Positions 1 through 64,000 of a stretch of DNA of 64,000 bases are shown here, one piece after another. The stretch is from assembly GCA_000146045.2 (NCBI GenBank), contig BK006941.2, positions 864,001 to 928,000 of the forward strand, given 5' to 3'. The notes below the pieces were generated by a model, which saw only the letters and a program-made list of their open reading frames with translations, searched no databases and was not told the DNA's origin. The stretch's first letter is position 1; every line of letters begins with the position of its first letter. Both the position numbers and the translations under genes were made by a program. This DNA comes from TPA_inf: Saccharomyces (lineage: Eukaryota).

Positions 1-1753
1 CGAAAATATTTTTGGCATTCGTAGGGCATGTAAATAACTGTACGACACACTCTCTTATAGCTGTTAGCTGAGGTTCTCTATCCATATATGCCACAGATCT
101 TGTGATGTGGTTGAATATTTCGACTACCTGTTGACAGAAAATGGGCTTGTATAAATTTGAAGAGGCCAACGTTGGAATGATCACATTCTGAATATCTTTT
201 CTCAGTCTTTTCCAATATCTGTTATCAAAATAAAGAATATGTTGTAATCTTGTATTAGAATATGTTCTTGATGTTGGAGTTTCTACATCATTTATCAATG
301 GTGAAAGTGAATGGGTGCTTGATTCGGGTAGAATTTTGTGATGACCCAAAGGAATTTGATTGCCATCTGCAAGGATAGATAAATCGATGTATCTGTAGGG
401 ATCATTCTTATCGAACTTGTTGCTGAAATATTTCTCCACCACCGGTGTCATATCACGACATTCTGTTGCATTTAAGTATTCTGAACACAGGGTTTTACCC
501 ATCATGTTCCTAAAAGTGGTTTGGAAGGAGGAGTTTGGTATGTTTAAACAGTGTGTAATCCAAAGGATGATATACTTGCATGTTTCTTGATGAAGATATT
601 CTGACCACGATGTTAAAGTGGCACTTAATCCATTCGTTTGAACAGCAAAAAAACCACCTAAGACAGATGATAAATCTTGTGAACATTTCAACATTGCTCG
701 ACCTTCTCCGTCAATCCTGGATGTTAATAGATCAATGTGTACGTTATCTGGAACCCCCTGTCTCAAGGCAGTCGTAGCCTGCGAATAGTTATGATATTCA
801 TCGTTATATATTATTACCGTGTAATTTTCGGGATCGATTTTCGCAAGCGATGGAGATGCCTCAGGGCTATTAGAGGGGCTCGTCTTTGCTGTTGTTGTTC
901 CGTCAAACATATAATCGTTTTCATATTTTAAATCGTTTAAAAACTGCGCTCTTTCATACATTTTTCCCTGTTGTGTCATCTCTCTTAATTTGATAGTGAT
1001 ATCTTTCTGTATTGTGGGTAGAGGTTCGATATTCTGGTTAAAAACATCGATAAAATAGTCAAACACTTCTGCAAGAACCAACTCCACTAATGCTATATTC
1101 ACTGAATCATTCCATACATCTTCTTCCTTTATGTCGGCATTTGTGGCGGGATCTTCCGATATATCGTTTTCTTGTTCTTCAGCTTTGCAATGAAGTGGAG
1201 AATTCCAAGCTTCTTCATCTCCACAGTCACAAATTCCACTAGTGAATTCAGTACATATATCGGTACAAACATGATGATTCACATGATCTTTTGGATTAAA
1301 ACAATGAATACAAAGCACACAAGTATCATCGCAACCACACTCATGACACCTATACAAGGGTTCCCCTATTTTGAATTTCCTCCCACAATTTCTTCCGGTA
1401 TGTTTATGGACGTCTCCTATTCTGGATTCATCTATCTTATAAAACGGAATAGTTTGTTGAGATGTTATCTTATCAATATCCACAGCATCTTCTAAACTGT
1501 CAGGAAAAACAGTAAGCTCTGGGTTAGATAATTTTTGTTTTGGATGAGCATTGAATAAAGTAGGTAAGTTCTCTCCGCTGTTAGAAATGACAAAGTATAG
1601 ATATCTGTAAATGAACTCTTTAAGGGCTCTGCTCATGTCAGCCCTTTCAGTAGGACCTCTCGTATACCTAAAATAGGGGAGGTTATGAATAGACCTCAGT
1701 GTTCTCCTAATGTGACCTTGTAAAGATCCTAAATCATCATCAGCAACGGACAT
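1..1753 (-). CDS. UBR1: UBR1 N-terminal portion (N-end rule E3 ubiquitin ligase); partial, continues beyond window start; ATG at 1753
   Basis: Reverse strand from 1753 translates MSVADDDLGSLQGH...; frame stays open to the window edge (no stop, so absent from ORF track); Cys/His-rich UBR-box region around 1180-1400; position immediately upstream of TYS1 matches known synteny. Confidence 0.85.
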   Translation of the reverse strand, partial: MSVADDDLGSLQGHIRRTLRSIHNLPYFRYTRGPTERADMSRALKEFIYRYLYFVISNSGENLPTLFNAHPKQKLSNPELTVFPDSLEDAVDIDKITSQQTIPFYKIDESRIGDVHKHTGRNCGRKFKIGEPLYRCHECGCDDTCVLCIHCFNPKDHVNHHVCTDICTEFTSGICDCGDEEAWNSPLHCKAEEQENDISEDPATNADIKEEDVWNDSVNIALVELVLAEVFDYFIDVFNQNIEPLPTIQKDITIKLREMTQQGKMYERAQFLNDLKYENDYMFDGTTTAKTSPSNSPEASPSLAKIDPENYTVIIYNDEYHNYSQATTALRQGVPDNVHIDLLTSRIDGEGRAMLKCSQDLSSVLGGFFAVQTNGLSATLTSWSEYLHQETCKYIILWITHCLNIPNSSFQTTFRNMMGKTLCSEYLNATECRDMTPVVEKYFSNKFDKNDPYRYIDLSILADGNQIPLGHHKILPESSTHSLSPLINDVETPTSRTYSNTRLQHILYFDNRYWKRLRKDIQNVIIPTLASSNLYKPIFCQQVVEIFNHITRSVAYMDREPQLTAIRECVVQLFTCPTNAKNIF

Positions 1754-2335
1754 ATTGGAATGTTCTATGTAATTTGTGTGACCTGTAAAGATTAGGGACT
1801 TCAGTGAGAGAAAATAGTCAACTAATAGGATACAGTAAACTTCAACTGCCTTTGTCCGAAGATGCGAAGAAAAAGGAAGAAAGGTGGTAAAAAAACTTAA
1901 TAATGTATCGCAATAAGAAGGAGGGGCAAAGAAAGCAGGATGCTACTATTAAAATAGTTTGCTTTTGTTAAATGCCCAGTTTCACGCTATAAGTATGCAA
2001 AATTAAAGAATAAAAAGCCCAATGAGGAATAAAGCAGTTTTATTGAGGTGAGACTAAAAGGGTCTAGCAATGAAAACAATATATGTTTCCTTTTTAAAAT
2101 GTACCAAAGTCTTTATACTCGCTCGTTGATGTACTGGGCGTTATCAAAACTGTTTGCCACTGGGTAGTTGCCTTATGGTCACTATCTGCAAGTTAAATTC
2201 AATCGCAAGAGGAAGAGAAAATAAACCGTCGCATCACTTTTCTACACTTACCCGGTTATTAATTTTATAACGTTTATATGATATATCTTTTCTTATTTAT
2301 TATATTATGAATCGTGAAAACGGATTAAGCTATGC

Positions 2336-3520
2336 TTACAATTTGGTTTCCTCTAGTTTCGTGGCAATCTCGTTGGTCTTAGTAGCGCCTGGGTACTTAG
2401 TACCCTTATTCTTTGGTTTCTTAGCCTTTTTCGACTTTTGTGGTGTGGCAACTGGATAACCCTTTTCGGAGGCCTCTTGAAATTCCTTGTTGTTGGCAAA
2501 TTCTTGTCTGATTGGCTCCAATAGCTCGTTGATAGCGTCAGCAACACCAATTTTTAGATCAGGTGGGGACAATTTTTCTTCTTTAAAAGCCAATTTCATT
2601 TCTTCGAAGGATTTGTAGGTAATTGGACCACCGAACTTTTCTGGTCTATCAATGAAGAATTCGAAGTGATTTGTACCAAACTTCAATTCTTGGATTGGTG
2701 CAATGACATATTGGACAAATGACAGTAAACCATTCTCTTCGACGTTACCGGGGCTACAAAATGCACTATTGATCTTTTTCTTAACTTGCTTTGGTTCTTC
2801 CAAAAGGTCGATTTTTGAATTCGGATCAGAGGCAGACATTTTACCACCTTGAGCCAAACCTGGAACCATAGGGTTCATTAAATGTGCTCTTTTCTTGTAG
2901 CCCAAACTTGGTAAATTTTCTTCCGCTAAGACAAAAATTTTTCTCTGGTCGACACCACCAAATTGGCAATCAACATCTAAGAATTGTTCGTCCAACGCTT
3001 GCATTAAAGGATAGATAAGCCCACTCAATAATGGATTGGCGACTTGCTTGACAACATCAGCGCCTGCCCTTTTAGCATCGTTTTGTGAAACAATGTTGGA
3101 TAATCTAAAGATATCCATGGTATAGTCTGGAGTTAGCTGGTAAGAAGAGCCAACAACAAATTTTAGCTTTTCAATTGGAACATTGATGCTTCTCAAGATA
3201 GCTTTGATGGTCAATTCATAGTATTTGGCCCTATAGTTCACCACTTCCAATGGCGCCTTCATGTTGTCCAAAAAGGCGTGCAAGTCTGCTAAAAGAACAG
3301 TCACTTCACAACCTGCTTTCAAGAAATCAGCAAGCTTGGTCATAGGAACAAAATAACCACAATGAGGTCTTCCAGTGGGCGCGGTACCCCAGTATAATTT
3401 CAAATGTCTCTTTTGTACTTCGAGAACATCTTTGATGATTTGTGGGTTCAAGACTTCTTGCAAGTTCTTGGTAATGAGACCGAACGCCTCATTAGGGTCA
3501 ACCGTGGCAGCAGAGGACAT
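2336..3520 (-). CDS. TYS1: Cytoplasmic tyrosyl-tRNA synthetase (class I aaRS, HxGH-type motif 'PHCGY', KMSAS-like 'KMSAS' motif)
   Basis: 394-aa ORF in track; recognised sequence; class I synthetase signature motifs visible in translation. Confidence 0.93.
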
Positions 3521-3773
3521 GTTATCGTCAATTAGAGTATGCGGTTATGGATGCTAATCTCTTTTTGACAATGACTAATTTGTATTCTGAAGAAAGAACA
3601 ATTAATTTTCATAAAATTTTTCTACTTTGTAAATGTTCGAGTTCCGTTCTTAGTGATGCTCGAATAAGGACCTTCTCGCCTCCATGATAAAATAAAAATT
3701 ATGATAGTAAGAAGTATGGATGGTTCGAAAGGTTGAAGAATAGCTAGGGAGGCCTATTCGAGTAAGCGCAAGG

Positions 3774-5981
3774 ATGTCCAGACGCAATCCACCAGGCAGT
3801 AGAAACGGGGGAGGTCCGACGAATGCCTCTCCCTTCATTAAAAGAGACAGAATGAGAAGAAATTTCCTGAGGATGAGAATGGGTCAAAACGGCAGCAATT
3901 CTAGTTCCCCAGGCGTACCAAATGGAGACAACAGCAGGGGATCTCTTGTCAAAAAGGATGATCCTGAGTATGCTGAAGAGAGAGAGAAAATGCTTTTGCA
4001 AATCGGTGTCGAGGCCGATGCTGGCAGGAGCAATGTTAAAGTAAAGGACGAAGATCCTAATGAATATAATGAATTTCCCTTAAGAGCTATTCCAAAGGAG
4101 GATTTAGAAAACATGAGGACACATCTTTTGAAGTTTCAGAGTAAAAAAAAGATAAACCCTGTAACAGACTTCCATCTTCCCGTAAGACTGCATAGGAAGG
4201 ATACGAGAAACTTGCAGTTTCAGCTAACAAGAGCAGAAATTGTTCAAAGGCAAAAAGAAATTTCTGAGTATAAAAAAAAAGCAGAGCAAGAAAGAAGTAC
4301 TCCTAACTCGGGTGGTATGAATAAATCAGGAACGGTCTCGCTCAATAATACTGTTAAAGATGGGTCTCAGACACCTACTGTTGATTCAGTTACTAAAGAC
4401 AACACGGCCAACGGTGTGAACTCCTCCATTCCTACTGTAACTGGCTCTTCTGTCCCTCCTGCTAGTCCTACTACTGTATCCGCCGTTGAAAGTAATGGAC
4501 TGTCAAATGGTTCAACTAGTGCAGCTAACGGTTTGGATGGCAATGCATCTACAGCGAATCTAGCTAACGGAAGGCCGTTAGTGACAAAACTAGAGGATGC
4601 AGGCCCAGCTGAAGACCCTACTAAAGTTGGAATGGTCAAGTACGACGGAAAAGAAGTGACTAACGAACCGGAATTTGAAGAAGGAACTATGGATCCACTA
4701 GCAGATGTGGCACCAGATGGAGGCGGTAGGGCCAAACGAGGAAATTTGAGAAGGAAAACTCGTCAATTAAAAGTTCTTGATGAGAACGCCAAAAAGCTGA
4801 GATTTGAGGAATTTTATCCATGGGTTATGGAAGATTTTGATGGGTACAATACATGGGTGGGTTCTTATGAAGCAGGTAACTCAGATTCTTATGTCTTGTT
4901 AAGTGTAGAAGATGATGGAAGTTTTACCATGATTCCTGCTGATAAGGTTTATAAGTTTACCGCAAGAAATAAATATGCTACTTTGACCATTGACGAAGCA
5001 GAAAAAAGAATGGACAAAAAAAGTGGTGAAGTGCCACGTTGGTTGATGAAGCATTTGGATAATATAGGTACAACTACAACTAGATATGACAGAACAAGAA
5101 GAAAGCTTAAAGCCGTCGCTGATCAACAAGCTATGGATGAAGATGATCGTGATGACAATTCAGAAGTAGAGTTAGATTATGATGAAGAGTTTGCCGATGA
5201 TGAGGAGGCACCTATTATAGATGGTAATGAACAAGAAAATAAAGAATCAGAACAAAGAATCAAGAAGGAGATGCTGCAAGCTAATGCGATGGGGCTTCGT
5301 GATGAAGAAGCTCCTTCCGAAAACGAAGAAGATGAGTTATTTGGGGAAAAGAAGATTGATGAGGATGGTGAAAGAATTAAGAAGGCATTACAAAAGACAG
5401 AACTTGCAGCACTATACTCATCGGATGAAAATGAGATCAACCCATACTTATCTGAATCCGATATTGAAAACAAAGAGAATGAATCGCCCGTTAAAAAGGA
5501 AGAAGATTCGGACACTCTATCCAAATCCAAGAGATCTTCTCCAAAGAAACAGCAAAAGAAAGCTACAAATGCGCATGTGCATAAAGAGCCAACTTTGAGG
5601 GTGAAAAGTATTAAAAACTGTGTCATTATCTTGAAGGGGGATAAGAAAATACTGAAAAGCTTCCCAGAGGGAGAATGGAATCCACAGACGACAAAAGCTG
5701 TAGATAGTAGTAATAATGCATCGAATACAGTGCCTTCGCCAATCAAACAAGAGGAAGGCTTGAATTCTACAGTGGCAGAAAGGGAAGAAACTCCAGCGCC
5801 TACAATAACAGAAAAAGATATCATCGAGGCTATTGGTGATGGCAAAGTCAATATCAAAGAGTTTGGAAAGTTCATCAGAAGAAAATATCCTGGCGCAGAG
5901 AATAAAAAGCTAATGTTTGCCATTGTAAAAAAATTGTGTCGAAAGGTTGGCAATGACCACATGGAATTAAAGAAAGAGTAG
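3774..5981 (+). CDS. TFG1: TFIIF large subunit (Tfg1); highly charged, Ser/Glu/Lys-rich
   Basis: 735-aa ORF; recognised sequence; divergent from TYS1 with 253-bp shared promoter. Confidence 0.9.
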   Translation: MSRRNPPGSRNGGGPTNASPFIKRDRMRRNFLRMRMGQNGSNSSSPGVPNGDNSRGSLVKKDDPEYAEEREKMLLQIGVEADAGRSNVKVKDEDPNEYNEFPLRAIPKEDLENMRTHLLKFQSKKKINPVTDFHLPVRLHRKDTRNLQFQLTRAEIVQRQKEISEYKKKAEQERSTPNSGGMNKSGTVSLNNTVKDGSQTPTVDSVTKDNTANGVNSSIPTVTGSSVPPASPTTVSAVESNGLSNGSTSAANGLDGNASTANLANGRPLVTKLEDAGPAEDPTKVGMVKYDGKEVTNEPEFEEGTMDPLADVAPDGGGRAKRGNLRRKTRQLKVLDENAKKLRFEEFYPWVMEDFDGYNTWVGSYEAGNSDSYVLLSVEDDGSFTMIPADKVYKFTARNKYATLTIDEAEKRMDKKSGEVPRWLMKHLDNIGTTTTRYDRTRRKLKAVADQQAMDEDDRDDNSEVELDYDEEFADDEEAPIIDGNEQENKESEQRIKKEMLQANAMGLRDEEAPSENEEDELFGEKKIDEDGERIKKALQKTELAALYSSDENEINPYLSESDIENKENESPVKKEEDSDTLSKSKRSSPKKQQKKATNAHVHKEPTLRVKSIKNCVIILKGDKKILKSFPEGEWNPQTTKAVDSSNNASNTVPSPIKQEEGLNSTVAEREETPAPTITEKDIIEAIGDGKVNIKEFGKFIRRKYPGAENKKLMFAIVKKLCRKVGNDHMELKKE

Positions 5982-6231
5982 GTTAGTTTATAATGTTATG
6001 TACTTAATAGGTTATTTAGTTTTCGTTCTTTTCATTCTTTCCTTTTTCTTTCCATTTAATCTTATGTAGTTACATTATACTGTCATTTTAGTTGCAGTAA
6101 GTATACTTTTTTATCTAGTCTTTTTTTCTGCCTTTTTTTTGAGAAAAGACTCAGAATTCTACTAAACTCTAATATATTGTTATTTCTGTATTATACAATT
6201 CTATGCTATGTGAACTGTCCTTGAAAGTGAC

Positions 6232-7419
<1,188 letters not shown>

Positions 7420-8043
7420 TCAATTTTTTGTTGATTTTTTTGAGCTATTTTTAATTTTTAAATTAAATTGATACCGTTTTAAGAAGAATAAACTTGTCGT
7501 TATTAGAGTAGGTGCGTCATAAATTGATGGATGAGATGAGAGAGCTCAATATGAAAAAATGAAAAAAAAAAAAATTTGAAAAAGCCCTTCGAGGAAGAAT
7601 AGGGAAAAATCTACAATAATAATTATCGTCTGGGGTGATAACAGAACACATCGAAAGGTAGCACTACCAGTAACATCCCAATTGGCTCTGCAGCTATTAG
7701 ATGAAATATACTGCGAATTGCGAATCAAGACATCTATTTTTTATTCTTGTTAGTTTTCGCGGTAACAAGTGGAGCAATTGCTACATACTCGATGTATGAA
7801 GAGCTTCAGTAAAATAATATCATAACATTATCGCCATTTTTTTGGTACTTGTTTTTCCATAAGTGACAGATGTCAAGATTAAAAAAGAATATATTTACTC
7901 AACCTGAGAACCTGCTAGTTTTATATTACCTTTTATATATTAATGTTACAATTGGCTCTACCTGAAGTTGTGTTGTCATTGCTATGGAATCTGGCAGGAC
8001 ACCAAAAAGTCACCTATGCGGGAGATGAAGGCATATTTATTCA

Positions 8044-11000
8044 CTAAAATCTCCTTGACGGTTTCCCCTTATATTGAAAATGTGATAACTCCTCTTCAAT
8101 GCTTAGAATTACGTTTCTTAAGTGATTTTCTGCGTGCTGTTCCAGATGGCTTTCTATCAAATTCCTTATTTCAACAATCTTTTCAGTCATCGGCAAAGCT
8201 TGATTGGAAGCTTGACCGCTATTTAACAGTAAATCAAATATAACGCCCCATATTTCTTTTTTCCAATACCTTTTGAATGGGTTCTTCAATTTGCATCGTC
8301 CATTCTGCAGCTGGATTGTTTCTATGAATTTTCCAAAAAGCATCGAATGTATGACGCCTGCTAATCCATAATAATCCGCTTCATAACTCCATGGCTTGCC
8401 CGCACGCATTTCCCAGCAATCTTGCTGATCAGCCTTCCAATTTGATTTGAATTTCGTTCCAGGTGGTAACAGTGTCATATCAAATGATCTACCGAAATCT
8501 ATTAAATAGATTCCCTTGTTTTCCCAGCCATCCTCTCCATTGCGCATATAATGAGCACCCAGGGGTTCGCCTGGTTTTTCTAATCTGATCATGCAGTTAT
8601 CTGGTTTCAAATCGCCATGTATTATTCCCACTTCATGTATCTTTTCAAGTACTTTCATTAGCTCGACAGTGATAAACATGCACAAATATTCATCCATTAT
8701 TCCGTTGCCGTCAATTGCCTTTTCCCGTTGTAAATTAATTAAATCCAAGACCGTACCTTGACTGGCGTAGTTTAAAACAAGGTAGCTCTCATCAAGGAAC
8801 AAGTGTAAAGCACTAGCGTTGATTATTGACTTTAATATTGTGCTCTTCCTCAACCTAAACTCCACTTGGCTCATTATGTAATATTCCCATACACTTGCAG
8901 GTTTTTCTACTTTCAACGCTCGCAGATGTCCTTGACTAGATTCTGCTAGATATACAGTGGCATAACCTCCTTCGCCTAATTCTCCGCGTATACAATATAA
9001 ATCACCCGTCTTCTTGAAGTCAACAATTGGGTTCTTGTTTTCGTTGCGGGATACCCTATGGATTTTTTTCAATAGAGAACTCATTTTCAATTCTTGGTTG
9101 TAGTTATAAAAGGTGTTATATTGGAATAATGGGGGCGAAATTTCGGATAAAAACTTCGCTCTTAAATTATTACTAAGTGGGTTTTCAATAATGACAGGCG
9201 GTTGATTTTTTATTTTAGTGAAGGGAGGTATGATCGTTGGGTAATGCTCTTTACTCTTTTCCGAATGTTCTGCAGTTTGTAAAAGCTTTTCTGCTTGTGG
9301 TTCAGGTTGTGTGAGAAATGGAGAACTTTGAATGGTTGTGCTTGTTAATTGAGTTTGTGTTTCTGTATTATCCCCCGATTTCTTATCTTCTGTCCTTATT
9401 TGTTCCTTAGGTGTCTGGATTATAGGTACCACATCTGTTTCAGTAGTTTCTTTTATAGGCGTCATGTAGTCTGCCTTTTCTGGCCGTGTGCTACTATTCG
9501 ACAATCTTTCATATCGATCGTTGGTTTCATTTGTTGAGGTAGTTTGTTGTGACACCGTCTCTTGTTTAGGATCTTTAACTTCAGTTAAATCTTCAATATT
9601 CTTTGCTGTAAATTCTTGGGTAAAATTTTCGAAGACGTTGAATTTACTTGTAGTGGTATCATCACCATCTAATAGCGCACCCGGGGTTGAATAATGTTGA
9701 TTGAACATGGAAAAGACCTCATTTATAGCGTCTTTTGAAAAAGCTGTTACTGTAGGTGAACGGGAAGCGTTGGATGTTAGTGAGGGCTTCACTGGTGTCT
9801 CATGCGCGAGGTTTCCATCAACCACAGGCTTCAAAGGTAAAATAGACGTTGTCGTTTGCACTTGTACCTGTGTATTTTTATGGTGTGTGCTCTGGCTGGG
9901 ATTATCGTCATCTTTAAACACCTCAATTCGCGTAGATTTGGGGACAACGGGTGGCTGTGATGAAGGTAAGTCTTGCCGTCTCTCTACCAGCACATCGAGC
10001 TTACGTTTCTTCCTATTTTTGTCACTTGTATAATCTTCGGTGTGCTTCTTACCTCTGCGCTGTACCTTGTAAAGTCCCTTAATCATTGCCAATATTTCTT
10101 CGGTGTTGAACTCCTCATCATTTTCTGGATATATTAGATTAAAATTAAAAACTATCCGTTCAGGTTTCCGTCCCGGAGTATTGATTAGTTTGTAGACTGG
10201 ATTGTTAGATTGCTTTTGATCTGCATATATTGAAGTTTTTTTATTTCCATTCTTCAAGCGTTGGTTAGAGGGCTGTTTAGAGCTATTCAAATTAAGCCTC
10301 TCTGTTTCTGACTTAAAGTCAGCAACCACTATAGAATCTTGATATACGTTAGGAGCAGACTTACCAACTCCAACATTAGAGTTCAGGTTCGCACGATTTT
10401 CCTTGTCATCAGTCATCAATGATGAGGTTAAAAATTTACGAATGAAAAATGGTGCTGTTCTATAAATTAACCTTCCCTTCAATCTTTCCCTTGAATCAGG
10501 TACACTGTTCTGGTTTTCTACGATGTTCATTTCTCGGAGTCTGTCTTCATAATTGCTTAATGACCTTAATAGTCTGTTGTAAGGCCTGCAATTGTTTTCA
10601 GCCCCTAGTTCTAATAACACCTTTGCTTCTAGAAAAAATTGAGCATTTTCTAGTAGCTTGGAGAACTCTTCATAAAATAACGAAAGCTTTGTTCCGATTC
10701 CCTTGTTAAACATATATTTAAAAGTATTTTCACTCTCGTGGAAGTTGTTGCTAAGAAACAAATTTATATACCAAATCCAAATTTTTAAAAATCTGGGATC
10801 GTTCCTATAGGTTTCCATATCTTGTATGTAAATCAAGCATCTTTCCATTGTACTTCGGAGAACTTCTTGACCTGATTCAGAATCTACTTCAATATAGCTG
10901 GTGCTAATCCATATCATATAATCTAAAAACAAATCTAAAGGATCATCCATATCCTCTAAATCATTTAGAAGTCTCTGTTCATAAGCTATTTTTGTCTGAT

Positions 11001-11109
11001 TCAGTTGACTATGCTGCTCTTTTTGAGATGAGCTAACGCCTTTCGATTGCGGAAATGTGTCTTTATCTGATTCATAGCCTCGTACAGTAGAACCTAAATC
11101 TAAATTCAT
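8044..11109 (-). CDS. BUB1: Bub1 spindle-assembly-checkpoint Ser/Thr kinase; C-terminal protein kinase domain (HGDLKPDN, DFG), N-terminal TPR-like region; start taken at second in-frame ATG (MNLDLGS...), track ORF extends 8 codons further to 11133
   Basis: 1029-aa ORF in track; kinase catalytic motifs seen in C-terminal third; recognised sequence; I recall the protein as 1021 aa, which fits the second ATG. Confidence 0.85.
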   Translation of the reverse strand: MNLDLGSTVRGYESDKDTFPQSKGVSSSQKEQHSQLNQTKIAYEQRLLNDLEDMDDPLDLFLDYMIWISTSYIEVDSESGQEVLRSTMERCLIYIQDMETYRNDPRFLKIWIWYINLFLSNNFHESENTFKYMFNKGIGTKLSLFYEEFSKLLENAQFFLEAKVLLELGAENNCRPYNRLLRSLSNYEDRLREMNIVENQNSVPDSRERLKGRLIYRTAPFFIRKFLTSSLMTDDKENRANLNSNVGVGKSAPNVYQDSIVVADFKSETERLNLNSSKQPSNQRLKNGNKKTSIYADQKQSNNPVYKLINTPGRKPERIVFNFNLIYPENDEEFNTEEILAMIKGLYKVQRRGKKHTEDYTSDKNRKKRKLDVLVERRQDLPSSQPPVVPKSTRIEVFKDDDNPSQSTHHKNTQVQVQTTTSILPLKPVVDGNLAHETPVKPSLTSNASRSPTVTAFSKDAINEVFSMFNQHYSTPGALLDGDDTTTSKFNVFENFTQEFTAKNIEDLTEVKDPKQETVSQQTTSTNETNDRYERLSNSSTRPEKADYMTPIKETTETDVVPIIQTPKEQIRTEDKKSGDNTETQTQLTSTTIQSSPFLTQPEPQAEKLLQTAEHSEKSKEHYPTIIPPFTKIKNQPPVIIENPLSNNLRAKFLSEISPPLFQYNTFYNYNQELKMSSLLKKIHRVSRNENKNPIVDFKKTGDLYCIRGELGEGGYATVYLAESSQGHLRALKVEKPASVWEYYIMSQVEFRLRKSTILKSIINASALHLFLDESYLVLNYASQGTVLDLINLQREKAIDGNGIMDEYLCMFITVELMKVLEKIHEVGIIHGDLKPDNCMIRLEKPGEPLGAHYMRNGEDGWENKGIYLIDFGRSFDMTLLPPGTKFKSNWKADQQDCWEMRAGKPWSYEADYYGLAGVIHSMLFGKFIETIQLQNGRCKLKNPFKRYWKKEIWGVIFDLLLNSGQASNQALPMTEKIVEIRNLIESHLEQHAENHLRNVILSIEEELSHFQYKGKPSRRF

Positions 11110-11950
11110 TTCCTGGTCAGCGTTAACATTCAAACAATAGGAACCGTCAATAATCTTTCCATGATGAAAACTTTATACTCTATTCTAAAATCACGTATAT
11201 TGTGTATGTATATGAACAACGCTTTTTTTTCTTTATTTACTTCCTAGCGCGTATCGAAAGCGAAAACAATGAAAGACCAAAAAAACCGTGTCCGTTACAA
11301 GATGACCCCATGGACGTGAAGTCAAACGTTAAACACACTCCTAAAATAAAAACCAGCTATTGAGCATTAATTAGTAGAGAATTCATTAAGACATTACCTT
11401 GAACTATTTTAAAAGTTGGCACAAGTTATGGAGTCGGTAGAATAAAACTCAACTGTCATCAGATTCAATGGAAACTGAACCATGAGAATTGGGGGGATAA
11501 AAGGATTAATGAGAGGTGACGTATAAAATCAAGATAAGAAACCATTACATAAAACGTTCAATTGCCTTTCTACTTGCATGTTTTCAATACCTCAAAAGGA
11601 GAATGTTTTGATATATGTTATATATCATTATTGTCTTCGCTAAGAACGAAATCTAACAATTCTATTTTGTAATTTACCTATTCAGCATATAATTGTTACA
11701 GAATTGGATTTTTATGTTCCTTGAGATAGCTTTCGATATTTTCTTCGTACAGCGTCGATGTCTCTAGTTTTTATCCAACCGCACTTTATATTTTAACGTT
11801 TGATGGTTTTCTATCTTGGCAGCGTTAGAACTTGATGACAATTTATGGAACTTAGTTTCCTATTAGAAAGGGTAACTGTGGCATAAATGTAATAGAAGTT
11901 TTCTTCGAGAATTATAAACTGTTAGAATAAGGACTACAACTATCATCTAT

Positions 11951-12252
11951 TGTTGGAATGAAACTCTAAATTATCTTTTATTTAGTAGTATTCGTTTTAC
12001 TAATATATTATCATATACGGTGTTAGATGATGGCATAAGTTATGAGAAGCGGTCATTGAAGTTAGAGGAAGCTGAAATGCGAGGATTGATAATGTAATAA
12101 TGAAACATATAAAACGGAATGAGGAATAATCGTAATATTAGTATGTAGAAATATAGATTCCATTTTGAGGATTCCTAGATCCTCGAGGAGAACTTCTAGT
12201 ATATTCTGTATACCTAATATTATAGCCTTTATCAAACAATGGAATCCCAACA
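11951..12252 (+). mobile_element. Solo delta LTR (Ty1/Ty2-type), TGTTGGAATG...GGAATCCCAACA termini, ~302 bp, 141 bp upstream of tRNA-Lys
   Basis: Begins TGTTGGAAT and ends TCCCAACA; internal blocks TATTATCATATACGGTGTTAGA, AAACGGAATGAGGAATAATCGTAATATTAGTATGTAGAAATATAGATTCCATTTTGAGGATTCCTAGATCCTCGAGGAGAACTTCTAGTATAT match the delta consensus from memory. Confidence 0.85.
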
Positions 12253-12393
12253 ATTATCTCGAAATTCACCCATCTCTCAGAATTATTCACCCAAATCTCA
12301 GAAGACTAAAAAAGAAAGAAATGTGGATAATCGAGTCTATAGATTCTTAATTACATATTAAACCTGAGAGGTCAGATTTCCAATAATAGAATA

Positions 12394-12466
12394 GCCTTGT
12401 TGGCGCAATCGGTAGCGCGTATGACTCTTAATCATAAGGTTAGGGGTTCGAGCCCCCTACAGGGCT
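12394..12466 (+). tRNA. tRNA-Lys (anticodon CUU), 73 nt, no intron
   Basis: GCCTTGTTGGCGCAATCGGTAGCGCGTATGACTCTTAATCATAAGGTTAGGGGTTCGAGCCCCCTACAGGGCT: A box (TGGCGCAATCGG), B box (GGTTCGAGCCC), anticodon loop CTCTTAA gives CTT; followed by T-run terminator TTTCTTTTTTTC. Confidence 0.93.
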
Positions 12467-12668
12467 TTCTTTTTTTCTTTAAAACACGATGACATAAATT
12501 TCCTTTGTATGAACCGTACCCTTAATAATAAAAGGAAAAATCATGCTTTAGGTATAAGACTTTCTGTTGTATTAAAATTTAGTATTTATTTTTATTATGC
12601 TATTATTTTTTTCGGTCTCAAATGTTACTTAGTGATCTACGAATATTGTTCTAAAAGAAATTTTCCAC

Positions 12669-14192
12669 TTATAGCAAGGCTAGTAAAGCTACGAGTACGG
12701 AAAAAAGTTTTCCCTCTCTTGGTAAACTCTGAGCTAAATCAGCACCGTTAGAAATTTGAACAGAGTTTGTCGAGCTGGCTTCGGAGGAAGAACTTTGGAT
12801 TGTAGATGTGTATTTGCTTGATATCTGGGTAGTAGAACTGGTCACGTCATTACTTGATGTTGCGACACCACCCTTATCTTGTACAGGACTGTCCGATGAT
12901 ACGGAAGATTGTTGAGTAGTTGGGGCAACTGTAGACCTAGTGGTAGAGGAAACAGTGGCTGGGGTCTTAGTGGAGGAAATAATGGACTCACTTGTAGAAG
13001 AGGAAGCCACTGTTTTCTTGGATGAAGAGGAGGATTGCTTTTCGAATGAACTAATGGAACTAGATGTGGTGACTGATGAGGAAGCAAGTGTTTTAGATGA
13101 AGTAGCGGTCGAAGAAGATGGAGATGTGGATGAAGAGGAAGATACAGAAGACGAAGAAGATACAGTGGAAGAAACCGAGGAAGACACAGTGGAAGAAGCC
13201 GAGGAGGACACAGTGGAAGAAACCGAGGAAGATACAGTGGAAGACGCCGAGGAAGATACAGTAGAAGAGGATGTAGAGCTGCTGGAAATACTACCACCGT
13301 TGGCTAAAACTGCGAAATCTTCTTGGGCTTGGTCATACCTGCCGTAAATAGAACCACCGTCAGCTTCAATAGATTCCCAAGAACCAGATTGGTCACCATA
13401 TGTGTACTTTTTACCGGTAGAATAATCAGTTACAATGACCTTTTCAATGTACATAGTGAATGGAGCGTCATTGTAGTTGGTTTCACCACCAGCCCATTCA
13501 ATGGTACCAGCAGCATTGTCTGGGTCACCACCGGCCCAGATACCCATCATTAGGTACATAGGAGATTGTGGGTAACCCTCACTTGATGTGTTTGATAATA
13601 CTCTGACAGACTCTCCATCGAGGTACCAAGTCGTCTTGTCCATCGCCCAATCTAAAGTGTAGTTATGAAATTTGTCGGTAGGAGTGTCGACACCGTGAAA
13701 TTCGCCTCTGTCGTATGTTGTGGTATCACCTTTAGAAAAGAAGTTAGATTGGAACTGAGTGTTGTCACCACCCACCCATTCAATATCAATTTCATCCAAA
13801 TCATCACTTTGTAAATAGAATGATGAAACAATACCGGTACCATTGGCAGCTTTTAAGATAACTTCCAATTTACCATACATGATATAAAAGTTAGACTTCA
13901 AACTTGGATTATCGTATCTTTTCGCCAGTGTCATTGACAAACCGTCTGAACCGTACTTGATTTCACCTGCGTGCTTCAAGTCGGTAAACCATTTGGATGA
14001 AGATGAGAAATCTTCGCTAAAACTAGTTGCCAAAGCTGTATCCGGCGTACAACCTGTAGTTTTTAACGGGTTACACGAAGCAGTGCTAGAAGCTGCAGTT
14101 GTACTGTCTGCAGTAGCAGTACTTTCGGCAGCCGCGAATGTAGATAATAATGAAGAGGCACTGAGTACCGTTAGTAGGTCAAGCACTTTCAT
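12669..14192 (-). CDS. CRH1: Crh1, GH16 chitin transglycosylase of the cell wall; N-terminal signal peptide, GH16 catalytic region, Ser/Thr-rich stalk with tandem repeats, hydrophobic C-terminal GPI-attachment signal
   Basis: 507-aa ORF; N-terminal hydrophobic MKVLDLLTVLSASSLLSTFAAA; GH16 motif region (EIDIEW); C-terminus ...LFSVLVALLALL; recognised sequence. Confidence 0.9.
   Translation of the reverse strand: MKVLDLLTVLSASSLLSTFAAAESTATADSTTAASSTASCNPLKTTGCTPDTALATSFSEDFSSSSKWFTDLKHAGEIKYGSDGLSMTLAKRYDNPSLKSNFYIMYGKLEVILKAANGTGIVSSFYLQSDDLDEIDIEWVGGDNTQFQSNFFSKGDTTTYDRGEFHGVDTPTDKFHNYTLDWAMDKTTWYLDGESVRVLSNTSSEGYPQSPMYLMMGIWAGGDPDNAAGTIEWAGGETNYNDAPFTMYIEKVIVTDYSTGKKYTYGDQSGSWESIEADGGSIYGRYDQAQEDFAVLANGGSISSSSTSSSTVSSSASSTVSSSVSSTVSSSASSTVSSSVSSTVSSSSSVSSSSSTSPSSSTATSSKTLASSSVTTSSSISSFEKQSSSSSKKTVASSSTSESIISSTKTPATVSSTTRSTVAPTTQQSSVSSDSPVQDKGGVATSSNDVTSSTTQISSKYTSTIQSSSSEASSTNSVQISNGADLAQSLPREGKLFSVLVALLALL
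13140..13275. repeat. Tandem ~24-bp repeat (about 5 copies) encoding SSTVSSSA/V units in the CRH1 Ser/Thr stalk
   Basis: Plus strand reads gaagaNaccgaggaagaNacagtggaa repeated; protein shows SSTVSSSASSTVSSSVSSTVSSSASSTVSSSVSSTVSSS. Confidence 0.8.
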
Positions 14193-14709
14193 GGTTTTTT
14201 GCTGTATTGAATTATTATGAATATTATATTATCTTAACCTTTCTCTTGCTATTTAGTAGAAATGTAGAATATGGAGAGGAGTAGGCAATTATTGAAAGTT
14301 CCAAAAGTGTTTCACCTTTTGTTCTTTTTCATGTTACTAACCAGCAAGTATTTATATAACATCCATTGTTGCATGAGGGAAACCAGTAACCATACGCTCT
14401 AATTATATCACATTCCCGATTCGGAAACATTGCTTCTTGATCGAGCGAAAAGAAACTGCCCTTGCAATTAATAATGTCATTTTCGTATCCCATACCACGA
14501 AAAGCAAGCCCTCAGAGGTTCTAATGCATTATAGCTCAGATCTATTTTTACTTTCCTGGAAAACGCCATCGAAATAGTCGCCAAAAAAATCGATGGGCTG
14601 GGAAAACGCGTCATCAATTCAACCGAATAAGGAAAACTAAGCCACTTCACGCGGTTCGCGATATTTGTCCAGCCTCTTTTTCCGAAAAAAAAAAAATTAA
14701 ATAATAAAA

Positions 14710-14815
14710 TGAAACGGACAGGAATTGAACCTGCAACCCTTCGATTGCAATCTTATTCCGTGGAATTTCCAAGATTTAATTGGAGTCGAAAGCTCTACCA
14801 TTGAGCCACCGCTTC
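14710..14815 (-). tRNA. tRNA-Trp (anticodon CCA) with a 34-nt intron (106 nt gene)
   Basis: Reverse complement reads GAAGCGGTGGCTCAATGGTAGAGCTTTCGACTCCAA[ttaaatcttggaaattccacggaataagattgca]ATCGAAGGGTTGCAGGTTCAATTCCTGTCCGTTTCA; exons match yeast tRNA-Trp from memory; B box GGTTCAATTCC; T-run on the transcribed strand downstream (plus-strand A-run 14687-14700). Confidence 0.92.
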
Positions 14816-15198
14816 ATCTTGAAATATCGAAGATATAACATTTTACTTGTCTGCCGAAATTCTGTGTTTGCTATAATGTTTGAATTAGAATCTCTTAAAA
14901 TAGCTACTCATACTTCTTCATAACTAATCCATTAGTGACCATATGAAGTAATCGGACGCCACACATCATTGATGTTTCACGATGGAGAATGATAACACAC
15001 TAAGTGGCATTGTGGGCAAAGTAAGTTAAACACCTATTGCTCAAATGATCAACTTGGTGTTTGCACATATACGGATGTAAGTCATGACATTGAAATCATA
15101 ATATGCTTTCATGATAATCATATGAGCATGTTTAATATTACTAATAAGGCTGTATTCTATACTTCTCTTATATAGAATAAGAAGATCTGCATTTATTC

Positions 15199-15510
15199 TT
15201 GATTGACACTACAGTTCAACAATTAATTACCAACAGAATTAATTACTACCTATCGTTCACAAGCTACTACGTTATCATACACAATGTAAAAATATGACAC
15301 AAAAATGGAAAACCGTCATCAGATTTAATGGGGCTGAAACACAAGAATTCATAATGTGATAGAATAATGGGTGAAGTGTATAAAGAAGAATATATAATAT
15401 TACTGTGTAGAAATATCAATTTCCCTTTGTGAGTTCTCATAACCTCGAGGAGAAGTTTTTTTACCCCTCTCCACAGATCGATACTTATCATTAAGAAAAT
15501 GGGACACCAA
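15199..15510 (+). mobile_element. Degenerate delta-like LTR (old Ty1/Ty2-family solo LTR), upstream of tRNA-Trp
   Basis: Diverged but alignable by eye to delta consensus: GTCATCAGATTTAATGGGGCTGAAACACAAGAATTCATAATGTGATAG ... TGTGTAGAAATATCAATTTCCCTTTGTGAGTTCTCATAACCTCGAGGAGAAG ... AAAATGGGACACCAA (cf. TGTAGAAATATAGATTCCATTTTGAGGATTCCTATATCCTCGAGGAGAAC ... AAATGGAATCCCAACA); boundaries approximate. Confidence 0.55.
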
Positions 15511-16295
15511 GGTTACGGAAAAATCTACCCGGTCTACCTAATTACTCTCTTGGCGCACTAGTTTTCCGAAAAAAACAGGTAAATTCTTCTTTAGATAAAG
15601 ATAAATATAAAACTTCACAGCCATTCACTCACACAAACTAGTCCCTTAGGGTGCGTATAATGATCTGTACATCTTATTTCTATATATCTTACCGTGTATT
15701 TTTTCTTTTCTCAATTCTTGTTCGCAAATAAAAAGATATTCGTGTTTGTGGAAGAACACTAGTTCCGTTTTGTATTCAACCTGGAAATTTACAATAGATC
15801 TTCATCATCGTATGTCTACCATGTTAATCTCCCGTTAAACTGTTTCACGTTATCAAGATTATGTCATCTATTCCTGGGCGAACATAATTCCTTACAAAAA
15901 CATTTGTCATTACACAAGTGTAAGGGGTAATGAAAAGTAATTTTGTTACAAGTACGCAAAATTCGTTTATTTCAAGAAACACTAAGGATCGTCATTTCCC
16001 TTTCTGACCGATGTTCCTTCTTTTTGCTATTTTTTTCCCGAGTCATCTCATCGTTTTGAGTTTTTCCTAGTCCATTAAATTGTCACCTTACTCTCGGAAA
16101 AAAGAAACGACAAATGCTCCTAGTGCCGTTTTTCGAAGCTTGAAAAAAAAAATTGCAAATTATTTAATTTTGCTGCTAAGGAGTTGAAGTAGGTGCATTC
16201 CGCCTTATTGATCACCCTGTTAGATTTGTTGCGATCGTTATAGTGCTAGTTTGTCCATTGTTGTGTCATAAAAGATAGCTTTGGGAGAAAATTCA

Positions 16296-16886
16296 TCAAA
16301 ACAACATATCATCAGCGTTATTACAATTCATTGTCCTTCCCAAGTTTTTTTGACGTATAATATTATCGCTATCTGACTCATTAGTACACAAATACAGATA
16401 TACAACCTCAAAATCAAAAATGCCTAGAAACCCATTGAAAAAGGAATATTGGGCAGATGTAGTTGACGGATTCAAGCCGGCTACTTCTCCAGCCTTCGAG
16501 AATGAAAAAGAATCTACTACATTTGTTACCGAACTAACTTCCAAAACCGATTCTGCATTTCCATTAAGTAGCAAGGATTCACCTGGCATAAACCAAACCA
16601 CAAACGATATTACCTCTTCAGATCGCTTCCGTCGTAATGAAGACACAGAGCAGGAAGACATCAACAACACCAACCTGAGTAAAGATCTATCCGTGAGACA
16701 TCTTTTAACTCTAGCTGTCGGGGGTGCAATAGGTACTGGTTTATATGTGAATACGGGTGCTGCTTTATCTACAGGTGGTCCGGCCAGTTTAGTTATTGAT
16801 TGGGTTATTATCAGTACATGTCTTTTTACTGTGATTAACTCTCTTGGTGAGCTGTCCGCTGCTTTTCCCGTTGTTGGTGGGTTCAA
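16296..16886 (-). CDS. Dubious antisense ORF overlapping the HIP1 5' end (corresponds to YGR190C); very unlikely to encode a protein
   Basis: 196-aa ORF in track wholly or largely antisense to the HIP1 N-terminal coding region; no recognisable domain; typical shadow ORF. Confidence 0.12.
   Translation of the reverse strand: MNPPTTGKAADSSPRELITVKRHVLIITQSITKLAGPPVDKAAPVFTYKPVPIAPPTARVKRCLTDRSLLRLVLLMSSCSVSSLRRKRSEEVISFVVWFMPGESLLLNGNAESVLEVSSVTNVVDSFSFSKAGEVAGLNPSTTSAQYSFFNGFLGIFDFEVVYLYLCTNESDSDNIIRQKNLGRTMNCNNADDMLF
16374..16380 (+). promoter_or_regulatory. HIP1: Gcn4-type TGACTCA element ~40 bp upstream of HIP1 ATG
   Basis: Exact TGACTCA seen in sequence. Confidence 0.4.
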
Positions 16887-18231
16887 TGTTTACAGTATGC
16901 GTTTTATTGAGCCTTCATTTGCATTCGCAGTGAACTTAAACTATTTAGCACAATGGCTAGTTCTTCTACCCTTGGAATTAGTGGCCGCATCTATTACTAT
17001 AAAATACTGGAATGATAAAATTAATTCCGACGCCTGGGTTGCTATCTTTTATGCCACCATTGCACTGGCTAATATGTTGGATGTTAAGTCATTTGGTGAG
17101 ACCGAATTTGTATTGTCCATGATTAAAATCCTCTCCATCATTGGCTTTACTATCTTAGGTATTGTTTTGTCCTGTGGTGGTGGGCCTCACGGCGGTTACA
17201 TTGGTGGTAAATACTGGCATGACCCAGGCGCTTTTGTAGGGCACAGCTCGGGAACTCAGTTTAAAGGTTTATGTTCAGTTTTTGTTACCGCTGCCTTTTC
17301 TTATTCCGGTATTGAAATGACTGCTGTCTCCGCTGCTGAAAGTAAAAATCCAAGAGAAACCATTCCCAAGGCAGCAAAGAGAACTTTTTGGCTGATTACC
17401 GCCTCTTATGTGACTATATTGACTTTGATTGGTTGCTTGGTTCCATCCAATGACCCTAGGTTACTAAACGGTTCAAGTTCAGTGGACGCTGCCTCATCTC
17501 CTCTGGTTATCGCAATTGAAAACGGGGGTATTAAAGGTCTACCATCATTAATGAACGCCATTATTTTGATTGCTGTTGTTTCCGTGGCTAACAGTGCTGT
17601 TTATGCATGTTCAAGGTGTATGGTCGCCATGGCTCATATTGGTAATTTACCAAAATTTTTGAACCGTGTTGACAAAAGGGGTAGACCAATGAATGCTATC
17701 TTGTTAACTTTGTTTTTTGGTTTGCTTTCCTTTGTGGCAGCAAGTGATAAGCAAGCTGAAGTCTTTACATGGTTGAGTGCCTTATCTGGTTTATCGACAA
17801 TTTTCTGCTGGATGGCCATTAATCTTTCCCATATTAGATTTCGCCAAGCCATGAAAGTTCAAGAAAGGTCTTTAGACGAATTACCCTTCATTTCTCAAAC
17901 TGGCGTCAAGGGATCCTGGTATGGTTTTATCGTTTTATTTCTGGTTCTTATAGCATCGTTTTGGACTTCTCTGTTCCCATTAGGCGGTTCAGGAGCCAGC
18001 GCAGAATCATTCTTTGAAGGATACTTATCCTTTCCAATTTTGATTGTCTGTTACGTTGGACATAAACTGTATACTAGAAATTGGACTTTGATGGTGAAAC
18101 TAGAAGATATGGATCTTGATACCGGCAGAAAACAAGTAGATTTGACTCTTCGTAGGGAAGAAATGAGGATTGAGCGAGAAACATTAGCAAAAAGATCCTT
18201 CGTAACAAGATTTTTACATTTCTGGTGTTGA
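16420..18231 (+). CDS. HIP1: High-affinity histidine permease, APC-family amino-acid transporter (12 TM)
   Basis: 603-aa ORF; multiple hydrophobic TM segments; amino-acid permease family similarity; recognised sequence. Confidence 0.92.
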   Translation: MPRNPLKKEYWADVVDGFKPATSPAFENEKESTTFVTELTSKTDSAFPLSSKDSPGINQTTNDITSSDRFRRNEDTEQEDINNTNLSKDLSVRHLLTLAVGGAIGTGLYVNTGAALSTGGPASLVIDWVIISTCLFTVINSLGELSAAFPVVGGFNVYSMRFIEPSFAFAVNLNYLAQWLVLLPLELVAASITIKYWNDKINSDAWVAIFYATIALANMLDVKSFGETEFVLSMIKILSIIGFTILGIVLSCGGGPHGGYIGGKYWHDPGAFVGHSSGTQFKGLCSVFVTAAFSYSGIEMTAVSAAESKNPRETIPKAAKRTFWLITASYVTILTLIGCLVPSNDPRLLNGSSSVDAASSPLVIAIENGGIKGLPSLMNAIILIAVVSVANSAVYACSRCMVAMAHIGNLPKFLNRVDKRGRPMNAILLTLFFGLLSFVAASDKQAEVFTWLSALSGLSTIFCWMAINLSHIRFRQAMKVQERSLDELPFISQTGVKGSWYGFIVLFLVLIASFWTSLFPLGGSGASAESFFEGYLSFPILIVCYVGHKLYTRNWTLMVKLEDMDLDTGRKQVDLTLRREEMRIERETLAKRSFVTRFLHFWC

Positions 18232-18811
18232 AGGGAAAGATATGAGCTATACAGCGGAATTTCCATATCACTCAGATTTTGTTATCTAATTTTTTCCTTC
18301 CCACGTCCGCGGGAATCTGTGTATATTACTGCATCTAGATATATGTTATCTTATCTTGGCGCGTACATTTAATTTTCAACGTATTCTATAAGAAATTGCG
18401 GGAGTTTTTTTCATGTAGATGATACTGACTGCACGCAAATATAGGCATGATTTATAGGCATGATTTGATGGCTGTACCGATAGGAACGCTAAGAGTAACT
18501 TCAGAATCGTTATCCTGGCGGAAAAAATTCATTTGTAAACTTTAAAAAAAAAAGCCAATATCCCCAAAATTATTAAGAGCGCCTCCATTATTAACTAAAA
18601 TTTCACTCAGCATCCACAATGTATCAGGTATCTACTACAGATATTACATGTGGCGAAAAAGACAAGAACAATGCAATAGCGCATCAAGAAAAAACACAAA
18701 GCTTTCAATCAATGAATCGAAAATGTCATTAAAATAGTATATAAATTGAAACTAAGTCATAAAGCTATAAAAAGAAAATTTATTTAAATGCAAGATTTAA
18801 AGTAAATTCAC

Positions 18812-20490
<1,679 letters not shown>

Positions 20491-20508
20491 AAAAAGCGTG
20501 TTTTTTAT

Positions 20509-21741
20509 TCAAAATGATTCTAACTCCCTTACGTAATCAAGGAATCTTTTTGCCTTGGCCTCCGCGTCATTAAACTTCTTGTTGTTGACGCTAACATTCA
20601 ACGCTAGTATATATTCGTTTTTTTCAGGTAAGTTCTTTTCAACGGGTCTTACTGATGAGGCAGTCGCGTCTGAACCTGTTAAGAGGTCAAATATGTCTTC
20701 TTGACCGTACGTGTCTTGCATGTTATTAGCTTTGGGAATTTGCATCAAGTCATAGGAAAATTTAAATCTTGGCTCTCTTGGGCTCAAGGTGACAAGGTCC
20801 TCGAAAATAGGGTCAAAGTATTTCGAATTTGTGTCCATTAGTGGTGTTCCGTGTGAGAACTGGTAAGCTTCTTTCATGAAAGAGTTCAATGATTCACTCA
20901 GTTTGTCAAACGGAATAGAGGCGGGAGCATGGAACACTAATTGCTCTTCAAATTCTACAGGAGTAATCTTTGGCTTGTCGGCAGCTTTTGTTTGAGCTTG
21001 CTCGGCTATTTTTGGTTTGAGCTGTATAGGTTTAATGTTCGATAAATCGAGACGTTCGTTCTTCTTGATAAATTCTGTTACCTTGTTAACCGAATCTTGT
21101 GGTATTTTCCCTAGGTATGCTAGCACATCACCCTTTAATAGTCTACCGTTGGAACCAGATGGCGCAATTTCCTTCAAAGCCTTTTGTTTGGATATATTGT
21201 TCTCAGCCAGTAGTAATGACACGGATGGTAATAGCGTCTGTTCAAGATTGGCTTGGCTGCCGTCAACGGTTTTTATTGGTGTAACTGTGGCTTTTTTTAA
21301 ATGTTGTTGTGTTGCTTCAGTACTATCTGCGGATGGCTTCTTAATTTCAATAGATTTCGCATTTGCGGTGTTGGCCTCTTGGGGTAACTTTATAGTAGCT
21401 AAATCATCATCAACATCAGCAATATAAGCAATAGGTTCACCAACATCAACATCTTTAGAGCCTTCATCTTTCAGGATCTTAGCTAGTTTACCATCGTCCA
21501 GTGCTTCCACATCAATTTGAGATTTATCTGTTTCCACTTCTAATATCACATCGCCCGCGCTGAATGGTTCGCCAACTTTATATTTCCAAGACACAATCCC
21601 CCCTTTCTCCATAGTAGGAGACATTGCAGGCATTGAAAATGTCTTTACAGCAAGTAATTTAGCTGATGCATGATAGTTGCATTTGGTTAAATATCTTGTA
21701 CATGATTTTAAAGTGGAGACTTTGGAAATTGCACTTAGCAT
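20509..21741 (-). CDS. PDX1: Pyruvate dehydrogenase complex protein X (E3-binding protein) with N-terminal mitochondrial presequence and lipoyl domain
   Basis: 410-aa ORF; lipoyl-attachment motif EVETDKSQIDVEA; recognised sequence. Confidence 0.9.
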   Translation of the reverse strand: MLSAISKVSTLKSCTRYLTKCNYHASAKLLAVKTFSMPAMSPTMEKGGIVSWKYKVGEPFSAGDVILEVETDKSQIDVEALDDGKLAKILKDEGSKDVDVGEPIAYIADVDDDLATIKLPQEANTANAKSIEIKKPSADSTEATQQHLKKATVTPIKTVDGSQANLEQTLLPSVSLLLAENNISKQKALKEIAPSGSNGRLLKGDVLAYLGKIPQDSVNKVTEFIKKNERLDLSNIKPIQLKPKIAEQAQTKAADKPKITPVEFEEQLVFHAPASIPFDKLSESLNSFMKEAYQFSHGTPLMDTNSKYFDPIFEDLVTLSPREPRFKFSYDLMQIPKANNMQDTYGQEDIFDLLTGSDATASSVRPVEKNLPEKNEYILALNVSVNNKKFNDAEAKAKRFLDYVRELESF

Positions 21742-22072
21742 TTTTGAATTTTTCCCTCGAGATGATTTAACAATAACCTAGCTCTTTCAATGCTCTCTTA
21801 TATTCTCACTGGAAAGCGCTAATTTGATTTGTCTCTCTCGTTGCTGGTCGCTCACCCTTTCATAAATTGTTTTTTACTCTTCATTTATTGATTTTACTTT
21901 TTGTCATTTTCCGAACGGGGAACAAAATGATGACTACTTGCTACAGTATACGAAACATACAAGGGCATTGTCATGTGCACGCATAATAACGGTGATATAT
22001 ATATATGTATGTATATTATGTGTCTGTGTTTGTGTGTACTTGTCAGGGCATGATAAATTATTCAAACATATT

Positions 22073-23875
22073 TTAGATGAGAGTCTTTTCCAGTTCGCTT
22101 AAGGGGACAATCTTGGAATTATAGCGATCCCAATTTTCATTATCCACATCGGATATGCTTTCCATTACATGCCATGGAAAATTGTCATTCAGAAATTTAT
22201 CAAAAGGAACTGCAATTTTATTAGAGTCATATAACAATGACCACATGGCCTTATAACAACCACCAAGGGCACATGAGTTTGGTGTTTCTAGCCTAAAATT
22301 ACCCTTTGTAGCACCAATGACTTGAGCAAACTTCTTCACAATAGCATCGTTTTTAGAAGCCCCACCTACAAAAAAAGTCCTTTCTGGCCTTTTATTTAGG
22401 TAGTCCCGCAGCGGAGATTCATCGTAATCAAACTTCACGATTGTATCTTCGTTCAGTCTCTGTTGTGAGCTTGCGTTTGAATCCGAAAGCAGGGGAGATA
22501 TTCTTACCCTGCAACTTAAAGCCTGTGATTCTACAATATTTTTGGCATCGTGCCTCTTGTCTTTGAACTTGGCCACCTCTCTTTCAATCATACCCGTTTT
22601 TGGATTGAAGATAACCCTTTTGTTTATGGCTTTTACGCTAGGAACGATCTCCCCCAGAGGAAAATATACACCTAATTCATTTTCACTACTTTCTGAGTCA
22701 TCTAGCACAGCTTGATTAAAAAGAGTCCAATCGTTAGTCTTCTCATAATTATTTTCCCGTTCTTTGTTTAACTCGTCTCTTATCCTCTCCCTTGCCAAAG
22801 AACCATTACAATAACAAATCATACCCATATAATGGTTTGGCAGAGTTGGATGAATGAAAAGATGATAGTTCGGAGAGGGGTGATACTTATCGGTGACCAG
22901 AAGAACTGTAGTACTTGTTCCTAGGGAAACGAGAACGTCATTCTTCCGCAGGGGTAAAGAACATATAGTGGCTAAATTATCCCCAGTCATGGGAGAGACC
23001 TTGCAGTTTGTATTGAAACCGTACTTCTCAATAAAATATTTACAGATGGTACCCGCTATCAAATTTTTCATGGGTGCTCTCATTAATTTTTGTCTGATAG
23101 TTTTATCCTTAGAAGAACTATCAATTAGATGTAGTAGCTCATCACTGAATTTTCTTTCACGTATATCATAAAGGTTCATACCACAGGCATCTGCCTCCTC
23201 TAATTCAACAAGATGGCCCACTAAGATAGAAGTCAAAAAATTAGACACTAAAGAAATGGTCTTTGTTTTTTCGTAAGCTTCTGGTTCTAATTGTGCAATT
23301 TTCAGAATTTGAGGACCAGTAAATCTAAAATGGGCTCTGGACCCTGTTAATTGAGCCATTTTTTCAGGCCCACCTATGCACTCTTCAAACTCTTGACATT
23401 GCTTTGCAGTACTGTGGTCTTGCCAATTGGGGGCGGTTTGCCTTGCAAATGCTACAGAGCTCACGTAGTGCAATAAATCTTTTTCCGGTTTCTTATTCAA
23501 TTGCTCTAACAGAGATTCGGCTTGGGAGGACCAGTAGACAGACCCGTGCTGCTGGCAGGACCCTGAGACGGCCATAACTTTGTTCAATGGAAATTTAGCC
23601 TCGCGATATTTCGAGAGAACCAGATCTAGAGCCTCTAACCACATGGCTACGGGACATTCGATAGTGTCGCCGTGTATATAGACACCCTTCTTTGTGTGAT
23701 AATGCGGAAGATCCTTTTCAAATTCCACTGTTTCTGAATGGACAATTTTTAGGTCCTGGTTAATGGCGAGACATTTCAGTTGTTGGGTCGAAAGATCAAA
23801 CCCAAGATAGTATGAGTCTAAAGACATTGTGTTGGAAACCTCTCTTGTCTGTCTCTGAATTACTGAACACAACAT
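22073..23875 (-). CDS. XKS1: Xylulokinase (FGGY carbohydrate kinase family)
   Basis: 600-aa ORF; FGGY-family similarity (N-terminal GFDLSTQQLK..., C-terminal GGASKNDAIVKKFAQVIGA); recognised sequence. Confidence 0.9.
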   Translation of the reverse strand: MLCSVIQRQTREVSNTMSLDSYYLGFDLSTQQLKCLAINQDLKIVHSETVEFEKDLPHYHTKKGVYIHGDTIECPVAMWLEALDLVLSKYREAKFPLNKVMAVSGSCQQHGSVYWSSQAESLLEQLNKKPEKDLLHYVSSVAFARQTAPNWQDHSTAKQCQEFEECIGGPEKMAQLTGSRAHFRFTGPQILKIAQLEPEAYEKTKTISLVSNFLTSILVGHLVELEEADACGMNLYDIRERKFSDELLHLIDSSSKDKTIRQKLMRAPMKNLIAGTICKYFIEKYGFNTNCKVSPMTGDNLATICSLPLRKNDVLVSLGTSTTVLLVTDKYHPSPNYHLFIHPTLPNHYMGMICYCNGSLARERIRDELNKERENNYEKTNDWTLFNQAVLDDSESSENELGVYFPLGEIVPSVKAINKRVIFNPKTGMIEREVAKFKDKRHDAKNIVESQALSCRVRISPLLSDSNASSQQRLNEDTIVKFDYDESPLRDYLNKRPERTFFVGGASKNDAIVKKFAQVIGATKGNFRLETPNSCALGGCYKAMWSLLYDSNKIAVPFDKFLNDNFPWHVMESISDVDNENWDRYNSKIVPLSELEKTLI

Positions 23876-24881
23876 TAAAGTACTAATCTCATCCTCCTTT
23901 TGTTTTTCTCGAGAGGGCCCCCTTATTCGTCCGCCTGAGATTGCATTGGCCGAATTGAAAAGTGACAGTTATGCACCTCAGCGGCTATTCCCTGCGTCGC
24001 TTGCTGAAGATTGAGGATTATAGGAAGTAGTAAGCTGGAAATGGTAATTTGTAAAAAGAAAATTTCTAATACTGTGACAATGTTATTAAATCGGGGTTGT
24101 TTTTGTTTGGGGCGGCCAGCGGAATAATTTGTTTTCAAGGACAGCAGAAGCTCAGAAGAACAAAATCTCCGTGATCTTTTAAACTTTTTTCCATTCTGAT
24201 GGAATAATGGTCTTGATCCCCTAAATATTTCCTTTTTTATTGCAATTATGATAGAAATTAATAGTAGTCTATGCTGGATGATATATATATCTCTTTTGAG
24301 CTTGCTTCAAATTTTTTCCCGTTATAATGATGAGTGTTTTGCTTATTAAGGGTCTAGGACATTTCTATCAGTTTCTATACCAAAAGAAGAAAAAGTGGAG
24401 AATTGTTTGTTTATTTTAATATTTTGTTCTTTAGTTTTAAAAATTCAGAAGAGAAAAAAATTTTATTTGTCACAAGGAAATAAAACATAAACAAAAAAGA
24501 AAAATTAAGATTTGCAATTCTGCCGCTTAAGCAAAAGTAGATCATTCACTGGAATATATATATATAAACGCATTTATAATCTTGTAACGTGCACTCAATT
24601 TAGCTACGAAAGCCAACCAGCAAGGAACCTTTTATTTGAGTAGGTACATTTACATCTTCGGGTAACGCGGTGAAATTGAAAAATTTTAAGGCATTAATAA
24701 TTGAAAAGCTAGAAGAAATGGATGAATGAATGACATTGCGAACCATTGTGCAATGAACATCATCCAAAAGAAAACATCATTTACACATATTTTCTTTCCA
24801 GGGTCCCACTGGTAAAATCTATTAACATATAAAAAGATTTACAAAAAAACTTTAGTGCCATAACTACAGCAGGATCATCAT

Positions 24882-25622
24882 ATGTCAAGACTAGAAATAT
24901 ACTCGCCAGAAGGGCTACGTCTCGATGGACGTCGATGGAATGAACTCCGCCGTTTTGAAAGTTCCATCAACACACATCCGCACGCTGCAGACGGTTCATC
25001 CTACATGGAACAAGGTAACAACAAAATTATCACTCTTGTTAAAGGTCCAAAAGAGCCAAGATTGAAATCTCAAATGGATACCTCAAAGGCTTTATTGAAC
25101 GTATCGGTAAACATTACAAAATTCTCCAAATTCGAAAGAAGTAAATCAAGCCACAAGAATGAAAGGCGTGTTCTTGAGATACAAACCTCCCTGGTGAGGA
25201 TGTTTGAGAAGAATGTCATGCTGAATATCTACCCCAGAACAGTTATCGATATCGAGATCCATGTCCTTGAGCAAGATGGCGGTATTATGGGATCTTTAAT
25301 CAACGGTATTACCCTCGCTTTAATAGATGCCGGTATATCAATGTTCGATTACATAAGTGGTATATCCGTCGGGCTGTACGATACTACCCCATTATTAGAT
25401 ACCAATTCATTAGAAGAAAATGCTATGAGTACAGTGACACTAGGTGTGGTAGGGAAGTCAGAAAAACTTTCTCTTTTATTGGTGGAAGACAAAATTCCGT
25501 TAGATAGGTTAGAGAACGTTCTTGCCATCGGCATCGCAGGTGCTCATAGGGTAAGAGATTTGATGGATGAAGAACTGAGGAAACATGCTCAGAAAAGAGT
25601 CAGTAACGCCTCTGCTAGGTAG
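24882..25622 (+). CDS. SKI6: Exosome core subunit, RNase PH-like (Rrp41)
   Basis: 246-aa ORF; RNase PH fold similarity (LRLDGRRWNELR); recognised sequence. Confidence 0.9.
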   Translation: MSRLEIYSPEGLRLDGRRWNELRRFESSINTHPHAADGSSYMEQGNNKIITLVKGPKEPRLKSQMDTSKALLNVSVNITKFSKFERSKSSHKNERRVLEIQTSLVRMFEKNVMLNIYPRTVIDIEIHVLEQDGGIMGSLINGITLALIDAGISMFDYISGISVGLYDTTPLLDTNSLEENAMSTVTLGVVGKSEKLSLLLVEDKIPLDRLENVLAIGIAGAHRVRDLMDEELRKHAQKRVSNASAR

Positions 25623-25732
25623 AATAAAAAACGCCATTAATTGCCACTGTTTATATAAAAGTACATAAAAAACAGTAAAATTGAAAATTGAACGCATTTA
25701 CATTTTCGTGTTTCTACCGTAAAGCAAAACGC

Positions 25733-28234
<2,502 letters not shown>

Positions 28235-28496
28235 TTAACTATAATGCAAGTTTTGTGTTTACCTTGTTAACCATGTATGAAAGTGGTATTTAGGAATACT
28301 TTTAAGTGCCTTACAGAATTCTTGGCATGAGAAAAACAAAATAGCTACCCGGAATGAAACACTAATGTGTCACCAAACAAACAAACGACGTTATATAATT
28401 GTTGTGATATTTGCATCTTCATCTTATGATGATGAGAATATAAATAATTTTTAATCGTATTAAGTGTATATATGAATAAGCTATTAACCCTACCCA

Positions 28497-30140
28497 TTAA
28501 TTTCCGGGCGGGTTGTTATTTTTATCAGTATTGGCCTCTGCCGGGCGGCTAGCACGCTGGGTAGCTGCTGCGACAGCGGCTTCTGCTGCTTGCATAGCAT
28601 TTTTTTGCATTTTTTTACCTGCAAACTTCATACAAAATGGCATCAAGGATGTATTGAGGGCAACCCATGCCACGAGAATACCGTAATTTCTTCCCATTTT
28701 TCTTTTGGTTAAATTCAAAAAAATCACTTTATAGATATCCACGGCATTATGGATTGGCATTATGTAGCCGTACCTGTAAAATTCGTTGTTCAAAACCATT
28801 GGGTAGAATGAAGCAGAAATATTTAATATGATCCACGTCATCAACCAAATACTCAGGTATGGAGGGCAGTAAGCTATAACTAAGCTGAGAACGTTTTCAT
28901 TGGCACCACCAACAGCCATCATTACCAACCACGTAGACATCCAATATACTACGAATCCTCCTCTGCCAAAGGCGGGGGTGAAATCGATCCTAAAAATTGC
29001 AGATACGGTACAGAATCCAATGGAAAGAAGAAAATAAGTTGCCCAGGAAATTAGAAGCCTGTAGATTAAAATATGCTTTGGCTTCAGAACTCTGGCCATT
29101 TCTCCGTGCAACTTACCATATAATGACAGTTGTAAAACGGTTAACAAAATACAATAAATCAGACCGACCTGCAGAGGGGCCATTAGAATACGATCAGCAA
29201 AGGGACGATAATCGTTGTAGGTGAACAACAACTGTCCTGCAATCGCCCAGTTCTCCATGTTTATATTAAGATCTCTGTCATTAGAAGTGATGTTGCTCAT
29301 CAATGAGGGAAGATATTCCTTGACGTAATATTTCTGAAGGCGGACCTCCAATTGTTGCATGAGTGGTAGAATGGTCGATTTAACACTCGATGGGTCACGA
29401 CCACTTTCAAACACGGATTCAAAAAAAATTGATGAATTGAACTCCGAGTTTGCGTCTTGGCTAATCAAAGAATTATACAAAGTGTCTGTAGCATTAGGTT
29501 TAACGTTTAACGCCAGCCAGTATCTCTCATCGTAAATTAAATCGACTATCTTTCTGTCAATTTCGGTGGAGTTCGTCGTACCAAATTTCCTATGAAATGA
29601 TGTTGCGTTGTATATATGCCATGTCCCGGGGACAGACGCTAACAATGAGGGTATGATCGCGGAAATAGATTGAACTGAAGTATTAGATGGCGCATCCTGC
29701 AATACAACAATATTTTTCACTTTGAAAAAGTAACGATCTGTTCCGTAACAGGCACCCCAGTAAATCGATATGAGCGATACACACACACAAGCAATGAAGA
29801 AGTTGTTCAAAACAAACTTCGAGAGAATCTTTTTCCTATGATTTCGCAGTCTTGGAGAAAAAAGCCCTGTTTGAATTCTTGCCAAGGGACCGCCGTCGTT
29901 ACCGCCCTTCTCTTCCTCATTAGCGCCACCTTCCCCCACAGATGACAATGAGGACGGCTTTTCATCAGGAGGCCGATAGTCTTCTAATGACTTTGCTAAG
30001 TCAGAAGAATGGCCGGAACCCTCAGCAAATCGCTGATTACTGTACGAAACCCCGTCCCTGCCGCCAGTAAATGCAGCTGCTGCTGCAAAACTAGGGTCCT
30101 CAATGTACTGTGACTCTTCATCACCAACCGATTTAGTCAT
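28497..30140 (-). CDS. SNG1: Sng1, multi-pass membrane protein implicated in nitrosoguanidine resistance
   Basis: 547-aa ORF; several predicted TM helices in C-terminal two thirds; recognised sequence. Confidence 0.88.
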   Translation of the reverse strand: MTKSVGDEESQYIEDPSFAAAAAFTGGRDGVSYSNQRFAEGSGHSSDLAKSLEDYRPPDEKPSSLSSVGEGGANEEEKGGNDGGPLARIQTGLFSPRLRNHRKKILSKFVLNNFFIACVCVSLISIYWGACYGTDRYFFKVKNIVVLQDAPSNTSVQSISAIIPSLLASVPGTWHIYNATSFHRKFGTTNSTEIDRKIVDLIYDERYWLALNVKPNATDTLYNSLISQDANSEFNSSIFFESVFESGRDPSSVKSTILPLMQQLEVRLQKYYVKEYLPSLMSNITSNDRDLNINMENWAIAGQLLFTYNDYRPFADRILMAPLQVGLIYCILLTVLQLSLYGKLHGEMARVLKPKHILIYRLLISWATYFLLSIGFCTVSAIFRIDFTPAFGRGGFVVYWMSTWLVMMAVGGANENVLSLVIAYCPPYLSIWLMTWIILNISASFYPMVLNNEFYRYGYIMPIHNAVDIYKVIFLNLTKRKMGRNYGILVAWVALNTSLMPFCMKFAGKKMQKNAMQAAEAAVAAATQRASRPAEANTDKNNNPPGN

Positions 30141-30692
30141 ATTTGTTCTCTGTACGGCTACTTACACTTATGTCAGTACCCGATTCTTACGGCGTATAAA
30201 AGATTAAAGAAACAGGATATGTGGCTTGATATATACAAAAAAAAAGAACGATATGGAGTACACTATGTATCTCTCAACAATGCTAAGATATGAAGACGCT
30301 TATTGACTACGCCAGTCCGTTTTCCATTCCCTTCTTCGAATAGGGTGGCCCGTTGATGACAAAGCTGCGAGTCATCTATCATCAAACAAACTCACGGCTT
30401 TCGCTTTTCTTTAGTCTATTTCGGATTGTACCACCTCCTCGGACATTCATAAAAGGATTCGAAAACGAATAACCACGCATATACACGGAAATAGGAGAAA
30501 ACTAAACGGGAATCGGTTTATTTTTTTCTCAACATTTCTTTTTCCTGATTTTCCATCCTTTTCGAGATCCACCTATTGTGGTGAAAAATAACGAAAATAT
30601 GTGCTTTAGGTGTGCAAGGCATAATGTGTGGCATACTGGAAGGAACAAGTTGAACACGCCAGCTGGAAAGAAGTTCAATACCAACTTGCCCA

Positions 30693-33146
30693 ATGCCTAA
30701 CTCAAATGTTCGGATTCCTCCTACTGTTCCATCGAAGATAATAGATGTGGTCGACCAAGCGCTAAGAGCGCGACTCTTAGGTGGCAGCACCTTCAATTCA
30801 GGGTTTGATAGTTTAGATTCCGTACTTAACTTACAGTTTAGACTACATTACCATGTTATTGGATCGAATGGGCCTGCAAAACCAGTTTGTGATGTTTTAC
30901 TGAAGGAAAGTCAAAATTTAGAAAAGAATATGAGTATGATGGAGGAGTTGAATGACTATCCGGAGATTACAAAACTAGTGGAGAAAATTCTGTTCAATTG
31001 CCTCGGTATTCTTTTCTTCCACAGGGGCCAATTTCAGGAATCGCAGCGGTGCTTGCTGCACTCGTTGAAAATTCATAATAACACTGCATCGCAAAAAACA
31101 GCACTTATGGAGCAGTATGATAGGTATTTGATCGTAGAAAACCTGTACTACCGTGGTCTAGTTTCGCAAGACATAAATATCATGCAAAATGTTTTTTACA
31201 AAGAACTACTGGCCCACGTGGATACGATCCCTCCCGAATCAAACGGTCTTCTTTTCGAATACATCAGCTTGATCGTCGCAAAACTCAGGTTCAATCAAAT
31301 TCAGGATTTAGCAGAAAATTTTAAAACTACCGTCGAAAATCCTTTTATTCTTTTCCTTTACATGATAAAGAAGTTCCAGTCACCTCTCAAAAAGCACATT
31401 GATAATGATGATCTTTATTTGAAGTTCGGACAGAACGTTTTGTTGAAGGCCAAATTTCCTACTGCTAGTGAGACAAATGATGAAGCTTTGGAGCATTTTA
31501 ATGTCTTTTTGCAGTATTATTTCAAATTCACTCACATAAAAAAAATAAAAGTGAATCCCAGTTGGTATAATTTCATAATATCTTCAATGGAAAAGACTTT
31601 TCAAAGTATTGAAGTTTCGAAAACAGCAATGTTTCTTTTCCAAAACCTAAGCGATAACAGTAATGACGAAATAAAGAAGAAGACATTTAAAAGAGAATCT
31701 ATACTAAATTTTGTTAATTTTGTGAAATACAACGACAAGTACTATCAACTGCACGATAACTCCCACCGTGACATAATTTCATTCATTGATGCGTATTCTT
31801 TTATTTTACAAAACTCCTCCAAAACCGATTCAATCGAAAATGTTTTTGATTACGATAATACGGTATCTACGTTTGCGACTTCCTTGAATTCCTTCTACAA
31901 AGAATATAATTTGCCATTAATGAGCCAATCAGAATCTTTAGATTGGCTAGAAAACAGCACCAGATGTGTATACCCAGGAAACATTTCGAAAGTTCTAACA
32001 AATGCGTGGTCAACATTGTACGAAATCAGAAAATATCAGTTAGATTTTCTTGTATCTAATAATTTGACTTCATATCTATGTAATGCAATGATGCTGTCCA
32101 CAAAAGAAAAAGACAATGCTGATGTAGAAGAGCAGGAAGAAGGAGAGGAGGAGAAGGCATTACGTGAATTACAATTTAAATATTCTTACACTCTAGCACA
32201 ACAGAGGCACATTGAAACTGCAATCAAGACTCTAGAATCATTGATATTAAGTAAAAACCCAAATTACTACAAAGCTTGGCATCTATTAGCTCTTTGTAGG
32301 TCTGTGCAAGAGGATAAGGAAATGTCGTACAAGATAGTTTGCTCTGTTCTAGAAGCTATGAATGAAAGTCTTCAGAACAATACTTTACTTCTGAATGATA
32401 GATGGCAATTTATTCACCTAAAATTAACGCAATTGGCGCTAATTGAAGAAATTTTTGGCACTTTAGAGGCACTGGAGACACTTCCAGAGGTCTTTGAATT
32501 ATACGCAACATTATTTCCAGATTCACAACCTGAATTGAACAGCATGGGTCCCAAATATTCTCAAACTAAAGAATATCTTTTACAAATGGTGTGGATTTTT
32601 GCTGCAAATATGTACATGAGAACAAAAGACAATGATGAGGATGCCAAGGCCGCCATCAAAGAAGCCTCCAATGTCGAAAGTAAATTCAAGAATTTAAATT
32701 GTAATATTGCTAACGGTTATTTATCAATAATAAAAGATGAACCAGGCGTGGCATTAAAGGAATTTGAAACAGTTCTGTACTATGATGAGAATAATTTAGA
32801 TGCCTTGGTCGGATTCGCTGAATTAATTTTCCCTGAAGAACTAGGCGTCGAGGAAACTAATCTTGAGCGTTATTATACTCTCAGCCTTGATAAAAAACCA
32901 GGTAAGAGGGCCAAACTTACGTTCGTTAATGACACAGATAGGTCAGCAGCGTATGCAAGACTAAAATTTCTATTGGAGTGCGCAATACTAGAATCGATCG
33001 AGGCTTACTATTCCCCAGAAGTTTGGTGGTATTTGTCCCTCATTTACGAGAAATATCAAGATGACGAGTACAAAAACTCTTTGCTAAAATGTATTAAATA
33101 CCAAGAGTTGAATCCCATTCGCTCCCTAAGGTATTGCAATTACTAA
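30693..33146 (+). CDS. YPP1: Ypp1, TPR-like scaffold of the Stt4 PI4-kinase complex
   Basis: 817-aa ORF; alpha-helical repeat character; recognised sequence. Confidence 0.88.
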   Translation: MPNSNVRIPPTVPSKIIDVVDQALRARLLGGSTFNSGFDSLDSVLNLQFRLHYHVIGSNGPAKPVCDVLLKESQNLEKNMSMMEELNDYPEITKLVEKILFNCLGILFFHRGQFQESQRCLLHSLKIHNNTASQKTALMEQYDRYLIVENLYYRGLVSQDINIMQNVFYKELLAHVDTIPPESNGLLFEYISLIVAKLRFNQIQDLAENFKTTVENPFILFLYMIKKFQSPLKKHIDNDDLYLKFGQNVLLKAKFPTASETNDEALEHFNVFLQYYFKFTHIKKIKVNPSWYNFIISSMEKTFQSIEVSKTAMFLFQNLSDNSNDEIKKKTFKRESILNFVNFVKYNDKYYQLHDNSHRDIISFIDAYSFILQNSSKTDSIENVFDYDNTVSTFATSLNSFYKEYNLPLMSQSESLDWLENSTRCVYPGNISKVLTNAWSTLYEIRKYQLDFLVSNNLTSYLCNAMMLSTKEKDNADVEEQEEGEEEKALRELQFKYSYTLAQQRHIETAIKTLESLILSKNPNYYKAWHLLALCRSVQEDKEMSYKIVCSVLEAMNESLQNNTLLLNDRWQFIHLKLTQLALIEEIFGTLEALETLPEVFELYATLFPDSQPELNSMGPKYSQTKEYLLQMVWIFAANMYMRTKDNDEDAKAAIKEASNVESKFKNLNCNIANGYLSIIKDEPGVALKEFETVLYYDENNLDALVGFAELIFPEELGVEETNLERYYTLSLDKKPGKRAKLTFVNDTDRSAAYARLKFLLECAILESIEAYYSPEVWWYLSLIYEKYQDDEYKNSLLKCIKYQELNPIRSLRYCNY

Positions 33147-33501
33147 CGATAATTCTTCTGATATATACACACACATATATACATATGGGCGCAAGTATAT
33201 TCTGGTGTAAAGATACTCATAGAAAGCATAAAGATGTAATTCAATCTAGTTGTATTATATTATTCATTGATTTATATTAATTTGATGAACAATGGAACAT
33301 CTTCTCTTCAATAACGGTTTTGCCCATATACTTGACGTTATTAGGTTACCCGTTTTTATAAATGTAATAAGTTCAATAATTTGAAAAGAGCATTAGCTAT
33401 AGTCACGTTTCGCGTTGAAACAATTCTTTAAATTATCTTCTCTTGGCAGTTTAATATACCAAACGATAGTCCTAACATACTGTTTTTCTTATTATTTACC
33501 A

Positions 33502-35781
33502 ATGAGTAAAGCCAAGGGAACGGGATTTTCATCAATTGATACTGAAGATGAAAACTTACGCGAACGTTATGTTAATCAACCAAAAGCTAATGCCTCCGAT
33601 ATTCAAGATGAACAATTAGATTGCTTTGAGCAACTAGAAGAAAAACATAGGACAAAAAAAAATGAAGAATACACTGCGTTGAAAATTTTAAGGGATGTCA
33701 TAGGTCCCCTTTTATTAACTATAACTTCGTTTTATCTAAGATTCCAACATATAGATCAGAACAATTATGTTGTCTGGGATGAGGCTCATTTTGGGAAATT
33801 CGGATCATACTACATCAAACATGAGTACTACCACGATGTCCACCCTCCACTTGGTAAAATGCTTATTGCATTGAGCGAATGGATGGCAGGATTTGACGGT
33901 CAATTTGACTTTTCCTCTAATAATGCATATCCGGAAAACGTAAACTTTAAACTAATGAGACAATTTAATGCCACATTTGGAGCTCTATGTACACCAGTAG
34001 CTTTCTTTACAGCCAAATGGATGGGGTTCAATTATTTTACTGTTTATTTGATTGCTACGATGGTAACGTTGGAACATTCATATATTGTCCTCTCAAAATT
34101 CATATTGCTAGATTCAATGCTGCTTTTTTTCTCGATGACGACTTTTGCCTGTATGATAAAGTTGTATACGTTGAGAAAGCAACAAATGACGAAAAAATGG
34201 TCGTTATGGATGTTATTAACTGGTTTATCTATTGGTTGCGTTTGTTCTGTGAAATGGGTTGGTCTTTTTATCACAGTTGTAGTCGGCCTCTACACATGTA
34301 TAGAACTATTTTTGCTCTATTGTGATAAAGAATTGCCTAGAATAAAATATTACAAACATTGGCTTATCAGAATCATTAATCTGATAGTAATTCCTTTTCT
34401 TATCTATCTCTATTGCTTCAAAATTCACTTTGTGTTGTTGTACAAATCTGGCACGGGGGATTCTACTACAAATACGTTATTTCAGATAAACTTGGAGGGA
34501 ACTCAGATTGAGGCGGGTCCTCGTGATGTAGCATTTGGGTCAGAGTTAACCATAAGGTCGCATGGTTTAAGCCCGAATCTGCTGCATTCACATATTCAAG
34601 TATACCCAGAAGGCTCTGGACAGCGCCAAATCACTGGATATGGATTCGCAGACTCTAATAATGTTTGGAAGTTTGAATTTTCTAGGTCTTCTGGATTGGA
34701 ACTAGATCAGAACGGGACTTTGAATGGCAAAATAATCCCAATAACGGATGGTGTGGAAGTTCGTCTCAGCCATAAAAATACAGGATCGAATCTTCACTCG
34801 CATGATGTACCTTCTCACGTCTCTAGAGGAAATTATGAGGTTTCAGGCTATGGGTCACAAAGTGTTGGCGATGAAAAGGATGATTGGATAGTGGAGATTG
34901 TGAAACAAATGGATTCACCAAATCCCGTCTATTCTAATGAGAATTCAACTATTTTACATCCAGTTTCTACTTTCTTCAGGTTGAGACACAAAGTTTTAGG
35001 TTGTTACTTGGCTTCTACTGGATTGACGTATCCAGCTTGGGGATTTAAACAAGCTGAAATCGTCTGCAAAGACTCCTGGAGTCGTAGGGACAAATCGACC
35101 TGGTGGAATGTAGAAGATCACTGGAACCACAATTTAGAAACCGCAGAAGATTACGTTCCACCAAAATCCAATTTTTGGACCGATTTTATTCTAACTAATT
35201 TTGCCATGGCCTCCTCTAATAACGCGTTAGTGCCTGATGAGGATAAATATGATAGTTTATCGTCTGATGCATGGGAATGGCCAACCTTGCATAAAGGGCT
35301 AAGAATGTGTTCATGGGCGGGATATATCACTCGATATTACTTGATGGGATCTCCCTTCAATACATGGATTTCTACTGTCTCCTTAATCATCTTCCCATTT
35401 ATTATTCTTTTTATATTATATCGTTGGAGGAGACAAACGCTTTATCTCTCAGACGATCAAATCTGGCAAATAACGATACAGGGTATTTTTCCTTTCATTT
35501 CCTGGATGACACATTATCTGCCTTTTGCAATGATGGGGAGAGTGACGTATGTACATCACTACGTTCCCGCTTTATATTTTGCAATGCTTGTTTTCGGATT
35601 TGTGCTTGATTTCACTTTGACAAGAGTCCATTGGATGGTCAAATATCCCATCTATTTGTCATTGTTTGGCGGATGTATATACATTTATAATTTATTTGCT
35701 CCAATATGTCAGGGTATGCATGGTGATAAAGCGGAATACTTACCTTTGCAGTGGTTATCTACTTGGGATATCGCACCTTAG
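33502..35781 (+). CDS. PMT6: Protein O-mannosyltransferase (GT39 PMT family) with MIR domains; start at MSKAKGTGFSS (track ORF begins 29 codons upstream at 33415)
   Basis: PMT-family N-terminal TM region with conserved DE motif region (WDEAHFGKFGSYYIKHEYYHDVHPPLGKML), central MIR motifs, C-terminal TM region; recognised sequence; I recall the protein as 759 aa, which fits ATG 33502. Confidence 0.88.
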   Translation: MSKAKGTGFSSIDTEDENLRERYVNQPKANASDIQDEQLDCFEQLEEKHRTKKNEEYTALKILRDVIGPLLLTITSFYLRFQHIDQNNYVVWDEAHFGKFGSYYIKHEYYHDVHPPLGKMLIALSEWMAGFDGQFDFSSNNAYPENVNFKLMRQFNATFGALCTPVAFFTAKWMGFNYFTVYLIATMVTLEHSYIVLSKFILLDSMLLFFSMTTFACMIKLYTLRKQQMTKKWSLWMLLTGLSIGCVCSVKWVGLFITVVVGLYTCIELFLLYCDKELPRIKYYKHWLIRIINLIVIPFLIYLYCFKIHFVLLYKSGTGDSTTNTLFQINLEGTQIEAGPRDVAFGSELTIRSHGLSPNLLHSHIQVYPEGSGQRQITGYGFADSNNVWKFEFSRSSGLELDQNGTLNGKIIPITDGVEVRLSHKNTGSNLHSHDVPSHVSRGNYEVSGYGSQSVGDEKDDWIVEIVKQMDSPNPVYSNENSTILHPVSTFFRLRHKVLGCYLASTGLTYPAWGFKQAEIVCKDSWSRRDKSTWWNVEDHWNHNLETAEDYVPPKSNFWTDFILTNFAMASSNNALVPDEDKYDSLSSDAWEWPTLHKGLRMCSWAGYITRYYLMGSPFNTWISTVSLIIFPFIILFILYRWRRQTLYLSDDQIWQITIQGIFPFISWMTHYLPFAMMGRVTYVHHYVPALYFAMLVFGFVLDFTLTRVHWMVKYPIYLSLFGGCIYIYNLFAPICQGMHGDKAEYLPLQWLSTWDIAP

Positions 35782-35903
35782 TAAAAAAAAAAAAAACTCC
35801 AACTCCTTTACACAGAATCACGAAAATTGTAAATAATAATGCCAAATAAAGGCATTAACTTATTATCCTCTTCTTTTCACATGAGAAATGATATAGATAT
35901 TGC

Positions 35904-38270
35904 CTATTCATATGCTAATGAGTATATACGGGTGGACAAATCACTACTTCCTACACCTAAAAATAATTTACCGTTTCTCTTTAAATGTGACCACCTCAAT
36001 CTTGTAATTTTGTCTGCTGGTGTTATATCCTCGTTTAGCTGCGTTATTAACTCAAACTTTCCCAAAGTATAACTGTATAAATAAATCTCACCGTTTTCAA
36101 GACCCACCGATATCAAAATTTTCTCTCTTATCATGCTGTCATGTATGGAAATAGCAGTGACAGCTTTAGTGTGTTTAATTGATGCTTCCAGAACGTAGTC
36201 ATCAGCTGGCTCCTTTTGGTGCCTCCATACTTTGACAGTTTTATCCCTGGACGCGGTGACAAAAACATTACCAAACTCTAATGGTGCCCAGTCTGCATCC
36301 CATATAATCCTTGTGTGTGGTTTTTCATTTTTGAATCTCAATTCAAAAGTATTATCTTCCATATTTCTTTCCCAAAGCGCCCATTTTCTGTCTCTACAAA
36401 CACTCAATAAAAATTTTCCATCTTTAGAGAATTTTAATCTTGTTATCGTTAGACTGTGGAACGGTAATGCAGGCTTTATTTCTAACCAATTTTCTGTGCT
36501 GAATATTCTAATAACTGCATTCTGAACATTATTTGATCTACAAGCAGAAGCAATTAATTTCTGATCCGGAGAAATATCAAGACACGTTATTTCAAAACCA
36601 TGTCCGTAAAGCTTTTCCACTTCAGGCCATAACAAGTGTCTTTGCAATTGGTCTTCCATAGGTGGACATTCTAGCAAGGACAATGGATCAGTGATATCTG
36701 GTGTTTCTTTATTACCACCTTCCTCCTCTTCATCATCTTCATTTGCGTCATCCTCACCAGCTTTATTAGACAAACCTAACACAGGAACGGTAGCAGAGTC
36801 TGGCATTTCACTTTTTTCCTCAAATTGAATACCAACAAACTTTTGTAACATTCCTGCCACCCCTTTAGGTAGGTCAAATGATCTCAAGATTTTTTCATCA
36901 CCACCACTTACAAATCTGGTATCCGTCACTGTCTCAACACAAATCATATCATAACCATGTATTTGTGGCCTAGAAAATTCATGCCAGGTAGCTATTTCCC
37001 TTTTTCTCCCGCTGGCATCATAAATCCATGGAGCAAAGAGTCTAGTGGTCTGATCCAGAGAAGTAGCCAATAGGTACTCGCCGCTAGGAGACCAAGCAAT
37101 GTCCGTCACATCCTTCGTGGCACCGGATATGCCCAACCTTTGATCGCAAATAATATTATCCTTTGTAGCCCACATCCTCCAGGACCCAGTCTTACCATTG
37201 GTCAAAAAGAAATCCATTCTCTCATGAGTAAACCATAGACAGGACCAAAAACCTCCAGAGGAACCCGTTGCAGTTGAGGCACCTTTTGAGGACATTTCTC
37301 CTAACCGTAGACTGCACACCCAAATGCCTGAAGTCTCATCAGGTTCCCATACCATCAATGAAGTATCAGCAGTAGCAGCTAGTAGTTGTAAGCGACTTTC
37401 GTGCCACTGAAGGGATGAAATCCAATCATCATGGCCCATAATTAAGGCTTCAAAATTTATGCCTACTCTCAATTCATCATCAATTTGAAATTTATATTGT
37501 TTATTGCTCAATAATGTTAATTTCTTTGAATCTTCTTCAGAGTCATCGATTAAATCGTTAATCCTAATTCTCCACAATCTAATATAACGGTCCTGAGAGC
37601 CAGAGCATAACAAATAATCACCCGGAGTTTCCTGGTGACGGAAAGCCAATGACTTGACCCAGTCTTCATGACCTTCCAATTCTGCAACCACTCGACACTT
37701 CTCAATGCCAGAATCACTTAAAATGAAAGATGCGATAAAAACGTTCACATTAGTACCCCCAATGGCAAGTAAATACTTTTTTTCTTCAACTTTTGACAGT
37801 GATAAACACAGTGGATAGAAGAATCCCTTTTTTATGGTGAATTCATGAGCAAGACCAAACTCATCATTTTGAATATTTTGTCTCCATATGCTGATAGTAC
37901 CATCAGCACAACCGACTGAAATAAGACTTGGTAAAGCGCTTAATGCCACAATCGTCTTCGAGTAATGTTGAATGGTTTGAATACATTGTAAATGTGAGTA
38001 ATCAGTAAATTTCCAGATCTTAACATGATGATCCTCAGATGCAGATACCATAAAATCTGAATCTGGGACAAATCTGACACAAGTCACTTCAGCTTCGTGG
38101 CCTTTCAAAGTTGCATAAACACCTTTATTATTTGGTTCAATGGGGTCCCATAATGCAATAGTTTTACCTGCGCCAAATGCGACGATTTTTTTAACTTTGT
38201 GTATATCGCTAACCTGAGTTTGCTTGTTAGCACCTATAAAAATGGCTTCGGGAGTGATACATTCCACCAT
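35904..38270 (-). CDS. ELP2: Elongator complex subunit 2, WD40 repeat protein
   Basis: 788-aa ORF with many WD-repeat signatures (GH...WD-like units); recognised sequence. Confidence 0.9.
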   Translation of the reverse strand: MVECITPEAIFIGANKQTQVSDIHKVKKIVAFGAGKTIALWDPIEPNNKGVYATLKGHEAEVTCVRFVPDSDFMVSASEDHHVKIWKFTDYSHLQCIQTIQHYSKTIVALSALPSLISVGCADGTISIWRQNIQNDEFGLAHEFTIKKGFFYPLCLSLSKVEEKKYLLAIGGTNVNVFIASFILSDSGIEKCRVVAELEGHEDWVKSLAFRHQETPGDYLLCSGSQDRYIRLWRIRINDLIDDSEEDSKKLTLLSNKQYKFQIDDELRVGINFEALIMGHDDWISSLQWHESRLQLLAATADTSLMVWEPDETSGIWVCSLRLGEMSSKGASTATGSSGGFWSCLWFTHERMDFFLTNGKTGSWRMWATKDNIICDQRLGISGATKDVTDIAWSPSGEYLLATSLDQTTRLFAPWIYDASGRKREIATWHEFSRPQIHGYDMICVETVTDTRFVSGGDEKILRSFDLPKGVAGMLQKFVGIQFEEKSEMPDSATVPVLGLSNKAGEDDANEDDEEEEGGNKETPDITDPLSLLECPPMEDQLQRHLLWPEVEKLYGHGFEITCLDISPDQKLIASACRSNNVQNAVIRIFSTENWLEIKPALPFHSLTITRLKFSKDGKFLLSVCRDRKWALWERNMEDNTFELRFKNEKPHTRIIWDADWAPLEFGNVFVTASRDKTVKVWRHQKEPADDYVLEASIKHTKAVTAISIHDSMIREKILISVGLENGEIYLYSYTLGKFELITQLNEDITPADKITRLRWSHLKRNGKLFLGVGSSDLSTRIYSLAYE

Positions 38271-38519
38271 GATTATGGAACGTTAACTATATAAAGTTTT
38301 TGCAGGAACTGGGATATACAAATAGATATACTAGTCTCTACGTGCAATTGTAAGCTACCTCTGCCCATCGCCTAATATTAAAACAAAAAAATTTTTCATC
38401 TATTTCAATATCGGACACTTTTCCCGTCACGTGGAAACGGCTGACAAGGTTAATAAGAAGAAATCGCTTAAAGGACCGACCCAGGCTATAAATTATACTG
38501 ATCTTTATACACTATACTC

Positions 38520-39197
38520 TTATTTAATGGGTTGCATCTCAGTCTCACACATTTTGAAACTCTCAAATTCACCTTCAAAAAAGCGGGACTTAATTACTCG
38601 ATTAAACCAGCGCGTAACCTCTGGATGCTTAGACCTCCATGTTTCATCGAAAAAACTTATAAACCCTAGCGAAAAAGCAGCCGCTGAGATTAAATCAGCA
38701 AGAGTTTCGTGGTCATCACAGACAAGGTATTGCTGTTTCTTTAACCTTTTCTCGTAAAGCGAAACAATGGTGTCGACATTCTCTCTTGCGGCTTTGAATT
38801 CAGTGGCATTATATGGCTTTACGCCAATTAGAGGGAAAAACACCTCACAAACCTCATTCAAGAAATCACTGTTGGAAAGCGATTCCCATCTTAAAATATC
38901 TGCACGAGTTTTGAAGTCACCTTCGGGACCCAACAACTGGCGCACAGCTTCCTTGTCGCTCGACAGATGGATCAAGTAGTAGTCAATAGCCATTGCCTCT
39001 GTAAGCGTCCACTCGTCATGCGGTCCAACAAAAGTTGGGTACTTACGCAAGGGAAACTCCCTTTCGTAAAGTTGCTGAGCGTCACTTGGATCAGCAAGCT
39101 TAACGTCCAGCTTCAAGGAACGCACTAAACCTCTTGGCACAATGGTCCTAATCAACTTTCTCTCCTTCAAATCAGTAAACAGTGTTCCGTCAGACAT
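38520..39197 (-). CDS. GST-like protein related to eEF1B-gamma N-terminal domain, uncharacterised (YGR201C); start at MSDGTLFTDLK (track ORF extends 49 codons upstream to 39344)
   Basis: 274-aa track ORF; GST-fold similarity; I recall the protein as 225 aa, which fits ATG at 39197. Confidence 0.8.
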   Translation of the reverse strand: MSDGTLFTDLKERKLIRTIVPRGLVRSLKLDVKLADPSDAQQLYEREFPLRKYPTFVGPHDEWTLTEAMAIDYYLIHLSSDKEAVRQLLGPEGDFKTRADILRWESLSNSDFLNEVCEVFFPLIGVKPYNATEFKAARENVDTIVSLYEKRLKKQQYLVCDDHETLADLISAAAFSLGFISFFDETWRSKHPEVTRWFNRVIKSRFFEGEFESFKMCETEMQPIK

Positions 39198-39473
39198 TTG
39201 TAGTTTTCTACACAAAGATGCCGAAATCAATGATGAGCAAGTATCGAGTTCGCTTCGCACTGCTACATCTAGGCTTTTATAAGGGGTGGTATCGTTTAAA
39301 GGTGCGGCTATTAAAAGGGATGAATACGTGGGAAACGGTTGCATTACAGGAAAAACAGCTTTTTATCTTATTATATCTTTAAATATGTACATACGCTTGT
39401 TTATACGTGGAGGCGACAAAAAGGGTTGGTTGAAGGGAGAGAGAAAGAGACGCACAGAGATTGGAGGAGGGGC

Positions 39474-40748
39474 TCAGTTCGCTGATTGTTTCTTCTTCTG
39501 TGTTAGGTTTTCCAAAGTTAACCTGTCGTTGTCGTCGTCATCTTCACTGGGAGGCGTTGAGTTAGTGTTTGAATCTGAATCTGAATTTGTATTCGTGTTG
39601 TTAGAATTTGTGTCTTCATCATCTTCCTGACTGAAAAGATTTCCATTGTCATCCGGTGATTTAGCGGTAGAGTTTTCGCCCGTAAATTCGTTGGCAAACT
39701 CTGTAGCCGGAGAGGCCTCCCTGATTAGCTTCCTAGTAAACGGATCATCCAAAAAATTCTGTTTTCTTTGTCGTTGATTTTGTTTCTTTAATTCATTGCC
39801 TATTAACTTGGAGTAGAGTTTTTTGCCCAACGTTTTCTTTAGCAAGATTTCACGGACTTCGAAGTACAAGTCTCTGGAGGCGTTATTCAAATTTGTCTGG
39901 TTTTTCTTGAAATATGACCTGAATTCATTGATGTGTTTTTTGAACTCCAGTTCGTTTTTCTTCAACCAAGAAACGTTCAGCTCCTGTCTGGTAGCACCCC
40001 TTGCAAAGTTTCTCATCAAATATTTGTCATAATCTCTGATGATCTTTGTGATAATATCACTTGTAGAGACACCATTGGTTCTTTGGGTAGTCAAGAATTT
40101 TCCCATCTCCTTTATTGGCTTGTAGATATCGTCGCTGTCGGCGCTAACGTAAGGAATATCGTCATGTGCCACGTAGTCAATCTTGTGTTCTAGTAGAAAT
40201 TCTGGGGTGACACACCAGGGAGCGTTGGGCACGACTTCGTCAACCCATCTGCAGTGCGTTAAAGTTTCACAACGCTGCTTATCGGTCAGCACAGTCAAAC
40301 CTTTTAGTTTGTGAGTGATTTTGTCGCTAGGCACACCAACTATCAGTGTTACATTGGGGAAAGCCTTCTTACACTGTTCCAGTTGCTTCATGTGGCCAAG
40401 ATGGAAAAGATCAAAAACACCATCTGCATATATCCTGATGGGTCTATCCGTTGGAGGCAAATTGAATCTGAAACCTTTAGGACGATACTTGCGCAGTTCC
40501 TTGGGCAACTCGTTGGTGTAACGAGCCTCCTTCTCTTCAAACTCCTTCGTCAACCGGCGACGCTTGCGGGGAGTGAGCTGTGTGTCCTTATTTTCATCCT
40601 GGTTCTTACTCTCATCCTTATCCTCATTGTCCTGCTCTTCCGTTTCCTCACGCTGTCTTTTATTTTTATTTTTTTTAAATAGGTTTGATAGCGATGAGTT
40701 AGAAAGCTTAGCCCTAATCGAGGACTTCCCTGTTGTTGGGTTTGCCAT
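39474..40748 (-). CDS. PCT1: Cholinephosphate cytidylyltransferase (CTP:phosphocholine), HxGH nucleotidyltransferase motif, Ser/Asp/Asn-rich C-terminal tail
   Basis: 424-aa ORF; YADGVFDLFHLGHMKQLEQ motif; recognised sequence. Confidence 0.9.
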   Translation of the reverse strand: MANPTTGKSSIRAKLSNSSLSNLFKKNKNKRQREETEEQDNEDKDESKNQDENKDTQLTPRKRRRLTKEFEEKEARYTNELPKELRKYRPKGFRFNLPPTDRPIRIYADGVFDLFHLGHMKQLEQCKKAFPNVTLIVGVPSDKITHKLKGLTVLTDKQRCETLTHCRWVDEVVPNAPWCVTPEFLLEHKIDYVAHDDIPYVSADSDDIYKPIKEMGKFLTTQRTNGVSTSDIITKIIRDYDKYLMRNFARGATRQELNVSWLKKNELEFKKHINEFRSYFKKNQTNLNNASRDLYFEVREILLKKTLGKKLYSKLIGNELKKQNQRQRKQNFLDDPFTRKLIREASPATEFANEFTGENSTAKSPDDNGNLFSQEDDEDTNSNNTNTNSDSDSNTNSTPPSEDDDDNDRLTLENLTQKKKQSAN

Positions 40749-41236
40749 TTTTCTTTGTGTCTGCTGTGCTTTGTACTACCAAGAGAGAATAGCAAGAGTG
40801 AAATTTGAAAGTTAAACAATACAATAAAGAAAAGTGACTGGCGTATGCAAGAAAGGGGAATGGGTATAAAAAATACAAGAACGGCAGAAAAAATAAAAGA
40901 AACAGGAGAAACAAACAATGGTAACTGTACTAAAACCAATACCAGATATATATTTCATACTTATTAAAAAGCGTTAAGAAACGAAGCGTAAAAACGTAAG
41001 AAAAAGAATGACTATATAACGGTAGGTCTTCGACTCATTTTTTTCTTCCTACATGCAAACGACAAATACGGGTAATGCACATTTCGCTTATTGGGTTCTT
41101 CCCTTTCCTTTTTTCCATTTTTTTCTTTCTGGCTGTCGCTAGCCTTTCTACTTCCTCCGCACATACAGTTTTCAGCACAGTATAGATAGCTGTGCAGCCA
41201 GATAGAAGCAAAAGAGAAGTCAATTGCAAAAAAAAT

Positions 41237-41683
41237 ATGGACTCGTACTCAATAACAAACGTAAAATACCTGGATCCGACTGAATTGCATCGTTGGATGC
41301 AAGAAGGACACACTACTACGCTGAGGGAGCCTTTCCAGGTAGTGGATGTGCGAGGCTCAGATTATATGGGGGGCCATATCAAGGACGGATGGCACTACGC
41401 CTATTCGCGCCTTAAGCAGGATCCGGAGTACTTACGTGAGCTAAAGCACAGATTGTTGGAAAAGCAAGCGGACGGCCGCGGAGCGCTGAACGTGATTTTC
41501 CATTGTATGTTATCGCAGCAGCGCGGACCGTCTGCAGCGATGCTGCTGCTTCGGTCGCTTGACACGGCGGAACTTTCTCGCTGTCGTCTATGGGTGTTGC
41601 GTGGGGGGTTCTCGCGCTGGCAATCCGTATACGGTGACGACGAGAGCGTTACGGCGGGTTACCTACCCGATCTGTGGCGTTGA
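41237..41683 (+). CDS. YCH1: Rhodanese/Cdc25-like phosphatase domain protein; start at MDSYSITNVKY (track ORF begins 15 codons upstream at 41192)
   Basis: Rhodanese-like fold with CxxxxxR-type loop (HCMLSQQRGPSAA); I recall the protein as 148 aa. Confidence 0.82.
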   Translation: MDSYSITNVKYLDPTELHRWMQEGHTTTLREPFQVVDVRGSDYMGGHIKDGWHYAYSRLKQDPEYLRELKHRLLEKQADGRGALNVIFHCMLSQQRGPSAAMLLLRSLDTAELSRCRLWVLRGGFSRWQSVYGDDESVTAGYLPDLWR

Positions 41684-41720
41684 CAGGTTTACACAATCGC
41701 ACGTGATCATATATTTGCCA

Positions 41721-41726
41721 TGACTC
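41721..41726 (+). promoter_or_regulatory. ADE3: TGACTC (Gcn4/Bas1-type) element ~210 bp upstream of ADE3 ATG
   Basis: Exact TGACTC hexamer seen; ADE genes are Bas1/Pho2- and Gcn4-regulated via TGACTC (established knowledge). Confidence 0.45.
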
Positions 41727-41933
41727 CTCCCAGTGACAATTTTGTTCTTTTTTCCTCTTTATCGCTTTCGTACTATGGTCAGTCATTCATTCATTATATA
41801 CGCGCTCTCCATAACCCGTAACTTTTTATTATATATAGACTCGTTTACAATACAACGATAGCGATACCATTCAATTGAAGTTGTGAGACCAGGTAACGAG
41901 ACGAACACAACTTTACAAGTCAAATAAGAAATC

Positions 41934-44774
41934 ATGGCTGGTCAAGTGTTGGACGGCAAAGCATGCGCTCAGCAGTTTAGAAGCAATATTGCTAATGAAA
42001 TCAAAAGCATTCAAGGTCACGTGCCTGGGTTTGCACCTAACCTTGCCATCATTCAAGTAGGCAACAGACCAGACTCAGCCACATATGTACGCATGAAGCG
42101 TAAGGCAGCTGAAGAGGCCGGCATTGTTGCTAATTTCATTCATTTAGATGAATCCGCTACTGAATTTGAAGTTCTGCGTTACGTGGACCAGCTGAATGAG
42201 GACCCACATACACACGGTATTATCGTGCAACTACCATTACCCGCTCATTTGGACGAGGATAGAATCACCTCGAGAGTGTTGGCAGAAAAGGACGTGGACG
42301 GGTTCGGGCCCACCAACATTGGCGAATTGAATAAGAAGAACGGACACCCATTCTTTTTGCCCTGCACGCCCAAGGGGATCATTGAGCTGCTTCACAAGGC
42401 CAACGTCACGATTGAAGGTTCCCGGTCCGTTGTGATCGGAAGATCTGACATTGTTGGCTCTCCTGTTGCAGAATTGTTAAAATCTCTAAACTCCACCGTC
42501 ACCATCACTCATTCTAAAACCCGTGATATCGCATCATACTTACACGACGCGGACATCGTAGTCGTTGCCATCGGCCAACCAGAATTTGTGAAGGGTGAAT
42601 GGTTCAAACCAAGAGACGGCACTTCCAGTGATAAGAAAACCGTGGTAATTGATGTTGGCACCAACTACGTTGCTGATCCTTCCAAAAAGTCCGGTTTCAA
42701 ATGTGTTGGTGACGTTGAGTTCAATGAAGCAATCAAATACGTCCATCTAATCACTCCAGTGCCCGGTGGTGTGGGCCCCATGACGGTGGCTATGTTAATG
42801 CAAAATACCTTGATTGCTGCCAAACGCCAAATGGAAGAATCCTCGAAGCCTTTGCAGATTCCTCCCTTGCCATTGAAGTTGCTAACACCTGTTCCTTCCG
42901 ATATAGACATCTCCAGAGCACAACAGCCAAAGCTTATCAACCAGCTTGCTCAAGAATTGGGTATTTACTCTCATGAGTTGGAGCTGTACGGACATTACAA
43001 GGCCAAAATTTCTCCTAAAGTCATCGAAAGGCTGCAGACGCGCCAAAATGGTAAGTACATCTTGGTGTCTGGTATCACACCAACACCACTGGGAGAGGGT
43101 AAATCCACTACAACAATGGGTCTTGTCCAGGCACTAACGGCTCACTTGGGCAAGCCAGCCATTGCGAACGTCAGACAACCCTCCCTAGGACCCACTTTAG
43201 GTGTCAAAGGTGGTGCTGCGGGTGGTGGTTATTCCCAAGTCATCCCAATGGACGAATTCAACTTACATTTGACTGGTGACATTCACGCCATTGGTGCGGC
43301 TAACAACCTACTTGCTGCCGCTATTGACACTAGAATGTTCCATGAGACCACTCAAAAGAACGACGCTACCTTCTACAACAGACTAGTGCCTAGAAAGAAC
43401 GGAAAGAGAAAGTTTACTCCCTCCATGCAAAGAAGATTGAACAGACTGGGTATTCAAAAGACCAACCCCGATGATCTAACACCCGAAGAGATCAACAAAT
43501 TCGCCAGATTGAACATTGACCCGGACACTATTACTATCAAGAGGGTGGTCGATATCAACGACAGAATGTTAAGACAAATCACCATTGGTCAAGCCCCTAC
43601 CGAGAAGAACCACACAAGAGTTACTGGATTCGATATCACCGTTGCTTCTGAATTGATGGCTATTCTTGCTCTTTCAAAGGACTTGAGGGACATGAAGGAA
43701 CGTATTGGAAGAGTCGTTGTTGCTGCTGACGTAAACAGGTCTCCAGTCACTGTTGAAGATGTGGGTTGTACCGGTGCCTTAACCGCTTTATTAAGAGACG
43801 CTATCAAGCCCAACTTGATGCAAACTTTAGAAGGTACTCCTGTCTTGGTCCATGCCGGCCCATTTGCCAACATCTCTATCGGTGCCTCTTCTGTTATTGC
43901 TGATCGCGTGGCTTTGAAATTGGTTGGTACCGAGCCAGAGGCAAAAACAGAAGCTGGTTATGTGGTTACTGAAGCAGGGTTCGATTTCACTATGGGTGGT
44001 GAAAGATTCTTCAACATCAAGTGCCGTTCCTCTGGATTGACACCTAATGCTGTGGTCTTGGTTGCTACTGTTAGGGCATTGAAGTCACACGGTGGTGCTC
44101 CAGATGTCAAACCTGGCCAACCTTTACCTTCCGCATACACTGAAGAGAATATCGAGTTTGTCGAAAAAGGTGCCGCTAACATGTGTAAACAAATTGCCAA
44201 CATTAAGCAATTTGGCGTCCCCGTCGTTGTCGCAATTAACAAGTTTGAAACTGACACTGAAGGTGAAATAGCCGCCATTAGAAAAGCCGCTTTGGAAGCT
44301 GGTGCATTTGAAGCCGTAACCTCTAACCATTGGGCCGAAGGTGGTAAAGGTGCTATCGACTTGGCCAAGGCCGTCATCGAAGCTTCCAACCAACCAGTGG
44401 ACTTCCATTTCCTATATGACGTTAACTCCTCCGTTGAAGACAAATTAACTACTATCGTTCAAAAGATGTACGGTGGTGCCGCAATCGATATCTTGCCTGA
44501 AGCACAACGCAAGATTGACATGTACAAGGAACAAGGTTTCGGTAACTTGCCAATTTGTATCGCCAAGACACAATACTCTTTATCCCACGATGCAACTTTG
44601 AAAGGTGTTCCAACCGGGTTCACTTTCCCCATCAGAGACGTCAGATTGTCTAATGGTGCTGGATACTTATACGCTCTTGCCGCCGAAATACAAACCATTC
44701 CTGGTTTGGCTACCTATGCTGGTTACATGGCCGTGGAAGTCGATGATGACGGTGAGATCGATGGCCTGTTCTAA
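41934..44774 (+). CDS. ADE3: Cytoplasmic trifunctional C1-tetrahydrofolate synthase (methylene-THF dehydrogenase / methenyl-THF cyclohydrolase / 10-formyl-THF synthetase)
   Basis: 946-aa ORF; N-terminal DH/CH domain, C-terminal FTHFS domain with P-loop TPLGEGKST; recognised sequence. Confidence 0.95.
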   Translation: MAGQVLDGKACAQQFRSNIANEIKSIQGHVPGFAPNLAIIQVGNRPDSATYVRMKRKAAEEAGIVANFIHLDESATEFEVLRYVDQLNEDPHTHGIIVQLPLPAHLDEDRITSRVLAEKDVDGFGPTNIGELNKKNGHPFFLPCTPKGIIELLHKANVTIEGSRSVVIGRSDIVGSPVAELLKSLNSTVTITHSKTRDIASYLHDADIVVVAIGQPEFVKGEWFKPRDGTSSDKKTVVIDVGTNYVADPSKKSGFKCVGDVEFNEAIKYVHLITPVPGGVGPMTVAMLMQNTLIAAKRQMEESSKPLQIPPLPLKLLTPVPSDIDISRAQQPKLINQLAQELGIYSHELELYGHYKAKISPKVIERLQTRQNGKYILVSGITPTPLGEGKSTTTMGLVQALTAHLGKPAIANVRQPSLGPTLGVKGGAAGGGYSQVIPMDEFNLHLTGDIHAIGAANNLLAAAIDTRMFHETTQKNDATFYNRLVPRKNGKRKFTPSMQRRLNRLGIQKTNPDDLTPEEINKFARLNIDPDTITIKRVVDINDRMLRQITIGQAPTEKNHTRVTGFDITVASELMAILALSKDLRDMKERIGRVVVAADVNRSPVTVEDVGCTGALTALLRDAIKPNLMQTLEGTPVLVHAGPFANISIGASSVIADRVALKLVGTEPEAKTEAGYVVTEAGFDFTMGGERFFNIKCRSSGLTPNAVVLVATVRALKSHGGAPDVKPGQPLPSAYTEENIEFVEKGAANMCKQIANIKQFGVPVVVAINKFETDTEGEIAAIRKAALEAGAFEAVTSNHWAEGGKGAIDLAKAVIEASNQPVDFHFLYDVNSSVEDKLTTIVQKMYGGAAIDILPEAQRKIDMYKEQGFGNLPICIAKTQYSLSHDATLKGVPTGFTFPIRDVRLSNGAGYLYALAAEIQTIPGLATYAGYMAVEVDDDGEIDGLF

Positions 44775-45212
44775 GACAACTTAATTATATAGAATTTAAT
44801 AAAGACAAATGCAAAAGTTTTTTTAAAGTATGGATGTATAATAATAATAACGATAATACGAACACTATTGGGACTAATAATGATTTATAGTTTTTTTTAC
44901 ACAGGGGATTTAACGTTCCGCGACCCTTTTTCCTTTAATTTAACCCCAGTTCCTTAACGTCGAAAATTTCCGATTCCGTTAAGGAGGAGAAAACCTAATT
45001 ACCAAACGAAGCGGGGAGACGCATTAATGAGAACAATAAATGTATGAAACTTTTAGCAATCTAAATGATACTATACCAAGACAAGCGAACACTGGCTAGC
45101 ACAATATTTGGGCGGAACGAAATAAAATAACGAAGATATACATAAGACACAAAGGAAAAAGCGTTCCATTGCATCTCTGAAGTGAATAATATAAAAAGTA
45201 GTAAAGCTAGAA

Positions 45213-46085
45213 ATGTGTGATAAGTCAAAAACGGTATTGGACTACACGATAGAATTCTTGGATAAATATATACCTGAATGGTTTGAGACGGGAAATAAAT
45301 GCCCCTTGTTCATTTTCTTCTCGGGCCCACAAGGCTCAGGCAAAAGTTTTACAAGTATCCAAATCTATAACCATTTGATGGAAAAATATGGGGGTGAAAA
45401 ATCTATCGGTTACGCCTCAATTGATGATTTTTATTTAACTCACGAGGACCAATTGAAACTCAATGAGCAATTCAAGAACAATAAGCTGTTACAAGGACGT
45501 GGTTTACCAGGTACTCATGATATGAAATTGTTGCAAGAGGTATTGAACACCATCTTCAATAATAATGAACATCCGGATCAAGATACTGTCGTACTACCCA
45601 AGTACGATAAATCCCAATTTAAAGGAGAAGGGGACCGTTGCCCCACTGGTCAAAAAATCAAGCTACCAGTCGATATTTTTATCTTAGAAGGTTGGTTCCT
45701 CGGGTTCAACCCCATTTTGCAAGGAATTGAGAATAATGATCTTCTTACTGGGGACATGGTTGATGTCAATGCCAAGCTCTTCTTCTATAGCGACTTGTTG
45801 TGGCGCAACCCAGAAATCAAATCTTTAGGGATAGTATTCACCACCGATAACATTAACAATGTTTATGGCTGGAGACTACAACAGGAGCATGAACTAATAT
45901 CAAAGGTCGGAAAGGGGATGACCGACGAACAAGTGCATGCTTTTGTGGATAGATACATGCCCTCCTATAAACTTTATTTGAACGACTTTGTCCGGAGTGA
46001 AAGTTTAGGTTCCATTGCTACATTGACGTTAGGAATCGACTCCAACAGGAATGTATATTCTACGAAAACGAGATGTATTGAATAG
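45213..46085 (+). CDS. TDA10: P-loop ATP-binding protein related to glycerate/uridine-type kinases
   Basis: 290-aa ORF; Walker A FFSGPQGSGKS; recognised sequence. Confidence 0.85.
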   Translation: MCDKSKTVLDYTIEFLDKYIPEWFETGNKCPLFIFFSGPQGSGKSFTSIQIYNHLMEKYGGEKSIGYASIDDFYLTHEDQLKLNEQFKNNKLLQGRGLPGTHDMKLLQEVLNTIFNNNEHPDQDTVVLPKYDKSQFKGEGDRCPTGQKIKLPVDIFILEGWFLGFNPILQGIENNDLLTGDMVDVNAKLFFYSDLLWRNPEIKSLGIVFTTDNINNVYGWRLQQEHELISKVGKGMTDEQVHAFVDRYMPSYKLYLNDFVRSESLGSIATLTLGIDSNRNVYSTKTRCIE

Positions 46086-46097
46086 TGATGTTATGAC

Positions 46098-46136
46098 CTT
46101 TTTTTTTACGCCTTTTTTTTTTTTTTTTTTTTTTTT
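46098..46136. repeat. Long poly(dT) tract (24 consecutive T plus flanking T-rich) in TDA10-MVB12 intergenic region
   Basis: ccttttttttacgcc followed by T(24) at 46113-46136. Confidence 0.9.
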
Positions 46137-46431
46137 AATTTATCTCACTTTTCCCTTCTATTTTATGTACTAACAGATAATTTTATAATGATTTCATGTA
46201 TTTTTGGTTCAGAATTTTGACAAGGCAACTCTTGAATAATTGTCGTATGCAAAAAAAATTGTTTATCTGTTACATATCCATCATAAAACTTTTATAGAGC
46301 TTTTATTGTCCTTCTTATACAAATACCGTTCAGAGGCTGTCCGAGATTTAAGCGGTTTTGGAAAAATTACTGCTATTAATTAAGATTAAAAAGGAAAGGA
46401 AAATAGCAATGGGAGCTTATCGCATAAAAAA

Positions 46432-46737
46432 ATGAACAATAATGTTGAAGAACTCCTACGGCGTATTCCCCTCTACAACAAATATGGTAAGGATTTTCCA
46501 CAAGAAACAGTGACTAGGTTTCAGATGCCTGAATTTAAGTTACCAGCGCTACAACCAACAAGGGACTTATTATGCCCTTGGTACGAAGAATGTGACAATA
46601 TCACCAAAGTCTGTCAGTTACATGATTCTTCTAATAAGAAATTCGATCAGTGGTACAAGGAGCAATATCTGAGTAAAAAACCACCGGGAATTGTTGGAAA
46701 CACACTATTATCTCCATCAAGAAAGGATAATTCCTAG
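46432..46737 (+). CDS. MVB12: ESCRT-I subunit Mvb12
   Basis: 101-aa ORF; recognised sequence and position between TDA10 and CIR1. Confidence 0.8.
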   Translation: MNNNVEELLRRIPLYNKYGKDFPQETVTRFQMPEFKLPALQPTRDLLCPWYEECDNITKVCQLHDSSNKKFDQWYKEQYLSKKPPGIVGNTLLSPSRKDNS

Positions 46738-46842
46738 TTAAATTGCATTTCGATATCTATGTACACATATACAGCAATTTTTTTTTATAAACCTTAGTAA
46801 TATTATCAGTTTTCATTTTATGTCATTTGACCTTTGTTGCAT

Positions 46843-47628
46843 TTAAATGGCCTTAACTTCTTTTAACTTTTCAATCAATTCATCCACAGAATTCAATTTC
46901 ACACCAGGTGACTTAGTCTTTGGCTCTTCCATCGACACTATCTTTAACTGAGGTTCAATATTAATTTCAGGAAAATCTTTTGCTATATCCAATTTTTCAA
47001 TAGGCTTTTTCTTCGCCTTCATTAGTTTGGGCAGTCCTACGTAACGCGGAGTGTTCAATCTCAAATCTGTAGTAATAACCATTGGTAAGGAAGCTTCAAT
47101 TACTTCTTCTCCATCGTCAATTTCTCTTGTTACCTGAACTCTACCATTATCAAGGAATTCCACCTTTGCCGCATTTGTTGCCTGTGGCCAATTTAATAAA
47201 CCTGCCAACATCTGACCGGTGTTGTTACAGTCATCATCAATGGCTTGCTTTCCCATCAAAACCAGATTAGAACCCTTCTTTTCAACAACAGCTTTTAAGA
47301 TTTTAGCAATTGCTAAGGGCTCTATGTTTTCTTTACCCACAGAGTCAATTAAACTACAGGTGTCTATTCCCTTAGCAAGGCAATTTCTTAGAATATCCTG
47401 AGCTTTGGCGGAGCCAATAGAAACTGCATGCGTAGATTCTACTAAACTCTTGTTCTTTTCTTTAATTCTGATGGCTTCTTCGACAGCAATATCATCGAAA
47501 GGGTTGATACTGAATTTGATTCCACTGGTTTCAATCCCAGTTAAGGTCTTATTTACTCTAGGCTTGATCTGGAAATCAACTACCCTTTTCACCGGAACTA
47601 ATATACGTAGTTGCTGTTTTGCAGACAT
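46843..47628 (-). CDS. CIR1: Mitochondrial electron-transfer flavoprotein beta subunit; start at MSAKQQLRIL (track ORF extends 20 codons upstream to 47688)
   Basis: ETF-beta family similarity across the ORF; I recall the protein as 261 aa. Confidence 0.85.
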   Translation of the reverse strand: MSAKQQLRILVPVKRVVDFQIKPRVNKTLTGIETSGIKFSINPFDDIAVEEAIRIKEKNKSLVESTHAVSIGSAKAQDILRNCLAKGIDTCSLIDSVGKENIEPLAIAKILKAVVEKKGSNLVLMGKQAIDDDCNNTGQMLAGLLNWPQATNAAKVEFLDNGRVQVTREIDDGEEVIEASLPMVITTDLRLNTPRYVGLPKLMKAKKKPIEKLDIAKDFPEINIEPQLKIVSMEEPKTKSPGVKLNSVDELIEKLKEVKAI

Positions 47629-47882
47629 TTTTATTACTCTTTCTGATACTTGATTATCGGGGTTATTGATCCTAGTGTGTCTTGACAACGTTTCTCGAAT
47701 CAGGATTATTTTACACCGAGAAAGAAAGAGTCAATACTAATAATCTCGAAAGATCTTCAAGTGAAAAATAAAAAAAAATGATAAATAAAAAATAGAAACT
47801 ATGAAACTATGTAAAAAAAAAACAAATAGACATATCCAAGCAAGTCCAATAGCATAGACATTAAGCACGACAGCTGTAAAAA

Positions 47883-48812
47883 ATGTCAAAGTTTGTTATC
47901 ACCTGCATAGCTCATGGAGAAAATCTCCCAAAAGAAACCATCGACCAGATTGCGAAAGAAATTACTGAAAGCTCGGCGAAAGATGTATCAATCAATGGTA
48001 CCAAGAAACTATCGGCCAGAGCTACCGATATATTCATTGAAGTCGCAGGATCGATTGTTCAAAAAGACCTCAAGAATAAGCTGACGAACGTCATTGACAG
48101 TCATAATGATGTTGATGTTATTGTTTCTGTCGACAATGAATATCGTCAAGCCAAAAAGCTCTTTGTCTTTGACATGGATTCAACATTAATCTACCAAGAG
48201 GTCATCGAATTGATTGCCGCTTATGCTGGTGTTGAAGAACAAGTGCACGAGATCACAGAAAGAGCCATGAACAATGAACTTGATTTCAAAGAGTCTTTAA
48301 GAGAACGCGTTAAATTATTGCAAGGCCTCCAAGTCGATACACTATATGATGAAATAAAACAAAAGCTAGAGGTCACCAAGGGTGTGCCAGAACTATGCAA
48401 GTTCCTTCACAAAAAAAATTGCAAGCTCGCTGTTTTAAGCGGTGGTTTTATTCAGTTTGCCGGTTTTATCAAGGATCAGTTAGGTTTAGATTTTTGTAAG
48501 GCAAACTTGTTGGAAGTTGACACTGATGGAAAATTAACCGGTAAAACACTGGGTCCTATCGTAGACGGACAGTGCAAGAGTGAAACCCTTCTGCAACTAT
48601 GTAATGACTACAATGTTCCAGTTGAAGCAAGTTGTATGGTGGGTGACGGTGGTAACGACCTGCCAGCCATGGCTACCGCCGGGTTTGGGATCGCATGGAA
48701 CGCCAAGCCAAAGGTGCAGAAAGCTGCACCTTGTAAGTTGAATACCAAGAGCATGACTGACATTTTATACATTCTTGGTTACACCGATGATGAAATATAC
48801 AATAGACAATGA
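47883..48812 (+). CDS. SER2: Phosphoserine phosphatase (HAD superfamily)
   Basis: 309-aa ORF; HAD motif I FVFDMDSTL and motif IV GDGGND; recognised sequence. Confidence 0.92.
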   Translation: MSKFVITCIAHGENLPKETIDQIAKEITESSAKDVSINGTKKLSARATDIFIEVAGSIVQKDLKNKLTNVIDSHNDVDVIVSVDNEYRQAKKLFVFDMDSTLIYQEVIELIAAYAGVEEQVHEITERAMNNELDFKESLRERVKLLQGLQVDTLYDEIKQKLEVTKGVPELCKFLHKKNCKLAVLSGGFIQFAGFIKDQLGLDFCKANLLEVDTDGKLTGKTLGPIVDGQCKSETLLQLCNDYNVPVEASCMVGDGGNDLPAMATAGFGIAWNAKPKVQKAAPCKLNTKSMTDILYILGYTDDEIYNRQ

Positions 48813-48912
48813 AGAAAATAATGATAGATAGATGTAATAGAGTTTCTTTTTAAAATTGTTTATTTAAACTGGTAAACATGATGTACTTTACGTAGCGTTA
48901 ATATACCGGCAA

Positions 48913-49227
48913 CTATACGTTGGAAGCAATAGCTTGCTTGATAGCAGCTGGGTTGGCACCGACGACTCTGGTAACCTCCTTACCGCCCTTGTAGAAGATT
49001 AGGGTAGGCATGGAAGAAACTTCAGCTTTTTGAGCAACATCTGAGACTTCATCAACATCCAACTTGTAAAAAGCAGCGTCAGAATATTGTTCTGCAAACT
49101 TTTCAATCATTGGTGCAATCATTTTACATGGCCCACACCATGTGGCAAAAAAGTCAACAACGACTAACTTGTCGCCAGATGCTAAAGCACTGTCGTATTC
49201 AGAAGCGGATTTTAATTGAGTGACCAT
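48913..49227 (-). CDS. TRX2: Cytoplasmic thioredoxin 2; start at MVTQLKSASEYD (track ORF extends 24 codons upstream to 49299)
   Basis: WCGPC active site; 104-aa thioredoxin length; recognised sequence. Confidence 0.92.
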   Translation of the reverse strand: MVTQLKSASEYDSALASGDKLVVVDFFATWCGPCKMIAPMIEKFAEQYSDAAFYKLDVDEVSDVAQKAEVSSMPTLIFYKGGKEVTRVVGANPAAIKQAIASNV

Positions 49228-49401
49228 TATTGATGTGTTATTTAAAGATATCGTAGACTCTCGTGTATGTGTGCGTGTATAATTCTTGCTAGACAACAAA
49301 TAAAAACTGGTCCTCGTTATTCTCTTGTCAGCTTTTCATCCCCCGAATGGCTTTCTTATATACTGATATCCCTCTTTCGGCTGGCTGGAAACTGAACGCG
49401 C

Positions 49402-49444
49402 TTAGTAAGAAAAGAGCCACCTTGTAGGGAGCATCCTTTACTAA
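49402..49444 (-). promoter_or_regulatory. TRX2: Two Yap1 response elements in the TRX2 promoter: TTAGTAA (49402-49408) and TTACTAA (49438-49444)
   Basis: Exact AP-1-like YRE heptamers seen in sequence ~175-215 bp upstream of TRX2 ATG; TRX2 is a classical Yap1 target with two YREs (established knowledge). Confidence 0.75.
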
Positions 49445-49502
49445 GAGTATAAACAATTACACATATACTTTGATGATTACTTAATATTCACTGGCACTCA
49501 AG

Positions 49503-50738
49503 TTATGCTGATCTTGGAGCGATCTTGAAGCCGAGTATGTCATTCTTACCGGGCTCAACAAGACTTTCTTCACTGACTCTCACGCCGCCAACGGTTTCAA
49601 TGCTTGCAATGGTGACCTCGCCACCCATGATATACCTGGCAACTTTGCCAACAGGGGTTCCTCGCTTGACCAAAAAACAATCTCTAAATACGTTGGTTCC
49701 GTTGCCACCCGTAAAAGTCTGGATGTTCTTCACAGTGTACACCGGTATTAGACCAAGGATGTCCGTTGCTGCTTGCAGAACCTGAACAACACCCGTAGAT
49801 CCGAATCTATACAGGACCAAATCTCTGATATTTTCAATTCTGTTAAGGATCTTGTCGTCCAGTGGCTTTAGTTTGTCTGGCTCGTCCTCAAATGTGTCAA
49901 CAAATTCCGTGCCCTCCTCGTATAATATAAAACCTTGCTTTTTCAATTTCCTCAAAAAAACTTCCGTCACTGCACTGGTCAGTACAGCTTTGGTGTCAGG
50001 ATACTTTAGCATGATTTTAGAAACATTTTTATCGGCGTCAGGGTGGTCAATCTTGTTGAGTGCCAACACAGTTGGAAATTTCTCCATCATAAAGGACTTG
50101 ACCACTCGAGTGATCCATTCGTCATCCCATTTTTCCAAAGGTGGTAGTCCCTTCAACCTGTCCAGGGCTTTTTGGATCATGGGCGCATGTGAACCGTACC
50201 CACCGAATTGCGCTTGAAGTGTGTCCACTATGCTAGATTTCGTTGCTGTATGTTTACGCACAATAGACCCCCATCTTTTCTTCAGGTTCCCCTCAACCCA
50301 AAGCCTGATTTCGTCTTGCAGCCATTCTATATCGTTCAATGGATCATATCCTCTTGTGTTCTTCCCCTCTGCATCTGTGGTTCCACTAACGTCCACCACA
50401 TGAATAAGAGCATCTGCGTGTCTTAAATCATCCAAGAATTTATTTCCAAGCCCTCTGCCGGAATGCGCTCCAGGCACAAGCCCTGCCACATCCAACAGTT
50501 TGATGGGGATATGCCTCTTACCCTTGCTACACCACCCGTAGTTAGGTTTACAAAGATCTTCCTTGCCAAATCTGGAGCAAGCACACTCAACTTGCAAGTA
50601 GCCGGTTGCCTGATTTGGCTCGATCGTGGTAAAGGGAAATGCTCCTACCGCCGCACCTGCGTCCGTCAAAGAATTTAATGTGGTGGATTTCCCTGAAGAT
50701 GGCTTACCCACAATACCAATCAATGGATCCCTGGGCAT
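49503..50738 (-). CDS. Obg-like GTPase (OLA1/YchF-related, YGR210C)
   Basis: 411-aa ORF; G1 motif [10 protein letters not shown]3 DVAGL; recognised as YGR210C by position and sequence. Confidence 0.85.
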
Positions 50739-51020
50739 ACTGGCTCTATTTCCGTTTTATTCTTACAGACAGCTTATACTACAAGTTAGTTGGACAAAAG
50801 CTAAAAGACGGAAAACGAAAACGCAAAATGAAAATAAAACCAACTCTCATTACAATTCATCCTAGAACACTTACACATCTGTTTTGCACTGCATAGCATT
50901 ACATTTCTTGCATATCTATCTATTCGAGAAAAAAAAAAAAAGGCATCGAGTGAATTTTTCACCTTGATAAAAAAGCCCTTACTAACCCTACAATAAATTG
51001 TGCCGAAACCCTCTGGAGTT

Positions 51021-51056
51021 TTCTAGAATATTCTAGCCCCATCAGGGCTAGAATAT
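51021..51056. promoter_or_regulatory. Perfect 3-unit heat-shock element TTCtaGAAtaTTC (51021-51033) embedded in an 11-bp inverted repeat ATATTCTAGCC(n7)GGCTAGAATAT, in the YGR210C-ZPR1 divergent promoter
   Basis: Seen directly in sequence; nTTCnnGAAnnTTCn is the canonical Hsf1 site. Confidence 0.5.
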
Positions 51057-51240
51057 CCTAAAAGTTTATAGTTGACGAAAATTTTTCAGCGATGAGATGC
51101 ACATTTATAATGCTATGATGTTCAACGCAAAGGAAATCATAGCGTTATCGGGTAGGTTCGCATCGTTAGCAATAGCTAGTCGCATATATACACAGAGATA
51201 CATATTATACCTATACCGTTAAGAAATAGGATAGAAAATA

Positions 51241-52701
51241 ATGAGCGAACAAAAGGAAGATTTGTTTAAACCAGTAGGAGAAGCTGCTGCAGAGGTCGAA
51301 GATGAAAGCATAGCCGAACAGAACAAAGCTAATGACGGCGTCAAGTTAACCGGCGCACAGGACGCCATGGGCCATCCAGTGCAAGAGATAGAGTCTCTTT
51401 GTATGAATTGTGGAAAGAACGGTACAACCAGACTTCTTCTGACTTCCATCCCTTATTTCAGAGAAATAATTATTATGTCATTCGACTGTCCTCACTGTGG
51501 GTTTAAGAACTGTGAGATCCAACCCGCTTCTCAAATTCAAGAGAAGGGCTCTCGTTACGTTTTGAAAGTGGAGTGCCGTGAAGATTTTAACAGGCAAGTT
51601 ATTAAGTCAGAAACTGCCACTTGTAAGTTTGTCGAGCTAGACATTGAGATTCCTGCTAAGAGAGGTCAATTGACGACAGTTGAAGGTTTGTTATCCGAGA
51701 TGATCGACGATCTGTCGCAAGACCAGGAAATGAGAAAATCTATAGACGAAGCTCTTTACAAGAAGATCGATGACTTCATACAGAAAGTTAAATCCTACAT
51801 CAATTGTGAACCCAACACTATTCCGATTACATTTATTTTGGATGATCCTGCGGGAAATTCCTGGATCGAATACAAACCCGGTGAACCTCAACACAAATGG
51901 TCTCATACCCAGTACGTGAGAACCGACGAACAAAACGTTCAAGTTGGCATTATTACTAGAGACCAGTTGGAGCAACGTCGCCAAGAACAATTAAAACAAT
52001 TGGCCAACCGTGAAAGAAATCCTTCTGAATCTGTCAAAGTTGGCTCAGCAAACCCACAGTTTTTGTCAGACGCCACCGACATCGAAAACTTTAACAACGA
52101 GGTGCAAACATTCAGAGCTTCTTGTCCATCGTGTACCCAAGAGTGTGAAACTCATATGAAGCCAGTAAATATCCCACACTTTAAAGAAGTCATTATCATG
52201 TCGACGGTCTGCGATCATTGTGGTTATAAGTCTAATGAGGTGAAGACCGGTGGTGCCATCCCTGACAAAGGAAGAAGGATTACTTTATACTGTGACGATG
52301 CAGCTGACTTGTCCCGTGATATTTTGAAATCTGAGACCTGTAGTATGGTAATTCCTGAATTACATCTTGATATTCAAGAAGGTACATTGGGTGGTAGATT
52401 CACCACTTTGGAAGGTTTACTAAGACAAGTCTACGAAGAACTAGAATCCCGTATTTTCACTCAAACTTCGGATTCCATGGACGAAGCAACGAAAGCCCGC
52501 TGGGTAGAATTTTTTGCCAAGCTAAAGGAGGCCATCGCTGGGAAAGTCAAGTTCACAGTCATTATGGAAGATCCATTGGCCGGGTCGTACATACAAAATG
52601 TCTACGCCCCAGATCCGGATCCAAACATGACTATCGAAGATTATGAAAGAACTAAAGAGCAAAATGAAGACCTGGGATTGTCCGATATCAAGGTTGAGTA
52701 A
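51241..52701 (+). CDS. ZPR1: Zpr1, tandem C4 zinc-finger protein (two internally duplicated ZPR1 modules)
   Basis: 486-aa ORF; two CxxC...CxxC modules (CMNCGKNGTTRLLLTSIPYFREIIIMSFDCPHCGFKN and CPSCTQECETHMKPVNIPHFKEVIIMSTVCDHCGYKS); recognised sequence. Confidence 0.92.
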   Translation: MSEQKEDLFKPVGEAAAEVEDESIAEQNKANDGVKLTGAQDAMGHPVQEIESLCMNCGKNGTTRLLLTSIPYFREIIIMSFDCPHCGFKNCEIQPASQIQEKGSRYVLKVECREDFNRQVIKSETATCKFVELDIEIPAKRGQLTTVEGLLSEMIDDLSQDQEMRKSIDEALYKKIDDFIQKVKSYINCEPNTIPITFILDDPAGNSWIEYKPGEPQHKWSHTQYVRTDEQNVQVGIITRDQLEQRRQEQLKQLANRERNPSESVKVGSANPQFLSDATDIENFNNEVQTFRASCPSCTQECETHMKPVNIPHFKEVIIMSTVCDHCGYKSNEVKTGGAIPDKGRRITLYCDDAADLSRDILKSETCSMVIPELHLDIQEGTLGGRFTTLEGLLRQVYEELESRIFTQTSDSMDEATKARWVEFFAKLKEAIAGKVKFTVIMEDPLAGSYIQNVYAPDPDPNMTIEDYERTKEQNEDLGLSDIKVE

Positions 52702-53039
52702 CGATCGTTGGCCTCGGTATCACCTCCCCCTTTCCTCTTCCTCTTTACATATATCCTAACCACACAAGCACTCATTTGATATGATAATACTTATTCGTTT
52801 TTATTCAAATAGATAGCGCAGTCTTGAAGATTTACCTATATTTTTAAACTTTTGTATAATAGTTGAAATAGATAATACAGCATTTTTTGGCTCCTGCTTC
52901 ATATCTTTTTTTTTAGGTTTTTGCTTTATATTCTTTCTTTTAACTCAACTTGTGCGGAGCAGAGGTAAAGAGGACAACTATAAATGCTGTCAAAACGAAC
53001 AATCTACAGATATTTTTACGAAAAGGAAAAAGCGCAAGA

Positions 53040-54446
53040 ATGAATCTTAAACTTTCTGCTATTGAAAGTTACTTTTTCCATAGAAGCAGACTAAATTTGC
53101 ATTCATGTTTTTATGTCGGAATCAAACTCAACGAATTGCCCAAAAAAAGTCAACTGATAGCGGCTCTTAAGTATACTGTAATCCAACATGAACGTTTGAC
53201 TTGTAATGTATTCTATGATGAATTGAAAAAGGAAAACTTCCTACAAAACATTCTTGAGCCACTGAAATTTTGCGATCTAGTAGAATACCGCCACGATTGG
53301 GACCAGTTAGGGGAAACCGAAATTAACCACATCTTTCAAAGGTATAACTTTTCATACAACGAGAATAAACCTTTATGGAAAATTCTGATCCTCCCTAATC
53401 AAAATCAAATGCTATTGCTGACAGATCATGTTCTCATGGATGGGATGTCCGCTATTCATGTGTGGGAAACGTTTATGGAAGGCCTACAGATGCAACAGCC
53501 GGTTGAAATTGATGAAACAATATATTCACCATCATTAAATTCATCAACTGAAAAAATAATGTCAGCCCCACTATACGGAGATTGGCCCATACCTTGGAAT
53601 TGGCATATAGTGCGACAATTGGTCAGTAGACTACATTATTGGTTTCCACAAACAGTCGTAAAAAACAATAGAAATTTAATCCAATTTGCCAACTACTCAT
53701 TTCCAAAAGACCTGCTGGATGATAAACCGAGCGATGGAACTCAAAAATACAAAGTTAAAAACACGAACCATCAATGGGAGTTTCGATTATCGCCGACCCA
53801 TCTCAACGACATTTTACAAGAATGCAAGGCCAATAATACTTCGTTGACTTCCCTTTTAGGTGCCCTGGTCTGCACCAGTTTCGAAAAAATAGCTGCACAT
53901 GAGTATACCGGATCATTTTTGAAAATTGAATTACCAATGAATATTAGAAAGCCTTTTGAACGAGTCTTGAAATTACCTTCAGATGATAAGCTCGCCGTGG
54001 GAAATTTTATTGCGGTCATAGAATTCAACCATAAACTACATCAAAACCGTGGAATATGGGATATCGCTTCTCAAATTCAAAGGGCCATAAGAAGCAGTTC
54101 CGAGGATAAAATAATAGATAAAGTAAACGAAGTAAAGTTATTGGAGGTTATTTCTTCTCAACAATACATAGAAGATAAAATTAGCTTGAATAACGGACCT
54201 TCTTCCACATTTGAAGTAACAAACTTAGGATTTCAAACATTTAAAGATGCATGCAACACCAGTTTACCGTTTTATATAGTGGATGCTACATTCAACGAGC
54301 CGCAAGGAATATCTTCAATTTTCTCACTAAGCGTAATCTCTACTCCTGGTAACGGACTACATTGTTGTATCAGTTATCCAAATACTCTCACTAAAGTGCT
54401 AGAACCCCACTGGCAATATATGAAAGATTACTTAAATTTATACTAG
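53040..54446 (+). CDS. SLI1: Sli1 N-acetyltransferase (myriocin/sphingoid-base-like drug acetylation); start at MNLKLSAIESYFF (track ORF begins 30 codons upstream at 52950)
   Basis: Recognised sequence; I recall the protein as 468 aa, which fits ATG 53040; transferase HxxxDG motif (DHVLMDG). Confidence 0.82.
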   Translation: MNLKLSAIESYFFHRSRLNLHSCFYVGIKLNELPKKSQLIAALKYTVIQHERLTCNVFYDELKKENFLQNILEPLKFCDLVEYRHDWDQLGETEINHIFQRYNFSYNENKPLWKILILPNQNQMLLLTDHVLMDGMSAIHVWETFMEGLQMQQPVEIDETIYSPSLNSSTEKIMSAPLYGDWPIPWNWHIVRQLVSRLHYWFPQTVVKNNRNLIQFANYSFPKDLLDDKPSDGTQKYKVKNTNHQWEFRLSPTHLNDILQECKANNTSLTSLLGALVCTSFEKIAAHEYTGSFLKIELPMNIRKPFERVLKLPSDDKLAVGNFIAVIEFNHKLHQNRGIWDIASQIQRAIRSSSEDKIIDKVNEVKLLEVISSQQYIEDKISLNNGPSSTFEVTNLGFQTFKDACNTSLPFYIVDATFNEPQGISSIFSLSVISTPGNGLHCCISYPNTLTKVLEPHWQYMKDYLNLY

Positions 54447-54511
54447 CAGCACTTCACTAGCTCAAATACAGAATAAAACCACATTTCCCACATGTAAATA
54501 TAGAAAGCAGT

Positions 54512-55465
54512 TTATTCGCTCTTTGAAGCGAGATCTTCTTCGATAGACGTCACCTCAACGTCAGGATAGTCGGTGCCGTCAAATCTTGCTGATTGTTGCG
54601 CTTGAATAGACTCTTCATGTATTCTAAAAATGTTAATTAGTGGGAACGCCACAATAAAAATTAATACGAGTAAAAACATTGGTAAACCATCAAAAATATA
54701 AAGATACCACTCGTGCGAGGCAATTTCTCCGTCATAACCCTGAATAAATTCAACAGCTCTGACGATCGACCTAATTAAAATCAGGAAACTGTTCACCAAT
54801 AAAGCAATGTTTAGGTATTTCCAACTACCATACCTTACCGATACATTGGTTGGTTTTTTGCTCATCTTGAAAATGAACAAAACCTCATTTATAATGAAGA
54901 GACCAAAAAAAGCAATTTGAATGAACAAACCAGCTGTAACGAGATGAGAACCAGAAGATGCACTTGTCACTTTAGACATCATAGCACCACCAATTGCTTG
55001 TAATAGAAGACTGCCTACATCGCCAATCACAAATATTGTAGTATTGAATCTAGCGGGCATGATCATTAAGTTTTCTGCGAACAGCAGAGTAGCCATTCTA
55101 CCAAAAATCATGTAAATACTGGCAGCATATAATGTTGGAGACACCAGCAAGAAAACCGTTTGAATAATATAGGGGTTTAGTAGTGTGGTGTCTTTGCTTG
55201 ATTTACATCTAAACGCAAAGCCCACACACTCAACAAAACACCCAAATATAAAGGGAATGTACGCTCCTGCTAAGTTTACCGTACCGTAATACCGCAATAC
55301 GGGTTGGGACTTCATAAGAGAGCCAACTCTCCTTTTACTTTTCACAGAATAATGGAATAGTAAAATTACAAATGCTACCCCTGATACTGCAAAAAGTACC
55401 GTAAAAAGTATACTCGCACCTAATTCCGGAGTGTATCTATATAACTCGAAGCCGTCTTTTGCCAT
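54512..55465 (-). CDS. RTA1: Rta1, 7-TM lipid-translocating exporter family protein
   Basis: 317-aa ORF with 7 predicted TM segments; RTA1-family similarity; recognised sequence. Confidence 0.88.
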   Translation of the reverse strand: MAKDGFELYRYTPELGASILFTVLFAVSGVAFVILLFHYSVKSKRRVGSLMKSQPVLRYYGTVNLAGAYIPFIFGCFVECVGFAFRCKSSKDTTLLNPYIIQTVFLLVSPTLYAASIYMIFGRMATLLFAENLMIMPARFNTTIFVIGDVGSLLLQAIGGAMMSKVTSASSGSHLVTAGLFIQIAFFGLFIINEVLFIFKMSKKPTNVSVRYGSWKYLNIALLVNSFLILIRSIVRAVEFIQGYDGEIASHEWYLYIFDGLPMFLLVLIFIVAFPLINIFRIHEESIQAQQSARFDGTDYPDVEVTSIEEDLASKSE

Positions 55466-56574
55466 GTTCGAAGTGGTGAAAAGTGCTGACTGTCTATTAC
55501 ATACTTTTACAGGGTTTATTATTATAGAATGAAACAGGCAAGGTATCTTATCCCTTTATTATGAAAACTATATATACGCATAAGTCTTTTGCTGCATGAT
55601 AAGCCCCTTCCCAAGAATATGACAACCTCTTATTGTTCTTTTCACCAAAGATCCACGGAACTCATCTTTAGCAAGTGAGGCTTGAAATATCACAGATATC
55701 ATTGTGAATACCGCATTGAGCAGATTGTTGACAGCGGGCATCTTACTAACAGGCGCAATCTAAAGAAGCCGCGAAAAAAAAAAGAACACGCTAAACGATT
55801 CACCCATGCCAGCCAAGTGTAGATTTGTTTGTAGAGGAAAACAGTTGATGAGCAATTTACAGTGTTTTTTTATCTTAGTAATATTCATCAAAATTCATAG
55901 GAAATAGTCAATGATGCATGTCTGAAAACAAAACGACCTATATACCTTATTGTGGCTTGTAAAGTTTAAACTTAAAAATAAACTTTCTTTTTGAATGATA
56001 GATATTTCCGCTTTTGGATGCGCTTCACAAGAATAGAAGCAAAAAGTCCGGTTAAAATTGAAATATGATAAAAACCCAAACATATTAAAAAACCCAGACA
56101 TAAAGAAAAAAACTTTGAAAAAAAAAGTATTATGCCGCTGAGCGCGCCACGTTAAAAGCTCGAATTCTTCGCATTGGTAGTAGCGCAAAGTCCAATGAGC
56201 GCACCTCAAGTGAGAAACGCAGGCCCAGAGATTCTCCAGGCAGGAAGGAATTGGGACAGATCCTGCCTGGAGGGATGGAGGAATTTACTTCGTAGGCTGG
56301 AACAGGCTCATCTCAGCCAACGATTGTAAATGTGCAGGGCCATCGTTACAATCCTGCGCACCCTACCATGGATACCAGAATCCCGTCGTGTTCCCAATTG
56401 TGAGTAGTACAGTGGCCTGCTGCCGGGCAGATAGTAGCAGGGCAGGACACTTGCCAGATCCCGTAGCAAGGATGCTTATAATATATCGAAATGTAGCATT
56501 GTTAGTTTACTTCGTAAACTGCCCTTGTAGAGTGAGGTATAGCTTAGAAAATAGCAAACTAAATAGAGAGCGAA

Positions 56575-56664
56575 ATGTCCTTACCAGCTACTTTTGACTT
56601 GACTCCAGAAGATGCCCAACTTTTGTTGGCTGCTAACACTCACTTAGGTGCTAGAAACGTTCAA
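56575..56664 (+). CDS. RPS0A: Ribosomal protein S0-A (uS2), exon 1 (30 codons, [30 protein letters not shown])
   Basis: ATG at 56575; exon ends ...GTTCAA followed by 5' splice site GTATGT at 56665; not in ORF track because it is shorter than the track cutoff. Confidence 0.92.
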
Positions 56665-57119
56665 GTATGTTATACTCATTCCCGATTATATAATAGAGTA
56701 ATGTGTGATTGAAAACAGTTCGAGTGAAAGAATAGCCACAACCAGGTTTCCCGCCAACCAAACGGAATGCTGGGATAGCATTTTTCAGGCTGAATAAGAA
56801 GAGAAATATATGAACAATCATTAAAACAGTTTGAAACTCCAGCTAATTATCAGCGAATATTTTGCCAATAGACTTTCTAATTGTATTATGTTATTAAATT
56901 TTAAATCGCTAATGAAAAAAAAAAACAAACCTTTGGTATTAAACCTCTTTCAATGAAATCAATTAATTCCGGTACCTATTCTTCCGACGCTGTTAGCCAA
57001 CTATAAATGCCATTTTTTCATAGTACATTAATTTGAATCAGTTGATCATTCACAGCATATACCAAGTGTACGTTTTTGAATCTTTTATACTAACTTTTTC
57101 TTCTTTAATTTTGTTTCAG
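56665..57119 (+). other. RPS0A: RPS0A spliceosomal intron, 455 nt (GTATGT ... TACTAAC at 57087-57093 ... TTTCAG)
   Basis: Canonical yeast 5' splice site, branch point TACTAAC 26 nt upstream of 3' CAG; joining restores continuous uS2 reading frame. Confidence 0.92.
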
Positions 57120-57788
57120 GTTCACCAAGAACCATATGTTTTCAACGCAAGACCAGATGGTGTCCACGTTATCAACGTTGGTAAGACCTGGGAAAAATTG
57201 GTTTTGGCTGCCAGAATCATCGCTGCCATTCCAAACCCAGAAGACGTTGTTGCCATCTCTTCCAGAACTTTCGGTCAAAGGGCTGTTTTGAAGTTCGCTG
57301 CCCACACCGGTGCTACCCCAATCGCCGGTAGATTCACTCCAGGTTCTTTCACCAATTATATCACCCGTTCTTTCAAGGAACCAAGATTAGTTATTGTCAC
57401 CGACCCAAGATCAGATGCTCAAGCCATCAAGGAAGCTTCTTACGTTAACATCCCTGTCATTGCTCTAACTGATCTTGACTCTCCATCAGAATTCGTCGAT
57501 GTCGCTATCCCATGTAACAACAGAGGTAAGCACTCCATTGGTTTAATCTGGTACTTATTGGCTAGAGAAGTTTTGAGACTAAGAGGTGCTTTAGTTGACA
57601 GAACTCAACCATGGTCCATCATGCCAGATTTGTACTTCTACAGAGACCCTGAAGAAGTTGAACAACAAGTTGCTGAAGAAGCTACCACCGAAGAAGCTGG
57701 TGAAGAAGAAGCCAAGGAAGAGGTTACCGAAGAGCAAGCTGAAGCTACTGAATGGGCTGAAGAAAATGCTGACAACGTCGAGTGGTAA
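57120..57788 (+). CDS. RPS0A: Ribosomal protein S0-A (uS2), exon 2 ([15 protein letters not shown] ... acidic C-terminal tail ... NVEW)
   Basis: In-frame continuation after intron; 222 codons plus stop; total 252 aa as expected for Rps0. Confidence 0.93.
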
Positions 57789-58156
57789 GTAAGGTGATAT
57801 TTACAAATAGTATATTAATAATTATAGTATAATGTTTTATTAGAATAACAGATTTCTTTATCAATTTAGCGGCTAAATAAAAATCAAGAAAAAAGAAATA
57901 CATTCATTGTGTCATCTTGTCACACATTTAGCCATGTACTTTATTTGCTGAGAAGTTTAATCAATTGAGAGTAGTTAGCTATTGTAGTAAAAATGTGCAA
58001 ATGAAGTCTTATCAACACGTAGCGTATATAGTGATCTAAAACAGTTAGAAATATAATAAGCGAACTTCTAAACCATTTTAGAGCACATAGCCATGGAGAA
58101 TAGGTACTTGTTTTGACCCGCTCGACGAAGTGGTACGTAGTGATTGCGTGGATTAG

Positions 58157-58507
<351 letters not shown>

Positions 58508-58632
58508 TTGGAGCACCCTTACTAAAAAAAATATTCATTATGTAGAAACTCATTTCATGTACATACAAAATCAAAAATAAAACAACAAATAGCTGAAGCA
58601 AGAAAACGCTACTTTACTTATAAAAGAAAACG

Positions 58633-60462
58633 TTATGCCTGAATAGTCAGCCTTTTGTATAAATCCTTTACACTCAATGGCTTACTAGGCAGTGAAGAAT
58701 AAAGAACATAGTACAGCTTATTTCTATTGACCATTATAGACTCCCCTCGGACAATCTTTCGTACAGTAGCAAACGAGAAATAATTTGTCCTCATTTGCGA
58801 CAACAATAGATTGTATGGTCTGAACATACTCTTGAATTTAATAGGATTGTTTTGAAGTTCTAAGGTTGTATGCTTGTTAGAAACCGTGGTTTTGAGCTCA
58901 ATTGAAATGCCACCGGGTAGACGTTTAGGATCTTTTAACCTAAGTAATAATGCGAACAATGGAAAATGGTTAATGAGTGCAATGACAGCTTCCGAGAATA
59001 TTTCGATAGTTATTGTTAGCATTCTCAAAACTGTGTATGACATATAGAATGCCATCACTGTGGGAGTCAAGAACACTAGAATAATAAATAATAATGTTCC
59101 CAATAGCAATTGATCTAGTTGAAAATAGTTATGGTCAATCCTATTTCGTAAAACGTTCCTCTTTTTACCGCAGAACAGGTTAAAAAGACTAGCCATAATA
59201 TTCAACTGACAATGGTACAGTTTACTGCTGATACGATAAAAAACATATATTGGAAAACTTAAAATTGCAAAAAAATCAATCGCTAGGGAAACAGCAAAAG
59301 AAAAGCCAACGAGAAACATCATATATATCGTTAACGTGAGCAAAGATGATAGGGTTTTCGGATCAATGAGTCTTTTTATGAATGTGGTATAAGAAAATTC
59401 TATCACCCAAAGAAATAATTCGCTCAAAAAGTTCGCAAGTTCTGCATTTAATTTGATGCCAAGGGGGTTATTTGCTAACGTTTCAGTTATTGTTTTTAAT
59501 GAATCATATAAAAAAAACTTCAATACTCTATGGGATGCCGACACCAAGAAATCTCGATTCTCAATAAGTATGGCCCCCAATATTAAACCAAATGAAATGT
59601 CATTAATAATAAGCCAAATTGTATTATACAATAAAATATAATCGGGATAGAATTTAGAAGGCATATATGAATGTGAGAATTGACTATTAGAATTATCTTT
59701 TTCCACCATAGAGCCAACATTCTGTATGTTATCCTTCTTATTAATACGCTCATACTGTACTGGGAAATAGCAAATTTGTTGACAACGAAGATCGATTTGC
59801 TGGACAAATGCCGAGTAATTTACCAACTGAAAGTGCGAATAATTTAATAACGAGGATACGAGACTAGCAATAGAGCAGATCACAAAAGTCAAATAAAAAC
59901 CAATTTTTGCGACCATTTTATAAATACAAGTAGATGAACACCAAGCTGCGACACTATTAAGCATAGTACCCCTCAAATTTTCCTGTGATGTTTGAATAAA
60001 CGGGTAAAGCTCATTTAATGCTTTACAATATGCGGGGAATAGATTAATGATGTTCAAAGTTTCACTCAATTTCTTATTATCTCTCTTGTATCTTGGATGT
60101 TGCTCTAATTTAGAATAGTTCAGAGTTTCACCCACACTACTATGAAGACCAACTTCTTTTTCTGGTATGATGAGCGAGATGGGATCAGAAGAATAGAATT
60201 GCATAAATTTCAGCTTGGGTATTCTAAAATGGACATTACAGGGATCAGCAACTTTGTAGTTCCAACCCTCCGCTCCATTGTTCTTAGTAGCTACCACTGA
60301 ATAAGGGGGCCGTATGCTTACTTCTTCTAAATACTGAGGTTCGCAAACACCTAAGACAACAAAATGCGTCTTCTCAAATGAAATTGCCAAAGCTACCTGA
60401 GGTCCTTGAGCTGCGGAATTCTCGAACAAGGATTCGTATGGCCAGAAAATGTAATTTGGCAT
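58633..60462 (-). CDS. GPI1: Gpi1, multi-pass membrane subunit of the GPI-GlcNAc transferase complex
   Basis: 609-aa ORF; multiple TM helices; recognised sequence. Confidence 0.88.
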   Translation of the reverse strand: MPNYIFWPYESLFENSAAQGPQVALAISFEKTHFVVLGVCEPQYLEEVSIRPPYSVVATKNNGAEGWNYKVADPCNVHFRIPKLKFMQFYSSDPISLIIPEKEVGLHSSVGETLNYSKLEQHPRYKRDNKKLSETLNIINLFPAYCKALNELYPFIQTSQENLRGTMLNSVAAWCSSTCIYKMVAKIGFYLTFVICSIASLVSSLLNYSHFQLVNYSAFVQQIDLRCQQICYFPVQYERINKKDNIQNVGSMVEKDNSNSQFSHSYMPSKFYPDYILLYNTIWLIINDISFGLILGAILIENRDFLVSASHRVLKFFLYDSLKTITETLANNPLGIKLNAELANFLSELFLWVIEFSYTTFIKRLIDPKTLSSLLTLTIYMMFLVGFSFAVSLAIDFFAILSFPIYVFYRISSKLYHCQLNIMASLFNLFCGKKRNVLRNRIDHNYFQLDQLLLGTLLFIILVFLTPTVMAFYMSYTVLRMLTITIEIFSEAVIALINHFPLFALLLRLKDPKRLPGGISIELKTTVSNKHTTLELQNNPIKFKSMFRPYNLLLSQMRTNYFSFATVRKIVRGESIMVNRNKLYYVLYSSLPSKPLSVKDLYKRLTIQA

Positions 60463-60695
60463 GTCATTTAACTGTATAAAACCGCCCCTGAATTCGAAGG
60501 TTCCTGTTCACAGAGGAATTTTCATTCTTTTTGGTATTATGTTCTGGTAGGTTTTTTTCATATTCTACATTTCGGCATTCTCACTGAAAATAAATATAGA
60601 TGAGATAGAAGATCATGAATCAATGGTTGGTGACAAGCTAACATAAGGAAAATCAAAATACACGGCATTACTAAATAGAATATATTGTTAGTACT

Positions 60696-63600
60696 ATGCA
60701 GGGGAGAAAAAGGACGCTTACGGAACCATTTGAGCCAAATACCAATCCATTTGGGGACAATGCAGCAGTAATGACGGAAAATGTTGAGGATAACAGCGAA
60801 ACAGATGGTAACCGTCTAGAATCAAAACCACAAGCTTTGGTCCCACCAGCTTTAAATATCGTGCCACCAGAGAGCAGCATCCACAGTACTGAAGAAAAAA
60901 AAGGTGACGAGTACAATGGAAATGATAAAGATAGCTCCTTAATCTCCAACATATTTCGTACTCGTGTCGGAAGGAGTAGTCATGAAAACTTGAGCAGGCC
61001 TAAACTCTCACTTAAAACAGCATCATTTGGTGCCGCTGAATCTTCCCGGCGTAATGTTTCACCCTCTACAAAATCTGCCAAGTCTAGTTCGCAGTATATT
61101 GATTTAAATGATGAAAGGCTACGCAGGCGTAGCTTCAGTAGTTATAGCCGATCATCTAGTAGGCGTGTTTCTAATTCACCAAGCTCAACGGATAGGCCTC
61201 CACGGTCGGCAAAGGTTTTATCGCTAATTGCCGCTGATGATATGGATGATTTTGAAGATTTGCAAAAGGGATTTAAAAGTGCAATAGACGAAGAGGGCCT
61301 GACATGGCTACCCCAATTAAAATCAGAAAAAAGCCGTCCTGTATCAGACGTTGGAGAAGATAGAGGAGAAGGAGAACAAGAATCTATACCTGACGTTCAT
61401 ACACCCAATGTAGGAGCAAGCGCTACTCCAGGATCAATTCATCTAACACCCGAACCCGCGCAGAATGGTTCGGTATCTGAGGGTCTAGAAGGCTCTATTA
61501 ATAATTCAAGAAAGAAACCCAGTCCAAAGTTTTTTCATCATTTATCACCGCAAAAAGAAGATAAAGACCAAACAGAAGTTATTGAGTATGCTGAAGACAT
61601 TCTAGATTTTGAAACCCTTCAAAGAAAACTGGAATCAAGGCCCTTTGTGCTTTATGGACATTCTCTTGGGGTTTTCTCGCCTACGAATCCGCTAAGAATA
61701 AAAATTGCTCGTTTTTTGTTGCATAGGCGGTATTCGTTACTTTACAACACTTTGTTAACATTTTATGCCATTCTCCTGGCGATAAGGACATATAACCCTC
61801 ACAATGTGGTTTTTTTATACCGTTTCTCTAACTGGACCGACTATTTCATTTTTATTTTATCAGCTTGCTTTACAGGCAATGATATTGCTAAAATAATTGC
61901 GTTTGGATTTTGGGACGATTCTGAAATGTTTAAAGCCTATGGACGTGAGTATAAATCAATCTTACAGAGATCTGGAATTATGAAACTATACATATATCTG
62001 AGAGAAAAGTATGGTAGAAAGCTAATAGATTTCATTATTCCATTTAGGATCATATCGCCGGGAGAAGAGACAAAATATCAACGAAGTTCGTTGAGTACTT
62101 CCCTGACGAAACCTTATGGGGCAAAGGAAAATCAGAGGCCTTTTGGCACCCCAAGAGCCTTTGCGAGATCATCGTGGAATAGAATAGATCTGGTATCTTC
62201 TGTCAGTTTTTGGCTAGGTATGTTTTTATCCATAAAAAGTTATGATACAAAAACAGGCATAAGAATATTCAAGCCCCTTGCTATATTAAGGATTCTTCGA
62301 CTTGTAAACGTGGATACTGGTATGCCCTCAATTCTAAGGGGATTGAAATATGGTATCCCACAGTTGGTAAATGTTAGTTCAATGCTAGTTTACTTTTGGA
62401 TTTTCTTTGGGATTTTGGGAGTACAGATTTTTCAGGGCTCTTTTCGAAGACAATGTGTATGGTTTAACCCTGAAGATCCTACCGATACTTACCAGTACGA
62501 TATGCAATTCTGTGGTGGTTACCTAGATCCAGTAACAAAACGAAAACAAAATTATATCTATGAAGACGGATCAGAAGGTTCTGTTTCAAAAGGCTTTCTT
62601 TGCCCACAATATTCGAAATGTGTTTCCAATGCCAACCCCTACAACGGCAGAATTAGTTTTGATAATATTGTTAATTCCATGGAGCTCGTTTTTGTCATTA
62701 TGAGTGCGAATACTTTTACTGACTTAATGTACTATACGATGGATTCGGATGAAATGGCTGCCTGTTTGTTTTTTATTGTTTGCATCTTTGTTTTAACTAT
62801 CTGGCTGCTAAATCTACTCATTGCAGTGTTGGTATCATCTTTTGAAATAGCCAATGAGGAGTACAAAAAGAAAAAGTTCATATATGGTTCTAGAAAGACA
62901 GGTTATGTTGCTCGCATAGTAACAGGCTACTGGAAATATTTTAAGCTTAAGGCGAATCAGACAAAATTCCCAAATTGGTCCCAAAAAGGACTAGCTATTT
63001 ATTCCCACGTTGAGTTTATCTTTGTCATACTTATTATTTGCGATATAGGTATGCGCGCCTCTGTTAAAGTATCGACTTCGGCAAACTGTAACAATATCCT
63101 TCTAAAAACTGACAGGGGAATTTCGATTGTTCTCTTCATCGAATCACTGGCAAGGTTAGTATTATATCTGCCCAATATGTGGAAGTTTTTAACAAAACCT
63201 AGTTACGTTTACGATTTTATTATATCAATTATTACTCTGGTTATTAGTTGCCTGGCTGTTGAAGGGGTTCTAGGACATATGTATGCCTGGCTATCCATAT
63301 TCCACATATCCAGATTTTACAGGGTGATTATTTCTTTCAATTTAACAAAAAAACTATGGAAACAAATATTGAGTAATGGTGTTATGATTTGGAACTTATC
63401 GTCTTTTTACTTTTTTTTCACCTTTTTGGTTGCTATAATCATGGCTGTGTATTTCGAAGGCGTGATTCCTCCAGAAGAAATGGCAGACCAGCCATTTGGA
63501 ATGTATTCACTACCGAATTCATTTCTTTCTTTGTTTATAATAGGTTCAACTGAAAATTGGACGGATATCCTATATGCCCTCCAAAAACACTCACCAAACA

Positions 63601-64000
63601 TCTCCTCAACTTTTTTTTGCTCAGTATTTTTTATTATATGGTTTCTACTATCCAACTCAGTGATCTTGAACATTTTCATTGCCCTAATATCAGAAAGCAT
63701 GGAAGTGAAAGAAGAAGAAAAACGACCACAGCAAATTAAGCATTATCTTAAGTTCGTCTATCCTCAGAAAATACAAGAATATACACACGCTAGTTTGGTT
63801 GCGAGAATTCGTAAAAAATTCTTTGGAGGTCATAGGAACGAAGATACAAGAGATTTTAAGCAATTTCTTATGAGAGGAACCGCGATAATGAACATAGCGC
63901 AGAATATGGGGGAGTTGGCCGATGAATTCAAAGAGCCACCTTCAGAAAACCTATTTAAAAAGGGCTTATCAAAGCTCACAATTGGGGTTCCGTCACTAAA
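60696..64000 (+). CDS. CCH1: Cch1 voltage-gated Ca2+ channel alpha1-like subunit, N-terminal ~1100 codons; partial, continues beyond window end
   Basis: ATG at 60696 (MQGRKRTLTEPFEPN...), frame open to window edge (hence absent from ORF track); Ser-rich cytosolic N-terminus followed by repeat I-II TM segments with S4-like RxxR/K spacing (ILRILRLVN); recognised sequence. Confidence 0.88.
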   Translation, partial: MQGRKRTLTEPFEPNTNPFGDNAAVMTENVEDNSETDGNRLESKPQALVPPALNIVPPESSIHSTEEKKGDEYNGNDKDSSLISNIFRTRVGRSSHENLSRPKLSLKTASFGAAESSRRNVSPSTKSAKSSSQYIDLNDERLRRRSFSSYSRSSSRRVSNSPSSTDRPPRSAKVLSLIAADDMDDFEDLQKGFKSAIDEEGLTWLPQLKSEKSRPVSDVGEDRGEGEQESIPDVHTPNVGASATPGSIHLTPEPAQNGSVSEGLEGSINNSRKKPSPKFFHHLSPQKEDKDQTEVIEYAEDILDFETLQRKLESRPFVLYGHSLGVFSPTNPLRIKIARFLLHRRYSLLYNTLLTFYAILLAIRTYNPHNVVFLYRFSNWTDYFIFILSACFTGNDIAKIIAFGFWDDSEMFKAYGREYKSILQRSGIMKLYIYLREKYGRKLIDFIIPFRIISPGEETKYQRSSLSTSLTKPYGAKENQRPFGTPRAFARSSWNRIDLVSSVSFWLGMFLSIKSYDTKTGIRIFKPLAILRILRLVNVDTGMPSILRGLKYGIPQLVNVSSMLVYFWIFFGILGVQIFQGSFRRQCVWFNPEDPTDTYQYDMQFCGGYLDPVTKRKQNYIYEDGSEGSVSKGFLCPQYSKCVSNANPYNGRISFDNIVNSMELVFVIMSANTFTDLMYYTMDSDEMAACLFFIVCIFVLTIWLLNLLIAVLVSSFEIANEEYKKKKFIYGSRKTGYVARIVTGYWKYFKLKANQTKFPNWSQKGLAIYSHVEFIFVILIICDIGMRASVKVSTSANCNNILLKTDRGISIVLFIESLARLVLYLPNMWKFLTKPSYVYDFIISIITLVISCLAVEGVLGHMYAWLSIFHISRFYRVIISFNLTKKLWKQILSNGVMIWNLSSFYFFFTFLVAIIMAVYFEGVIPPEEMADQPFGMYSLPNSFLSLFIIGSTENWTDILYALQKHSPNISSTFFCSVFFIIWFLLSNSVILNIFIALISESMEVKEEEKRPQQIKHYLKFVYPQKIQEYTHASLVARIRKKFFGGHRNEDTRDFKQFLMRGTAIMNIAQNMGELADEFKEPPSENLFKKGLSKLTIGVPSL

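Follow-up and report, generated by a model that had tools for sequence, protein, structure and literature searches.

[quoted passage not shown] The mean GC content of this intervening region (IVR) is 48.6% in Hmo1-enriched RPGs versus 36.1% in Hmo1-limited RPGs (Kasahara 2011, PMC3105432), and the breadth of Hmo1 binding has been attributed to G+C content together with IFHL motifs (Reja 2015, PMC4579351; Kasahara, PMC3105432). According to Knight 2014 (PMC4117944), many degenerate Hmo1 motifs on both strands are spread over 150-200 bp, and two to three fragile nucleosomes are present. [quoted passage not shown] This upstream shift of TSS and PIC, and the fragile nucleosomes, were shown for RPS5, for RPL27B and as a class average (Kasahara 2011, PMC3105432; Knight 2014, PMC4117944).

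RPS0A is among the genes covered by the ChIP-exo study of Reja 2015 (PMC4579351), in which Table S2 lists two Rap1 sites and two TATA mismatches for this gene. Among the RPGs, RPS0A stands at the 75.9 percentile for Hmo1, 75.2 for Fhl1 and 69.3 for Ifh1, with a low Rap1 occupancy (14.6 percentile), and its Hmo1 occupancy of 31157 tags compares with approximately 40-1000 in Hmo1-limited RPGs; these are promoter-level values, summed from 0 to -400 bp from the mapped TSS. Its paralogue RPS0B is also listed with two Rap1 sites and stands at the 97.8 percentile for Hmo1 (Reja 2015, PMC4579351, Table S2). In the hmo1 fpr1 double deletion, RPS0A binds less Fhl1/Ifh1 (Kasahara 2020). Here, we analyze the region upstream of RPS0A within a stretch of 64,000 nucleotides of S. 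cerevisiae DNA (the window), in which a preliminary description had noticed a GC-rich, palindrome-dense block.

Results

Composition and Architecture of the RPS0A Upstream Region

Between RTA1 (54512-55465, minus strand) and the RPS0A start codon (56575), a block of 345 bp reaches a GC content of 53.9%, compared with a mean of 38.6% in the 64-kb window (Table 1). The flanking DNA has a GC content of 33.5% on the RTA1 side (55466-56130) and 32.3% on the RPS0A side (56476-56574), and only 0.4% of the 311-bp windows across the 64 kb are as GC-rich as the block. The preliminary description had placed a segment of about 300 bp, much richer in GC than its surroundings, at 56160-56470, and the GC content of 53.4% in this segment bears this out. 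It had also considered the segment as not explained by any feature. However, two tandem Rap1 sites (56072-56102), just upstream of its coordinates, had been overlooked, and these sites, a poly(dA) tract and a TATA-like element bracket the block, which is rich in IFHL motifs. With the tandem Rap1 sites in place, the block can be defined as the intervening region between Rap1 and core in an Hmo1-enriched RPG promoter.

Table 1. Coordinates of the features in and around the GC-rich block upstream of RPS0A (positions within the window).
Feature	Position	Strand	Basis or remark
Rap1 site 1, AAACCCAAACATA (core ACCCAAACA at 56074-56082)	56072..56084	+	motif scan; facing RPS0A
Rap1 site 2, AAACCCAGACATA (core ACCCAGACA at 56092-56100)	56090..56102	+	motif scan; direct repeat
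Poly(dA:dT)-rich tract separating the GC block from the Rap1 sites	56103..56129	+	read from sequence
G+C-rich intervening region (IVR)	56131..56475	none	GC; length and GC in six species; GGCAG density; literature
10-mer TGCCGCTGAG at the 5' edge of the block	56133..56142	+	invariant in 6/6 species
Perfect 12-bp inverted repeat CTCCAGGCAGGA / TCCTGCCTGGAG	56234..56272	none	two IFHL-like motifs (TCCAGGCAGGA) in opposite orientation
GGCTG / CAGCC, inverted IFHL cores (GGCNG)	56295..56318	none	motif scan
8-bp inverted repeat GATTGTAA / TTACAATC	56322-56329 / 56346-56353	none	specific to S. cerevisiae
Best-conserved part of the block: CTGCCGGGCAG, invariant AGTAGCAGGGCAG (56433-56445), CACTTGC (56448-56454)	56420..56456	+	three IFHL cores
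TATA-like element TATAATAT	56477..56484	+	two mismatches to TATAWAWR; -98 from ATG
26-nt core-promoter/leader element TTAGTTTACTTCGTAAACTGCCCTTG	56502..56527	+	25/26 nt (56503-56527) invariant in six species
RPS0A exon 1	56575..56664	+	sequence and ORF; intron 56665-57120

The order of elements towards the gene is the poly(dA) tract, the block with 53.9% GC and an AT-rich core with 32% GC, whose start is marked by the TATA-like element. The two Rap1 sites, located at about -500 from the RPS0A ATG, both face the gene with a start-to-start spacing of 18 bp. We compared the region in six species, namely S. cerevisiae, L006 (Logan SRR10997049, the closest sister sequence and probably S. paradoxus), S. 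mikatae, S. kudriavzevii, S. eubayanus and S. uvarum. The core of Rap1 site 1 is invariant in all six, and ACCCA.ACAT of site 2 is likewise kept in all of them; the poly(dA:dT) tract has a GC content of 21-39% throughout, its sequence itself not being conserved. None of the motifs in our scan corresponds to the invariant 10-mer at the block's 5' edge. By the distances given in Knight 2014 (about 40-100 bp downstream of Rap1), this 10-mer would lie in the expected Fhl1/Ifh1 zone. In the intergenic region, the motif scan found no Abf1, Reb1, Tbf1, Fhl1 (GACGC / YKYGCGTC), Sfp1, PAC or RRPE motif.

At the other end of the block, 77% of the columns are invariant over 56430-56459 in the six species, and the GGCAG places in 56420-56456 are conserved in five to six of them. 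The 26-nt element downstream of the TATA-like element contains the palindrome AGTTTAC-TTC-GTAAACT, and its conservation does not extend to N. dairenensis or T. globosa. The ORF at 56575 is RPS0A, i.e., the downstream gene is a ribosomal protein gene, and a Ribosomal_S2 (PF00318) gene is also the neighbour in S. kudriavzevii, S. eubayanus, S. mikatae, S. uvarum, N. dairenensis and T. globosa. The region thus combines the tandem Rap1 sites, the GC-rich IVR and the GGCNG motifs on both strands that characterize an Hmo1-enriched, category I promoter.

IFHL Motifs

The block has a GGCAG density of 14.5/kb, 12-fold that of the rest of the window (1.18/kb), and the only 345-bp windows with at least five GGCAG are those overlapping it. 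Seven GGCNG motifs (four on the plus and three on the minus strand) are present, five of which are GGCAG; the IFHL oligo TCTAGGCAGAG was taken from PMC11430298. When compared with dinucleotide-preserving shuffles of the block, the GGCNG count showed no significant excess (P 0.08-0.37), which means that motif density is inseparable from GC and dinucleotide composition here. Therefore, we judged motif enrichment against GC-matched windows and against the remainder of the window.

Evolution of the Block

Across the six species, the block measures 342-352 bp with a GC content of 54-57%. Its 5' half has an identity to S. cerevisiae of 0.67-0.46 and evolves at about the same rate as the RPS0A intron (0.74-0.47), whereas the 3' half (0.85-0.69) lies above the intron. 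The layout extends beyond the genus: N. dairenensis has a Rap1 core at -501 and a GC-rich stretch from -450 to -100, and T. globosa, a pre-duplication species, has a Rap1 core at -480 and five GGCNG at -279 to -218. We propose that selection holds base composition, length and motif density but not the exact sequence. The block may thus serve as an example of selection that steadies these properties while the 5' half drifts at approximately the rate of an intron.

The preliminary description had also considered that the block could be a decayed relic, the source of which might be a coding gene, foreign DNA or a mobile element. A GC content far above the intergenic norm for the genome would fit such an origin, but the longest ORFs of 51-69 aa have no Pfam match above threshold (in a Pfam scan, the four longest ORFs that touch the block gave only noise below the threshold), there is no Rfam match, and the interspecies indels are not multiples of three. 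The minus-strand ORF at 55895-56209 is present as had been described and encodes 104 aa. GC content and length are maintained in six species and the layout is common to the RPS0 promoters of N. dairenensis and T. globosa, which is unlike a decaying relic in an AT-biased genome, and we regard this origin as next to negligible.

No Support for a Structured RNA

Another proposal of the preliminary description was a stable structured ncRNA, which would be encoded by either strand independently of RPS0A. The fold of the minus strand of 56160-56470 (z = -2.49; 1/100 shuffles folds as well) could be taken as a sign of such an RNA, as could the plus strand of the S. uvarum block (z = -4.0) and the 3' third of the block, which is more conserved than the intron. 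However, we rejected the minus-strand value as an RNA signal: the full S. cerevisiae block gave -0.85 and -1.22, the minus strand thus falling to -1.2, and z is near 0 in the sister species L006, S. mikatae and S. kudriavzevii. Negative values (-1.7 to -4.0) came from S. eubayanus and S. uvarum. RNAalifold assigned a covariation term of -0.55 kcal/mol, and the consensus fold reached -42 kcal/mol, the single sequence about -116 kcal/mol. Outside S. cerevisiae, the described hairpins keep only 3-5/12 and 2-5/8 Watson-Crick pairs. GGCTG/CAGCC is intact in S. cerevisiae, L006 and S. mikatae; in S. kudriavzevii, S. eubayanus and S. uvarum, the pairing is disrupted with no compensatory change. Overall, 71% of cells in these hairpins pair (shuffles: 68.6%), and a 6-7-nt indel removes the outer pairs. 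The search with Rfam cmscan (E<=10) found nothing within the block, and its hits over 55400-57200 were three chance-level matches to bacterial sRNAs, all in the RPS0A intron. ARAGORN found no tRNA or tmRNA, in agreement with the preliminary description, which had noted no tRNA A/B boxes. The conserved parts of the block are IFHL motifs and promoter elements, and Hmo1/FIS reportedly cover the region, with the PIC excluded in the wild type. With no covariation, no conserved hairpin, no consistent folding excess and no Rfam match, an ncRNA is highly improbable here.

A structured 5' leader had been suggested as well; for the RPS0A mRNA, such a leader would be long and its TSS would lie near the Rap1 sites. 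The block does lie upstream of RPS0A on the sense strand, and initiation upstream, within the IVRs, is known from Hmo1-enriched RPGs in hmo1 deletion strains. However, S. cerevisiae has seven plus-strand ATGs at -443 to -84 and the other species have 5-11; in all six, the ATG-free stretch ahead of the start codon is limited to 76-84 nt. Such upstream ATGs fit poorly with a highly translated RP mRNA that has a long leader. Moreover, the conserved TATA-like element is located downstream of the block (-98), the published occupancy, determined upstream of the mapped TSS over 0 to -400 bp, locates Hmo1/FIS there, and no hairpin is conserved. Our literature search on RPS0A together with RTA1, and on a mapped RPS0A TSS, yielded nothing usable. 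We consider a leader of this kind extremely improbable.

Inverted Repeats

The palindromes of the preliminary description are largely real. Its longest stem was given as 11 bp with a 17-nt loop; this stem exists, but is actually 12 bp long (arms 56234-56245 / 56261-56272) and has a loop of 15 nt. The 8-bp repeat was found exactly as described, and the near-palindrome CTGCCGGGCAG is present at 56420-56430. For GGCTG/CAGCC, the second arm (56314-56318) was placed correctly, whereas the first arm (56295-56299) had been shifted by one base. Among 1000 dinucleotide-preserving shuffles of the block, none contained a 12-bp stem (0/1000), and stems of at least 8 bp (two observed, 0.14 expected; P=0.005) and of at least 6 bp (six observed, 2.4 expected; P=0.03) are also in excess. 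In all 64 kb of the window, an inverted repeat that is perfect over 10 bp or more and has a loop of 3-40 nt occurs only twice, and repeats of this kind number 0-3 per 9-11 kb locus elsewhere. Three of the four described palindromes have GGCNG in both arms, in opposite orientation.

In other species the picture is mixed. The S. eubayanus block contains a perfect inverted repeat of 12 bp (P=0.001) and the S. uvarum block one of 11 bp (P=0.003), both corresponding to CCAATGGGCCC, the arms of which are conserved between the two species while the loop differs. These long perfect repeats are located at different places in the block in the S. cerevisiae lineage and in the S. eubayanus/S. uvarum lineage. 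No inverted-repeat excess was found in the blocks of L006, S. mikatae and S. kudriavzevii (longest stem P 0.18-0.49).

Within S. cerevisiae, the 12-bp stem is polymorphic (two alleles among four sampled sequences): the ancestral allele pairs at 10/12 positions only, and a derived TG>CA change at 56237-56238, which lies within a local cluster of lineage-specific changes, turns this quasi-palindrome into a perfect 12/12 repeat. The 12-bp inverted repeat is young and restricted to the S. cerevisiae lineage. Quasi-palindrome correction is a short template-switch mutation (Ripley model), and the TG>CA change looks like a natural templated mutation of this type. As in the model, an adjacent two-base change perfects a 10/12 repeat; the difference is that here the mechanism is read from the pattern of two alleles in four S. 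cerevisiae sequences. We propose that the palindromes of the reference strain are by-products of motif copies, because copies of the same G-rich motif sit on opposite strands, and of the recent templated TG>CA change. This polymorphic change is the one small new point of our analysis.

Motif content alone does not fully explain an inverted-repeat excess in two independent lineages. The repeats might be functional DNA structures that, under the negative supercoiling at a highly transcribed promoter, extrude as cruciforms or four-way junctions, which the HMG boxes of Hmo1 would prefer as structure-specific sites, and palindromes would then be selected recurrently in the Hmo1 platform, a refinement rather than a replacement of the promoter explanation. 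Long perfect repeats at different positions of the same 345-bp block in two lineages, their rarity in the window and at other loci, and the conserved arms with a differing loop in S. eubayanus and S. uvarum would all be in line with such docking. However, L006, S. mikatae and S. kudriavzevii lack the repeat excess, yet have the same GC content and length, and a perfect stem cannot be required because it is polymorphic in S. cerevisiae, where the ancestral allele pairs at 10/12 positions. Moreover, 12-bp stems whose loops measure 3-15 nt are short for a cruciform to extrude stably in vivo. Reja and Kasahara, in addition, ascribe the breadth of Hmo1 binding to G+C content and IFHL motifs, and docking through cruciforms thus appears unlikely. 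It is also doubtful, though conceivable, that long perfect palindromes arise repeatedly in the Hmo1-coated GC-rich spacer, either because this negatively supercoiled DNA with its repeated motifs is prone to template switching or because DNA that readily forms cruciforms is favoured as a structure-specific docking place for the Hmo1 HMG boxes. If this were true across the Hmo1-enriched promoters, it would tie the known affinity of Hmo1 for four-way junctions to a feature in the sequence of its strongest targets in nature. The TG/CA allele pair is ready for asking whether palindromes matter to Hmo1 binding.

Discussion

The analysis of the RPS0A upstream region suggests, with a probability of roughly 0.88, that the block belongs to the G+C-rich IVRs found in Hmo1-enriched, category I RPG promoters. 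Its architecture is ordinary and has already been described, and the block is not a hidden RNA gene. The idea of an unusual RP-gene UAS in the preliminary description therefore survives as far as the promoter element is concerned, but the architecture is the usual one. The same description had named the Rap1/Fhl1 platform of RPS0A as an alternative that ChIP might reveal, and the promoter-level occupancy largely agrees with this, although Rap1 reaches only the 14.6 percentile. This low Rap1 occupancy, as well as the absence of a canonical Fhl1 (GACGC) or Sfp1 motif, counts against the promoter reading, as do the GGCNG counts, which do not significantly exceed those of the shuffled block, and the inverted-repeat excess that motif content leaves partly unexplained.

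We infer that the IVR is the Hmo1/Fhl1-Ifh1-Sfp1 platform and fragile-nucleosome zone of the RPS0A promoter, which might operate as follows. Rap1 would be recruited by the two tandem sites, as their sequence and the published ChIP-exo data suggest, and the poly(dA:dT) tract may keep the flank nucleosome-free. The GC-rich stretch, in which GGCNG (mostly GGCAG) occurs on both strands, would be coated by several molecules of Hmo1, an HMG-box protein, together with Fhl1/Ifh1/Sfp1; occupancy of the RPS0A promoter is high in the published data, and the breadth of the coat over the whole block would be that of the class. This coat, or the fragile nucleosomes, may mask the spacer, leaving the PIC to assemble only at the AT-rich core from the TATA-like element onward, by analogy with RPS5, RPL27B and the class as a whole. 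Under such a mechanism, selection would act on base composition, length and motif density rather than on the exact sequence. The result is mainly a negative one, as a GC-rich, palindrome-bearing intergenic block can be removed from the candidates for hidden RNA genes.

In comparison with the IFHL promoters of Reja 2015 (PMC4579351), RPS0A shares the GGCNG motifs (seven, with five GGCAG), a poly(dA:dT) tract that separates the block from Rap1, and two Rap1 sites, but it differs in its Rap1 occupancy (14.6 percentile) and in being without the Fhl1 motif (YKYGCGTC). The IVRs of RPS5 and RPL27B (Kasahara 2011, PMC3105432) resemble the block in that they are located between the Rap1 UAS and an AT-rich core, are long (about 345-370 bp here) and GC-rich, and belong to RPGs with high published Hmo1 occupancy; the block is somewhat richer in GC (53.9%) than the class mean of 48.6%, and RPS0A is likened to them by sequence and occupancy. 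The category I promoters of Knight 2014 (PMC4117944), a label that for RPS0A rests on the Reja occupancy table, show the same order of tandem Rap1 sites, Fhl1/Ifh1 zone and Hmo1 zone, with many degenerate G-rich Hmo1/IFHL motifs on both strands, and the spacer described here is long enough for about two fragile nucleosomes. RPS0A clearly illustrates, at a single locus, the published rule of a long GC-rich spacer in Hmo1-enriched promoters of ribosomal protein genes.

Anatomy and conservation of the block

The GC-rich block in the RTA1-RPS0A spacer (1109 bp) is the Hmo1/Fhl1/Ifh1 platform, rich in G+C and dense in IFHL motifs, of a category I ribosomal protein gene (RPG) promoter. In its best delimitation it has a GC content of 53.9%, compared with 33.5% toward RTA1, 32.3% in the 99 bp preceding the ATG and 38.6% in the whole window, which bears out the GC-rich segment recognized in the preliminary description (56160-56470); only 0.4% of the 311-bp windows across the 64 kb match that segment in GC content. 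The GC-richest stretch of the window, at 41192-41683, lies in coding DNA: it holds a 163-aa ORF with a Rhodanese domain, just upstream of a trifunctional C1-THF synthase ORF (41934-44774), and reaches 57.6% per 311 bp, with 53-59% over 41300-41699. Directly 5' of the segment as first drawn, and overlooked there, lie two tandem Rap1-type sites with a start-to-start spacing of 18 bp. With these sites upstream and TATA-like, AT-rich DNA downstream, the block thus coincides exactly with the interval from the Rap1 UAS to the core promoter. The IFHL core (GGCNG) occurs seven times in the block, on both strands, and five of the seven are GGCAG, which reaches 14.5 per kb in the block versus 1.18 per kb in the remaining window; every 345-bp window of the 64 kb with at least five GGCAG overlaps the block.

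Features of the RTA1-RPS0A region (window coordinates unless a sequence is named)
Feature	Position	Remarks
RTA1	54512-55465	minus strand
Rap1-type site 1, AAACCCAAACATA	56072-56084	oriented toward RPS0A
Rap1-type site 2, AAACCCAGACATA	56090-56102	oriented toward RPS0A
poly(dA)-rich tract	56103-56129	after the Rap1-type sites
GC-rich block	56131-56475
10-mer TGCCGCTGAG	56133-56142	5' edge of block
Repeat CCAATGGGCCC(C) / (G)GGGCCCATTGG	L003:3141-3167 (S. eubayanus); L008:8277-8303 (S. uvarum)	aligns with ~56192-56215
12-bp inverted repeat	56234-56245 / 56261-56272	loop 15 nt
Arm 1 allele CA, CTCCAGGCAGGA	56237-56238	window and L012 (S. cerevisiae)
Arm 1 allele TG, CTCTGGGCAGGA	56237-56238	L013 (GCA_029991515.1) and L014 (S. 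cerevisiae)
GGCTG/CAGCC, first arm	56295-56299	one base from the preliminary coordinates
TATA-like TATAATAT	56477-56484	-98 from ATG; AT-rich turn downstream of block
26-nt element TTAGTTTACTTCGTAAACTGCCCTTG	56502-56527	-73 to -48 from RPS0A ATG
RPS0A	ATG 56575; intron 56665-57120	plus strand

We obtained syntenic RTA1-RPS0A spacers through the RTA1 and SLI1 orthologues and compared those of S. mikatae, S. kudriavzevii, S. eubayanus, S. uvarum and the closest sister sequence (L006, probably S. paradoxus) with that of S. cerevisiae. The anatomy of the block and its evolutionary pattern are observed directly here. In all six species the block measures 342-352 bp with 54-57% GC, and is flanked by the AT-rich Rap1/poly(dA) segment on one side and a core of ~30% GC on the other. 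No variation is seen in the Rap1 cores, at the block's 3' end (AGTAGCAGGGCAG, CACTTGC), in a large part of the core promoter or in the 10-mer TGCCGCTGAG (~30-40 bp 3' of the second Rap1 site), which had no match among the motifs scanned; a related TGAGCGC(G/A)CC lies at 56196-56205. The identity values thus place the 5' half of the block not above the intron in conservation, and the 3' half above it.

Identity to S. cerevisiae
Region	L006	S. mikatae	S. kudriavzevii	S. eubayanus	S. uvarum
Block 5' half	0.67	0.52	0.48	0.46	0.50
RPS0A intron	0.74	0.62	0.55	0.47	0.47
Block 3' half	0.85	0.72	0.69	0.69	0.70

Length and composition maintained while much of the sequence drifts is the pattern that would be expected of a platform recognized through its composition and the density of its motifs. 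The same layout recurs in the RPS0 promoters of N. dairenensis (Rap1 core at -501, GC-rich from -450 to -100) and of the pre-duplication species T. globosa (Rap1 core at -480, five GGCNG at -279 to -218).

RNA, leader and relic readings

Besides an unusual RP-gene UAS, the preliminary description had considered a stable ncRNA, a structured 5' leader or a decayed relic, and these three find no support. For a structured RNA, the minus strand of the 311-nt segment gave a folding z of -2.49, but the full block gave -0.85 / -1.22 in S. cerevisiae. Among the sisters, values were close to 0 for L006, S. mikatae and S. kudriavzevii, and negative ones were limited to S. eubayanus and S. uvarum (-1.7 to -4.0, with -4.0 in S. 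uvarum). The block has no Rfam family match at E<=10, a tRNA search of it found none, and the RNAalifold covariation term is -0.55 kcal/mol. The named hairpins are not conserved, with 3-5 of 12 Watson-Crick pairs retained in the other species for the 12-bp stem and 2-5 of 8 for the 8-bp stem, and the GGCTG/CAGCC pair lost in three species without compensation, which also speaks against a structured leader. As a 5' leader of RPS0A the block would place seven AUGs before the start codon, and only the final 76-84 nt are ATG-free in all six species. A relic would not keep composition and length, because mutational bias in the S. cerevisiae genome runs toward AT, and both are maintained across the six species; moreover, no ORF in the block is supported by Pfam and the interspecies indels are not multiples of three.

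Origin of the palindromes

The inverted repeats first noticed are real, although the longest stem has 12 bp rather than 11 and the first arm of the third was displaced by one base. Three of those four palindromes are IFHL cores in facing orientation (CTCCAGGCAGGA / TCCTGCCTGGAG; GGCTG / CAGCC; CTGCC-G-GGCAG), and each arm of the 12-bp stem (TCCAGGCAGGA) is identical at 8 of 11 positions to the IFHL oligonucleotide TCTAGGCAGAG used for Hmo1 binding assays (PMC11430298). In 1000 dinucleotide-preserving shuffles of the block no stem reached 12 bp, and such shuffles lead one to expect 0.14 stems of 8 bp or longer where the block has two; in the whole 64-kb window, only two perfect inverted repeats with short loops have 10 bp or more. 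The other one, ATATTCTAGCCC / GGGCTAGAATAT (51028-51056), lies upstream of a ZPR1-type ORF (51241) and overlaps a heat-shock-element-like TTCTAGAATATTCTAG, followed by an RRPE-like GAAAATTTTTC and a PAC-like GCGATGAGATG (51020-51102).

The 12-bp stem is young. Identity between S. cerevisiae and L006 falls to 52.5% over 56230-56285 versus 80.6% in the remaining block, and a S. cerevisiae-specific insertion of 6-7 nt (56268-56283; tandem pair TGGAGGGA | TGGAGGAA), one of a local cluster of lineage-specific changes, adjoins arm 2. Arm 1 is polymorphic within S. cerevisiae; outgroups carry TGG at this site, so TG is ancestral and CA derived, and with the two-base replacement TG>CA a 10/12 quasi-palindrome becomes a perfect stem. 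Adjacent changes that perfect a quasi-palindrome are the classical signature of templated (template-switch) mutation, and by its pattern alone TG>CA looks like one, a minor curiosity. S. eubayanus (12 bp) and S. uvarum (11 bp) have a different perfect inverted repeat elsewhere in the block, which contains two inverted CCAAT boxes and has a loop that differs between the two species. Palindromes therefore come and go in the block, and the simplest account is that one G-rich motif copied on both strands creates many near-palindromes, some of which are perfected by occasional templated mutations. [quoted passage not shown]

Elements flanking the block

Downstream of the block, 25 of the 26 nt of TTAGTTTACTTCGTAAACTGCCCTTG (56503-56527) are invariant in the six Saccharomyces species; conservation of the element does not extend to N. 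dairenensis or T. globosa. It contains the palindrome AGTTTAC-TTC-GTAAACT, i.e., two inverted forkhead-like GTAAAC cores, and could be a core-promoter/TSS-region element or a leader hairpin. Just 3' of the TATA-like element, ATGTAG (an ATG with an immediate stop; 56491-56496, -84) is kept in position in six species. On the RTA1-proximal side (55640-55700), four species show good conservation of GTGAGGCTTG (~55677-55686) and of a CCACGGAAC-like stretch close by, both presumably RTA1 promoter elements. RTA1 products of 115, 117 or 193 aa instead of 317 aa in some S. cerevisiae assemblies (P0059, P0066-P0068) suggest segregating loss-of-function alleles or split gene calls.

Comparison with known RPG promoters

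At Hmo1-enriched RPGs, the intervening region (IVR) was defined as the DNA that separates the UAS from the core; strong Hmo1 binding depends on it, several Hmo1 molecules bind there, and without Hmo1 the PIC assembles within it, moving the TSS upstream (Kasahara et al. 2011, PMC3105432). Category I promoters have the order Rap1, Fhl1/Ifh1, Hmo1, and two or three of their nucleosomes are MNase-fragile; their multiple Hmo1 motifs, G-rich and degenerate, occupy both strands across 150-200 bp (Knight et al. 2014, PMC4117944). Poly(dA:dT) tracts are located between Rap1 and FIS/Hmo1, and the number of Rap1 sites at Hmo1-enriched genes tends to be two (Reja et al. 2015, PMC4579351). Factor occupancy at RPS0A is published at the promoter level: Table S2 of the latter study lists two Rap1 sites, percentile ranks of 14.6 (Rap1), 75.2 (Fhl1), 69.3 (Ifh1), 35.0 (Sfp1) and 75.9 (Hmo1), and an Hmo1 occupancy of 31157 versus roughly 40-1000 at Hmo1-limited RPGs, with RPS0B at the 97.8 percentile for Hmo1. 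Fhl1/Ifh1 binding at RPS0A is reduced in the hmo1 fpr1 double deletion (Kasahara et al. 2020, PMC7357790). By analogy with the class, Hmo1 would cover exactly the block and mask it from the PIC at RPS0A.

The preliminary description was sound in its observation and only partly so in its interpretation. The published promoter-level occupancy largely identifies the block as the Rap1/Fhl1 platform of RPS0A, an outcome that the description had itself named as refuting its reading. Elements of this kind are already known, and RPS0A has previously been listed as Hmo1-enriched; the block's layout of Rap1 UAS, poly(dA), GC-rich IFHL-dense spacer and core is that of the described class of Hmo1-enriched RPG promoters.
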